A stretch of DNA of 64,000 nucleotides from the NCBI GenBank assembly GCA_905178155.1, contig CAJINV010000002.1, positions 12,409,621 through 12,473,620 of the forward strand, read 5' to 3'. This document shows, piece after piece, positions 1 to 64,000 of this stretch; the first letter of the stretch is position 1, and each line of letters starts with the position of its first letter. This DNA comes from Amoebophrya sp. A120 (Eukaryota > Protista > Dinoflagellata). The position numbers and the translations under genes are program-made. Below the pieces are notes generated by a model. It ran no database searches. It was not told the origin of the DNA and was given only the letters and a program-made list of their open reading frames with translations.

Positions 1-758
1 GCCAGCAACTCGATAGCTGGCTTGCCGTTCAGGGCGCCTGGGAAATTTTTTTTTGCTGTGCATCAACTTGCTTTTCAAAACGTAGGACTTCTCCACCCGA
101 GAGAGCAGGTCGTAGAAATGAACTTTGTTGCAATCGATTGGCTTGCGGCTGTGGCATTCGAATCACAGGCATGGCAAAAAAGGTCGTAATTTACCTTGCA
201 AGAGGTTAATGATGTTGTCAATCATTTTGTCGATTTGAATGTAGTTCATAAAGGACACTAGCGGCTCCACACTCTGGGCCTTGATGTACTCAAATTCGTC
301 TGCGAGCTTCTGCTTGGCCTGTTTTGTACTTTTTCAGATTCGAAATCTTCACGAGCAAGATGTATTCTTACTGAACCGTGGCCATGCACATGCTCCTGTT
401 CATCATGCGCCTTCATCATGCGCCGACGTGACCTTTTCTGGTGCATCTTGCTAGTTACGCGCGCGTCATCGCACGGCTTCAGATGCTACTGCATCTTCCA
501 AAATCGAAAAGTTAAAGTAAGATGGCATTGCATGCCTTTCTCCTTTACCTTCGCGACTATCGTGGAAATTTCCAGTGGACTCGGTTCGTCCTGCAAGAAG
601 CTTCCGTAGTCGGTGTCATCCAGCGCCGTTCGCACGTCTTCTAAAGATTCGCAAGCACCCAACTTTCGGTAGTCATCGGGCGTGAGGAAGCCGCACTTCA
701 GACCGCGGAGGATACCCTCGGAGTAGCCCCCCGTCATGTTGAAAAGGGACTCCTCCAT
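1..758 (-). CDS. VMA6: V-type ATPase V0 subunit d (Vma6/ATP6V0D), 5' part; exons 758-549, 318-195, 37-1 (runs off window)
   Basis: Spliced translation MEESLFNMTGGYSEGILRGLKCGFLT...TDYGSFL...IVAK|AKQKLADEFEYIKAQSVEPL...MIDNIINLLQG|ALNGKP matches the subunit d N-terminus. Both introns are GT-AG and keep frame. Confidence 0.93.
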
Positions 759-1554
759 GGTTGCACGGTTTACTTCAAAAAAAAGCAAATCAAACCATAC
801 AACTCTTTTTCTACTTCTTTGCCTTTGTAGTTACGTCGAAAATTGTAGTTCCTCCGCCGGAGTTGATCTTGAAGCCCCAAGCCTCAGGCTCGTGACAGTG
901 AAAACACGACGAGAAAAAACAAGGCCAAGGAGGGAACTGAAGAAGAAGGAGAAACGATGTATGTATGGTTATCAGTGAGCGTGCAAGAACGACGACAGCG
1001 TCACACTTTGTTCATACAAGTACTTACTTATCTTGTTAAAGAAACAGAAAGTAGAAGCAACTCCATGTTGTAAATCAATGAGCCTGAATGCCTCTGCTTT
1101 CTGTATTTTTGAACACAGGTCACAAAACGAGAACACGCGTCGCCGGTGTGAATAAATCCTGTAGCTGTGCTGTCAATGTTATTTTCGACGGGGTTCCAGC
1201 ACGATCAGATTGATAACTACTCATTCATCGGCCCTCCCAGAGGATCAGTACACTCATAGTGCTGCAGCACGTGCACCAGTCACATTTTTTCGTGCGCTTC
1301 GAGAAGATACTTCGACCTTGGCGGGGTAAATCAACTTCAACTACATCGTGGTGGGCGTGTCACATATTATAGGGAGAGAGCTCCGGGTTTTCTTGGAAGG
1401 GTCAATAGCGCATGTTCTGGTTTGATCGGGCTATTTTCACTTGTGTCCTGCTCCTACAATGTGGTCGGGGCTAATCAAAAAAGACTTAAACGGCGAGGCA
1501 GGCAACCATATACAACTAAGTAGAGTGCTAGACTACAAACGGTCGGCTCGGCGT

Positions 1555-2256
1555 TCATTTCCGCGCAGCCCGGCCACGTCCGCGCTGCCGCGCCGTGCCG
1601 CCGTTCTGCTCCTCAGCGGTCGTCGTTTCTTCGTCACCGTCTGCTTTTCCCCTCATTTCTATTTCTGTCTTTGGCTTGTTGCCGAACACGTGCTCGTCCA
1701 GCACCTCGTCGAGTGATTTGCCATCCTGTAGAAGAGTGTACTGCATCAGCGTTGCACCGAGAACGAGCTGGCAGTACTTTGCACCGGTGACCACACCGTA
1801 GATCTGCCACTCGGGAATCCCGGAGAGCATTCCAGTGATCACCAGGATCGCGGTGGGCACCGGTGCGGGGGACACTTGGATGAGAAAAAGACCAAACATG
1901 CCGTACTTTTGCCCGTAGTCCGCAGCGGTTTCGATCCAGTCCGACCCCATCAGTCCGGTCTTTTCCAACACATACTCGGCGCCCCCGGACTTCATCAGCG
2001 ACATGTAGGTATACGCCGCGACCGTGCTGCCCGTGCAGAGCGTCATGGGACCGATCAAGATTCCCTTCAACCCCGGGTTCGACAAGAGGAACGTGGAGTA
2101 GAGCGTCCCCTGCATCACACCAACGCACCAGATCAGGGCGCCCGCGGTGAGGCTGTTTGTGATGGAAACAACGCAGATCAGGAAGGGAAACCACCAAGAT
2201 TGTCCATACTGGACCACCGAGAGGGCAAACCCTCGAGCGGAATCACGTATCGACAT
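1555..2256 (-). CDS. Multi-pass membrane protein, possibly DedA/VTT (SNARE-associated)-like
   Basis: 233-aa ORF with several hydrophobic segments and KYGMFGLFLIQVSPAPVP...ILVITGMLSG, resembling the DedA re-entrant helix region. Confidence 0.55.
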   Translation of the reverse strand: MSIRDSARGFALSVVQYGQSWWFPFLICVVSITNSLTAGALIWCVGVMQGTLYSTFLLSNPGLKGILIGPMTLCTGSTVAAYTYMSLMKSGGAEYVLEKTGLMGSDWIETAADYGQKYGMFGLFLIQVSPAPVPTAILVITGMLSGIPEWQIYGVVTGAKYCQLVLGATLMQYTLLQDGKSLDEVLDEHVFGNKPKTEIEMRGKADGDEETTTAEEQNGGTARQRGRGRAARK

Positions 2257-2886
2257 TTTTAGATTTTGATGAACAAAAAGTGGCGACGTCGAGTGAGTGC
2301 GTCGAGCTCTAGTTGTTAATCTTTACTGTACTACTACTCCGCCCTCTTAATTCAGGATACTCCTTTCCACCTGAAACGAAAAACAATCGACATCTAGTGA
2401 GAGCGCGATTTCGCGTTTACTCATTATATTAAATTTGGGATCCTGTAGTCATGATGCATCCATACCTTCTAGACTTTCTTTGCAGCACCGAATGCAGCGA
2501 TCATATTGAAAAAGGATCCTCTTGTATGTTGTTGCTCTTCTGTTCGTTGCCAGTTGTATTTGGAAATGATCGACACGTTCAGCTGTTTGATTTTGATGAT
2601 CACGTTTTCCCCCAATAGTCGAATCGTACGAACATTGTAAAGGTGGAGCAGGAGATCTGTCCTGACGACTAACTATACATGCGCTATACGCTCATGCAAA
2701 TGAGCGTAAGCCGACTCTCTGGGGTGTCGTAGTCGTCCGTCACCATCGAAACCGATAGCGTAAGAACATATCATCATAAAAATGGAACAACTTTCAGAAA
2801 GTTCATGCACGTGTACGCAAGCAGCTGCTATAGATGTTCTTTCGCGTCAGTGATTTGTTCCAACAAGACTAGGACCGCTGACACTA

Positions 2887-4584
2887 CTACTCGCGCCTAT
2901 AAAACGCGATGCTTTCCCGAACCCAGGAAAGTTCGCTTTTCGCACGAAGCCTCCGCGTTATCCTCTCGTCAAGCTTGAGGCCCAGGGCTTCGAGTCTTCT
3001 CCTTGATTCTGCTGGCGGTAACGTGTTGACGTGCCCCTCGCCGAGAATGTGCGGAGGCGCCCACGAAATGATCAGCCCATCCTTTGCGAAGTTGTTCAGG
3101 TTTGCCAGAAACTCGGCCTCGCGCTCACCTGGCGGGATGTGCTCGGCAACCTCGATACAGAGCACGAATTGCTTCGAAGTAGAAGACACAGGAGTGGAGG
3201 TCCGTTCGGCAGCTAAAAGACCGTCTTCCTCCGCAAGCCAACCGGGAAGCTGCTTCCGCAAGTCCTGCGTGAGGTCTGCCGCGTGTACGGTACCTCCGGA
3301 AATTTCGTTCACATTCGGCGAGCCCTCGACCGCGTGCGCGACGAAAATTCCGGTATCGTTCAGCCACCGACTGTACCCGCCATCCATGGCCCCAAAGTCA
3401 AAAATTCGAACCTTGGTGCTATAATCACTGTCGGAATCGCTTTGTTCGTCAAAAATGTCTTCCCCAGCCTCCGTTGTTTGCCGGACCGTGTCTTGCACGA
3501 AGGCGACCCCGAGCTCCTGGAGAACGACCCGCAACACGCCTTTGTCTATCAGTGCGGTCTCCGGGAACAGATCTCGGTACAGAAGCGTGGTGTTCGTGAA
3601 CATACCCTTCTCCGCGTCGTGGCCCCAGTGGTGGCGGCTGTCGATGAGGGCGGGCTGCAACTTCGTGATGAGCTCCTCCACCACTTTGCGGCTGGACTCC
3701 ACGACCTTTAGCACGGCAGAAAAATGCTTCTTCGGACTGTTACTGTTCGAGTACATGCCAAGGTCCGCCATCCAAAATTGCAGGTCCAGAAAACTCATCC
3801 AGCCGGTGCGCCAGTAGCGGAACACAGAATGCAACAGATTGCGGACGGAGGAAGCGAAGCAGTGTTTGAAGATCATCAGGAAGTAAGTGACCCTGCTGAG
3901 AAAACCGCTCAGCTGCTCCATCATGGCCTTAATCGGGCCGAACAGAATGCTGTAGTCCGGCTTTACCATCGCGAGCCTGGACGGAGATCCGGAAGAGGAC
4001 GCAGCAGGAGCTGCTGATGTTCTTGGGATTTCGTCTTCTGTGGCCTGCTCGCCTTCATCCGCAGAAGTAGAAACGCTCCCGGTTAAGCTTGCCGGTACTT
4101 CGACTGCCATTCTTGGCGGCGCTCCGGGGGGCTCGCTGTCGACGTCTGAGCTCATTTCCATGAGCCAGGCCACAGTCTCGAAGCCCTTGACCTCGAGCTC
4201 TTGGTGCTCGAAGACAATGCCCTCCGTCGTCGCGAGCTCCGCTAGTATGTGTTCGTGCAGCTGCTCACACCGGGAATCGGTTTTGCTTGATGCAGCCGTC
4301 TCCCTCTCCGTAGTCGTGGTCTGTGCCCATGCGAATCGGTAAAGTTGCTCGCTGTCCGAAGCTCCGACCGTCTTCTGAAAACTTTGCTGGTGCAGAGCTT
4401 GCAACTCCGCGAAAAGCTGTTGGCGCATCGGCTCGCTACCATCACTGGGGGACTGCTGCGCAAGGACGAGGTCGAGGGGGAGGACATTGAAGACATTATT
4501 TGCCAACGGGGAAAAAACAAAAGAGGAGACGATAAAACTGAAATAATTTCGTTTGCGGCCCAAATGCAAGAATGATCGTCCCAT
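2887..4584 (-). CDS. Class I SAM-dependent methyltransferase domain protein with long N-terminal extension
   Basis: C-terminal RIFDFGAMDGGY (motif I), AVEGS, VLCIEVAEHIP and LIISWAPP...GEGHVN motifs. The start codon is uncertain. Confidence 0.75.
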   Translation of the reverse strand: MGRSFLHLGRKRNYFSFIVSSFVFSPLANNVFNVLPLDLVLAQQSPSDGSEPMRQQLFAELQALHQQSFQKTVGASDSEQLYRFAWAQTTTTERETAASSKTDSRCEQLHEHILAELATTEGIVFEHQELEVKGFETVAWLMEMSSDVDSEPPGAPPRMAVEVPASLTGSVSTSADEGEQATEDEIPRTSAAPAASSSGSPSRLAMVKPDYSILFGPIKAMMEQLSGFLSRVTYFLMIFKHCFASSVRNLLHSVFRYWRTGWMSFLDLQFWMADLGMYSNSNSPKKHFSAVLKVVESSRKVVEELITKLQPALIDSRHHWGHDAEKGMFTNTTLLYRDLFPETALIDKGVLRVVLQELGVAFVQDTVRQTTEAGEDIFDEQSDSDSDYSTKVRIFDFGAMDGGYSRWLNDTGIFVAHAVEGSPNVNEISGGTVHAADLTQDLRKQLPGWLAEEDGLLAAERTSTPVSSTSKQFVLCIEVAEHIPPGEREAEFLANLNNFAKDGLIISWAPPHILGEGHVNTLPPAESRRRLEALGLKLDERITRRLRAKSELSWVRESIAFYRRE

Positions 4585-5286
4585 TTCTTATGCACGCTGC
4601 TAACAGGATCAGGATCCCGTTGACGCGCCTGCACCAACTGGTTTATGTTTATTTACTTATTTTGGAGGTTGGTCAAAACGGTAAATAAATATGATAACGA
4701 CTGAAATGAAAACAAGACGCACAAAAACGAGCACTTGAGAGCAGCAACGAAAAATATCGATGATGTTCTTGTTGTAGTGCCACACCGAGGCCGCGATGTC
4801 TTGCGGAAGCGGAAAGCTCCGCTGCAACCCTTGTTCAGTGTCCTGGTTGGAATACCATATAATGCCTAGGTCAAAGCTTGGAAAACTCGGTCGAGCGAGG
4901 TATGATGATCGGGGTCGTAGACGGGCTCGCGAACAGGACCGGCGGCGTACCGAATGGCGTCAGGATTTGCTTTCTTTCTCTTTTTTTTACATGATGACGT
5001 TTCACTCGATATTTGCCATAAGTAGACTCATCAAAGTCTACTAAGTAGCACTGTTTTGTCAAACAAAGAGATTCAGAGCGCCATCGGTCTTGAGCTCAGT
5101 GTTTGTTTTTCAGACGCACCGCATCATCTCTGCAACGTCCTTACTTGCTCACTGGATCGCTGTCGTTCAAAAGGGACTGATTGAAGTTGAGATTGATTGT
5201 CATGCCGTTTCGGAACATCGAGACAACTTTTGCACCGCTTTTGTTTCCTTCATGATCATGCGACTCTGCGAGTCGCCATGGTATAA

Positions 5287-7823
5287 TCACGTATCGCGGT
5301 GAAACCATACATCTCCAAACTTGATGCCGGTGCTGCCACCCGTCGGACAGCGGCCTTGATCGCCGAGGACAGTATCCCAGAACGTCCCGCAGGCCTGTTC
5401 GACTGGTCCTCCTTCAGCGGATGCATGATCCACCCACCAAAAGGCACGAGCTTCAGAAAAGAGACCAAAGACCAGGTTGCCAATTGTGTAATCAGGTTGG
5501 AGCACCTGCGCCTGCGTGGTAGCATATTCGCTGGAGGTCGGTGCGAGTGCGGAAGGAGCGGTCCTAGTACTATAGGAACAAAAGAGTTCCATAGCCTTGA
5601 GCACTGGCAAAAGAAAGACCGTGTACATGGCGAGCACCTCCAAGACAAAGACGAGCGAGGGCCAGAACAGGGACACTGTGACCGGCACAAGGGGGCCGGA
5701 CCGCTTTTCGGACATCTGGCCCTGCCTGAAGTTGACACAGGACTTAAGCACCACAAAGAGGGAAGCACTGACCCAGCCAAACAGCAGCGTGAGCATGCGC
5801 GCGGCAAGGAAAGGCTCGAAGTAATACGCCACACAGACCTCCCGTCTTTGGCAGGAATCCATCGTGCTCAGCGCATGGAATTGTGCCATGTCCTCCACTC
5901 GTTTTGCCAAAAGCGGGTCATGCGGAGTCGGGTCCTCAAAGAAGCGAAACACGTAAGAAACGGAGACGCCTTCCCCAAACACAAGTTGCACGGTTTCGAA
6001 GACCAGCATCAAAAACATTGCCAAGACCACAAACGCGCCGTGCCCGATAGACAAATACTTCTGCGACTGTTGTAAACTCATGCGCGTGGCCTCTGCCTGC
6101 AGTTCGATTTGCTGTGCCCGCGGAGCTGAAATCCTTGCTCGTTCTTCTTCATCAACACTCTCTCCTGCCTTATCCGCTTCTTTCGCACGGGAGGAAGAGT
6201 TTGCTGCCGGTAGTGGCGTGATCTCGTCGTGGTCAAAGGACACGGAGGGAAGACATGCAGTGAGTATGAATCCGCTCGCAGGCACCACGAGAAGCAGCAG
6301 TCGCAGACTCATCTCCAGGTAGGACTGAGTCACTGTAAAGCCGGTTCCGAGATCCGTCACCAGCGAATGCTTCAAGAAGCACCAGGGGCTGTGCAGTTCA
6401 AAGGTGTAACGACTCAGAATCACGAATACGCCAAACATCAGGAGGCCAGACGTGAAGATGATTCCCTCCGGAGAGCTCTGCACTTGGCACACGCTGCTCA
6501 AGGTCCCGTGTTCGTAGAAGTTCCAGGGTAGCAGGTAGAACTCCTCTTCTTCTACGCCATTTAACAGGTGGCCGAGCCCCCGCTTGCGCATCTTCTCGGC
6601 GTGCTCTCGCGTCGGAAACCGCCGCGGACACAGCACCAGTCGCGCGGGAAGCAACGTGATAGACACCGCAGCGAGGTAGGCCAGGCAAACAAACACAGTG
6701 CTGAACAAGGCCTGGCTCCGCATCCACCCGAACAGGAAAGCGACGACCAATTCCAACACGTACTCGTTGGTTGCACCTACGTCGCGAATGCGCTCAAACG
6801 CGGCTGTGGTGTTCTCCCGCAGAGCCAGCGCGAGTGATTGTGTTCTAGAAATGGCTGAGTGGTCCTCCAAACTATCTTCGCGGGCCCGTGCCTCCTGATT
6901 TCCGTTGTCTTCCGTCGGGGCACCCATGTTGATGCGCCCTGTTGCACCCCTCGCTTCCAGCGCGGCCTCATCCTTCTTGTGCTGACGCATAGCAGGGGAG
7001 GGCAGGCGACTGTTTGGCTCTCTCCCGGCTTGCAGTTTCTCATTCTCGACCTGGGGCTGCAAGAATGTCTGTTCCATTTCTTCCATCTTTCGTTCCTGTA
7101 GCAGTAGCTGCAGCTTCGTCTCCAGTTTTTCCACCTTCTGCGCCAATTTCGTAAGAAAAACCTCCGAAGGAGCGCTGCTAGACGATAGCTTCTCCGGGGT
7201 GGATCCATCACCTCGCGACTGCATATGCAGAGCAGCCGCTCAGCGAGTGCGGCATGAGATCCCAATTCGCCATCCTTTACTTGAAGAAGCGCTCCGCCCT
7301 CCGCCTGTGCGACGTTGCCCTGTGTTCTCTGCGCTTCTACTTCACCTGTAAGCAAAAAAAAGTCCGCGCTTCTCTCGGACATCATGTCGCCCGTGGCGTC
7401 CGGGTTTTGTGCGATTGGTTGGAAGACCTCGCCATCGTCTCCGAGGATCGGGGCCGCTTCTCCAATTTCTTGATTCTCAACCTCTTCCTGTGTTGCGGTG
7501 CTTTCCGCGCCTGTCACAAAATCATGCTTGGCGCCGGACCTGCGGGAAGTGCTAGCACTAGCGGATCGCAGCACACGCGCTGCTTCCAGACGGGCACCAG
7601 CGTGTACTTCTGCGTCGTGCTCCACTTGCTCTTCGGAGTAAGAGCCTCGACTCTCTCCGACCGCATGAACAAAACCACTAACGCTTGCGAAAAGGTAGAG
7701 CAGTAGAACCGAAAGATGCAGTCGGAGTCGCAGTCGCGCTGCCGCTCGTCCGCAGCGACGCGCGGAGGCGCACGAGCACGAGAAAACAAACACCGTGGCA
7801 GCAAGATTCATGCTGTCCATCAA
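5287..7823 (-). CDS. Signal-peptide, coiled-coil and multi-TM protein (paralog of 32870-35356; weak Frag1/DRAM/Sfk1 resemblance); exons 7823-7281 and 7218-5287
   Basis: A 62-bp GTAAAG...ATGCAG intron (7280-7219) joins the two ORFs in frame. Motif GTLSSVCQ.Q.S..G.I.TS.L...LSRYT is shared with the paralog. Confidence 0.7.
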
Positions 7824-8267
7824 GTAGATGTAGAATACTTCTCCATAAGTGCAGGCAAAAAAGAATATCTAAAGGTACCTTTTGCCTCCTCTACAGTAGC
7901 CGCCCGAAAAGATGAACAAATCTCCCTCCTCGTCCTCCTACTTTACTAAGACGTCGATGAAAAACAACCCAACATCATCTTAGCGGATTCATAAACATCA
8001 AATCGAAATCATGAAAAAGAAAAACACGTTCGGCAACTGTCGAGAAACAAACGGCATGTGTCCAAACTGCTTCATCACCAGTGACGGTTGGGGTTGAGGC
8101 TTTCCAACCGCACCACCGACGACAAAAAAATCATAAAGTATCTGAGGCTTCACGACAACATCTTAATTTTACAGTGGAAGACTCAACACACAGACACATG
8201 TGTACGAACCATCCTCGGTCCGAAATTGTACAACTGGTATGGCGATTCCGATTTTGCACTATTTCTA

Positions 8268-10256
8268 CTAGCGAAACATTGCCGCTAGCGTATCCAAAAA
8301 GCCCCTCGCGGAGCCGGTAAAGGCGGCACCTTTCTTGTTCAAACTTTCCATTGTGATGTAGGCCAGGCCGCTGGGTTTCTCCACGTACGCGAGGAACTCG
8401 AGCTCATGCTGGTGCAGCTCGCCGGCCGGTATCTTGTAAATGCCGCCTTTCCCATCGTAGCAGGTCTTCTCTCGGTCCACGAGGTAAATCTGCCCCTCGC
8501 CGTCGTAGGCAAGACCCTGCGGACTGATGGCGTCTGCACTGACTTTGACCGGGGCAAGCACTGTTTTCGCGATCTTTTCGCCTTGCTCCGAAGCGTCCTC
8601 CTCGTCCAAGACAGCAGAGAGCTTTTCCCGCGCGATCACCGCGTCCCCGCTAGAAAAGAACGCCAATCGCCTGCCGATGGCGAGGCCCTGATAGAAAGAA
8701 AAAGAGATGTAGTAACTCTTGATTTCTCTCCTTTTCAGTCTCATCACTTTGATTTTTGATGTAGCGTGCAGCATTCCTATCGCTACAGGTGCAGACTCAT
8801 ACTCAGCCTCACCACACCGACCAGTATAGCCTATCGATACATTCTCAATTCAATTTCAAATTGAATTCCTTTTTTTGAATAAACAATTTACATGTTCGAG
8901 CATGTGGCGTGCCAAAAGAACCTCTACCCGTGCCGGTTCCGCTCCGATTTTTGCGTCGGCTTTGACTAGTGATTCCAGGGACTTCTCGCTCGGACTGACC
9001 CGGAAAAACGGCAGGCTGTGCGCGACAGTGGTCAGCGACGAGAGACTGGGCGGCGGTGCTGTCGTGGCAGGTACGGCGGACAGAAAGACATCGCGCGTCA
9101 GCTTTCGGTCACCCGTCCCGTACTCGCGATGCTCCCGCATCATGGGGTCCTTGTGATGCAGAGCGTCGCCCGAATCAAAACTGCTCAGCGTACTGTCGGG
9201 CAGGTTTGACTTTCCCAGTGCTGGCGCTTTTGCGTCTGGCGGGGCGGAGCCGAGGTCGCCGTTCGCGAAGTAGAGATCTAGGTCGTCCGTTCCCACGGCC
9301 CCCGGGGCCCAAACTTTGTTTCCCGACGAGGTGCGGTCCCAGACCAGCGCAGGATCAAATTTCTCCCCGCCGCCAATCTTCTTGCGCGATTGCTTGAAGA
9401 TGCCTCTGAAAAGTTCCGTCGTCATTGTCTTATTCTTCGCGCCAGAATTCGCGTCAGAAGAGCCCTTTGCTTCCTCTGCTCCAACTTGCAAAAATTGGAA
9501 AGTGGTACCAAGCTGTGGATCAAAATCGTCTAACTGTGGACGACGACGACCCGTTCTTGGAGAAGATATTTCATTCACGATCTTGTTCGTTGCACTGTTC
9601 GCGAACGAAAACAACGGCGGTGCGAGTCTTGTGGTTCTCATCGTCTGCCGTTCTTCGCTGGTGTCGCTCGTCCGCAGAGGCCTCCTGCTAGGCAGAGGCG
9701 TCAATGACGGTCTGGGCGATCCCAAGATTTCCTTCAAAACATTCCCGGCGTGCTGTTGTTCTTTTTGCTCGTGGTCATCTTGCTGTGCCTCCAGAAACGC
9801 GGCTCCTTCGGCAGTCGCTGGCGGTGTGGCAGCTGGTGTTTCCACGATAACCTGACCCGAAAAAAACAGATCCCCGTTTGGTGCCACGGCCAGATGCTCT
9901 GCTTCGACCTTGTCCACCGCGGTTTTTGCGATGCCGTCGGTGGTCAGACGTCCCTCTTTTGCTTGTGAAAGGCCGTAAAACAGAATTTTCTGCTGTCCAG
10001 GGTCGGCCACGTAGAGACGTGATATTTCTGGATCGATAGCGAGCCCCGTAGGTCGAGAGAGATTTTCGCGGACCAAAACTTTCGCGGCCTTTCGCACACC
10101 AAGAGGAGGGTTCAAGTGCACGTACGAGAGCTGGGCCAACTCCGGCTGTGAGACGACGAGGTACTGCTCGATTTCCACCGGTCCGTCCGCACCAGCTGCA
10201 GTTGCTGCTGCGAGGAAGAGAAGCCCACGAAGAAGGAGAACAATCCTTGCCACCAT
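8268..10256 (-). CDS. Secreted NHL/YWTD-like beta-propeller protein; exons 10256-8928 and 8687-8268
   Basis: Signal peptide MVARIVLLLRGLLFLAAATAAGA. Repeats LSRPTGLAIDP...LYVAD, SPQGLAYDGEGQIYLVD and EKPSGLA. The GT-AG intron gives PAR|GLAIG in frame. Confidence 0.72.
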
Positions 10257-10331
10257 TTTGCTCGACGTGGTCAACGTGAACGTTGACAAGTTCTTGTAGT
10301 TTCTATACGTTCTGTAAATGCTTCAGCTTTT

Positions 10332-10371
10332 TGCTGGAGGACGTTTCAATCTGCTGGAGGACGTTTCAATC
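10332..10371. repeat. Perfect 20-bp tandem duplication (TGCTGGAGGACGTTTCAATC x2) upstream of the propeller gene
   Basis: Seen directly in the sequence. Confidence 0.9.
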
Positions 10372-10885
10372 TATAAACGCAAAGGTCAAACCGTGCGCAC
10401 GGAAGCATAAGTATATTACTTATCATACACCACACAAGTCAGCTCTAGTTCAGTCCCGCTTTCGCTTGTGAATCTCGCTCGGTGCTTGTGCTTGACCACC
10501 AGAAAATGCACGTACACCACAACACTGCTACGCACAATTTGAATTTACACTATTTCTTCGCTGGTACTACGGTAAGTATGTTAACTAATCGCCTCGTGGT
10601 ACGAAGACATCATTCACGCCAGTTCACTAGAACTCTCGTCTCATGATGGGAACACGCCAAACAAAGCTTGTGAAAGATATACTTAAAGTTAAATTATCAA
10701 GAACATGGTTCGCATTTGTCAATGCCGATGCAAAGCTTAGCAGCTCTAAGACGATGGCTTTCTTTTGCGATTTCTGTGGTGTCGATGTTGAACAAAAAAG
10801 TTTTGCGTTTGGGAAACTGCTATGGAATTGGCACCTATCATGCCTGCATCTGCAACTTCTACCTGCATGATGCCAACGGGAAAAA

Positions 10886-13800
10886 CTAACCTAGGTAGAA
10901 CGTTTTGTCCTTGTTGTTTCCAGTCGCAAGACGATTCTCGTCCGTCCGTGCCGCTGGGGTGTACTGAAACGATTGATCCGAAGAGACTCTACTTTCCCGC
11001 GGGTTAGGAAGCGGCAGACCACTATCGGGCGACGGGGAGTACAAAAATTTGTTGTCCTCTTCGTCGGTAACGGTTCCTCGTGGCCTTTTCAACGGCGGCT
11101 CTTCCGCAGGATCCGCGTCAAAGCCCGCGGCGACTTCGACAACGACAGCACTCTCCCCATACAAGTATCGGATGGCCTCGTTGCGGTGTTTCTCTGCGGC
11201 CAGTTCAGCTTTTGCTAAATCGCTTTTCACTGTGGCGAGCCGCGGCGAGACCAGTGCGGGTCCGTCGCCGCTCGATCGCCGTCTCTTCATCAGGAAAGCC
11301 TGGAGTCTGGCGCGGTTTTCTGCCTGCTTTTCATCTTGCAGCATGTCCTCGTCGTCCTCTGCCTGTGGAGAAACGTGTTCATCCGACCGCTTGGTTGCTG
11401 TTCCTGCCTTTTCTTCTGGCGCGAAGAAATCTTTTACAAGACGATGCATCGGAGCATGCAGCTTCGGGAACTTCTCGAACATGCGAAGCCGGTCACCAAT
11501 TTTTTTTCGTTTTAGCGAGAGACTCGCATTCAGAGGCGCTTTCTTATTTGCCTCGTTCGCTGCGTCCATCTTCTTGTTCGGCCTTTGCACGACGTCGCTC
11601 CTGCTTGGCGACCGGTCGCGCTCCTCAAGTGCTCTTGGAAATTGGTCCGTCCGCAATTCGTTCTTCGCAAAAAGCTGTTTGCGTTTCGACGCACAGACTT
11701 TTGGCAATCCGAAGACCGTGAATTTCTGCAGTAACTCGCGCAAACTGCTAGTAGTATACGAGAGGCTGTGCGCAGCGGCAGCGCGTCCCTCGGCCCCGGC
11801 TCGCTGCCTCGCGAGAACTGGAGGCCGACCTATTCCGGCAACAATGGTGTGATACAGTCTCTTATCCGTGCCGGCTTCCCCCGCAGCTAGCAGGTAGCTC
11901 TCAAGTGTGTTTTCTGCGGCGTGGACGTACGATAGCATCTGGATTTTCTTGACTGCGGCGTGGTGGTCAGGGTTTTCGCGACCCTGCGCGACGGCTTTTC
12001 CAAACAAGTAGGTGGCGGGGGAAGTGTCCGCCTTCGTCCGCGACGCCATCTGTATCGCCCCACAGCTCGTCTGATCGAGGAAATACTTTTGCTGTATCCG
12101 GTGCAGAACATCCTTGTAGAATGACAGGGCTTCGTCCGATTGCCGCTCGTGCATCCTCGAATGCGGATGATACGCGCCCCCCCGACTGAAGAGATCCCAG
12201 TCCCGCTGCGATTCGATCCGCTCGCTCTTCTTCTCGAGCGCCGCAACGCCAAAGTCGGAGAGCTTACTTTTGAACCGCTGCACAAACGCCTTCAGGCAGT
12301 GCGAGACGCGCAGCACGTCGTCCTGCATCCACTCCCGCACGAGGCACCACAGGTGGTTTCGCAATCCAAACTTCGTGTCGATGTGCTCCGTTCCGGAGGC
12401 CGCTGCAGAATTGTTGTGGTCCCCGCCCAGGAAGGGGTCGAAGGAGCTCTCCACGACAGCTGCAGCGCCACTGGTCGCTCCTCCACCCGTCAACTTCATC
12501 GCTCTGTCCGCGGTCCACACTTCTGCAACCAGGGCCTGAACATCGGCGTCCTCCAGCAATGCAAGGTCCCAGAGCATCTCGTGTGCCGTAACCCACTTCT
12601 GCTGCTCGTACGTCGCGAACCAGCCAAGCACCTCTCTCTCCAGTTGGTAGAAGAAGTTGTCACCGACCTTGTTCTCGACCCACTTCAACGCGTTTTGCCC
12701 GGCGTTCTGGATCTCCTTCAGCGTCTTTTCCAGCAGCAAGTCGTCGTGCAACTTTTCGGATTCCCGCCAGAATTTCAGGCAGGCCAGGTTGGTGGCCTGT
12801 TGTGCGGTGTCCGTGGAGTCGAACATCAGATGCAGGGTGTCCGCGTTGAGCACCGAGGACCCCGCCACGGTCAGGTCCTGCTGGGCCGCGGAGTTGTTTC
12901 TGAAGTTGAACTCAACGCCGAACTTTTCCGCCAGCAGGTCCCGGGTATCGAGCCCGCGGTAGGCGTACTGATAATTTCGCCGTTTCTCTTCCTCGAACCT
13001 TGCGACCAATTCGTCGCGCTTTTCCAGCTCTCCGGGGAGGCAGGTGTGCGGCAGCGTCCCTGTGCTGCGGCCGAGCAGGAACCCTTTGATCTCGAGGTCT
13101 ACGCGGAAGTACTGCGTCTCCACCGTGTTCAGAAGGAAGGCCTGGCGGTTGCGCGTCATGTTCTTCTTTTTCGCCGTGGTGTCAGTCACGCCCGCATACT
13201 CGCCCTTCGACTTGATCACCGGCTCCGGGTGCAGCATCGCGTCCGGAAGCCGCGTCTTCGGGTCCAGGAACGAATCGTACAGCTGTGTATCAAAGTAGGT
13301 TTGCTCCATTTCCTGCTGGTACTCCCGCAAGCACCGGGACACCTTGGTCGTGTCTCCGAAGTCAAAGGCGAGCGTGTGTGCGGGCGGCTTCCTCTCCAGA
13401 CAGATCAACACTTCCCGATCCTGCTCTTCCAGCGTCAGACTACCGCGGCGATGGCGCTGCTTGTTCGCCGCCGCCGCCGCCGCAGCTGCGGCCGCCTTCG
13501 GGGTCAGATTCTGCTTGGTCTCTTTCTCTTTCGGGGGACTGCTCGACCTCATGATGAGAGCAGAGGAAGTTTTTGTCTTAGGATCGAAGCCCCGCGAATT
13601 AGCGTTACGCTCGAGAAATCGCTTCTGTCTTGCTTTTTCCATGTCGTATTCTTCGATGGTCTGCTTCACAGAGTGCACTAGGGTCTGGCTGCTGATTTCC
13701 TCGCCGTCCTCGAAGTTGTTGATCGCACTGTCGACCTGAAGGTCGCTCTGGTACACCGACTGGCAGACCTTCTTGCAGTAAAGGGGGAGATCGATGCAGT

Positions 13801-16800
13801 GATTGGGGGTCAGGTCGGAGTCGTGGATTTCCCTTTTGTCCGCCTCCGTCAGCATGGGCTTGTTGATTTTGTTGGGATGGCTGTCGTACAGGCCCCAGTT
13901 TTTGCGGTCCGAAAACGCGTGCATGTAGAGCCGGAGAAAGTTTTTTGGGATTGACTCCGCCCACTGTCGCCAGGTCGGCTTTACCATCGTCGTCGCGTCG
14001 GCCACCCTGTCCCAGGCTATGTAGAGCTTCTCTTCGAATAAATCTGCGTCGCCGTGATGCAACTCGTCTCCGCTCTGTGGCGCACTGCTTTTGGCGTTCA
14101 CCAGCGGAACATGCCAAACCCCCGGGTCCGGCAGAGATTCCAAATCGCGCTTGTTCAGGTGTTTCATGATCGCTTCGTGCAAGGAACGAACCCCCTGGTA
14201 ACACACTTCCCGGCGGAAATCGTGCTTGACGTCGTGCGAGGGTACGTCCGTCCGCTTTGGAGGGCGCTGGCGCTTTATCAGCGGAATCTTGGGCGCCGTC
14301 TTCTGAAAAAGCTCGTCGTGGTTCTGGATGTGTTCGCTCAACCAGTATTTCGTTCCTTTCGGTAAATTATGTTTCAATGCCGCCAGACCGTGGAGCTGCC
14401 GCGGCCGTTCTTTCTGCTGCGTGTGCCTCTTTTGCTCGTCCTCAATCTCGTTTTTGTGCGACCGTCTTTCAGGCGACTTCGATTTGCTTCGCCGCCGTGG
14501 AGATTGCGATTTCGATCGTCGCCGGGGAGACGCGGCAGCCGCCTCGTGCGTCCCTTCCTTCATTATCTCGGGAGGAGGTGCAGCCAACGATTCGGCCACG
14601 GCTTCCTTGTCAGTCTCTCTACTTCCCCGCTCGTCTTTTTCTTCGCCGGCGCTTTCCTTATTTTCCTTGCCCTCTCTGCTCTCGGCGGCTCGCTCGCGCT
14701 CGAGCCGTTGCTTTGTTTCCCGCGCGGCGCGGTCCCGGGCCTCCTGCTCCTTGCGCTCTTTCTCCTGCCGTTCACGCTCCCGCTCCTGGATGGCGCGCTC
14801 CTTTCGCTCTTTGGCCCGGGCAACGCGCTCCATTTCGATGTGGATGATGTCTTTGGTGATGGCATCCTTCTGGAACATGAAATGCATCAGCAACGCGTCC
14901 TCCGGGTGCAGAAATTTCGGCTCGGCGTCTCCAAGACTTTCCACCGCCTGCTTCCGGTCCAGGACGATCTTCTTCCGCAGCCGTGCGAGGTTTTCGTTCG
15001 CCAGAGGATCCTTGCTCCGCCGCTGCCACGGCAACCCGCCCCAAAGCAGCTCCAGTGCCACGTAAAAGAGACTCATGACGTCGTCGAGCGGCGTCGGCTC
15101 GTAGCCTTTCAGCGTGTCCAGACTCCCGTAAAGCGGCGTACCGCGGTACCGCGTCGCATCCGGCTCCTCCAACAGTTTCTTCGTTTTCTTACTTTCGTAC
15201 AGCTTCGACAGCCCAAAGTCCACGAGCATCAAACGCATGACCCGGCGGTCGGTGGTGGTGCGGAGCATCATATTCTGCGGCTTGATGTCGCAGTGAACCA
15301 GACCGGAACGGTGGACGTGGTCGAGTGCGCGCAGGCCCTGGAGCGTCAGCCAGGTCACTAGGGGCACGGAGAGGCGCTGGGCGACGCTCTTCAGGTAGCC
15401 GACCTCGAAATCACAGAGCGTCATCACGATGTACGCCGAGCCGTCTGGCTCGTTGGTGCTGCTGCGGATCAAGCGGACTACGTGGCGCGTCCCCGCGATT
15501 TTGGCGACCCGCTGCAGAAACTTGATTTCTGCGTACAACCGCGGCCGTTTACCCGCCGTCTTGCGGCTTCCCTTCTCCAGCTTCAAAGCGTGCAGCTCGC
15601 GATCGGTTATCTTGTCCATCAGTTCGCGTGGGGCGACGCGGTAAACGGCGCCAAACCCACCAATACCGATCTTGCCGCAGTTTCGCCACAGTTTGCGCAC
15701 GCCGGGCGGAATCTCCTCAAAACTAGTCAGCAGAGTATTCGAGTTCGCAGTGGACGTCTGTTGAAGTTGCGCAGACGCTGCTTTGTTCGGAGCAGGTTGC
15801 ACGTCATGTCGATCTTCGTAGAGGTACCTGTTGTATGGTGAAGGGACAGCGACCCGTTGTGCGAGGTAATTGTATTGACCGACGTACCGTACGCCTTGCA
15901 CTTGCTAGATTGATAGTATACATGACAATGACAACGTTTCGAAATCACAAAAATGCTGAAATCATTTTTTTCAAATGTATGCAACAAAAAGTAGTACGCT
16001 TCGTGTTGCTGAGCCATATCTTCCGCTCGCTTTGCCGCATCCGGATCCGCGTACAAAATTTTTTGCGGCCTGATGCTTCCTGTTGTACTAGCCGCGCCAG
16101 ATTCCGCACCGCTCTTCTTGAACATGGCTTGGTTCAGACGCGCGGCAGCACTCGCGTCGGCGTCGGCGCCCTTTGCTGCCGGAGTACCTGCAGCGGAAGC
16201 TGTGCTGGCGCCGTGTTCGTTCTGCGTCGCGCCAGATGTCGCAGTGGAAGAGCCTTGCACATTTGCCGTCGTGCTGGCCATCTGGTCCCGTTGGGTAGCG
16301 GCGCCGGAGGAGGCGCTGCCGAGCCCCACTTGCAACCCCAGCGCCGCACGAAAAGACGCGGGCTGGCTGCCACCGACGCGCGTGGCGTACTTGTTCACCT
16401 TTTGTGCTTTTGCGGTCGCCGCCGGCCGGTCAGCGGCGGTTCCCGTGGGGCCGGAGTTTCCGGTGAAAATACTCGCCGGTGCAACAGGATTGAGGTTGGT
16501 GACTTTGTTTGGCGGTGGTACAACTGGTGCACCTGTCTTGCCGGGAACTGGCGGTCTCACGACCGTAGATACACCGCGTGAAACTTTCACCGTCGCGGGC
16601 CGATCTTCGGGGTTGGGGGAATCGGATTTCAAGACGCTGGGGAAGGTCTTCAGTGCCGGAGCTGGGGTGGAAGCTGCCGACCCCGAAGTTGTTGTCTTTG
16701 CGGCAGCGGGAGCGGCTTTTGCCTTGCTTTTTGCAGCTGCTTTGCCTTTGCCTCCCTTTCCCTTTGCCGCAGATTTTGCTTTCGCAATGTCAGACTCCTT

Positions 16801-16908
16801 CACTACACCGAACCGCAGGTGTGCAGGCACGGCTTTCCCTGCCGCCGCAGCAGCGGCTTTTGCCGCTGCGGGACCGGACGGCTTCGCTTTCGCTTTCGCT
16901 GAATCCAT
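10886..16908 (-). CDS. Giant CK1-group (casein kinase 1/TTBK-like) Ser/Thr kinase with Ala/Lys-rich N-terminus and long C-terminal extension; one intron near 15.83-16.0 kb
   Basis: KIGIGGFGAVY, ALKLE, HCDIKPQN, VDFGLSK, RGTPLYGS, DDVMSLFY and LPW are CK1-group signatures (no APE motif). Confidence 0.85.
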
Positions 16909-18416
16909 GATATAGTGGGGGCGCCGGAAAAGTTCTTGTTGTAAGTGTAAGAGGAGCAGAATTACGAACTACTTTCTTCTACAACTATGCAGGTCGTTTG
17001 AAAAATTCGGGCCTGCGTCTGCGGAGTCTATCGGTCGCTGGGTAAAACAACGTAATTGTAGTCTGAAGCAGAAGTGGCTGCTCTTCGAGAAACAGCTAAG
17101 CAGCTGTACTAGCCTTAGAGACATTACTGTTTGTTACCAGGTCGGCAGAAAACAAAGAACCACGTAGTAATCTAATTCGATAAAAATCATATCGTCGCCT
17201 GCTAATGAACATGAACATGAAGTTATTCTCTTTGGGCAACATCTGTATCTATGTATACGTTTGATCTGCTAGTATGGCGAGCGTCGTCCGGCTCCAATTC
17301 TAAATATTTTTTCTTACAACTTTTGGACAGGAGAACGCGATTAGATGCTGATGGATGAGCAGTGCTTTTGTTTGTGCAAATCATGAAGGTCTTGTGCCGC
17401 ACGCTGACAAACGTTGATGTTGGAGGCACACGCACATCAACGCTTCCTCTTCATTGCTTAGCGTGGATCTTAGCCAGTCGCGGCTAAGACTAAGAGCTGT
17501 GAAATATATGCAACAACGCTGCAACTTGGGAACATAATGCTGCTGGCATGACAGATACGTCACTAAGTGGCTGCGTCTTCCGGCGAAATCGCTGAGCCTT
17601 GTTCCCTGGTATTTTCATTTCAAAAAGAACCAAGCTCGCAGAAAAATTTTGTAGTTTGACTTTGTTTTACATGCTTTTCGTCGTTGCCGTGGAACGAACC
17701 TACAGGGATCAACCTGATGAAGCGGGGACGTCACTCCACATCCACAACATTCCTCATCCGCAAAAATGGAAGGGAGAGAAATTTCCTCTCGTCTGTAAAG
17801 TTCATTTTGACAGGAAAATTCAATGTAGAGCAAGCTTCTTAGACAAAACATAATTAGTCAGGCGAGCTTGAAAAGCTGGAAGGAAAATTCAAAAAAAGAA
17901 GTTCACAAAAAGATATGAAATCAAATTCGAAAAACAAAAAAAGTTCGCGAAAAGTTCTAGGCAAGAGATACACATTATTTCAATTTCTCTCGCTATCTGA
18001 AGGGCATTTTAATCTTTTGGGAGGTAAGACCAAACCATCAAGCTAAAAGAGGATGAAAAATCATACAGCAATCCTTACTGTTCGCGACGAACCTAGAGCA
18101 GAAAACAAAAGCAATGAGTACTATTATATCTTTTGAGAAAGGCAAAACTTCTGCTATACCATTTTCGATCCAGATTTGTGTGAAAGCAGAAGTAGTGTAG
18201 TTTCAGTTCTCGCTGTGAGTGAGAAGCGCGGCGATCTGAATCTAAATCTAAAGCTCACTGGGGGAAAATTCTGCTTCTATTTCGTTGTTTTCTCCACAAA
18301 AATCATTCAAAATCCCTGTAATAATCCGAGCTTCGTCTTCGGTTGAAAGGAATTCTTCTTGTCCTGAACAAAACGAAACAAAATTAGTACTCAACATTGT
18401 TTGATGTAACTTCACC

Positions 18417-20672
18417 TCACCCTTCCTTCGGCGTCAAGCTGGCCCCTGACATGTCGACTTGCATTTGATGATCTTCGCCCTCGACACCCTCGATTCCCGC
18501 CGCCTCGAACAGGTCATCGGCGACAGCAGGGGTGATAGCACCCGTAGTCAGGCCACCGGACACAGTGGCGCTGCCTGCAGGAGTCAAACCATTGGTCACG
18601 ACTGTCATGCCACCATCCTGGATATTTTCACCACCTGGGGTCAGATCGAACGCCGGGGTAAGCGTTTGCCCATTTGACAGGTGCGCGGAATTCTTCGTCA
18701 TGTCGCCACCTGGTTGGAATTTCACGTCTTTCGTTCTATTGCCCTTTGCTAGTATCATGCACTTGATGCAGTGTGAAAGTGAAATCACGAGAGCGTTCGA
18801 TACACATACATCAGACGGCTAGGGCTACTACAACAGGATGGAGCATTCATTGATTCAGAGGATAAGGAATGAAAATACCAACGACATTTTGCAGGAGCGA
18901 GGCATCGAAGTCGTTACCCTCCCGCGGCTCTGGGAGGCTGAGGTTCAACATGGGTCCGCCGGTCGGCTCCTGGAGACCAAACATCTTCGAGGGATCGGGA
19001 TCCTCACCCGGATTGAACACACTCGTCAGCCCTGGCGTCGCTTCACCCTGGAGCTTGTTGACTCCTAACGGGTCCAAGTTGGGCATCGGGTCGACGGTCT
19101 GAAACAGAGAGCCCATCGGAGCCTGTTGCTCCCGCATGTGCTGCAACGCCTCCTCAGAGTTCGGAAAGATGAGGTTCGCTGTGGTGTAAAGTTGTTTTCG
19201 TTTTGCTTTCCTTTTCTTTGTTTTGATACGCATAGAAGATCCTGTATTGCAAGTAGCAGTATTTTCATCCTTGGATTGAATTTCCTGGAAATGCAGATAG
19301 AAGCCGTACGTTTCTGCGACTTGCACAACATTCAAACTCAGAGTAGCAGATCAAGTAATGCAGAAATACCTGTGTCCTTCCCGTACTGCACGGACTGGTC
19401 GTACCGGCGGATGTGGTCACCACGGATCCGCATCGTCAACAAAAGGTCCCGGACCATCACGGTTTTGCGGCGCGCGTGCTTGGCGCAGACGTTCATGTCC
19501 TCCATGTACCCGATGATGTACCGCTCGGTCGCCTCCTGAAAAAGGGTGAGCGCCTCGAGGTTGAACCGATACTTCTTCCCCTTCGCGTTGCATCCCGTCC
19601 CCTTTGTGACCTTCATCAGCACGCCCTTCGCCATGCGCATAAATGCCGCATTCGGAATCTGAAACCGCTTCGCTTCAAACGGATCCCTCCGAGCCACCTG
19701 GTGGAACAAGTCGGATTTCTTCCCCGCCAACAACGTGGCGTTGGTGTAATTTTTCGTCGAAATGTAGTCCACCTTGTCGAATGGCTTCTGGACGTGGTCC
19801 GTGTTCAAAAATGCCTTGTTCTTATTGGCGTTTCGCATCTTGATCTTCCGCCCCCGTTTGTCCACAACCCCCAGCTCCTGCAGCAACTTCCCCGTACCCA
19901 AATCATGCAAGTGGCTAGCCAGGTTCGGCGGACTGGCAAAAGGGTCCTCGCTCGGGAGAACCATTGCAGCTGCACCATCATCCCCCGGCTTCAACATCGC
20001 GTCCTCGGCCGGAACAGCGGGCGGCTCGGCAAAAAACTCGCGCAGCTCCTCAGCATCCTCTTGCGACTTGGACAGAACAGGCGCATTCTTACCTGTGGAC
20101 ATTAACAATCTATCTTTCTGTGGACCCGGTCATCATAATGGAATCAATGAATATGATCACTATACCTCTACATTTATCTCTACGGCATTCGCAGAGTGAA
20201 ACTAATCGATGGAGCATCGATCTGCACCAGCACTAGTTTACTGCCAACTCTGACATAGTGGATGCTGCACTAAAAACGTACTTTTAGTTTTACCTTTCTC
20301 TTCAGCCATATCCGCATCAAACTCGTCCTGCTTTTGCTTCTTGGCTTTCATCTTCATTTTCGTATTTCCTCCGCCGGTGACCGGACCTTCTCCGTCGTTG
20401 GCGACCGAGGCAGCACCGCGCGCACCGGTGGGTAACTTCTGCATATCCTCCTGCATGTGCAGTGCTTTTTCGTCGTCGCTGTCGAAGACCGGCTGTTTTC
20501 CCAAGCGCCGCAGTTCCGCGCGGATTTCCTTGTCGTCGTATTTCGGGGGAAACTTCGACTGCCCATCAAAAGGCGAGAAAAACAACTTGCGCGGCACCTG
20601 CGGCTCATCGGCATCCCAAAGTCCGGGGACTTCCCAGAGCGGGAATCGCGTGCCATTCACAATATGTGACAT
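18417..20672 (-). CDS. Divergent histone H3-fold protein with long N- and C-terminal extensions (predicted 577 aa); exons 20672-20294, 20092-19370, 19178-18879, 18748-18417
   Basis: IPNAAFMRMAKGV...YRFNLEALTLFQEATERYIIGYMEDMNVCAKHARRKTVMVRDLLLTMRIRGD aligns with the H3 histone fold. Three phase-1 GT-AG introns give a 1734-nt open CDS. Confidence 0.8.
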
Positions 20673-21608
20673 CGTTTTCTCTTGACTTGTCTGTGTGGCG
20701 GATTATCGGGTTTCAGATGAAAGCGAGAGACAAAGAAGAATAGATAGAGAGCCCTCTATCTGTAGTTTCTCTTGTTGTCAAAGCGGGTTTGAAATGACAA
20801 GTAATAGATGCAAAATCCTCACTAACGCCTCTTGATGATTTGGGAGTAGGAGGATATTAAGTGGATGAAGCAACGAGTTGCAAAAGCTGTAGGTACTCCA
20901 CGTATCTTCTCTGCTGTGATGTTAATCTTAATGCACTTTTGAATGAAGATTTTTGCTTGCATTTTGCTTCAGTTTTGACTCCATCACCTCTCTCGCTCGC
21001 TCGAAACAAAGTCCCCATTTTTGCACAAAAAAAAAAACCCAGATATTTGAAACTGCGCGACGAGCTGCGACATAAGAAAGCAAGAGAAGACTGTGCTGTA
21101 TTGTAGTTGGTTTTGTTTTTAGCAACAATTTACGACGACCACATCGAACACCAACTGCAATTCCAAGCAATATTCGTGTTTCTCAAAAAAAAGATATCTC
21201 GACGGCTTTTGCCTTCCGCTTTCCTTGATGTGGGGCAACTATTTATCATGCTCCGCGAAAAAAAAAAGAGAGCCGCCTCATCTCATTGGGCGGGTCGGCT
21301 TTCTTCGGGAAAAAACAAACAAAAACCAGAATAACCTGAGAATGAGGAAAAAGTTTGATAGCTAGATGCAGCATGGGATATCAAAACGCACTTCTTGATC
21401 TTGATATCCCAGATACAAAGTCCTTGTAGGAAAGACATGCTGATTTGATGGTGAAGAGTAACTTAAGAAGATGACGTCATGTTTATGACGTGATCTTCAT
21501 CTTCCATTTTTGTCAAATAAACGCAAATTAAATATGAATCCTAGACAGTGAAAAGGCAAAGATAAAGGCAAAAACACATCACACAACTAGGCTGTGCGGT
21601 AGATTACT

Positions 21609-24600
21609 CTAGCTGCTCAATTTCTGAAGTAGCCGCTGCGCGTAGCGGTGAAGCAAATTTTCGCCTGTTGTTGACGACGCCGTGCTAGTGTTTGTAGATT
21701 CGTTCGCCGCAACGGCGCCCTTGGTTCGCAGAAGGCCTTGCGCAAATTGCTCTGTTTGCAGCTCCCGCAGGCGTTGTTTGCACAGGGGATGTACGGCGAG
21801 ATTTCCGAGGGAAAAAAGCGCGATCTTCACGGAACTGTCTGACTCAGCCCGTGCGAGCACCGTGCTACTGGATGTCGACGTCGATAAGGAGCTGGTGCTG
21901 TTGAAGTTTTCGTTCCTGGGACAGCCAATAAGTTCCAGTAGGGCTTCCAACACTCCTTGAGTGACGATTTCCTCGCACAGCTCGCTCGAGTTCCGCACCA
22001 GGTTTCCGAGTGCGCCGGCCGCGTTCGCTCTCGTTTTCTCGTCGTTGCTAAGTTGCAGCAAGTCGCGCAACAACGCGACGGAAGGGAGGAGTTCGCGGTA
22101 CAGGTAGTTTGAGTGAAACGCCGAATTTCCCACCGCGAAAGACGCGAACTTTCGCGTCGTAGGGTCCGGGTCGCGACAGAGCGGCACCAGCTTCGCTAAG
22201 ACCCCGGTTCGCGACAGGTGCGCGTAGAAGAAGTCGGAGTGCCGACTCATGTTTCCGACCACGTTCGCGGTCTTTGCACGAATATTCGCATCATTGCATT
22301 GCAACAAGTGGCAAATCTCCGTGTACATGTTCAGTCGATGCAAAGCAGGGTAGAATTCTTTCGAAAGCCTCGACAACTGCGATAAGATGAGCAGCACGTC
22401 GACGACAACATGCGGTTGCTTTTGGGCGAACTCGGGTACCAAGCACTTTTTCTCGGTGCAAAGAATCGCCAGGCCATTGTGCTGCACGAACTCCTGCGCC
22501 AGGGAGGGGTGGTGCAAGACTACCGTCGACAGCAGCTGTGTCGCCATGGAGAAGGTGCTTGCGGTGTCGTTCGTCAGCGTACACCTTTGCACCCACTGTA
22601 GTATGCCCTTGATCGGTTTCCACAGCCCCGTCTGCTGCTGCAAAAAAAGCGGATAGATGTTTTTGTTGCTGCTCGCCTGACAGAGTGCGCGGTTCACGAG
22701 GTCGTAGAGGACGCGGAGGGCCGTGAGGTAGTGCGTTTCGGGAACGGAATACACCGCAGAGTCAAGCTGCGACTGTGTGGTGCTTGACCTGGTAAAAAAA
22801 GTGCAGTTTCATTATCCGTGTGGTGGTAGTGCTACTCCTACTTTCATTTGTTTTGACATTTTTGACTTTCTGTTGCCTGTACTACCATTTCCATAACTGT
22901 CTATACTGGCGGGCCGTCGTCCAAAAAAAAAGTTTTTGATTCTGGCACTTACCCGGAGTAACACGATGCCGCACACTCCAGTGCTCGCAGAAAGAATTTG
23001 AATTTGCTCTCTAGGCCCTTGCCGTCGATTGCCGATCGGAACGAGTAGAAGACGTCCAAGGCGGCAAGTAAACCGCGCCGGCCAACTAGGCTGCAGAAGT
23101 CGTTGGCCGTGTGCGACGAGGACGACGAGGAAGAGGATCCGCCAGCCGTAGCCGCAGCGCTCGGGCCTCCCCCATTCGGTGCAGGACTCGCTGCATTCGA
23201 CTGGGTTGGGCTGCTGCTGTAGCAGGAAAAAATGGGCGTCACGAATTCACGCAGCACCCAGTCGTCCTTCTCTTTAGCGAGTAGCATTCGCAAGCTGAGG
23301 CACTGCAGGACACTGTCCAAGACCCCTGAATCCGCGAAACCCAGAAGTAGTCCTTCTGTGTCACACATTACGTCGACCTTACATATTCATCATATTTGTA
23401 CATTGGCAAATTCAAAGTTCACACAAAAATACCTGCCTGTGTGTAGAGTTACTGGAAGCTCCCGTCCACGAGCAAAAAGAATTTACAAAACCATATGAAA
23501 ATCTTTTGAATGTGGTTTTGTTTGCCGCTTGCAGCACCACTAATCAATTATGACGCTGCCGAAGTCAAGGTAACTCACAGTATGCTTTGTACCCCAGTTG
23601 GTGACAGCTTTTTTCCGCCGGCAAGCATGCTGTCTTCGGGCTCTATTTCTGCGGACAAGGACTGATCCGGCACCCACTTATTTCTGTTTCTTGCTGGTGG
23701 CACGAAGTCCCCGGCGCTAGAGCAGTGTGATAATGAGTACTGGAACAGGGCGTGCAGCCATGGGTCGAGCACTTCGAGCGGCGCGTAGGTGTCCAGCTTG
23801 CCGGAACGGTAAAGTATCACAGCGACGCGGAAAATCACCTCTAGAATTCGGGTGACGAAGCACACAACGGGGAGGATCTCGAGGCCCCCTGTCTTAGACT
23901 GTATCCGCTGCAGCAAGTTGCCCCGCGCCTGCAGCGCCGTCACCAGGTGCTGGAGATGGTAGGACTCGCACCAGGGCCGCCAGCTGGCCTTGGCATCTTC
24001 GAGGTGCGCTCGACTGCTGCTCGAGGAGGTCGTGCCGGGACTGGAAGTGGCCAGAAAAAAACACTGCTGCACGGGAAGCGCCTCGGCGAGGACCCGAGCC
24101 CAAAGCGCGCCGCGCAAAAAGCGTTCGGGACAGTTGGCTTCGAACAAGAAGCTCAGCTGCGAACGGAGCTGCGTGCTATCACCTGGTTCGTTATCAGCAA
24201 TTATTCTTTGTTGATTTAATTTCTGTGCGACGAGCAAATACCACTGAGCAAAGCACATATCTTATGAAGCCCAAGCTGCTGCTGCGAAAGCCTTATTCAT
24301 TAACCCAATATCACGATACACAATCCTGTCCTTACCATATGTCCTGCTGATGATGTCACTGAGCTCCTGGGGCCGATCCAAAGCGAGGAGCACTTTAAAG
24401 TTCCCACTTCGTTGGAACTCGGTACCCGTTTCGAATAGGTGTGCGAGCAGGTTGTCCCCGGTGAAGGTCTCCCGCACGACTTGCAGCGTTTGCCGCGCCG
24501 CACTGAGCCCGCTCGGCGAGAACGCGTCGCCGTCCGCTTTGGGCCAAGGCAAAAACCTCGGCGACGTGGAGCAGTGAGGGTGCACGAGTTTTGCAATGCA

Positions 24601-26624
24601 CTGCACGGCGAGGTGACTCGCGGTTTCCGGGTTCAGTGCGCCCGGCTGCGATGACGTGGGATCCGATCGGTCCAGAACCAACTCCCACAGGACCGGCAGC
24701 ACACACCTCAGGTGGTTCGTCAACTCCGTGCGGTTTTTCGCTAGCCACCGGTGCGCAGAGAGCGTCAGGTAGATGTTGGAGAGACACTGCAGGTGCTGGG
24801 CCAGCAGCAGCGTTTGTTTCGGGTCCGGCGCGGCCGCGCCTTCGCCGCGCCCGGCTGCGAAGAGCGGCATGGCAAACACATCCATGTACTCCTTCATCGA
24901 GGGAAGGATGAAATCCACGCCGACCGAGCTTGAGAAATTTGTGTTCGCCGCCGGAAGCCAGTAGTGGAACGCGCGCAATACCTCGATGATCAGCATTGGA
25001 TAGGCCTTCTTCTGCAACAGATGCCGCAAGATGCCGAAGAGTTCTTTGGGAAAGTCGTTGTACAAATCCTGCTGCTTTCGATCGTCTACGTAGCGCAGCT
25101 TCTTTTCGCCGGCGATGCGCAACACCCACTGCACGCTGTTCAGGATCTTTCCCAACGGCGGCACCCCCGGAAGTTGCACGTCCTGTTCCGGGAGTTGCTT
25201 ACAGCTGGACAAATTTACCTCCCAATACTTCTGCAGGAGCTGGTGCTGGAGCTGCAAAAACTTTTCGTCCTTGTACAATGTCGTGGCATAGTGGTTTTGA
25301 GGATTGTTCGCAGTGCCGCTGCTAGAGGACGAGGAACTGCTGCCACCGGCCTGGGTGTTTGAGAACGATGGGGCGCTTGGTGTCCCGGCGGTCAGAAAGT
25401 TTGCGCTGTTGAAGGCGAATGCGTACTGCTTCAGGCTGGGCGTGGTCGCCGCGGGGTCGTTGTCGTCGAATTCGAGCTCGTCGACCGTATCCACCGTGCC
25501 CATCTTTGCGCCCATCGACGGACCGTCATCGTTCTGGCTCACCAGCAAGTTCTCCCCCGACGTGTTTTCGCCTTGCTGATTGCCATTGCCCCCATCCGCG
25601 TTTCCGTTCTCGCCGCCCACGCCGCCGTTTTGTCCGCCCTGTTGCATCATCATCCCGTGCTTGGCCCCCGCGCTGGGTCGAGACTTGTTCGCGGCCCCGG
25701 CCACAAAGGGGTGGTGCAGCAACCCCGGCCAGGAGAGCCGCTGCTGGGGGTCCTTGCGCAGCAGACCCTGCAGAAAATCCTTGAAGTGCGCCCCCATGTT
25801 TGAGGGGTAAGAGACGGTGTCCTTGACGATGAGGTGGATCAAGCTGTACAAGCTGTTAGCGTAGAACGGCGGTGTACCGACGAAGAGCTCAAACAGGATC
25901 ACGCCCACCGACCACAGGTCCGCGGTGTGGTTGTAGGGCAGCTCTTGCACCAGCTCCGGCGCCATGTACAGTGGTGTCCCCTTGATGCTAGTCAGCACCA
26001 CCGTGTTGCAGCTCATGGCGCGTGCAAACCCGAAGTCGCAAAGCTTGATCTGCTCGTTGGGCCCGACAAGCACGTTCTGCGGCTTCATGTCTCGGTGGAT
26101 GATGCGGTGGGAGTGCAGGTAGTGCAGGGCCTGAATCAGCTGCACTGCAATCGCCTGCACCTGAAGTTCAAATTTTCTCAAGTACGGTTTACAGAAGTAG
26201 AGTTCATCTTGCAGAGAATGTCAACATCAATCTGGATCATTTTGGCCCGTCCTCATCAGGTCGATGAGGAAAACTAAATAAGGGGTACTTCTTCTTCATA
26301 ATCACGATCTTTACTTACCTCTGGCTCCGGGAGGTTTTTGTCGTCTTGGAAAACATCGAAAAGCTCTCCGTGGGCGAACTCGGTCACGAGGCAAAAGTCC
26401 GTTGTTGTCTCGAAGCTGTCGAACAGACATATGATGTTTGGGTGCTCCAGACGCTTCAAAATGCTGATTTCGGATCGCAAATTCCTTAGGTCCTTGTCTG
26501 ACTTGCCCCGCTTCGAGATGAACTTCAGTCCGACGATCTGTCCGCTGTACTTCCGCCGGCCCTTGAAAACCTTGCCGAAGCAGCCCTCGCCCACCAGATG
26601 AAGCACATGATAGCGATCCATCAC
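21609..26624 (-). CDS. STK36: Serine/threonine kinase Fused/STK36 (TIO) with C-terminal ARM/HEAT repeats; about 5 exons
   Basis: [35 protein letters not shown]...HRDMKPQN...[33 protein letters not shown] and C-terminal [14 protein letters not shown]...[20 protein letters not shown] introns include 26318-26161 and 24335-24183. Confidence 0.92.
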
Positions 26625-27341
26625 GTCGAGCCGGGTGCTCCTCCTCCTCTGCGGAGTGGAAACCTAGTGTACCGCCGCTCCCGCCCTCGTCCTCGTGACT
26701 GGTGTGCTCATTAACGCAATTCCTGCAGCTCTGTTTCGCCAGCGCTTCCTCTGCTACAGACCACGCAGGTGGTCGCTAATGGCGATAATTGGGATGACAT
26801 GTTAGTCTATGCGTTACCGAAACCTCATCGCACGCACTTTGACTTCATTTCCTTGATACTTTAGATTTTCTTTACTATCTTTTACTTATACTTTTTTCTT
26901 CCTTCATCTTGCATTTGGATTTTCATTTTTGCTATATCACGTCTACGGTACTGCTATCGAGCCTGCAGCGCAGGCGTCACCATCATTAATGTTCAACATA
27001 CCGACCACACTTCAGCAACCTGAAAACGAAAAGGAGTAACACAGCACGAACACCTGGAACTGCGCGACAGACACAAGCCATTTAGAATTAGAATGAGATT
27101 AACATTAAGATTTACGAAAATGAGAGAAAAATAAAACAAAACCGCGCTAAGAGCAGGCGTGGCCAAACCCAAACGCGAGAACACGGACCATAGAACACAG
27201 ACCCGCTTGCGTTTGCTCAAACGTCCATGAGCATCGGCCTAGGACGAGCATGGTGCTCAAAGTAAAGTGTGGATGTATGATGGCGACCACGTTGCGCCGC
27301 CATCGTTTTTCGACACCAACGACGACGTTCTGCCGTAACCA

Positions 27342-29490
27342 CTAAGACAACTTTGCAAGTTCTTCGGAGAAAATCGCGCAAAAACGTGCGAGGTCTGTGA
27401 AGGTATTGTACAATGGTGCCGGCGTAATGCGAAGTGCATCTGGCCGCCTGTAGTCCACGACGACTCCGCGCGCTTCTACCGCCTCGTGCACCTTCTTACA
27501 GGTGTCTGATTTTTTGAACTTCAAAGTCAGCATGGAACCCCGGCTGTCTGGGTTTTTTGGCGTAATAATTGTGAACGGCTTTATTTGTAGTTCTTCCTCA
27601 CCTGCTGCCGCAGCACCAGTTGTCTTCCGCGAAATCATCTCCGGCACTACTTCGTCCAAGAGTTCAAATAAGAACGCGGTCAGCCTTTTGCTCCGAACGC
27701 GCAAGTCCTCCATGCTGGTTTGGTCGAACACTCGGAGGCTGGCGATCAGACACATCATTAGCATGACACCGGGGTTTGACAAGCTGAACGCTTTCGCCCC
27801 TGCGGCCGGCTGGAGTTTATGCTTCATCTCAAATCTTGTGCTTTTGTCGTGGCTCCACCAGCCGGCGAGCCGCTTCGTGCCCACATCCTTCGACCACTCA
27901 CGGTTCAAGACGTGCTCTGATGTGCGTTAGCAGAGAAATCATTCTTGCCTTTAGCACTTGACATCACTGCGCTTGCGTACAAAAAAGAATGTAGGTCTCA
28001 GCCTTAAACCTGTAAAGAACCAAAGAAAGAACAAGAATTGGTTCCTTACCGTCCCCACTACCGCCGTGCATCGGGGGCACCTCGGAAGCCTCTCCAGCTT
28101 CTTCCGATATATGTCCTATCGAGGGTGTGCTTCTCAGCTTTATCACCTGCTGGTTAGTCGGAGTGCTTTCCGCATACGAAGACCTTTCCCGCAATACGTC
28201 ATCCTCGTCAATAGTTCCTGAACTTAACGCCGCCCCGTGCTCGCTCGGCAGTTTGGTACTAGTCGTTTGTACCGCTCCAGCGTCCAGCAGATTCATGGTT
28301 TGCAAGTGCCGTTCGTGCACAAAAAAACCTCCGATACAACCCGGTCCGCTGTTCAGGTACTTGTACGTGCAAAACGAGGCAGCGTCGACGTTCCACTTGT
28401 GCAGCTCCAGTGGCACGTTGCCGACCGCGTGCGCAAGATCGAACAGCGCGACCACACCGTTTTCGTGGGCGACTTTGGTGATTTTAGCAACGTCGAAGAA
28501 CTGCCCGCTGTAGTACTGGACTGCGCCCAGGCAGAGGACCGCGATCTCGCGGTCTTCGCGCAACAGTTCGCAGAGCCTCTCCTCGTCGACGAGATCGGTA
28601 TCAGGGTCCGCGGGAACGGGCAGCAAGGCCTCCTCCGGGTCCAGGTCGTGGAGCTGTGCTTGGCTCTGAAACACGAAAAAGTCACTGGGAAAGGCCTGGG
28701 CTTCGTACAAGATCTTGAACCGCCGGTTGCGCTCCGGCCGGTAAAACGTCGTAAACATCAGGTGCAGGTTCACAGAAAGCGTGTTCATTATGCAAACCTG
28801 GAAGAGGTGTGCAGACGGTTCTTGTGGTGAAAACAATGATAGTTGTTTGCGGTATCCTCAGGGCGAGGGCGCGCCCTCTGTCAGACAGTTGTACCGTCGG
28901 AAGTTGTTCTTCCGATACCAGAATAAGTGGGAAAAATTTTCAAAAGATCGCAGCAAAGAAAAGTGGTTGGCAAATGAGTAAAATCCGACTACCTCTTCCA
29001 CTTTCGCACCGAGCACCCTTGCGGCCGCCGGGGTTGCAAATTCGTCGATGGGCATCCAGGGAAAGTCCCCGGAAAAGTGTCCGTTCACACCGAACTGCCC
29101 CCATTTGTCCAGCTCGTTTAACAGTAGCTCCCGGGTCTCCTTTGGTTGCAGGCCCAGGGAATGCCCGACGAGGTACACCGATTCCTCGTCCTCGTCTACC
29201 GGCGACAATGGTCCTCCGCCCCCGGATTTGTTCGCCGCTGGAGGTGCCGCGAAGCTTTTCAGGGGAGGTATCCGAAACCTGTCGCGAAAGCATCGACTGG
29301 GCAAAGAACAGCTGCTGCTGCTAGACGACGCCGTGGTGGACGACGACGAGAGAATGCTTTGACTCGCATCCAGCTTGCCAGCGATCTCCAGTGCATTACC
29401 GGCAAGGAGATGCTCCTTCGCAGCACCCTGCTGGGACAGCCACTGGAACGGATCCTCGCGTAGCTGTAGGCTGGGGTTTTCAACGACCAT
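27342..29490 (-). CDS. KYNU: Kynureninase (PLP-dependent); three exons (about 29490-28993, 28797-28050, 27917-27342)
   Basis: YLVGHSLGLQPK, MNTLSVNLHLMFTTFYRP, AFPSD, FDLAHAVGNVPLELH.W.VD, CTYKYLNSGPG, RLAGWWSH and RITPAPLYNTF motifs. Confidence 0.95.
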
Positions 29491-29891
29491 GCTGGTGGAA
29501 TTGTCAGATATTTTTGTTTGGGCAAGTAGGACAAGGTCGTGAAATTTTCGATGCAAGCTTAGTAAAGTTTTTACACATTGCCTACAAATATCACTTAGCA
29601 GTTCCTCTCCACCTGCTCTCTAGGCAAAACACGCCGGTGGCGTTGCTCTTGCTGTGAACATAAAAAGCAGCAACATAAAGCAACCACACGGCGTGGGACT
29701 ACATGATCTGAACCTGAAATACAAACAGTGCATGACGAAACAAAGACAACTACATGTGTGCTCGCTTCTTCTAATACATAGGTGAGCGACAAAGAACCAA
29801 TGTACTCAACATGCTACAGAAACCGAACACCGAATCCCAAAATCTTTGAAGCGATATCAATCGTGTCTTTGGATTTAATTGTTTTTCCCCA

Positions 29892-30476
29892 TCAAGACGC
29901 ACAGATCGCATGGCAGACAAATAGCGCTGCCACTGAAACCATGGCGTCCGACAAGTTAAAAGCGTATCCAAGACAAACAACTTCCACGTAATCCACCACG
30001 TAGCCGCGCGTTGCGCGATCAAGCAAATTGCTCGAACTCCCTGCGCAGAAAAAGACAAGCGGCAGAAAGAACCTCGTCCAGTCGCTTCTAGTCCTCGTCG
30101 TGCAAGAACAATTCTTACTGTTTTGGACACGGAGAATGTTTCGCAGGAAGGAGAAGTGTTGCAGGGCCGGAGCCGGACAAAACTGCATTAGCAGTGGAAT
30201 AGAAATGATCCCAGCGAGGACCGAAGCGTGCAATGCGTTTGCATACTGTGCCGAAAGCAATGCGGTCCCGTAGTTTCTTCGGTACGTCAACCGGAACTGT
30301 CCCAGAGCGAACGACTCCTCCCAGTGCCTTGGTTCGTTAACCTTCTGCTGCACGGCAAGCTTCAACCGCTGCTCGAAAGCATTCCACAGAAAGCAAAGCC
30401 CAGCAACTGCAACCACGAGAATCGAGGGAGACACATCTTTGATTTTTCTATTTCTACCAAAATGTTGGCAATACAT
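29892..30476 (-). CDS. lspA: Lipoprotein signal peptidase II (peptidase A8, LspA)-like membrane protein
   Basis: Ordered motifs EQRLK (cf. DQxxK), FRLTYRRNYGTA (cf. F.lt...N.GaA), GSSSNLLDRATRGYVVDY (cf. GaxGNxxDR...GxVVD) and AFNLSD (cf. FNxAD), with about four hydrophobic segments. Confidence 0.8.
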   Translation of the reverse strand: MYCQHFGRNRKIKDVSPSILVVAVAGLCFLWNAFEQRLKLAVQQKVNEPRHWEESFALGQFRLTYRRNYGTALLSAQYANALHASVLAGIISIPLLMQFCPAPALQHFSFLRNILRVQNSKNCSCTTRTRSDWTRFFLPLVFFCAGSSSNLLDRATRGYVVDYVEVVCLGYAFNLSDAMVSVAALFVCHAICAS

Positions 30477-30882
30477 AGGATCTGCACCGGATCTCCATAC
30501 GCTCGCACGAAGTGCTAGACACTGCTCAGTATCATATCAAGCTGAAGAACTTCCATTCACTTTTTTGCATTGCACAGGGCAGATTCCGAGGCCACGGTTT
30601 GCTGCGAGAACCCATCTAGACGAGATATGCGAGGCAATTCTTCCTCGAACAACCTCCGCAAAACACGTTTTTCGTTACTGCAAGAGATCTCGGTTTCATT
30701 TTCTTTTCCTCGTCATGCCCGACCCGTCTGGCAACGACGCGAATTTGTAAAATGAACTTGAAGTTTCTAATTGTCTATTTTCTATGAATTCGCGGTCTCC
30801 GCTTGAAGGGTTTGCTTTCTACTGCTAGTTCGAGAAAAACACTGTGTGGCAAAAACGTCTTTGGCTACCTGAAGAAACGAGC

Positions 30883-32874
30883 ATGTATTTCGTCCGGTCG
30901 AGACCGTCCGATAGATACCCGAAGGCCCAATATTTTCAAAAGTCCGAAGACTAGCACTAAATAAGGAAGGGACCGCCTAGTAGCATTTCGTCCGGTCGAG
31001 GCCGTCCGATAGTCACCCGAAGGGCGCTTATTTTCTAAAGTCCGAAGACTAGCACTATATAAGGGATCGGCTAGCGTCTAGCTTCCGAGGAAGCATAATC
31101 GAATAGTCTCCGAAGAGGATTGCATGCAAGCGCTTTGATGGTGTACCTTGTGCCAACACTAAAGTAGCCTCCGAGGAGTGCAGAGATCGTTTTGGTTCGA
31201 GGTCTTTTTTTGCCGGTGGTTATCTACAAATAACTAAAAATATTAGTTCACTACCTTCAAGTCAGAGCGTACACGAACTGAGAAAACTACAAGTCAAAAT
31301 AAACAATACATTAATAGGACTCAAAAAAACGAACACTCATTGCATTTCGTCCGGTCGAGACCGTCCGACAGTCACCCGAAGGCCAGTTATTTTCTAAAGT
31401 CCGAAGACTAGCACTAAATAAGGGATCGGCTAGCGTCTAGCTTCCGAGGAAGCATAGTCGTATAGTCTCCGAAGAGAATTGAATGCAAATTTTTTTGGAG
31501 GAGAATCTAGAGCCAATACTAAAGTAGCCTCCGAGGAGTGCAGAGCTTGTTTTGGATCGAGGTCTTTTTTTGCCGGTGGATATCTACAAATCATAAGCTC
31601 ACTACCTTCGAGTCAGAGCGTAGAGCCGAGAAAATTTCAGGCCAGCATGTACGTTATAGCAAAACTTAGCTCTCTACTTTCAGGCCAAAATAAACATTAA
31701 TTGCATTTCGTCCGGTCGAGACCGTCCGATAGTCACCCGAAGGCCAATTATTTTCTAAAGTCCGAAGACTAGCACTAAATAAGGGATCGGCTAGCGTCTA
31801 GCTTCCGAGGAAGCATAGTCGTATAGTCTCCGAAGAGAATTGAATGCAAATTTTTTTGGAGGAGAATCTAGAGCCAATACTAAAGTAGCCTCCGAGGAGT
31901 GCAGAGCTTGTTTTGGATCGAGGTCTTTTTTTGCCGGTGGATATCTACAAATCATAAGCTCACTACCTTCGAGTCAGAGCGTAGAGCCGAGAAAATTTCA
32001 GGCCAGCATGTACGTTATAGCAAAACTTAGCTCTCTACTTTCAGGCCAAAATAAACATTAATTGCATTTCGTCCGGTCGAGACCGTCCGATAGTCACCCG
32101 AAGGCCAATTATTTTCTAAAGTCCGAAGACTAGCACTAAATAAGGGATCGGCTAGCGTCTAGCTTCCGAGGAAGCATAGTCGTATAGTCTCCGAAGAGAA
32201 TTGAATGCAAATTTTTTTGGAGGAGAATCTAGAGCCAATACTAAAGTAGCCTCCGAGGAGTGCAGAGCTTGTTTTGGATCGAGGTCTTTTTTTGCCGGTG
32301 GATATCTACAAATCATAAGCTCACTACCTTCGAGTCAGAGCGTAGAGCCGAGAAAATTTCAGGTCAGCATGTACGTTATAGCAAAACTTAGCTCTCTACT
32401 TTCAGGCCAAAATAAACATTAATTGCATTTCGTCCGGTCGAGACCGTCCGATAGTCACCCGAAGGCCAATTATTTTCTAAAGTCCGAAGACTAGCACTAA
32501 ATAAGGGATCGGCTAGCGTCTAGCTTCCGAGGAAGCATAGTCGTATAGTCTCCGAAGAGAATTGAATGCAAATTTTTTTGGAGGAGAATCTAGAGCCAAT
32601 ACTAAAGTAGCCTCCGAGGAGTGCAGAGCTTGTTTTGGATCGAGGTCTTTTTTTGCCGGTGGATATCTACAAGTCATAAGCTCACTACCTTCGAGTCAGA
32701 GCGTAGAGCCGAGAAAATTTCAGGTCAGCATGTACGTTATAGCAAAACTTAGCTCTCTACTTTCAGGTCAAAATAAACATTAATTGCATTTCGTCCGGTC
32801 GAGACCGTCCGATAGTCACCCGAAGGCCAATTATTTTCTAAAGTCCGAAGACTAGCACGAAAATAAACATTAAT
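30883..32874. repeat. Tandem array of 361-bp units: truncated copy 30883-30980, diverged copy 30981-31339, four near-identical copies starting 31340/31701/32062/32423, partial copy 32784-32857
   Basis: The unit start TTGCATTTCGTCCGGTCGAGACCG recurs every 361 bp. The recurring 73-aa plus-strand ORFs have the same period. Confidence 0.97.
31701..31850 (-). ncRNA. Candidate structured RNA core within each repeat unit (one representative copy)
   Basis: Terminal stem TTGCATT/AATGCAA encloses hairpins that read UCUC-UUCG-GAGA, GCUUC-CUCG-GAAGC, AGUC-UUCG-GACU, GCC-UUCG-GGU and CGGU-CUCG-ACCG on the minus strand. Confidence 0.45.
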
Positions 32875-35356
32875 AGGGCGCCCAGTCCCAGAAATACATG
32901 TTTGTCCCATTCTCGGTTTGGTTCCACCCCGGAATCCATTCGCACAGTGACGGATCCCTCCACGTGTGCGTGCCCCAGCTGGTCGTGCACTGATAGTCTA
33001 TCAAGCCGGGCGCAAAACCGGGTCCCCTCACCCTCGGCTCCCGCCATTTTACGGGTGCTTCTTCCTTATCGTGCCAAAAAATGTTGTAAATGTGCCGAAG
33101 ATTTTCACCACTGCCGATCAGGATTTGCTGGTAGTCTTCCGCAACGTGTCCGGGCGCTAGGGCAAAGCGAAAGGAGAGGTTGTACATCACGGGGAAGAAC
33201 GGCAAGCAGAGCACGCACAGTATTGCTGCCACTTCGAGTACATAGGAAATCTTCGGAAGCAGAAGGCTGGCGCTTCCGTCGTACGGCAGGAAAATCGGAG
33301 TGGATGTCGTCGAGAAGGGTCTGCGTTCGCGATCATGTCGCTGAGGAAGCAAGGAAACGAGAATCGCAAATCCACTACAGAAGATCCACGAGAACACCAG
33401 GAACAGAGCGCGAAGCCGGAAAATCATTGGTGCCCACTGCACACGCAAGGAAAGCTCCTGGGGTGAGCAGACTCCTTCTACGCCAAGAGCCTGATGACGT
33501 GCCCAGTAATGTAGAACCTCGTCGTCGAAGACCAGTTGCTCGTCCATCGTTCCAAAAATCGCAGCAGTTAACGAGATCCCTTCGCCAAAAGTAAACTGGT
33601 AGGTCTGAAAAAGTACCAACACTGCCATCGCGAGAGGAGACCACACCGCGTGTAAGACCACTTGCCACCGCGTGTTTCGCAAGCGAAAGTACTCTATCGC
33701 GTCATGGGATCCCACTTGTACACGATCGGTCTCCGTTTCGCGCATTTTAACATCTTCTTCGGCTTTGGTAGAAGAAGGAACAGCTTCTCTGGCTTCTTTG
33801 GTGCTTTCCTGTTCCATTGCACGACGAGCGTCGGCTGTGGGGCTGGGCACAGCTGCCGTGAGCATGAAGCCGACACACGGAAGTACCAACCACAAAACGC
33901 GAAGCAACATCTCCAGGGGGGAAATCCCGGAGAAATTGAGCAGAGGAGAAGCGCTGTGCCACCACGTGCGCAAGCCCGAGCACCAATGCGGATAGAGGCC
34001 GGCAATCACCGTGTAGCGAGAGAGGAGCGCACACACAGCGTAGACGATGAGGCAAGAGGTCCAGATATTTCCCGCGCTGCTGCCTTGAAACTGGCAGACA
34101 CTCGACAGAGTGCCATCGGCCGCGAACGCGTGCGGCAACAGCATGAATTTTCGCAACGGTCGCTGGCGCTGCTTGCGGAGCGCGTCGTCTGCTGCATCTT
34201 CTGTTTGTTGTTGTTCACTGTGGTCAAGAACATCTTCACTGGGGTTCTCGGGTGTCGGAAGGTAAAGTACGGGCGGGAAAAACACAAGCTTGGTGGGTAA
34301 GAGCAGACCTATCACAACAGCCCCATAGCCAAGGAGGAGAAGCACGAGCATGACGAGGAAGTCCCTGCGCATGTTCGCAAGCGAATGCGCGATTTGGTTT
34401 TGCTGTATGATCTCGCTGACTGCACCCGCACTCGCGATGCGAGCCGCGGTCGTGTTCTGGAAAACTTGCTGGGTTGCCAGCTCTTTCCGCAGGTGCCGCA
34501 CAATTTCCCCCAGTTCGCTTACCACGTCCTCCAGTCGCTCCACCTTTTGCTGCCACGCGAAGCCATCTCCAGCTTCAGTGCCGTCTTCCGCGGAAGTAGG
34601 CACAGAGTTTGCACCTTGTACTTTCTGGGGCTGGTAGTTCCTGACGACTTTAGTATTTGACGGCGTCCCTCGGTGCTGTTCCTGTTGTCCCTCTGCTAAA
34701 GGCAGACGTTCTCCGAATCCCGCTTCCAGAAATTGAACTGCGGTTCCGGGCGATCCCGGGGGTTCTTCTGCAGTTCCTTTCGCTGTAAAACTCGTGGCAT
34801 GATTGTACGCAGAGGTCGGCTCTATTTCTTCTAGTTGCTGTTGCTGCTGGAACGAGTCACGCATCTCGATTCTGTCGTCAGCAAGGTCACCCCCGGTGCG
34901 CTTTATCATTTTCTCTGTCTCGGTCTGCGCCCACTGCGCCGCGCCAGTCCCCTCGTCCTGGCTCTGCTTGATTTGCGCGAGAACACTTGCGGCCGCTTCT
35001 TCTACTTCAGCTCCTCTCCAAAACTCCGCTGCTTGTTTCTGCTTTGCGGCCACATGGTGACCGTCGACCTCCTCGGAGATTTGCGTGTTCTCGTTGGCCA
35101 AAAACACATCATGGGTCAGGCGCGTAGCCAGAAGTCGGCGCTGCTCTTTGCGGTAGTGTTCGTCTCGCTCTTCCCAGATACCTCTCCCTGCTTCAACCGG
35201 GTCACCAGTACTAGTTGAACCTGTTCTACTACTTTCCGCAGCCACTACAACAGCCTCTTCAAATAATATTGCCCAGCGAGCAGCGAAGATCGAGAGGTGG
35301 AGCGCAACGCAGCGCAGATGCGCTTTTTTGTTTTTCATTGAAGTAGGAGCACACAT
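32870..35356 (-). CDS. Signal-peptide, coiled-coil and multi-TM protein (paralog of 5287-7823)
   Basis: 828-aa ORF. Shares GTLSSVCQ, LSRYT, LEM.LR.L.LV.P..GF.LTA..PS, Q..FGEG.S and ..VLEV.A blocks with the 5287-7823 product. Confidence 0.8.
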   Translation of the reverse strand: MCAPTSMKNKKAHLRCVALHLSIFAARWAILFEEAVVVAAESSRTGSTSTGDPVEAGRGIWEERDEHYRKEQRRLLATRLTHDVFLANENTQISEEVDGHHVAAKQKQAAEFWRGAEVEEAAASVLAQIKQSQDEGTGAAQWAQTETEKMIKRTGGDLADDRIEMRDSFQQQQQLEEIEPTSAYNHATSFTAKGTAEEPPGSPGTAVQFLEAGFGERLPLAEGQQEQHRGTPSNTKVVRNYQPQKVQGANSVPTSAEDGTEAGDGFAWQQKVERLEDVVSELGEIVRHLRKELATQQVFQNTTAARIASAGAVSEIIQQNQIAHSLANMRRDFLVMLVLLLLGYGAVVIGLLLPTKLVFFPPVLYLPTPENPSEDVLDHSEQQQTEDAADDALRKQRQRPLRKFMLLPHAFAADGTLSSVCQFQGSSAGNIWTSCLIVYAVCALLSRYTVIAGLYPHWCSGLRTWWHSASPLLNFSGISPLEMLLRVLWLVLPCVGFMLTAAVPSPTADARRAMEQESTKEAREAVPSSTKAEEDVKMRETETDRVQVGSHDAIEYFRLRNTRWQVVLHAVWSPLAMAVLVLFQTYQFTFGEGISLTAAIFGTMDEQLVFDDEVLHYWARHQALGVEGVCSPQELSLRVQWAPMIFRLRALFLVFSWIFCSGFAILVSLLPQRHDRERRPFSTTSTPIFLPYDGSASLLLPKISYVLEVAAILCVLCLPFFPVMYNLSFRFALAPGHVAEDYQQILIGSGENLRHIYNIFWHDKEEAPVKWREPRVRGPGFAPGLIDYQCTTSWGTHTWRDPSLCEWIPGWNQTENGTNMYFWDWAPY

Positions 35357-36204
35357 GATAAAGTCAATAAGATGTGATTGAGTTCAGGTTTACATTTGAG
35401 TACTACTCCCGGGTCAAAAATGTGAATCGGAAGATAGTCATGTCATTCCTCGGGAAAACCCAACCCATAAGTCGAAAAAACCAACCTTCTACCTAGGGTA
35501 GTACTTAAAAATTATTGCACCATGAAACAGAAACTGCAAAAGTCGAAAATAGAAAAGTGTTTTCTTCATCAAAAATTTTTTCAAAGATCCCAGGAAAGTC
35601 TAGACAATCTACAGTAGATACCTGCACTTTTTTGTTTCCCAACACGACCACGAGTCAAGAAGGCACGAATTGCTGCTGTATCGAGTAAATCTAAGGCGAT
35701 GAGAAAATGTGGAAGCGAAGATGATCATCCCGCAAAAGCTATTAAGTACGTACTATAAAACCATCCTCAAGATTTTAGCAGCACGACGGTGCGAAGATAA
35801 CAGGTCATGACTCGACCCGATACGACGTGGCAGCTGCCCGGTCCACACACCCAACTTCCTGCACGTCGAGGCACGATGACGATACTAACGAGCGAGGAAC
35901 AAGAGTAATCGGTAGCGGAATCGAATTCTCACTTCACCCAAAAGATAAAGTTTTCCTTCCGGAATCCGTGTTTGTAGAAACCGATAGTACAATGGGATGT
36001 TCATGTTGATTCTCCAGCTATTAAATGATAAACTGTAACTGAAACGAAAAGCGCGCTGAACATTATTCATGTTTTTCCGTTTTTTTGCTTCCCCTGGTGA
36101 ACATGTTTGATTTTTTGTTTACGTTTTGCGATTGCGATGTCGTTTGCAATTTCCATCCGCACGTGTCATAGCGAGTTGTATCTACTTGCAGGTCGTCAAC
36201 ACCA

Positions 36205-39200
36205 TCAACCCTGCAAGCGGCTTTCAAGGTTCTTCAAAGTGTCGTGCGTGTGTTGGAAAATTTTCGCCCACTCTGCGTCCATGATGCCTTCGTCCAGTTT
36301 GTTAAAAACCTTTTTCGTCACATTGCGGATCGAGAAATGCAGTGCACGCTTGTCCTTCTGCTTCTCGACGTACAGTGTGTCCTCTTCTTTCATGTGCTGC
36401 AGGACGTTAAGCACCAAGTCCGTCAGGCCACACAGATTTTCCACCAAGTTGTGGAGCCGCCGTCCGAAGGCGGTGTGGCGCTTGGTATTGACTTCCGGTG
36501 CTCCGTCATTTCCTTGACCCGCGTTCTTTTGCACCTTTTCTTCGCCGACGAGCGTGACCATTTGCGTCTCCATGTTGCTCCACATGCCGGCGTTAAGTTG
36601 GCGAAATTCCTTCATTCGGCTTTCGTACGCAGCGGAAAAATCGCCCTCGAACATCTGCAACAACCCCAACAGTTTCCACGCCATGGCATCGACATTTGCC
36701 GTGGCCGCGGTTACGTCGGTCAACAGTCGCAATACAGACTCCCGCTCCCTTTTGATTCGCTTTTCCCTTTGTTCCAGTTTTTCCTGCTGTTCCCTCTGGT
36801 CCTTTTTCTTCTGAGCTAGCTTCTCTGCGGCCTCAGCCGAAACGAGTTCTTCGTCTTCATCGGCGGTAGTGCGCCGAACTTCTGGTTCTGTCCCCGGTGA
36901 GTCACAGCCAGGTCCTCCTGTAGTACTCTTGGGCGACTGCGTCGAGCACGGACTGGCTTGGTCATCATGGACGTCGACCTGTTTCTGCTCCCCTTCTTCG
37001 CTCTTCGCCTCCAGAACGTGGGAAACGAGCAGAGCCAAGATCTTCATGTCAGGCAGTTTTTTGAGGTCCACGACCAGTTTCTTTACTGCGCGGCAGCACC
37101 CTACGACATCGCGCACGTGAAGGCAGATGCTCAGGTTGCTCTCCCACAATTTGTAATTGTACATGCTGCGTCGGCAGGCTTCTCCGATCGCGGCCTGCGC
37201 ATCCGCGTACTGACCAAGCCGCGCGTAACAAGCAGCCAAATTTCCGTAGCACTCCGCTCCTGCCTCGTCCTCCCCTTGCGCCACGGGGTCCACGCTTGAC
37301 GCATTCGCGCGCCGGTACGTTGCGGACTTCAAGAAGGCAACCGCGGCTTGCTGGAAGTCGTCACGTCGCATGCGCAGGCATCCCAGAGAAAACCAGGCTG
37401 ACGGGTGAAAGGGGTTGATCTTCAAGGCTGTCGCGAATGCGCGGTCTGCCTTTTCCAAAAGAGTATCGCGGTCCATGTCAGTCTGAGACTTCGATTCCTC
37501 TGAATCCTCTGCGTCCCCTCCCATTCGCAGTGACTTGCGGAAGTACAGAAACCCGAGACTGCGACCCGCGCGCGGATGGTGCTGCTCGGACAGATCCCAA
37601 GCTTGTTGGTAGTAGTGCTCCGCGGGGTGCGGCAACAGGTGGTCCTGCGCGTGAGAGCAGGACTCCTCGTCTTCCTCGTCGACGGTGCTGAGTTGCTGGC
37701 CCATCCTAACCACACTCTGTGTCACCTGGTCGTCGATTTCGTCCTCGGCCAAGTCGCCCAGGCAACAGAGCAAGCGGCACTTCAAAGTACGGCTGGACTG
37801 CGACTCGGACAAACGTCGCAAAATCAGCTGCACGGCGTCCCGCCTGCGGTCCGCAGCAATCAGACAGTCCACCGCCTCTGCCCACATCTTTAGCTGCTGG
37901 AAGTGTTCGCACGCGGTCAGTGCCATGCCGCATTTCATCATGTTGAACCCAAACTCGCGCTGCAGCTCGTGCCGAAGGGGGTAGCCCGTGGCGTGCAGAA
38001 ACTGTAGGCGCTCCGTTACCTCGGCTGTGAGGTGATTCTGCTTCTGGTGGTTTTCTTGCGCAGGCGACATTGGTTCCGCTCCATCAACTTCTTCGCCATG
38101 ATTGTACAAGTTGACCAGTTCCTGGAGTTGTAGCACCGCCCGCTCCTTCGTGTGCACGCGCGTGTACTCGTGCTTACACCGAAACCAGAGTCCGGTGGCG
38201 GAGCACATCCAGTTGGGATTTTCCACGGCGCCCAATTCCCGTGCCTCCTCGGCGCTCTCCGCGAAGGCAATGCTGCTCCGCACGACCCGCTCAGCGATCG
38301 CGCCGACCTGCTCTAGCATCAACTTGTCCTGCCTCGTCGCCCCTGTCCAATACAGATGCGCGAACGCAAGCAAGAGACACGTTTCGACCGGTGAGTTTAG
38401 TGCGGCGTCGTAGGACCAGTTGTCTTCCTTGTCCTCCACACACGGAGTGGCGAGCTGCGGAGTTTCCAGAATGTCGTTATCCGGATTTACCTCGTCCAGC
38501 GCGAGAATCTGTGGCTGCTGCTGTTGAGGATGCTTATTTGCGAATGCGACGTTCTCAACTGCATCAGGCTTTGCTCCACCTGTGGTCCTTTCTCCCTGCG
38601 TAGTCATTCTGTTTCCCTTCGTCACGACGACCAACTGTGCCACTTTGTGCGTTTGGTGCTTGCGCCTGATGCCCTCGATGCCGGTGAAGCGAAATTGGAA
38701 GTCTTCTAGCAATTCTCTCCCCGCAATCTGAAGCAACTCTTCCAACTTCTTTGCAATGTTAGAACTGTTCGCTTGCTGCACCGAGCATTGGTACCACGCC
38801 ATGCGCACGCAGAACTCCGCAACAAGCTGTGCAAAGAGGGTATTGTTTGCGACAATCAGGCTGCTTCCAGCATTCGCGTCCTCGTACTGCTGGACGCTCA
38901 GAACCGGAGCTCCGAATGTTTTTGACGACGAGTTTACCTTACCCGTAGAACAAACTACAGATTTCGCAGTCTTCGTCTCACCTGCCCTGTCGGACTCGTT
39001 CAGGTTCAGCTGATTCATCAAACCGGCTAAGCGATTTTGCGCTGCAACGTCTACTTCGCCATTGTCGGGCTCGGGCGCTGACGCACCACAACTGGTTGAT
39101 TGAAAGACATCTCCGCTTTTGCAACCTAGGACCTGGAGGAAGCCGCTATGGAGATCGACCTTCCCGGCCAGCTCGAAGTAGCTTGCCAACCATGCTCCAA

Positions 39201-39900
39201 ACTCATTCACCGAAGTCTGTCGCAATGATTGTACATGACCCTCCCCTCGATCGGACGCCTCTGCGAGCGTGCGTTGCCATACGAAGGCAAGACGGCTGTG
39301 CCATATCGGAGCACTTTGCAGTAGTGCACGACCATCCTGCGTAGTTGCAGATGATCCACCTGCTGTCGTGCGACACAAGGATCGCAACACCCGGTGACTC
39401 TGGTAAAGGAACGCCGGTACCAGCGTCAACTCATGCGCTTCCTCGCCGTCGATTTGAAGCAGGTCCAAAGCGGTGGTCTTCTTCAATATTTGATTTTCAT
39501 TTTCCACCTTCTCCAGAACGTCCTTGCAGAGCTCTTCGTCATGGAACCTGAGCACCTCCGCCGACAGTTTCGGGCCGGTCACGTTCGCCTGCAGAAAGAG
39601 CTGAAAGCAACAAACTGCATAGAGTAGATGCGATTCTTGCTGTGCCACCTCGCTCGCAGAGATGTCGCTAAGATCATCGCTTTTCAGCTCGCGGTGCAGT
39701 TCCCGCAGCACCGGGAAATAATTCCCTTGGCGAAAGTGCTCGACGTGCTCTTCCTCGACCGCTGAATTGGCGTTTCTGTTTTGCTCGTCGGTCGTGTGAT
39801 CGCCGGACGTGCACTGCAGCAGAATGCGCTCTACCTCAGTCAATGCCAAGCGCCGGCTTGCGGAAGATGAGGTCGCAGATGATTCTGCTTGCATTTTCAA
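36205..39900 (-). CDS. TTC27: Tetratricopeptide repeat protein TTC27/Emw1-like
   Basis: FLQANVTGP, DGE, ERAVLQLQELV, YYQQAWDLS...RAGRSLG, AWFSLGC and YKLWESN match the TTC27 family layout. Confidence 0.85.
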   Translation of the reverse strand: MKMQAESSATSSSASRRLALTEVERILLQCTSGDHTTDEQNRNANSAVEEEHVEHFRQGNYFPVLRELHRELKSDDLSDISASEVAQQESHLLYAVCCFQLFLQANVTGPKLSAEVLRFHDEELCKDVLEKVENENQILKKTTALDLLQIDGEEAHELTLVPAFLYQSHRVLRSLCRTTAGGSSATTQDGRALLQSAPIWHSRLAFVWQRTLAEASDRGEGHVQSLRQTSVNEFGAWLASYFELAGKVDLHSGFLQVLGCKSGDVFQSTSCGASAPEPDNGEVDVAAQNRLAGLMNQLNLNESDRAGETKTAKSVVCSTGKVNSSSKTFGAPVLSVQQYEDANAGSSLIVANNTLFAQLVAEFCVRMAWYQCSVQQANSSNIAKKLEELLQIAGRELLEDFQFRFTGIEGIRRKHQTHKVAQLVVVTKGNRMTTQGERTTGGAKPDAVENVAFANKHPQQQQPQILALDEVNPDNDILETPQLATPCVEDKEDNWSYDAALNSPVETCLLLAFAHLYWTGATRQDKLMLEQVGAIAERVVRSSIAFAESAEEARELGAVENPNWMCSATGLWFRCKHEYTRVHTKERAVLQLQELVNLYNHGEEVDGAEPMSPAQENHQKQNHLTAEVTERLQFLHATGYPLRHELQREFGFNMMKCGMALTACEHFQQLKMWAEAVDCLIAADRRRDAVQLILRRLSESQSSRTLKCRLLCCLGDLAEDEIDDQVTQSVVRMGQQLSTVDEEDEESCSHAQDHLLPHPAEHYYQQAWDLSEQHHPRAGRSLGFLYFRKSLRMGGDAEDSEESKSQTDMDRDTLLEKADRAFATALKINPFHPSAWFSLGCLRMRRDDFQQAAVAFLKSATYRRANASSVDPVAQGEDEAGAECYGNLAACYARLGQYADAQAAIGEACRRSMYNYKLWESNLSICLHVRDVVGCCRAVKKLVVDLKKLPDMKILALLVSHVLEAKSEEGEQKQVDVHDDQASPCSTQSPKSTTGGPGCDSPGTEPEVRRTTADEDEELVSAEAAEKLAQKKKDQREQQEKLEQREKRIKRERESVLRLLTDVTAATANVDAMAWKLLGLLQMFEGDFSAAYESRMKEFRQLNAGMWSNMETQMVTLVGEEKVQKNAGQGNDGAPEVNTKRHTAFGRRLHNLVENLCGLTDLVLNVLQHMKEEDTLYVEKQKDKRALHFSIRNVTKKVFNKLDEGIMDAEWAKIFQHTHDTLKNLESRLQG

Positions 39901-40584
39901 TTTTCTATTGTATTCTTGAATTTGCTAAACAATTATCGCACAGAATGCACGTATGCGGACGCACCAAAACAAAAGTAAATGCTGTTATTTACATCCAGGA
40001 TTGACTGAAAGAAAAGCATATACTCGCTCTGGCCTGTTAAAGGAGAAAGAGAGTGCAGATGAAGCACAAAAGACGAATAAACTACAGGTACATGTCGTTA
40101 TAGTTGTTCAATCCATTTTTTACCTTACCATGTGAAAAAAGATGAACCTAGAGCTGAGGGATCACGCGTAGCGGATTTTCAAGATCGACAATACTTGATC
40201 GGAATGTCGTATCTCTGAAGATCTTGCACGGAAAAACATTTCACGATAGTAATCATGATCTGCTTCTATGTGCTGGCCCTGGGCCTGGCTCAGTCATGCA
40301 CGGCTGCATGATCTTTTTCGATGCCAGGAGCTTTGTTTCGATCTTCATCTTTTTCTTTACTATGGCAACATCACCATTACCTTCACGGTACAAACTTGAT
40401 GAAATGAGGGAACACAAATTGCCTAGCCCCATTGCAATTTCACTTTTCAGTGACGAAAAGTCACCGGCTCACTCGCGCGAAAATCGTACTCGATTTTCGA
40501 AGTCAACATCAATATCAAGCGTGATCTCAACTAACACAGACATTTCAGATCGGATTCTGTGCTAGGTGACAGAATCATTCGCGC

Positions 40585-42633
40585 TTATGTCGTTTGCATG
40601 GGTTCATGCGATGTCGCTGCTTGTGCGAGCTTACGTCGCTTCGACTTTTGGTCTTTGGGATTTACTCCGTCCTGTTGCTGTTTTGCGGCCATAAATTTTT
40701 CATCCAGCTCCCGCTTTTCCTCTGCCGGGTCTGTTTCGTCCTCGGTCCTGCGGAAGGGCATGTCCAGCAAGTCGTTCGACAGCCTGGACATGCACCGCCG
40801 GATGATGTAGGCCACGCCACAGTTGCGCACGTAGAGGTCGCGGCTGAACACGTCCAAGTCTCGTCGGAACTGCTTGTTTCCGGGCAGATTACAAAACAAA
40901 CCGAGCACCGGCTTCAGGCACCGGGCAACGCACCCGGAGCTCACCTTGACGTTCGGGTTGTTGTGCCGGTTCTTGCGCGATTGCTTCACACCCAGGGCCA
41001 GAAACTCCTTGTCGGAGCTCTTTAGCGTCTCAATCGCCTGCGCGGTTGCATCCTCGATCGCCTTCGAGGTCTGGTCGTTCCGCTGCTCGGACGGCACGCT
41101 GTACAAGCAGCGACAGATTGGGCAGAGGCAGTGCTGGTGATGCCTTAAACAAGATTCTACAACTCCGGTCTCCTGAAGAACCGGCGCTGCTGTCTCCTGC
41201 GTGCCGTCACTTTGTCGCGACTGCTCGTGCTCCGGCGCCGTCGACGGCGAAGATGCTTCCGTGCTTTTCGGTGTTCCCGCAGCTGCGGCCATGGCAGTCG
41301 ATTGCTGGGCCTGCACGCACTGCGGAGGATAGAGCTGCTCCAGGTACGCACAGTACTTGTCAAGGACCTGGCGTCGCGTTTGGTTCGGATTCTCAGTGTC
41401 TCCGTAGTAGTACCGGTCGGCATCCGCGAAAATACTCGGGTTCTCCATAGCCGCTCGACCCAGCATCACCCCGCGCAAATTCGCAGGAGCGTGCGTTCGC
41501 GGGTGGCAGTTTGCGTTCGGGTACTCTGACAAGAATTGGCCAGCAGTTTCCTCGCTTCGAGCGGAAGTCGTGTCGGCCTCCATCTCCAAAGATACATTTT
41601 CTGCAACAGGAGTGCTAGGTCGCTCTACCTTCTGCTCCTGCTTCCCTTCATTTCGAGCTGCTTCTCCCGGAGCTGCACTTGTCTCCTCGTTTTGTTTTTG
41701 ACACGTCTTCCTTCGCTTCTGCGCTGTTTCCCTTTCCTCGACCGTTGTCGCGGTTCCGTACGCAAGCTCCTTTGCTTGGCGCAGAGTCTTGACTCCGCCG
41801 TTGAGCCAGAACTCGCAGTCGGGAAATTTGTCGCACATTTCAAACACTCTGGCGTAGTTCAGCGGCGGGATGCTGCGGTTCTGCGCCGGTGTGAGGCCTT
41901 TCAAGATGCACTTCCTGGCGTGCAGGATGAATTTTCGAACTCCGGACTCCCGCACGACGGTGATGAACTTTTCCAGAAATTCGCTGTTGTCGCAGTCGTC
42001 CACTCCAATTCGAGTTTTCACCGAGAGATCGACCGCGAGGTTCTTCTCTTTACATGCCTCTGCGATCGCCTGCATCACGTCGCGCACGGTTTCCGGCTTC
42101 TTCATCAGCACCGCGCCGAACTCGCCCTTCCCGGAGACACGGTCCGAGGGGCACCCGCAGTTCAGATTCACGTGCTTGTACTGGTACTTTTCCCCGGCAA
42201 TGATTTCGGTCGCTTTTGCGCAGGTGTCCGGGTCATTGCCGCCCAGCTGGAGCACCATGGGCTCCTCGACGCGGCAGTAGTCAAGGTGATAGTCGAGGTT
42301 GTCGGAGTGCAAAATCGTTTGGTCCACGTGCATTTCGGTCCAATTTACCATGCGCCGGGACAGAAGCCGCATAAAGTACCGAAACTCCCGCGTCGTCACG
42401 TCCAGCATCGGAGCCAAGTCCAATGTCTTCGTACCAAAGGTGGGGTCGTGGAAAAAACCCTCATGTTGACACCGTTCTGAAGATGCTTGGTCGGCAGCAA
42501 TTTTGCCGGCGGAACTTTTCCGTTTTGGGGTCGTCGTCGATGTTATCGTTGTAGTAGGCGGGTTACAATTTTCTGTGCTGTTGAGAAGCTCCTCTCTTGG
42601 GGAAGGCGGGGCCTTCGCCTGTTGCACCGCCAT
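40585..42633 (-). CDS. dusA: tRNA-dihydrouridine synthase, DusA type
   Basis: LAPMLDVTTREFRYFMRLLS...TEM, LQLGGNDP, NLNCGCPSDRV..GEFGAVLM, VKTRIGVDD, HARKCILKGLTPAQNRSIPPLNY and GVMLGRAA motifs. Confidence 0.92.
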   Translation of the reverse strand: MAVQQAKAPPSPREELLNSTENCNPPTTTITSTTTPKRKSSAGKIAADQASSERCQHEGFFHDPTFGTKTLDLAPMLDVTTREFRYFMRLLSRRMVNWTEMHVDQTILHSDNLDYHLDYCRVEEPMVLQLGGNDPDTCAKATEIIAGEKYQYKHVNLNCGCPSDRVSGKGEFGAVLMKKPETVRDVMQAIAEACKEKNLAVDLSVKTRIGVDDCDNSEFLEKFITVVRESGVRKFILHARKCILKGLTPAQNRSIPPLNYARVFEMCDKFPDCEFWLNGGVKTLRQAKELAYGTATTVEERETAQKRRKTCQKQNEETSAAPGEAARNEGKQEQKVERPSTPVAENVSLEMEADTTSARSEETAGQFLSEYPNANCHPRTHAPANLRGVMLGRAAMENPSIFADADRYYYGDTENPNQTRRQVLDKYCAYLEQLYPPQCVQAQQSTAMAAAAGTPKSTEASSPSTAPEHEQSRQSDGTQETAAPVLQETGVVESCLRHHQHCLCPICRCLYSVPSEQRNDQTSKAIEDATAQAIETLKSSDKEFLALGVKQSRKNRHNNPNVKVSSGCVARCLKPVLGLFCNLPGNKQFRRDLDVFSRDLYVRNCGVAYIIRRCMSRLSNDLLDMPFRRTEDETDPAEEKRELDEKFMAAKQQQDGVNPKDQKSKRRKLAQAATSHEPMQTT

Positions 42634-43363
42634 TGTTTTTGACCGATGTGTTTAATTTGACCAGCAGACTGGCGATGTACACGATATGTATGGGTACCTA
42701 CTAACTTGTGCTTGTGGGGTAAGAGCTTACTTCTAAAAAGATTCTGCTTCTCCAACGCGTTGAAATCCATGAAATAGAGAGGGTCGCTGCAGAGTAGAGA
42801 ATTATGCGACAAAAAATCTAAACTCTGCTTTGTGCATGAGGATCTTCTTTGTGGATCTTCAATCTTTTTTTCCTTTTCGCCTTACCATACGCATACACAA
42901 CAATTTGTGATCCTGAAGACTCCACTAGATCCAGCTATAACGCGCTCCATGATCATGAAGATCTGTGAAAAGAATTTTCCCTACCAACATCAGACATAGC
43001 GAAGTTGTATGCTCGATTTTTTCTTTTCTCTTTCATCTTGTTCGCAAGCTGCTGCAGCTTCAGCTCGTTGTACCGACCGACATAAAAACTGATCTCTTTC
43101 AGTTTCAGTTTCTCCTACCGAGGTATAAAACTGACCTTTTTACACCGCAACAAGTATTCGCGCGGCCAGGGAGTCTAGATGGAGTGGATCTGAACATCAT
43201 TTCAGAAGACAGCATACGGCGGTGGAATCCTTCCACACGTTGGCGTCAAAGTGCTGGATACGTGCAGCGCGATTGCTTTGCTAGTAATGCTGATGCTCTA
43301 GATCTTTCTCATTCTCTTTGCGCCGTACCAGTATTATCGACTTATGGAAAAAAGCTATAAATG

Positions 43364-45508
43364 TCAAACGCATGCTTTTCCGTTGAAGAACAAGGTTCCT
43401 TTTGGCACTTGTTGCACAACAGTGGAGCAAACCTCGTGGTAGGATGGGCACTGTCCCTTCGGCGTCTCCAAGTTTCGAAACGCATCGTACTTGTGCTCGT
43501 ACTGCATTTCCGTGCATCCGGCCGCTTCGTAAGGACCCGTAGCTTCGTGGTAGCACTGGCGAAGTATGGTGCATCCCAGCTCGCTGCAGTCCTTGCCCTC
43601 GTCGTGCAACCCGGTTATCTTTACAAATTTTTGAAATTGAGCTTTATTTTCGAATGCGTCATGTTCAAACCCAAAGATGAAAAAAAAGAAAAACACTGTA
43701 GGAGCGGGGTAACAAATGACCCGTTAACTCGCGCCCGCGAGTTAACCGTCCGCCCGGCCGGCCGGACGGTTAACTCGCGGCTTGGAGTGTAGACAAATCG
43801 CAAGGTCTTAAAAATCCACCCCGAAGTGCTCGCCAATCCTCATTAAAGCATGCTGATTGAGAATTTTCTCGCGCTTATTTTGAAATGAAATTGATTGCAA
43901 AACACGACGGAAAAGCCGTAACTGGATTCATTTTTTGCAATTCGAAACTGGGAAAGATTTTCAGCAACACACCCAACACCAGCAGCAGGAACAGGCCGAC
44001 TGAAGCAAGATCTTAGCTCGCAGGCGGATTTTCGCTCGCCCTGTTCTAGCGGTGACGCATGAAAAACTTTCCCAATTTCGAATTGCAAAAAATGCAGCCT
44101 CTTGCGGCTTTTTCGCCGAGTTTTGCAATCAATTCCATTTATAAATAAGCACAGTAAATGAATTCTGAATATATAAGCACGCTGCAGTGAGGATTGGCGA
44201 GCGCTTCGGGTTAGATTTGCACCACCTTGCGATTTGTCTACACTCCAAGCCGCGAGTTAACCGTCCGGCCGGCCGGGCGGACGGTTAACTCGCGGGTGCG
44301 AGTTAACGGGTCATTTGTTACCCCGCTCTAGTAATATGTACTACTTACTGCATCAGAAAGTCCACCAAACGTGGTACTAACATCAATAAATGAATCACTC
44401 TTACCCTGACTTTGAAGAGATCGTCTGCCGTTTTTTCCAGCATTTCGACCCGATCTACCTTTAGGTTCCCGATCACCAGCGCCAGCCCATCGTCCACCGC
44501 GTTCAGCGGGCAATCCGGTGTGACACACCGGGGGTCCCGCGTGTCATTTTCGCAGGAGAACCCCGCGTCGTGGACCTGATCCAGGTAGCGCGCCACGGGC
44601 TTCGGGATGTAATCTAATTTTCCGACCGTGTTTTGCCAATTTTCGATGACCCCGCGCTCCCCGGGCGCGACGATGGGCAGCTGGTCCCAGGGGATCCGCT
44701 CCGCCGGCCCGGCAATCACGGTTTCGTGCACGCCGCTCCGGCTGCTGCGCGTGGTGGCGTCGGGGACGACGGCCTTGTTATCCACCTTGGGAAACAGCAC
44801 GTCCCCGTTGGGCCAGGTCCCGTCGGCCGGCTTGACGGCGTAGTCCAAAATTTGGTGCCCCCCCTTGCCATACTTGACGCGGTGCGGCTTTTTGTGGTAG
44901 TACAGCACGTCCTTCTTGTTCGACTCGTCCGCCCCCGGCTCGTCGGAAGGTTCGTTCGGAAAAGTCTCGGGAAGGAGGTAGGGTGGGAACACTTGCGAGT
45001 TCATCCACATGCCACTGATCGTCGATGGCACGACGGGGTCGCCCACTTCGTCCATCGGCGCTGTGGGATTTAAGGAATCCAGGTAGGGGTAGAACCGGCT
45101 ATACGTGTGCACGTTCGTCGTCTCTTCCACATCCAACTTTTTTCTGCGTGTCTTCCCATTCCGCTGCTGCTGCGCTTGTTCAGTACCGCTCTCTGCCTTC
45201 CTCGAACTGGTCCTTCCTCTCGACGCGGTGGAGGTTGTAGTGCTTTTTCGTCTACTGGCGCGGACTTTGCCTTTTTTCAGAAAGGACACGGTAGCGGAGC
45301 TATTTTCTTGCTGCCTACTGCTGGCGTCTTCCGCGTTCGCTGACAACACGAACGTGCTGCTTAGCAGCAGGGCGGAACTGCAGATGAAAAGCCCCAGTTT
45401 TGTCCGCGCAGTTGAACATACAGTCCTGCATGCTCCGCCGCACATTTTCATTTTGGGAGAAAACACTTGGCTGTTTTCCCCTGGATGAAGAGGCATAAAC
45501 GGCATCAC
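43364..45508 (-). CDS. Secreted Cys-containing hypothetical protein; exons 45508-44405 and 43618-43364
   Basis: Hydrophobic signal LGLFICSSALLLSSTFVLSANA. The intron AGG|GTAAGA...TAAAG|ATA gives in-frame FKVR|ITGLHDEGKDC and a Cys-rich C-terminus. Confidence 0.7.
43702..44328. mobile_element. 627-bp foldback/MITE element with long terminal inverted repeats and 3-bp TAG target-site duplication, inside an intron
   Basis: TAG[GAGCGGGGTAACAAATGACCCGTTAACTCGC...GCGAGTTAACGGGTCATTTGTTACCCCGCTC]TAG. Inverted homology continues imperfectly for about 260 bp per arm. No transposase is present. Confidence 0.92.
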
Positions 45509-46406
45509 CGTAACCGTTTTTCGTCGGTTCCTCTACTTCGCCCACCGAAACGTTATCATCCCGTTTCGGCGTAAGCGTTTCGCGGAGGTCGTGCCCAACG
45601 TCGCGCCATGAGTTTTCATGCGACTTGTCCTGGCGCTGTGCAATCACATTGCCGATGGCAATCACTCCTCAGACGAGTCCCTCTCGCCGGGGGGGGGTGG
45701 AGCAGCGCGAACTCAACCTAAAATGACGATGATCATGCCCCGCTTTATTGCTTTTGCTGCGTGAAACTAATCGTCAATGTGGTGACGGTGTCAACGCACT
45801 TCTTTGGCCGTTTCTTTACAACCAACTCGAACTCCGCTGCGCGCTTTGAGTGACGATCTATCGCTCTGGCAGCGCCCACAGGCCCTTGTTATTACGTACT
45901 TAATTCCTCTTCTGGTTTTTCCGCTCTCGCTCTCTTTTCGATTTGCAATTTGTAGTGCGTCGAGTCCTCCTGCACTTCTATGTATGTCTCATCACTTTCC
46001 CTCCTGTCTTTGCTTATGGCTTCTTGTGACTCTGATTGCGTTGATCAACAACCAAAATTCACGGCGGAGAACGCGTCGCAAAAAAACACGTGTTCGATGG
46101 GCGGGATGCCCGACTATGCTGTTCCTTGCAGTGTCTTCTGCTATGTTCATTTTCCCATTCGTTCGCGCCCTCGCGTTCGTATCACCCCACGAAGCCTGCC
46201 AGAGCGGTATCTTCTGTGTCTCTATTTCGTGCATCATGTTGCGAATAGCAACACAGATGCTCCTGTTGCGAAAGAACTACGCCCTCAGCAGACTCTGTAG
46301 TTCTGACTGAACCAAAGCTTTTGATCTACATCTTCTGTGCTTGTTGTTTCGAAAACATCCAAGAACTCAACTTTTAGTATTACGTGCTCATGGTGCAATT
46401 CCAGTG

Positions 46407-49400
46407 CTACAATTCGAACTCCGTGGCGAGCAGGAGCAGCAAGGCAAGAGTGCAGATGGTGAAGAAGATGACCGTGGTCCAGGCGGACTCCGCTTGTTCT
46501 TCGTACTCCTCAATGCAGTCCTGAATTTCCTCATCGTCGAAAACGCTTAGATCCTCCTCGAATCCAGTTGACCAATGGCTCCTACTCGGTGGTAGCAGTT
46601 TCTTCAGCACTGCGCGCGCGCCGATCGGCCGAAGGCGCTGCTTGGAGCTGCTAGAGGAAAAACTCTTCTCGGTCGAGGGCCGCCGCTCCAGCTGCTCGGA
46701 GGCGTCGCTGCGGCAGGAAAAGCAGGCAGATTTCAGAAACCGACGCCCCCCACGGCTGCTGCTGTTGTACCCATACTGGGTGTCGCGAATCCAGGCCATG
46801 CCATCCTGATAGCCGGACCAAAAGATGCCCCGTAAAACTTTCTCGGACGGCGGGAAGCCAGCCCACCAGAACGGAATGATAATGCGCGGGACGATATCCG
46901 CGGTCGGAGCGGAGAGCGCACTCACTTTCACCACGGAGTCGTCGGGATGAAAGGTTCGCCACGGAACGAGAAACGTGAGCCACGCAAGCCCGTCGAGATA
47001 CCAGTTGTTCACTTTCGGGATGGGCGTGGACGGCTCGGCGGGTCCAGTGCTGCTTGTTGATGAAGATGGTTTCGCGCTGGAAGCAGGAGCTCTGTTCCCT
47101 ACTATTCTCTCCGTTTCGGGAGCTGTTTTCGAACGCGTCACTGTTTTCTTTGAAGCAGAACTTGACGCCAGAACGCCCGCTTTAGGACCATCCTCGTCTT
47201 CTGGCAGAGGCGAGGAAGCTGGTGTACCAGTTGGACCAGCTACAGGAGCTGTTCCCGAGACCATTTCTGGCGTCATCTTGAAAGGCAGCCATCCTGCGAC
47301 CAGCGGAACGTGCGAGGAAGCCTTGAGGCAATTCCGCAAGTGCGCGTCGGAGTGAAATTCATGGATAACCTCGGCCGTGAGAAACGGCGGCTTGGTGATG
47401 CGCACGTTGGTCAGCAAGATGCGAATGCGGTTACTCGCGCGCCGAAACATGTTCGGCTCAAGAAACTTCGCCATCGCGCCGTCTAGTGCCCGTACGGCCA
47501 GCACTGGGTTGTGTCCGATCGTCGGAAAAAGCGAAATCGCGTACTCGGCGAGCGCCCGCACGTCGACCCCGCAAGCCAGGGCGCAACCGACCAGAGCACC
47601 ACCGGAGGACCCCGAGAAACCGAGACAAGCTGGGTTCACCTTCTTACCATGTTTGGATCCAGCGCTTTTATTACGCCACCTGCTGTTCGGCCTGCTCCCT
47701 GTGGTCGTGTTTTCGAGTAACTCTTTACTCAGCGTGCGGGTCGGTGTGCTGACATCAGTACCACGACGATCATGGTCTAGCCCCTTTGCTGGCTTTGAAG
47801 TACTGGACGCAGGCTCGCTGCGCTCCGTGAATGTGGAAGAAGCGGGCCTCGAGGACGAAGACATGGACGGCATATCGTCGGAGGTGGAGGAATTATGGGG
47901 CACCGCAGAAGGGACAGAAAACATGTTCCCTGTGGACCGCCGCCGCAAGGTTACTTCGGCGGTGGGATTCACGGTTTCCTCGTCAGACGTCGTCGATGAC
48001 GAAGACGTTGCTTTCGTTCCCGCATCTTTCGAAAGAGCTTTTGTAGTCTTTGATCCTCCTTTTCCTCTGTCTCGCATGGATGTTGAGGTGGCACTATTTT
48101 CCTCCAGCGGGCCCGGAGCGGAGTCGTTGTTGTAAGTATCCAACAGGTCCTGCGTCAGGCGCCCGAAGTGGGATTCGATGGCATAGGCCACACCAAAGTG
48201 GTAAAGATACAACCACCCGCTACTGTCGAACGAAAACATGAGCTGGGGGCGGCGGTTCTTTCGTTTTCGCCGCAACCGCTCCTCGGCCATCTGTAGTGAC
48301 AGCCTGATGTCGGGCATCGAGGCGGAACGTAGTGCGAGATGTGCCGGCCCGGACGTTCCGGCGGTAATTGTAGCTCTGCGATTCCGGAGAGTCGCGGCCG
48401 GATGTGCTGTAACCGGTAGCACCTGCGGCGGCATGGTCGTCGAGGCATCCGCGCCATCCTCTGGGGATGCTGTCTTCTTACTCGATGTTGCTGTACTAGT
48501 GCCTGGTACAGCTGGCGATGATCTGCCATTCTCATCGGAGGAACGCGCTAGGTTCTTCGAATGCGTGAGTTCACCTGATTTCGATGTAGTTTTGTCCGCT
48601 GCAATTTTTTCATCGTAAAGGTCCACCTCGATATCGTCGTGCCGTGGCGAGGACCGCGTTGAGGAGGCGTAGAGCTTCGGCGTCAACCCACCGCCACCAA
48701 GTTCGCTAATGTCGGATTCCGTATCGGAAAATAAAGGCATGCCTTCGACGAAGCTCTGCATTTCGGTCGCCAGATCTACCTCTGCGGTGTTCGCTTTGGA
48801 AATATGGTCCTGGTGCTGGAAATCCGAGTAGAGAACCAGGCCCTGCAACATGACGCCAATCTGCCAGAGACAGGCTAGACCCGGCATCTTGCCAAAGAAC
48901 AAACACCAAAGGGAATGCACGAACAGTGTGCTCATCTGCATAATCTGCAATCGCACGACCTGGGCCTTGTGCTTCACGGCTTTGGCGGTACCTCCTGGTG
49001 GTTCTTCACCCGACTCCCCCGTTGCTGTGCTCGTACTACCAGCATTGGCGTTCTCCAGGCTGCTGGTGCTGTGCAGCACAGCGGCGGCGTAGTACCAGTA
49101 CACGAAAAAATTTGTGGCCGAATTGACCAGGACGACGAAGCCGACGTCACCATACGCGTTGTAGCGCGCGACGAGGAACCAGCTCCAGAGGTTGAGGATC
49201 CGCAGGTAGATGTGCAAGGATGTCATGATGCGCTGGAACTTATTACGCAGAATGACGAAGATGATGTCGCAGAGCTCCGTGACGTGCAGCATGTAGTGGA
49301 GCCAAACCAGAAGCGTCAGCCACGTGGACGAAAATTCCCGACCGTTGCCCCACCATTTGGAGAAGTACTGTAGATCGAACCCGAACACGTCTTCAAAGAC

Positions 49401-50957
49401 CGGCTTCACGACAAACGTGCGGACGGGGTAGGCAAACAGCATCTCGAACACCGGTTCCGCGATGTAGCTGATAAACAGGGCAAACGGGAAGCTGAAGATG
49501 CCCGTAGTGTTTGTTCCAGTAATGCGTCCCTGCAATGCCTCTGCAGCAGCCGAAGAGTCGCTGGGAGCTGTTGTTCCTTGCTCCTGAGTAGATGACCCTC
49601 CTATAAAGTCCATAATTCCACCTTGCTGCGCAGATATCGTGGCTTTATCACCTACCGTCTGTGGGCCGATGAAGGACTGGAACAGAAGGCCCCCGTAGGT
49701 TGAAACCGTTTCGTGGTTGGCGAACAGCGTCGGGAATTCCTGCAGCCGGCGCACCTCGAAAAAAACGTGGTAGCAGACGAACAAGTTCGCCAGCATCTGG
49801 GCCACGTTGTAGAGGAAGAGAAACTCAAAAATGTAGTCCGAGAAGGCGCTCCGTCGCTTTGCCATGAACCGCACGCCAAAGTAGATGACCACGAGATACA
49901 TCCACGTCGCCAGGATCGGCGAGAACCACCAGGGCTTCAGGGAAATTCCGCGCTCTGTCCACTGCGTCGCCTTGTGGTAGAGGCTGTAGAACCACGCGGA
50001 AAAAAACACACCCGCAAACACGCAGCGCTGCCAGAGAAACCGGGCCTGAATGTAGTCCACCAGCAGGCCGGTCTGCGTCGTGTAGATGCGCCGCAGCTCG
50101 GCTGCGGACACCACGGGCGATTTCTGCTGCAGCATCTCCTGTTGGTACTGCAGCACCTGCGCGCGGAACTGCCGGGCGCGGACCAACGCCTGGTCTGCCT
50201 GCTGTTCCAGCGACTCCGAGATGCCCTCGAACCGTTCCTTTGCCAAGTCCGCCGCGGTCTCCAGAGATTTGGACGCTGCCTCGGACACAGTTTCGAACCT
50301 TTCCTTCGCAGCCTCGGAAACAGTCTCAAACCTTTCCTTCGCTGCTTCGGAAACAGTCTCAAACCTTTCCTTCGCCGCCTCAGAAACCGACTCGAAGCGC
50401 TCCCGCGCACGCTCGAAGTCGAACCCGAAAGGCACATCGCGGACGGTCTCCTTGACATCCTCAAGCAGCTCGCCACTGCGCAACCGGGTCAGAAGCGAGC
50501 CCGGGTTGGTCGTACCGCCCGGAGTGACAGGGCCGTCAACGTCGTCATGTCCATGAAGATCATCTTCGCCGTCGGGGCGTAGTTCAGCCGAACCTTGCAG
50601 TGATCTAGTGGTCGTTAGCTTTCTTTCCCCATCGTGGAACTGATCTTGACCGGAGGCATCGTCTTTCGCTTCCTTTTGAATACTTCTCTGCTCGTCGTCG
50701 TCTCCAACATCTGGCTCGGCCCTTCTGTGGGGGTCAGCGGACTGCACTTCGGCAGCTGCTGACGAGAAGGCGTCGCTTGGTTGTGCGGCCTTCTCGATAC
50801 TGTCGGAGCTCTCTGATAGTGCCGCCTCGCCGTGCTCTCCTTTTGTGTTGTCCGGTTCACGACCCGTGTCCCTCTTCGGTGCGATCTGTGCCGCTTCACG
50901 CTCCCGCGAGTCATCCTTTCTTGCTTCATTCTTAGTGGATGCGATCTGCTCTGCCAT
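46407..50957 (-). CDS. ELO (GNS1/SUR4) elongase-like and patatin-like phospholipase fusion protein, copy 1 (ORF open to 51134)
   Basis: ELO-like: YLVVIYFGVRFM..R, LYNVAQ, ELCDIIFVILRNK, SLHIY, VNSATNFFVYWYY. Patatin: FSFDSSGWLYLYHFGVA, GSSGGAL, CLKASSHVP, YLDG. Confidence 0.85.
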   Translation of the reverse strand: MAEQIASTKNEARKDDSREREAAQIAPKRDTGREPDNTKGEHGEAALSESSDSIEKAAQPSDAFSSAAAEVQSADPHRRAEPDVGDDDEQRSIQKEAKDDASGQDQFHDGERKLTTTRSLQGSAELRPDGEDDLHGHDDVDGPVTPGGTTNPGSLLTRLRSGELLEDVKETVRDVPFGFDFERARERFESVSEAAKERFETVSEAAKERFETVSEAAKERFETVSEAASKSLETAADLAKERFEGISESLEQQADQALVRARQFRAQVLQYQQEMLQQKSPVVSAAELRRIYTTQTGLLVDYIQARFLWQRCVFAGVFFSAWFYSLYHKATQWTERGISLKPWWFSPILATWMYLVVIYFGVRFMAKRRSAFSDYIFEFLFLYNVAQMLANLFVCYHVFFEVRRLQEFPTLFANHETVSTYGGLLFQSFIGPQTVGDKATISAQQGGIMDFIGGSSTQEQGTTAPSDSSAAAEALQGRITGTNTTGIFSFPFALFISYIAEPVFEMLFAYPVRTFVVKPVFEDVFGFDLQYFSKWWGNGREFSSTWLTLLVWLHYMLHVTELCDIIFVILRNKFQRIMTSLHIYLRILNLWSWFLVARYNAYGDVGFVVLVNSATNFFVYWYYAAAVLHSTSSLENANAGSTSTATGESGEEPPGGTAKAVKHKAQVVRLQIMQMSTLFVHSLWCLFFGKMPGLACLWQIGVMLQGLVLYSDFQHQDHISKANTAEVDLATEMQSFVEGMPLFSDTESDISELGGGGLTPKLYASSTRSSPRHDDIEVDLYDEKIAADKTTSKSGELTHSKNLARSSDENGRSSPAVPGTSTATSSKKTASPEDGADASTTMPPQVLPVTAHPAATLRNRRATITAGTSGPAHLALRSASMPDIRLSLQMAEERLRRKRKNRRPQLMFSFDSSGWLYLYHFGVAYAIESHFGRLTQDLLDTYNNDSAPGPLEENSATSTSMRDRGKGGSKTTKALSKDAGTKATSSSSTTSDEETVNPTAEVTLRRRSTGNMFSVPSAVPHNSSTSDDMPSMSSSSRPASSTFTERSEPASSTSKPAKGLDHDRRGTDVSTPTRTLSKELLENTTTGSRPNSRWRNKSAGSKHGKKVNPACLGFSGSSGGALVGCALACGVDVRALAEYAISLFPTIGHNPVLAVRALDGAMAKFLEPNMFRRASNRIRILLTNVRITKPPFLTAEVIHEFHSDAHLRNCLKASSHVPLVAGWLPFKMTPEMVSGTAPVAGPTGTPASSPLPEDEDGPKAGVLASSSASKKTVTRSKTAPETERIVGNRAPASSAKPSSSTSSTGPAEPSTPIPKVNNWYLDGLAWLTFLVPWRTFHPDDSVVKVSALSAPTADIVPRIIIPFWWAGFPPSEKVLRGIFWSGYQDGMAWIRDTQYGYNSSSRGGRRFLKSACFSCRSDASEQLERRPSTEKSFSSSSSKQRLRPIGARAVLKKLLPPSRSHWSTGFEEDLSVFDDEEIQDCIEEYEEQAESAWTTVIFFTICTLALLLLLATEFEL
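50275..50403 (-). repeat. 33-bp coding tandem repeat encoding the 11-mer ERFETVSEAAK about four times
   Basis: ERFESVSEAAK ERFETVSEAAK ERFETVSEAAK ERFETVSEAAS in the translation, with synonymous variation between units. Confidence 0.9.
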
Positions 50958-52085
50958 TCCGACGAGCAGTGCTCGTATAAAGCAGGCGATTCGTGGCGCA
51001 AAAGAAGATACGACTACACATATACCAGGATGCAGATACGCATAGCCAACGGCATGGACGACTGGGGTTGTCGTTGTGGTTCGAGCGGGAAAGAGGAAGG
51101 ACAAGGGAAGGGATGCAAAAAACATATATTTCAAAAGATAAAAAGGGTAAGGCGAGTATCACGCTCTAATTGAAAAAAAGGCAGCCGCTGTGGACCTTGT
51201 GTTCAACACTTAATTTGATCGGACGTGTTTGATTCTCCGCGCGGAAAAATTTAGCTCGAACAGGAGGAACCAACGGGTTTCAACTTCTTCTATTTTCATT
51301 TCACATGGGCATTGATGATGCTACTCCCCAAACTCCGTGACCAAAAATCCAGTTGTAAGTACAGAATTCATTTCGCGTCCTGCAGCAACTTGTTCTGGTC
51401 CTCTTTGCCTAAAAAACCAATGGGAAAATTGACTCATCAAACCTCGGAATTGCTCCTAGCTTGGTAGTTGAAGGCAAATGCGTAGGCAAATCAGAGCGCA
51501 GGACCAGGATTATCTACTTCTCCTTGAGATAATGCTCGTGGTAACAAATCAAGCAAAAAAAAACAACGGCAGATGGCGCCGGCCTGGAAAGGTATGTATG
51601 GAATGTAATTTTCGAAGAATTTAACATATCTCTGGCCCACCAAAGAGATAAGCGTGTGTCTGGTAGCGGTTAGACTGCATTTTGATGTTGATATGACCAA
51701 GAATAAGACCAAAGCTACACACAAGAACCCACTAGCTACGGCGGTCATGATGTTTGAAAAAGCGTAGGTAAGAGCAAAAGTATCCGTTTTTGCAACACCA
51801 GCATTTCGTTTTCTTCGGATTTGCTGAAAAAATTATGAGTTTACCCTGGTTTGCTAGAGCTAGTATACCGCCAGATACTACACTAGGTGATGGTCTCCTT
51901 CGTCAGGAGTCAATGAGTATGTCGCTGTCGGTATCCGCAGGAACTTGTACTGCTTCTCCGAAAAGAGCGGTGCTAGTAGAGTCTACTTATCTTCTTCTTC
52001 ATGCGATTCATTTGGAAGGAAAATCGGAGTAGTAGTCAAATGGAACAAGAGCTGTATAGAAATTGCGTGTGATTCGTCTTGATGT

Positions 52086-55000
52086 TCAAGAGAAGGCGAT
52101 GAAAGCTAGCCCGATGAGGAGAAAACTCATGAAGCACGCCACCCAGCTGGTCTCGATGTGGTGATCTGCGACTGCGATGAGGCGCTCGACCTCCGCAGAA
52201 TTTGCTTCCAGGCGCTGCTGGCTCAACGATGCGTGGTAAGTGCCAGAAGACCAGAGCGCGATGGCGGGGTTGATGTTCACGTTTGCGCGGGACAACACGT
52301 CTTGGTGGTCCTTGCCTATCCCAGGTCCCGCTGGTGGATGAGGCTCCTTCATCTCTGATCCATTGGAAAACGTCGCTCTGTCTTGCTCTGCAGCGGCGCA
52401 ATTTTTCTCTGATGCGGATGCTGTCAAGCATTCAGACGTGTTTCGTGCTCTCTTCCCCCGTTTGCGCGGAGAGGTCCTCGACGCACTGATCTCCTTGGAA
52501 GTTGTTGTAGGACAATCTGTGCTGACACACCGCCCTTCACCTTCGTCCACAGAGGCAACGGAATTACTGTCCGGATTTGGGATCAGAAGACCCGGGTCGG
52601 GCTGCGAGAAGGTGATGCTGCTGCGGTCTCCTGCTTGGTCAGAAAACGAGGACGACGTCAAGTTTTCAAAACCTTTTGACCCGCTTCGGCTGCTCGGTTT
52701 GTTGTCTAAAACCGAGCGGCGACGCAAATCCTGAAACACCAGCGCGGGCGGCAGGCGTTCGTCGGGCTCCTCTAAGTCCGAGTCGGATGACAAAATTTCG
52801 CCCTGTGCCTCGAGAAAAACCGCCGGCGTGGTCGAGGCGGTCCGAGGAAATGACAGCTGCTCTTCTTGTTCTTCAGAAACACCAGCAGCTCGTCCTGGCG
52901 CTGCACAATCTTCCCGCGAGATGAAGCTACGCGAAAGTGACCTCGTTGCGAAAGCTGTAGAATGACCGCTGTGCAAGGGAGTCCGCTGGTGCGCTGGTTG
53001 CAAGGCTTCCGCGTTGAACGCACCACAGTTCTCGTCTTCATTGCGGATCATTCCGTGGTAGAAAGTGTCTTTGGAGCTCGAGCGCGAGCCGGTCTTCGAG
53101 CGCGCCGGAGACGAGCGGCACGAGCAGCCACAAACCCGCGGAACGGTCCGGTGGTTCCGCTCAAAGTGCGCCTTGCAGTCCAGGTAGCCCTGCCAGAACA
53201 TGCCCTCCAAAACTTCCTCGCCCGGCGGAAAAATCGCCCACCAGGCGGGAAACGTCTTCCGGGGACTGATATCCGCGTTCGGGTACACCCCGGTGGCGCT
53301 CACGCGCGTCACGTAGTCGCTCGGGCTAAAGGTCCGCCAGTGGACAAACAAGGAAAGCCACATCAGCCCGTCCACGTAGTAGGCCCTGTACTTCTCCACA
53401 AAATACGGAAACAGCCCCCCAAGCAGGGGAATGTGCGACGAGGCGCGGAGGCACTGGATGAAGTGGGTGCGGTCCTCGAACTGGGTGACAACCTGCACAT
53501 GGTAGAAAATCAGATAAAACACGAAAAATTGAGTATCTATTTTGCCATCAACTACACGATCACATTGACATAGTGCGGGTCCATGGCGCGGTTCCGGAAT
53601 CAATATAGCACTCGTCACGAAGAATGAAGATGTCTGAGGTACTTACCTGTCCCTTCGCAAAGGGTGGGCGCCAGAAGGACAAGCGGGTCATGAGAATGCG
53701 CAACCGGCCCGTACAGTGAGACACACTTGCCGGGACCCACTTCGCCAGTGTCCGGTCGCACAGCCGAAATGCCTCAAAGATGCTCCACCGGCAGGGGCCC
53801 GACTGGCGGATGGTGTCGAAGCAGACGTCCATGGGGTTCAACCCCAGCGCCAGTGCCCCAGCCACCAAAGCGCCCCCGCTCGCCCCGGAGAAGGCGAGCT
53901 CCGCCGGGTATTCGCCCGTTCCACAGGATAAGTGGTCGTAGATAAAGGTCGCGACGCCCCAGTGGTACACGTAAAGCCACCCGCAACTGTCGAAGGAAAA
54001 GCAGAACCGGGCCTCGGGTTGATGTTCCTTGCCGTCTTTGTTATGTCCGCTTAGGTGCTGATCCTGGCTGTGCACGTTGAAGTCGACGTACAGCAGCAGC
54101 AGCTGGCTGCAAACCAGCAGTTCGAGCAAAGGGATCACCGGATTGGTAATGTGCAGCAGCGGGTTTTTGTGCAACGGGCCGAGAGAGAATATTTGCTCGA
54201 TTCCGAACCAACTGTCCTGGAAGAGAGGCGACGGAAATGAGGACGAAAAATCTGCATTCAAGGTAGCTGGGCTGCTCGTCTGCACAAGGAGAAGGCAGCT
54301 AAACTGAAACACCGCGTGGAGAAACAAAATCATGTGCTGCGCCCATTGCAGAGCGGGAAAATGACGAAGCACAAAACTGTTGCACAGGGCCACGACGGCC
54401 AGAATGCTCTCCTGCAACAGCGTAGCAACACCCTTGTGCTTCTGACAGCTTTCCGTTTGGTCGGCGGCTGCTTCGGGGGCATGGCAAGCGGACAGTGACA
54501 AAGTTCGCTTGTCGTCTTCTGCACTACAAGACACACGACTGGTCGTTTCGCTTGTGTCCTGCCCCGTGAAGATGTCGCCACTGACTTTGTTGGAGGTCCG
54601 CTTCGCGTTCAAGTCCCTTTTCCTGAATTTCGCGCTTTTCTTTGCACTCGAACTTGTGCTGTGCGATACAACTTTTCTTGTCCGCGGCGTCGCAAGTTTT
54701 TCTTCGCAGTTGTCCGAGCACGTGCCTGACGATTGGGGTGTGCAATCCGACAGAGACGGTGTCGTATCTGCGTCCTCGATCGAAACTCTACCTTTCGTAT
54801 TTCTGCCACCAGTAGCTGCACTTGCCATTCTGGCGCTCGAGGTCGAAATAGCGCTAGGACGCACGGCAGCTGTAACGGTACCTCCGCGGCTGCTGTGGTG
54901 CTGCGTGTTCGAAGACGACTCCGCGGATCCGCACTCCTTCGCGAGTAGCATGGAGGCGATGTAGTAACCGTACGTGAGGAGAGAAAACAGGTTCATCACA

Positions 55001-56004
55001 AACAGGATCAAAATCATGTGACTCGCAGACGCGGCAGACTGCGGCACCTCTTCGAAGAAATTCAAGTCCGTTACTCTGCTTGGCTCCTGCTGGGCGGCAC
55101 TACTTCGCGCCTGGCCTACCGCCTCTTCGGCGCACAGCATCAGGTGCCGCGCCGCTACATACCAGGCCCACATCAGCATCGTCTTTACGTACACGTTGAG
55201 CAAGCTCACCGGTAGCCGGAACTTTTTCGCGGCGACAACAAAGACAATCTCGAATACCTCGAACAAGGTCAGGTGGTACTGCAGGCGCATGATCTTTGCA
55301 ATGTTCACCAGCTTTGTGACGCCGCGTGGCATCGGCAAAACGTCATCATTTCCGACCGTAGAAGCCTCCCGGCTAATGATCGGGTCGCCGGAAAGGTAGC
55401 CAAAGTAGTCGAAAATGCAGTTTCCCGCCGTGACGAAGAGCAGGAAACTCGCACAGAAACAGCAGGTGTCAAAGAGAAGTAGTGCCGGCCAAACGCGACG
55501 CGGCGTTCGCGCCTCCATGAAGCGCTGCCCGAAGTACAGTACGGCAATCAGCATCCACGTCGCGAACGTGGGATAGAACCAGGACAGCTTGAATGGAGAC
55601 ACCGCAGTTGGAGCTTCCACACCTGCTGCGCCCAACACCGTTCTGTTTCTGCTTGTCGTTTCGGCAGGTTCATTGCACGTGAAGAAAGCGACGACGCTCC
55701 AATATGCGATGCACGCGACGGCCACCGTACGGAACAGCCGCGGGGAGGGCTTTCCGCGCTTCGTGTAAATGGACAACTGCGCGTAGTTTGTCATAACGCG
55801 GCGCCATCTCGTCTGCTCAAGCTCGGACGGAAACCCGTCCTGCGAGACCGCGGGCGCCATGGATGATGTTGCGAGCCTCTTTTGCGACGATGATTCTTCT
55901 TCCGTGCCGGCAATTTCGTCCTGCCGCTGAGATCTTCTGTGCTGCTGGTGCAAAGCACTCGGCGCAGACATCCTGACAATCAAGGGAAGATCCACAAGCG
56001 CCAA
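52086..56004 (-). CDS. ELO-like and patatin-like phospholipase fusion protein, copy 2; exons 56004-53647 and 53492-52086
   Basis: YFGQRFMEARTP, FEVFEIVFVVAAKK, TYGYY; FSFDSCGWLYVYHWGVA, GASGGAL, CLRASSHIP, YVDG. GTAAGT...TGCAG intron keeps frame. Confidence 0.82.
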
Positions 56005-56629
56005 GAAAGGCAGCGCATAATCATGTCGAGCTCACCCTCACTGGAGGACTACTTCTTTTTTCTATGTTGCACGACCACGACAACGACCGACGCATGCTTG
56101 TCAGGCTTGTATTGTTTCTGAAGAAACATATGTACCAATGCTCTTTGTTTCTGCTAGTGTTTGTCCATTTTCAGTTGGGCTCACTCTTTACTCAACACTT
56201 ACACAAACGACAAAATTTGGATTTTCCTACGCAAGAATCGACTTTTTCTGCCTTGTTTGATCCATGCCGTTTTTCGTTTCCTTTTGAGCACCTACGCGAC
56301 TACGCACCTATAGCGCTCCGGGCACGCGTCAGATGACGACGAGAACAACTGCTGATCTGCTAGAGTTGCACGGTATTTGAAAAGCGCTTTTAGCGAATGG
56401 CAGTAGAGGCCGATAGTTTCAATATTCACAAGCGACTACGCTGTTTTCATTCCGGTCTTTGTTTAACCACTTCATCTCCCTAAAAAAAACTATAAAAAAA
56501 AGTGCAACACAAGACGAAGCTGTGCCTGTGTCCGGCGGTCTTCATATCTATCACGGTCGTTTTTTTCTGTTTGATGGCAAACCGACGCCACTACGCTGTC
56601 TAGGATCCAAGCTGTTTCTTTGTGACCTA

Positions 56630-58498
56630 CTAATCCAGATCGGAAATCGGGTCCTTGACGGGCACGTTGATGACCAGCGTTTTTTTCTTGGTCGAGGCTT
56701 TCGCTGTGATTTTGTCCACGTCGAGCACCTTTGACTTCAGTATTTTCTCGAGTTTTCCGGGCTCGACGGCCCAAGCAGGAGATTTTGCAACAGAGTTGGC
56801 TTGCAGCGGTATTCTGGTCACTCCGCCGTCGTAGGACAAGACAATACCCGCGGCCGTGGCGTCCAGCTCGACTTCGCGCGGTCGCTCGCAGTCTGTCACC
56901 GTGACGAGCAATTTCGGTAGCAGGGAAGCTTTATCGTCCCCGCCTTCAACCGCAACCGAGAACTTCAGACTCGCGCCGTCCTCTACTTCGGCGGCCGAAT
57001 CTCCAAGTGTCGCAGGAGCTCCGCTCTCTGTTGATGCTGTCACCTCCACGCCATCCGGTGCAGCAGATTGCTCTTTTCCTGGCTTTTGGTCCAGAAAGCC
57101 CTTCGCCAGGCCTTCGAAATCGAAGTCGGCAAGGTCAAATTTAGACGGAGCTGCGGAGTCACCCGCTTGCTTCCCCGTCGCGCTCTTCTTGTCCTTGTCC
57201 GTCAGAGGGTGGGGCTTCCCAGAGGAATCGTAATACCTGCAGATAAGAAAAAACCAACAGTGCATGTTTTAGCACTAAATCACTGCAACCCTTTGTATGT
57301 GTTGTTGATAGATAAATCTTGTGGTCCTTGTGCTTAGCTTTATCAAGAAAGTGCTTACATCAAGTCTGTACCAGTCCCGTTTCGGCGCATTTGCGGCTCC
57401 ACCTCCAGCGCCAAGGTCGTCCTCCTCGTCGTCCAGCATTTTGTCAAATTTTGAGTAGTCCACGTCGTACTTCCCGATGGGCTTGTCCTCGGCCCAGCGG
57501 TCGTAGGTTTTCGTTTGCTTTTTCGCCCATTTTTCCATGTCCTTCATCATCTGGCTGTTCTCGGCGTTGGTCTCCGCTGCCGCCTTCCGCTGCGCCTCCG
57601 CCGCCTGGTATTCCGGCGTGTTGGTGTCCACGATTTTGCAAGTGTTCCGGAGCTTCTTCGGCAGGAAGCCCATGGGGTCGCCGGCGTTCTCGGGCAGCAC
57701 CCCCTCGGTGCTGCCGGCCTCGCCGTAGAGCGAGCCTTCGGCGCCCTTCTTGTTGAGAAAGCCCTTCATGGTCTTCTTCAGCGGTTTCGCCTTCGGCTTG
57801 CTCTCTCGGATCACAAACTCGTCCGGCTTCAGGTTCAGCGACTCGCGGTCGTCCTTGAACTTCACCTCCGAGGTCGCGACGGTCTGCTGCTTCAGCTCCT
57901 TCTCCATCTCGATCCGGATCTCCTCCACGGCCTCGTCGGTCATGATTTCCTGGAAGTCGTGCACCTGCCCGCCCCGTGCGTAGTCCTTATACTTGGTCTC
58001 TTTCACCAGTTTGATGTCCTTGCCCTCGCGGCTCAGCTTCACCTTCAGCTCCCGCTCGATCATGTTGAAAGCCACGTTGCTCAGGTAGGGGCGGAACGGG
58101 TTGGTGTCCTCCCCGCTGAAACCCCGTCCCGCGGTGTTGAAGTCCTCATTCATGAAAAGCTCGACCATCGTCGGGTGAAATACCACGTCGACCGCGAAGG
58201 AGCTCTGCTTTCCCTCCGACGCCAGCTTCAGCTTGCGGTAGCTCCCGAGGTCGAGCGGAACCTGCATGTTGCCCAGGCCGTGCTTCAAAATCCACTCCTT
58301 GCTGGCCGGTTTGCCGTTCGGCAGCCGCGGGGCTTCGATCAGCGGGTGGGAACAGAAATTCAGGTACATGCGACTCCCCTCCAGGCTGGTCTTTCCATCC
58401 ACACTGCTCGTGATCTTCGCCTTCAGACAAAACCCCGCGTGCGGCCGCAGCGCAGGCTGCTCCGGGACCAGGAGCGAGTCCATATTGGGAGGGGCCAT
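56630..58498 (-). CDS. PIH1-domain protein (PIH1D/kintoun-DNAAF2 family) with C-terminal CS-like domain; exons 58498-57372 and 57236-56630
   Basis: PHAGFCLKAK...MYLNFCSHPLI..P...VPLDLG...VDVVFHP is the PIH1 N-domain pattern. C-terminal ITAKASTKKKTLVINVPV is CS-like. Confidence 0.8.
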
Positions 58499-59214
58499 GT
58501 TGACACGCGGTGTTCGTTCGCGCTGTTCTCGTCCCGAAGTGCGACACGTCGTCTCTGGAAGGGCAGAGTTAGTTAGATAGACGATACATACGAACTCGAC
58601 GCTCTTGTAAGAAGTTCTAGTATGACTTCTATGTGCAAACTCAAAGTACGCGGCAGCTTTTGCGAATGAAAAGCGCAGCTTCAAATGTGGCCGCAAAACA
58701 GAGAATTAGTTGCGGTGGCAGAGGTCCGGATGGGCAGTTGTCGGGATGTTGCCGAATCATGCAGTAATTTCCCTCCTGGCACTTGTGACTTGTCTCAACT
58801 CTCAAGGTCTCAGAAACGAGCCCGGATGAACACATTCAAACTAGTCATGGGCGTTTCTACTAAAAAAACGACGACACCGTGCTTTGCAGCACAGTTCGCG
58901 GGAATCCACCACTGATTTTGTTGTATGCCTTTCCCATTACTGTATCGAATCTTTACCATCCTGTGCCTCTGGGACACTTCTACCTCGTTGTAAGCTGTCG
59001 TGATTTACAGGGTACTTAGGAGATCGAACGTGCTAAGTAATTCTACAGTCTGGCACACATCCTCGAGCCAGAACTTGACGGGTATTTTCGAAATGCTTTT
59101 AGATTCATCAAGAGGCTGGGTAAAAAAAGAGTCGTGACGACCAGCACGACAAGAAATACATTGTCCTAAAACTCAGGCGCATGAACATTGGTACGCAAGT
59201 CCTCGTCCTGAATT

Positions 59215-62200
59215 TTACTTTATGTCGGAGACCATGACTGGCAGATTGAATCCTTCCTTTGCCGAAACGCTGTTGCGAAAGAAGTTCCCACGGCCTGCCG
59301 TGCTCGATCTCCTCTTCCCGAATACATCTGCTGCCGCCTCGGCTTTTCTAACGGCCGATTGGAATAGATTCTTGGAGCTCCTTACTGCAGGAGCAGCAAC
59401 AGGAGCGTTACTCGTCGCTATTGTCGGGTTTGTGGCTGACAGTGACGACCCTGGTGCTGGTGCATTTGAGCCTCTCTTGGTAGTAGCAAGTGCGCCAGCA
59501 CTAACACCCTTGCTTGTCGGGTTGTTGCTGTTGAGCAGCGATCCGGCAGCGGGTGCTATTGTTTTCTGGTCTGTGTCTTTGAGGGAGCTGCTGATCGCGC
59601 CCAGGGTGGAATGCAGAGCCGAGATGGCACCAAATGCGTCGTCAGTCGCCCCAGCAAAATCCTGGTGGAACTCGGTGAGCGTGTCGGTCTTCGCGTTGTT
59701 GGTCAGCTCGTCCAGCTCCGCCTCGCGCTTCATCAGCAGCTCCTTCAAGGACTTAACTTCGCTCGTGCGCCGGTCCAGTTTCGCCACCAACTTCTCCAGC
59801 ACGAGCCGCGTTTGCCGCTCCGGCAAGTTGCGGTCGTCCAGCGGGTCCGCGTTGCCCCGGAATGCCAGCAGCTGCTTAGCGGCCGCCATCGGGTCCTTGT
59901 TCGCGTTGACGAGGTCGTCGTCCTCCTCGTCAGCGTCCGCGCTGTTCGCGTCGGCGGCGCTCTTCGGCGCGAAAAACTCCTTTCCCACCACCATGAAGGG
60001 GTCCTGCACCAGCTTTGTCACGCGGTTGGGGAACTTCCGCAAGCGCGCGTGCATATCGTGCATGGTGTCCAGCCGCATCAGAAAGTCCTGGTGCGAAAAG
60101 CTGCGTTCCACCCCGCTCACCGGGTCCAGCAACAAAAACACGATGAAGGGGTAGAACGGGTGCCCGTCAATCTCCGCGATGTGCTCAAACTGCCCCGGCG
60201 GCGCGCGCGCCAGTAGCGCCTCGAACTGGTACTGCGGCAGCTTGATGAGTTTGCTTTTTTTGCTCTTCCGCTTCTTGTTGCCCTTCGACGTTCCTTGGGA
60301 GGTTTTGGTTTCTTCCTCCTCGTCCGAATCCGACGAGGGTTCCCCGTCTGCGGAGGTGGCGGACTTCTGCGCCTGCGCGGTCAGCGCGCACAGTTTTGCG
60401 TAGTCCTCGGAAGCCATGGCGACCAGTTCCTGTGCCTCCACAAAGTCGGTTGCAATCCGGGCCGTCACGTCGCGGCCAAACTGCTGCCGCTGCTCCAGGT
60501 CACTCAGATACAGGTGCAGCTTCTCGACGCGGTGTCGCTTCCAAGGATGGCGCAAAATCTGCGTGTCCTCCAGCTGCTCCAGAGTGTCCTCAATAGATTT
60601 CTTCTGGTCCTTGCCACCCTTGTACGCATTCGCCGTGGTGTCGAAGTAGTCCACGTCGCCCTTGCGGATCTCCTCGCCGTCCCGCGTGCCATCCGTAGCA
60701 GCCGTGTCCACGACATCCTGCGCCGCGGCCGCAACATTCGTGGGTGGGCTTGCGGCAGCCGTGCTGTCTGGCACGGGTGGGTTGTCGTCCTGCAAGGGGA
60801 CCGGCATCTGCACGGAGCCGCGCTCGGAAATCAGGTGCTTCTGCGGAATCGTGACGCGGAGGTAGAATTCGTTGTTGATCAAAATCCGGTTTTCTTCCAT
60901 CGAAAACGCGTGCAACAGCTGGTCCTGGTCCGCGAGCAGCGTGACCCCGTCCTCGAGCAGAATGCTGGCGTTGGTGGTCGAGCCGGATGTGAGGTCTTTC
61001 AGCAGCGTGTCCATGGGCTGCAGCGTGGTTTCGCAAGCGTTGTCGTCGTGCAGTTCGTCGACCAGTTTCTTGTGCTCTTTGCGGACCCGCGCGGCGACCG
61101 TCGGCTTGGTGAGACAGATGAATACGTGCACGCTGTCGTAGTTCAAGATCTGGCAGCAGACCGTCTGCGCCGCCGGGCCGGTGACGCGCACGTCTGCGTC
61201 CGGCGCGCCCCCGATCGTGATCGGCTGCCCGTCCTGCAACTGGCACACCACCAGGTCGGAGAGTGCCTGCGTGGGGTGGATGATGCTCACGTAGGGGAGC
61301 TTCTCCGCGCGGCATTTCTGCGTCAGCGCGGTGCGCTCCGACAGCGACCCGTTTTTGTAGGTGGACAAGATGGTGGCGCCCCACAGCTGTTGTTGCGTCT
61401 TGAACATGAGTTCGGAATCCGCCTTGGCATCGAGGTAGGCGTACCGTAGGTTGGCGATCTTCAGGAAGGTGTCTTGCAGCATGTGTGGCTGGAACACCAA
61501 ACAGCTGCAGCTACCGGCGTCGGTCACGCGGTGCGTGTACTTGCGGAAAAAGGTCAGGCCAAGCGCCGCGCTCTCCCCAAACAGCGCGTTGGCGCCCAGG
61601 GTCGCAATCACCTCGTTCTTCTCGTTCCAACGCTCGATTTCCCCCGACAGGACCAAGTACATGCAGTGCCCAGCGTCGCCAGCCTTAAAAATGAACTCAC
61701 CGGCAGCGAACACCTCGAGATCTCCGTTGGGAAGCACCTGCTGCGCCGCGCCCCCGGATGAACCGCCTCCGGACGCACCAGCAGGTCCACCACCGCCTCC
61801 CGCTCCAGGCCCGGCGATCGACTCCGAAACGCGTGGCCCACCACCTCCCTCTTCCAGCATTTTCTGCATCGCCATCATGGCTTCATGCTGCTCTTCGAGC
61901 TCCTTCTTCAGTCGGTCAATCTCGCCCTGCGCCGCAGCTTTCGCGTTCGTTGTCGAAACCTGAAATTAGGAACGAAAAAATTGGAATTGCTGAATGCCGA
62001 GAAACAGCACCAGCAGGATGAGAAAGTGATACAGATACACACAAGTCGAATCAAGAAAAAAAGAACTGAACGTACGTTCGCCACAGCCGAGGTTTTAATG
62101 GACTTGACGGACTTCGCGAAGTGCAGTGTCGAAATAGTTTCCTGCACATTGTCCTCCGCCGGCGACAGAGCGGTGAGCATGATGGTTCGACTGTTTCCCG

Positions 62201-63125
62201 CCAGCGCGTCGCGCAGGATGAAGGTCAACTTTGAGTTTCGAAAGGGCGCAGTTTTCCCTTCCCCCTTCGCCAGTGCGGCGATCACCATGGCCAACGCGGT
62301 GAGCGACTTGTTGATATTCGTTGCCTCCTTCATCCGGTCGCCCGCCGCGCCGGTCTTTTTTGCGCGCTCGGAGCCCGCCAAATCGACCAAGTTCACTTTG
62401 GAGGTTTTGGCCTGCCCGCCCTCCTCCTGGTCCAGCTCCAGTGCGAAGACGCAGTGCGACCGCGAACTGACCGCGTTCATCTTCGTGGCCGCCACGGACC
62501 GGGTTCCGAGTCCGCGGTCCATCTGCACAAGGCACTCGTCGCTGGACGCCGTGGGGACCTCCGTGAGTCCCGGGATAAAAATCCCGAGCTTGGGGTGCTG
62601 CTTCACCTCGAGCTTCGGCGGTTCGTACCCTTCCGTGCCCAGCTTGGGATCGAGCAGGTCGTGCACGATCTCGTTGTAGATTTCCAAAAAAGACACCTTC
62701 GTCCCGAACTTGAACCGGCTGGGGTCTTTGTCCTTCATTAACGACTCGTACAGGTCCTCCAGCATCCGCGGCAGCAGCCCGCGGAGGTCGTCGGGGCCCC
62801 CGATCACGGAGTAGGACTTGCCGGCCCCGGTCTGTCCGTAGGCGAACATGGAGACGTTCAGGCCGCTGTACAGGGTGTCCAGCATCATCCGCCCCAAATC
62901 GGCCATCACGGTCTCCTGGGTGATGAACTCCCGCTGCTTGTCGTGGCTCCAGTACGCACGGTCGAACTCAAACGTCTTCTCCTGTCCGTTCTCCGTGACC
63001 ACCACGTGCCGTCCCTGGACGGTGTCGTCCGGCATGTCCACGCACAATTTGCTGTCCAGGTCCTTCTCGCGCTGGTTAAACGGCCGGCACCGGGTCACCA
63101 CCATAATATTGTTTGCGTCCGACAT
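59215..63125 (-). CDS. Kinesin-3-like motor with cNMP-binding domain and FHA-like domain; exons 63125-62076 and 61959-59215
   Basis: VVTRCRPFN.RE, FEFDRAYWSHD, AYGQTGAGKSYS, SSRSH, LVDLAGSER, PFRNSKLT; cNMP FKAGDAGHCMYLVLSG...FGESAAL; FHA-like ITIGGAPDADVRVTG. Confidence 0.9.
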
Positions 63126-64000
63126 CTTCTTGTTCCGTTTCCGTGTTGGCAAAAATTTCTCGTCAAAGAGTTTGCGCCAGGTTCAAGATGCTGCGGGTCC
63201 TCGTCGTGGAGTTGTAGATCAATGATCTTTTTTCGCCGCAAAGCCAGCTTTCTCGGATTTTTTCAAGATTTCTTGCCGGAATAACGACTAATGCTCAAGA
63301 TTTTCTTTATCTTTCAACGCGAAGATAATTACCAGTTACTGTATTGATGCAGATGTTGCCAAAAGCGGGATGCGCGAGTGATGCAAACATCTTGAAGCGT
63401 TAGAAGGGGAGGAGAGTTTATTGGTTCCTGGAAACAAGTCAGAATGTGTCCGATTTTCCTTCTTGGAATGGTGCGTTAATTCGCATGCTTACTGCACAAA
63501 CGTGCACGCGTTTTCGTGATGATGTATTCTATCTTCACACGACATCATCAACCATGTAATCATAGATACTTTTCTTGTAGTTTGGACGCTTTGGCTGAAC
63601 GAGAGGAACGGGTGGTGTGTGACAGCCATCCGCTGCAGGGCGTACGATTCACCGAAGATTATCTTATGCCAACACAAGCTGTACGTCACCGAATGAACAA
63701 GTAGCGCACGACCTGTTTTTCTATAACCGAGTTCCTTGCATTTGCACAGACATCAAAGAGTTTGTTGTAAGGACGCAGCGACCCAACATGCATGGCATTT
63801 GTGGAGACCGAGAACAGCATTCGATTTCGACCGACGCTTCTGCTTGCCATTGCTAATGTAAGTATCGCTGGCGCCGCACTACAAACATCAACCTGCCACC
63901 TTTCAAAGCATGAATTAGCACGACTACCACGACCACTTCAAGACCAACGCTTTGCGCAACCAGAACCGAGTCAGTTCGATTCCCAGTTCGAACTTTGGTC

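Follow-up and report, generated by a model that had tools for sequence, protein, structure and literature searches.

The tandem 361-bp array at 30884..32874 (minus strand) of the window, that is, of the whole 64,000-nt stretch of Amoebophrya sp. A120 DNA analyzed here, represents one locally amplified member of a small repeat family that is dispersed in the genome of this species. The array is therefore not a unique locus. The explanation that fits best, a tentative one with a probability of roughly 40%, is that the family is a low-copy, retroposon-like hairpin cassette that would act at the RNA level and ride in the 3′ flanks of genes. This reading draws on the family itself, the strand asymmetry of its hairpins, the placement of its copies and their orientation with respect to ORFs, the way in which copies are truncated and the slower divergence of its cassette, each of which is directly observed.

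The tandem 361-bp periodicity described in the first-pass annotation is confirmed by TRF (30983-32862 at period 361, 5.2 copies, 94% matches, with an additional 98-bp partial repeat at 30887-31064) and by BLAST of one unit against the window. In total, the array (30884-32874) comprises five units, of which four are 361 bp long and nearly identical and one is diverged, as well as two fragments. Read from the gene side, its order is a composite first copy, four young units, an older diverged unit and an older 5′-truncated fragment. At the gene-side end, ATTAATGTTTATTTT (32860..32874), the first 15 nt of a unit, is fused without a gap to the final 79 nt of a cassette; these 15 nt follow the 3′ end of every unit and also open the 5′ region of the C7 unit, and they contain the stop codon (TAA, 32870-32872) that terminates the upstream 828-aa ORF. 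Adjoining them is an internally deleted or 5′-truncated copy (32784..32859; BLAST match 32784-32862) that contains only the 3′ part of the cassette and shares 95.7% identity with C7 copy B. The four young full-length units (31340..32783) occupy 31340-31700, 31701-32061, 32062-32422 and 32423-32783 with a mutual identity of 99.2-100%, and this 99-100% identity indicates that they were amplified very recently. The older diverged full unit (30983..31339), matched by BLAST over 30983-31286+ at 85.6%, retains 92.5% identity to the young units and 94.5% to C7 copy B within its cassette, while its 5′ region has indels and is only 81% identical to the young units. Last comes an older 5′-truncated copy of 98 nt (30884..30982; BLAST match 30884-30966) from the lineage ending in GGACGAAATACAT, with 90.8% identity to C7 copy C.

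Within unit 3, the conserved hairpin cassette of ~150-170 nt spans 31700..31872 (alignments A1-A3; 160 bits with covariance model R1). Its edges are of the AAAGCGCUUG type at the 5′ side and GGACGAAAUGCA at the 3′ side, and it recurs in every unit at an offset of 361 nt. Units in the window follow one another head to tail with zero spacer, at a fixed junction of GGACGAAAUGCA with AUUAAUG. The plus-strand T7 run reported earlier is present in the four young units, but older copies carry AAAGCGCTTG instead, and the run is, judging from these copies, a derived trait of the young units. Unit number may not be stable: contig depth in run X1, which resembles DNA in its behaviour, is ~87 on the unit and ~10 on the gene, which suggests that unit number is either unstable or collapsed. 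By this depth there would be about 8 units, where the assembly has 4-5. The array is not a coding repeat, as 361 is not divisible by 3 and the array is crossed by no ORF.

Homologous elements of 330-400 nt are found on contigs C2, C3, C4, C6, C7, C12 and C71, with further tandem arrays at C3:10210430 and C2:11056406 whose junctions differ from that in the window. Across the A120 genome, covariance model R1 recovers 29 copies at ~14 loci in three subfamilies; three weak new matches lie at C18:1109109, C366:973 and C3:4446592. The full element (330-400 nt) is non-coding, and its conserved 3′ part is the cassette of 150-170 nt, sharply bounded at both its 5′ and its 3′ edge. The number of hairpin modules differs from copy to copy, and at C7 the conserved cores are parted by spacers that differ from one another. 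Seven fragments (79, 98, 63, 40, 67, 48 and 44 nt) keep the subfamily-specific 3′ end, GGACGAAATRCAT, GGACGACACCCA or GGACGATCCCC, and thereby display the SINE-type pattern of 5′-truncated copies with a constant 3′ end over lengths of 40-98 nt. The fragment of 67 nt, which lies on C3, shares 99% identity with copies on C12, C6 and C2. Four 99%-identical copies sit in a GAATATTCGCGAA-type satellite with no recognisable gene upstream. The copies on C12, C6 and C2 are surrounded by a 15-bp direct repeat, TCCAAGGGGCTTCGG, in host DNA that is itself a periodic satellite, the three loci sharing both flanks; at the solo fragments (L077 and L078), direct repeats are absent or 3 nt long. Copies end in one of the three subfamily-specific sequences with no A-rich or microsatellite tail, and BLAST and covariance-model searches find this tail in the family itself and in no RT-encoding partner. 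There are no terminal inverted repeats, since neither terminus (ATTAATGTTYRTTTTG at the 5′ side, GGACGAAATRCA at the 3′ side) repeats the other in inverted form, and no relatives were matched in the viral and metagenome contigs scanned. A second repeat family, of ~0.95 kb, has near its 3′ end three hairpin modules of the kind seen in the cassette, each reading GCUC-CUCG-GAGC-AUAG, and shows staggered 5′ truncations and (TGATC)n tails, which are retroposon-like features.

The hairpins of the array are well above chance and strictly one-stranded. Each unit has 5-6 short hairpins with UUCG or CUCG loops, of the hyperstable YNMG tetraloop type, on the minus strand, which is the sense strand of the genes, and none on the plus strand; in direct counts per unit, the minus strand has 10 YTCG sites and 5 hairpins, and the plus strand 3 and 0. 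No shuffled sequence out of 5000 reached 4 such hairpins, and the rest of the 64-kb window holds just 4-5 per strand, none with a C-G closing pair, compared with 22 in the array. All six hairpins listed in the first-pass annotation were recovered from the minus-strand sequence, five of them with a C-G closing pair as had been claimed, and five have Watson-Crick stems of 3-5 bp, the remaining one (GCC-UUCG-GGU) including a G.U pair. In the 5′ region, ~60 nt upstream of the cassette, H0 (CUC-CUCG-GAG, then GCUAC; 31890..31899) was found by hairpin search and is kept in the window units, the diverged unit and C7 copy B. Within the cassette are H1 (UCUC-UUCG-GAGA, then CUAUA; 31827..31838), whose module CTCYTCGGAGNCTA has 45 matches in the genome against 3 for a reversed control, and H2 (GCUUC-CUCG-GAAGC, then UAGA; 31801..31814), whose stem does not vary across 13 copies; both come from the hairpin search. 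H4 (AGUC-UUCG-GACU; 31759..31770; hairpin search and pair tables) reads GAGUC-CUCG-GAUUC in subfamily 2, which forms a G.U pair when read in gene sense (minus strand). The third pair of H5 (GGCC-UUCG-GGUG; 31734..31745; pair tables) is G.U in the window unit and G-C in other subfamilies. H6 (UCG-GA-CGGU-CUCG-ACCG-GA-CGA; 31708..31729; pattern search and pair tables) spans the 22-23 nt where conservation within the family is highest and lies 5-10 nt from the 3′ end of the element; among copies its inner stem passes from G-C through G.U to A-U and from U-A through C.A to C-G. All of these hairpins lie on the minus strand, the truncated copy at 32784..32859 containing H4 to H6, and the cassette hairpins are each trailed by a linker containing UAG or UAU. 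Loops stay the same from hairpin to hairpin and stems do not, a pattern that fits selection acting on a single-stranded form (RNA) in gene sense better than it fits a DNA palindrome.

The genomic context agrees in orientation. Every long ORF around the array is on the minus strand, as noted previously, and the array adjoins the stop codon of an upstream gene (32870..35356, minus strand) encoding a predicted multi-pass membrane protein of 828 aa with no Pfam domain, a member of a large Amoebophrya-specific paralogue family. This protein has relatives only in Amoebophrya and is neither a transposase nor a reverse transcriptase, and a transposon-encoded neighbour was dismissed. Where coding context is readable, copies are always in sense orientation, 0-350 nt past the stop codon of an ORF: 0 nt in the window and at C7, 5 nt at C3:4600286, ~12 nt at C4:5193687, ~45 nt at C2:8869450, ~125 nt at C3:11389921 and 220-350 nt at C2:6735669. 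Four loci come after members of a single family of paralogous membrane-protein genes, so some of the spread is simply due to gene duplication. Five members of the 828-aa family are followed by the cassette or by hairpin modules of it; no such hairpins occur downstream of the closest paralogue of the window gene (C1:12450141) or of C4:958306. Short truncated fragments are dispersed behind unrelated genes. The copy at C4:5193687 splits two matching parts of a family member, as an intron or introner might, but it directly follows an in-frame stop codon and therefore does not show an intron.

A comparison of the window with its paralogous locus on C7 separates the cassette from its surroundings. 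Between the two loci the cassette has diverged by 5.5-16%, whereas the four-fold degenerate sites of the flanking paralogues differ at 26% (dS 0.42), making the cassette 2-6 times slower than the four-fold sites next to it. The 5′ region of the element is ~79% identical and has many indels. Two cassette lineages follow one another in the same order at both loci, and the earlier claim that the diverged copy of the array retains its stem blocks is likewise supported. Conservation extends to loops and linkers besides stems, which suggests specific recognition.

In the proposed mechanism, the element would be carried on the sense transcript of a co-oriented gene block, just past the upstream stop codon. 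The hairpin cassette, chiefly its 3′-terminal H6, may be under selection as an RNA-level module for recognition by a binding partner and for stability. Low-rate spread would proceed via an RNA copy and leave 5′-truncated copies with a fixed 3′ end, as with a non-autonomous retroposon, and local head-to-tail arrays might then grow by template jumping or unequal exchange. The ~0.95-kb family, which has the same type of hairpin module and behaves in a retroposon-like manner, speaks for this mechanism. In 'stringent' SINEs and non-autonomous non-LTR retroposons, a conserved 3′ stem-loop is recognised by the reverse transcriptase of a partner LINE, as in eel UnaL2/UnaSINE1. The A120 family resembles these elements in being short and non-coding, in having its best-conserved part, a hairpin, within a few nucleotides of a fixed 3′ terminus, and in its 5′ truncations, its subfamilies set by the 3′ tail and its dispersal over many contigs. 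It differs from them in having no demonstrated target-site duplications, in lacking an A-rich or simple-repeat tail, internal pol III promoter boxes and a partner that shares its tail, and in consisting of ~29 copies that lie in sense behind stop codons. The same points weigh against the retroposon-like reading: the copies display no demonstrable target-site duplication, they come with neither an A-rich or microsatellite tail nor an RT partner, and they are far fewer than would be usual for a mobile element. Dead retrocopies would be expected to decay neutrally, and a cassette that diverges slowly, as this one does at two old paralogous loci, would be expected of an element with a host function. 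Non-significant covariation and unremarkable folding energy, described below, also count against it. As for the genomic background, 13-24% of Amoebophrya genomes consists of repeats, mostly unclassified, as are those of A120, which include LTR and non-LTR retroelements (PMC7789003).

The possibility that the cassette is instead a host cis-acting 3′-UTR element, a fixed regulatory part of the mRNAs of the membrane-protein family and a few other genes, is doubtful. It could offer an RNA-binding protein a multivalent platform, or could block 3′-to-5′ decay, and would in this way set mRNA stability, localisation or 3′-end position; the window array would merely add sites. Sense copies 0-125 nt past the stop codon at six loci, the cassette or modules behind five members of the 828-aa family, conserved loops and linkers, and slow cassette divergence with the same two lineages in the same order in the window and at C7 are all in keeping with such a role. 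It is harder to reconcile with the four 99%-identical copies within GAATATTCGCGAA-type satellite, the truncated fragments behind unrelated genes, the two paralogues (C1:12450141 and C4:958306) that have no downstream hairpins, and the very recent amplification of the four 99-100% identical units. In layout, the family recalls bacterial REP/BIME sequences, which are likewise short hairpin repeats in gene 3′ flanks on the transcribed strand, single or clustered, dispersed and of low divergence, and which are thought to affect mRNA stability. This resemblance is an analogy of layout only, as the A120 family resides in a eukaryotic nuclear genome, has 5-6 different YNMG hairpins rather than one palindrome and comes with no RAYT-type transposase. 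A further, unlikely proposal sees in the cassette a genuinely novel functional RNA of syndinian dinoflagellates: a trans-acting RNP RNA encoded in tandem arrays and released by processing, or a post-stop-codon signal of a new kind in which YNMG hairpins and UAG linkers would mark mRNA 3′ ends in co-oriented blocks, in a lineage where U1 is undetected and most introns are non-canonical. The truncated dispersed copies would be its retro-pseudogenes.

The closure of the multibranch domain by UUGCAUU/AAUGCAA and its nested helices, proposed in the first-pass annotation, do appear in the minimum-energy fold of the young units, but they are broken in diverged copies. When folding energy was judged by whether it falls below that of dinucleotide shuffles, the whole unit was no better than shuffles (minus strand, z +0.58; plus strand, z +0.04) and the core marginally better (z -1.8 on both strands). 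When 28 pairs were scored across 13 distinct copies, 88.4% of cells proved to be paired, compared with 28-55% when the partner is slid. Most stems are invariant among these 13 copies, and the covariation that had been sought among them is not significant: 3 pairs change on both sides, a number matched by 111 of 500 shuffles. Energy and covariation together leave the global fold unsupported. Rfam searches of both strands, as had been suggested, matched no known family. The whole window gave 0 matches at the gathering threshold, the array in E-value mode gave only ceN109 (16.6 bits, E 3.7) together with a flanking SNORD14-like hit (26 bits, threshold 64), and 12 other loci gave nothing relevant. 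Three RNA-seq runs with the same species label have 0 reads on the array and on the neighbouring gene alike, and since even the gene is without reads they are no test of array transcription.

Against this background, little weight is given to a stand-alone array of small RNA genes, in which the cassette of ~150-170 nt would be a new trans-acting structured RNA with diverging spacers, processed from an intergenic transcript or transcribed separately, and laid out like the snRNA, 5S or spliced-leader arrays of dinoflagellates. The C7 cores with their differing spacers are gene-array-like, and the conserved part has sharp edges; units of a few hundred base pairs, a core of ~150 nt and variable spacers at C7 are also what dinoflagellate SL RNA, 5S rRNA and snRNA arrays have. 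The A120 family differs from these arrays in having no Rfam match, SL exon, Sm site or conserved promoter or terminator, the T7 run being derived, and in having truncated copies behind unrelated genes. Variable module number, long-range helices that are not conserved and non-significant covariation point in the same direction. The boldest version makes the cassette a substitute for U1 snRNA, which is undetected in A120 and A25 (PMC7789003) and for which the Rfam model (RF00003) reaches at best 15.5 bits genome-wide, away from the array, which it does not report. The U1 hallmarks, a single-stranded ACUUACCU-type 5′ sequence (ACYUAC, complementary to the 5′ splice site) and an Sm site (RAU3-6GR), are in no copy on either strand, and with these missing and the closing helix of the proposed four-way junction not conserved, a divergent U1 snRNA was rejected. 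A spliced-leader RNA gene, recognisable by a 22-nt exon followed by a GU donor, was set aside as well: the 21-nt DinoSL core has no match at ≤5 mismatches, the GU donor is missing from young units, and the UUGGCNCAAG resemblance is at chance level, as the last 12 nt of DinoSL with 2 mismatches match both strands of the unit and 7 unrelated sites in the window. Likewise, a kinetoplastid snoRNA cluster, suggested by the one-strand gene layout, finds neither C/D nor H/ACA boxes and the host is Amoebophrya, and a plus-strand pol III gene ending in T7 is contradicted by the older copies, which have no T-run.

It is also quite improbable that the family is a plain satellite or segmental repeat with no RNA role, its hairpins being remnants of repeated duplication of a short palindrome. 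The modules are alike (CUC-YUCG-GAG plus NCUA), so that internal duplication is plausible, energy and covariation give the global fold no support, and the X1 depth points to a unit number that is unstable or collapsed. However, the stems differ (UCUC, GCUUC, AGUC, GCC, CGGU and GCUC) and yet remain complementary, and the asymmetric loop is always YUCG on the same strand, which duplication alone cannot maintain. Moreover, the cassette evolves more slowly than neutral sites, and its position and orientation relative to ORFs are non-random.

An element acting at the DNA level is very improbable, whether through ssDNA hairpins (rolling-circle or Helitron-like, with a 3′ hairpin followed by CTAG) or through palindromes bound by proteins, acting in the promoter of LspA, the gene downstream. 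Several hairpins directly precede CTAG or CTAT, rolling-circle elements are able to form tandem arrays, and the plus-strand CCGAAGG contains the stable DNA mini-hairpin motif C-GAA-G; half of the loops (CGAG on the plus strand) misfit the GNA DNA motif, however, the 3′ terminus is not CTRR, no Rep/helicase partner is seen, and the stems differ among hairpins and hence offer no common DNA-binding site. A role as a promoter element of LspA was rejected, as no LspA homologue follows the other copies. Finally, a retrozyme or viroid-like element, whose units would give rise to a self-cleaving RNA that is cleaved into monomers and closed into circles, is scarcely credible: the family is dispersed, with non-coding units of a few hundred nucleotides, possible movement through RNA and zero-spacer, fixed-junction tandem copies in the window, but this reading, raised in the first-pass annotation, has no positive evidence, as hammerhead, twister, HDV, hairpin or other ribozyme models match neither strand of the array (E up to 10) nor seven other loci (E up to 1) in a search that covers known model classes, with a new ribozyme class outside its reach, other arrays of the family have different junctions, viral and metagenome contigs give no match, and LTR-like repeats, a primer-binding site and a polypurine tract are not seen.

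Amoebophrya combines co-oriented gene blocks with spliced-leader trans-splicing, >60% non-canonical introns and no detectable U1 (PMC7789003). If the retroposon-like cassette is real, it would constitute a new type of non-autonomous retroelement living in 3′ UTRs; if the host-element reading holds, it would be a lineage-specific signal for 3′-end formation or mRNA stability. Either reading would provide a concrete handle on transcript punctuation in the gene blocks of Amoebophrya. Even if the family is merely selfish DNA, part of the unclassified repeat fraction gains an annotation, and the window array and the C7 locus are explained as one family.

Tandem Repeats Finder resolves window positions 30983-32862 into 5.2 copies of a 361-bp period (94% matches), preceded by a 98-bp partial repeat. 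When one unit was searched against the window by BLAST, four units sharing 99.2-100% identity were returned at 31340-32783, together with an older one at 30983-31339 (85.6%) and fragments at either end of the array. YTCG occurs 10 times per unit on the minus strand and 3 times on the plus strand. Of the minus-strand sites, five are enclosed by Watson-Crick stems (3-5 bp) and one more by a stem with a G.U pair; none of the three plus-strand sites is flanked by a stem. The tandem array with six minus-strand hairpins per unit described in the first-pass annotation is thus present. Four or more such hairpins per unit occurred in 0 of 5000 shuffles, and over the remaining 62 kb of the window there are just 4-5 hairpins of this kind per strand, all lacking a C-G closing pair, as against 22 in the array; the hairpin-bearing array is therefore genuine and far beyond chance. 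In sequence run X1, which has contigs of up to 14 kb and behaves like DNA, depth across 32421-32871 is ~87 on the unit versus 10.3 on the adjacent gene, so the true array may comprise about 8 units rather than 4-5, through collapsed assembly or copy-number variation.

The array abuts an 828-aa ORF (32870-35356, minus strand), and the copy closest to this gene is a composite in which the unit's first 15 nt, containing the TAA stop of the ORF, are joined to the last 79 nt of the cassette, the conserved 3' part of the unit. The long ORFs around the array all lie on the minus strand, in agreement with the earlier assignment of gene strand. About six membrane spans are predicted for the 828-aa protein, no Pfam domain was found in it, and the protein database yields just two relatives, both from Amoebophrya sp. 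A120 and one of them encoded on contig C1 at 100% identity. At least 50 places in the 115.5-Mb A120 genome match the gene. It belongs to a large family, specific to Amoebophrya, whose products are predicted to be multi-pass membrane proteins without a Pfam domain and in which the C-terminal motif WIPGWNQTENGT is kept. A120 is a syndinian dinoflagellate with 98.5% of its genes in co-oriented blocks, spliced-leader trans-splicing, over 60% non-canonical introns, no detected U1 snRNA and mostly unclassified repeats (PMC7789003). Adjoining the array at 30765-30876 (+) is a weak SNORD14 (U14)-like match (26 bits, E 0.027, where the gathering score is 64); it lies on the strand opposite all genes and is probably due to chance.

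The repeat is not limited to the window: the array is an expanded representative of a new family of hairpin-cassette repeats with few copies. A second locus on contig C7 (C7:3285886-3286774) has three ~150-nt cassettes immediately after a paralogue of the 828-aa gene, and the stop codon of this paralogue abuts the first of them. More diverged copies at C4:5193687, C4:3958334 and C2:6735669 each follow a further paralogue from that gene family, and fragments occur at C2:8869450 and C71:5352. At the first of these C4 places (C4:5191500-5197500, minus strand), an ORF for the central membrane segments stops just before the cassette and the C-terminal segments resume ~650 nt on; this is a pseudogene, or else a gene whose unusual intron contains the element. 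A 330-400-nt element homologous to the entire window unit is found on C12 (two places), C6, C2 and C3, including additional tandem arrays, likewise short, at C3:10210430 and C2:11056406. Across the genome, the 14-nt module CTCYTCGGAGNCTA occurs 45 times versus 3 for its reversed control, and a covariance model trained on 13 distinct copies gave 29 matches at about 14 loci. Three subfamilies are set apart by their final nucleotides (GGACGAAATRCAT, GGACGACACCCA and GGACGATCCCC). At C12:275600-276500, C6:2282600-2283500 and C2:4202600-4203400, a satellite-like repeat made up of GAATATTCGCGAA and CCAAGGGGCTTCGG blocks contains copies of the element that are 99% identical and have TCCAAGGGGCTTCGG on both flanks.

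On the gene-sense strand the full element opens with ATTAATGTTYRTTTTG. The distal part of its 5' region is poorly conserved and the proximal part, which holds hairpin H0, better conserved; the cassette follows in the order H1, H2, a CUAG-rich linker, H4, H5 and H6, with a UAG/UAU-containing linker behind most hairpins. The most conserved 23-mer of the family is H6 (UCG-GA-CGGU-CUCG-ACCG-GA-CGA), with 5-10 nt separating it from the 3' end. At the window and C7 loci the two cassette lineages GGGUGACUAUCGG and GGGUAUCUAUCGG stand in the same order, which suggests that an array predates duplication of the flanking gene. Between these loci the gene has diverged to a dS of 0.42 and a dN of 0.245 (dN/dS ~0.58), with 26% of four-fold sites different over 558 codons compared, and the 5' region of the element is ~79% identical with many indels, whereas divergence between cassettes runs from 5.5% (diverged window unit versus C7 copy B) up to 16%. 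From this comparison, either the cassette is under constraint or its copies have stayed alike through conversion or repeated insertion beside old copies.

A multibranch fold with a closing helix and two nested long-range helices had been proposed for the unit. These helices are present in the young units but broken in diverged copies, and the global fold is rejected. Nor did the suggested checks of covariation and folding energy lend it support: three pairs change on both sides among 13 copies, which is not significant because 111 of 500 shuffles give as many, and whole units fold at z +0.58 and +0.04 on the two strands (the core at -1.8 on either strand). The local stems, in contrast, are almost invariant, with 88.4% of cells pairing versus 28-55% when the partner is slid (28 pairs, 13 sequences). 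Variant positions, a few of which had been said to favor plus-strand G-U pairs, yield few informative changes, and these are split by strand. H6 (G-C to G.U to A-U) and H4 and H5 (G-C to G.U) favor the hairpin strand, while another change in H6 (U-A to C.A to C-G) favors the opposite one; 24 cells pair on the hairpin strand only versus 8 on the opposite strand only. The best structural argument comes from comparing the hairpins with each other. Across the unit and other family members the stems differ (UCUC, GCUUC, AGUC, GCC, CGGU, GCUC, CAGU, CCGGU) with complementarity kept, and the asymmetric loop is always YUCG on one same strand (once UACG or UAAG). A double-stranded DNA palindrome would not preserve loop orientation. 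Since stems vary yet pair and loop orientation is constant, we accept predicted local hairpins of RNA type on the sense strand.

Some features point to mobility. The 3' end is retained and the 5' part missing in seven fragments of 40-98 nt, and one 67-nt fragment on C3 has 99% identity with copies on three other contigs and even 6 nt of 3' flank in common with them. Every copy with readable coding context follows an ORF stop in the sense direction, at 0, 0, ~12, ~45, 5, ~125 and 220-350 nt, and three of the preceding ORFs fall outside the 828-aa family. The family has no demonstrable target-site duplication, no tail and no partner with the same 3' end, and these features, along with a copy number of only ~29, count against a classical SINE. 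A second repeat family of ~0.95 kb (e.g., C1:16357250-16358330, C2:312900-315900, C4:2753500-2756500) bears three consecutive GCUC-CUCG-GAGC-AUAG hairpins near its 3' end. Three copies share a 5' start, others show staggered 5' truncations, tails are (TGATC)n or variable, and by these sequence features it behaves like a retroposon; no reverse transcriptase was found beside the repeats and no coding capacity was seen in them. One copy lies in sense orientation ~110 nt past the stop of an uninterrupted 2211-aa ORF (C1:16350505-16357140, +) that has no Pfam match at E up to 0.001.

A signal fixed in host 3' UTRs, which could occupy the same sense positions behind stops, is the next most probable reading but appears rather unlikely. 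A stand-alone RNA gene array is less probable again. The Rfam scan that had been called for, run on the window and twelve other loci, returned nothing at gathering threshold and only noise in E-value mode; the best U1 score is 15.5 bits, elsewhere in the genome; no family copy has an ACYUAC or Sm-type motif; and the DinoSL exon is absent from the copies, a 12-nt resemblance being at chance level. The plus-strand T7 run noted earlier is present in the four young units but confined to them, older copies reading AAAGCGCTTG. Among the datasets recorded as containing the locus, none is RNA. Three raw-read RNA-seq runs of 2026 under the same species label (X9-X11, ~3 million reads each) gave zero reads on the array and neighboring gene alike (1221 nt, including 730 nt of gene), a result that does not count against transcription; in these runs the parasite may be scarce or another strain. 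A plain satellite, against which the differing yet complementary stems speak, is about as improbable as the RNA gene array. The retrozyme or viroid-like origin first suggested gained no positive support, with no ribozyme model matching at E up to 10 on the array or at E up to 1 on seven other loci, and is very improbable.

The reading we prefer, at a probability of roughly 0.4, is that of a retroposon-like element that would ride on sense transcripts in the 3' flanks of genes, where its tetraloop hairpins may act at the RNA level.
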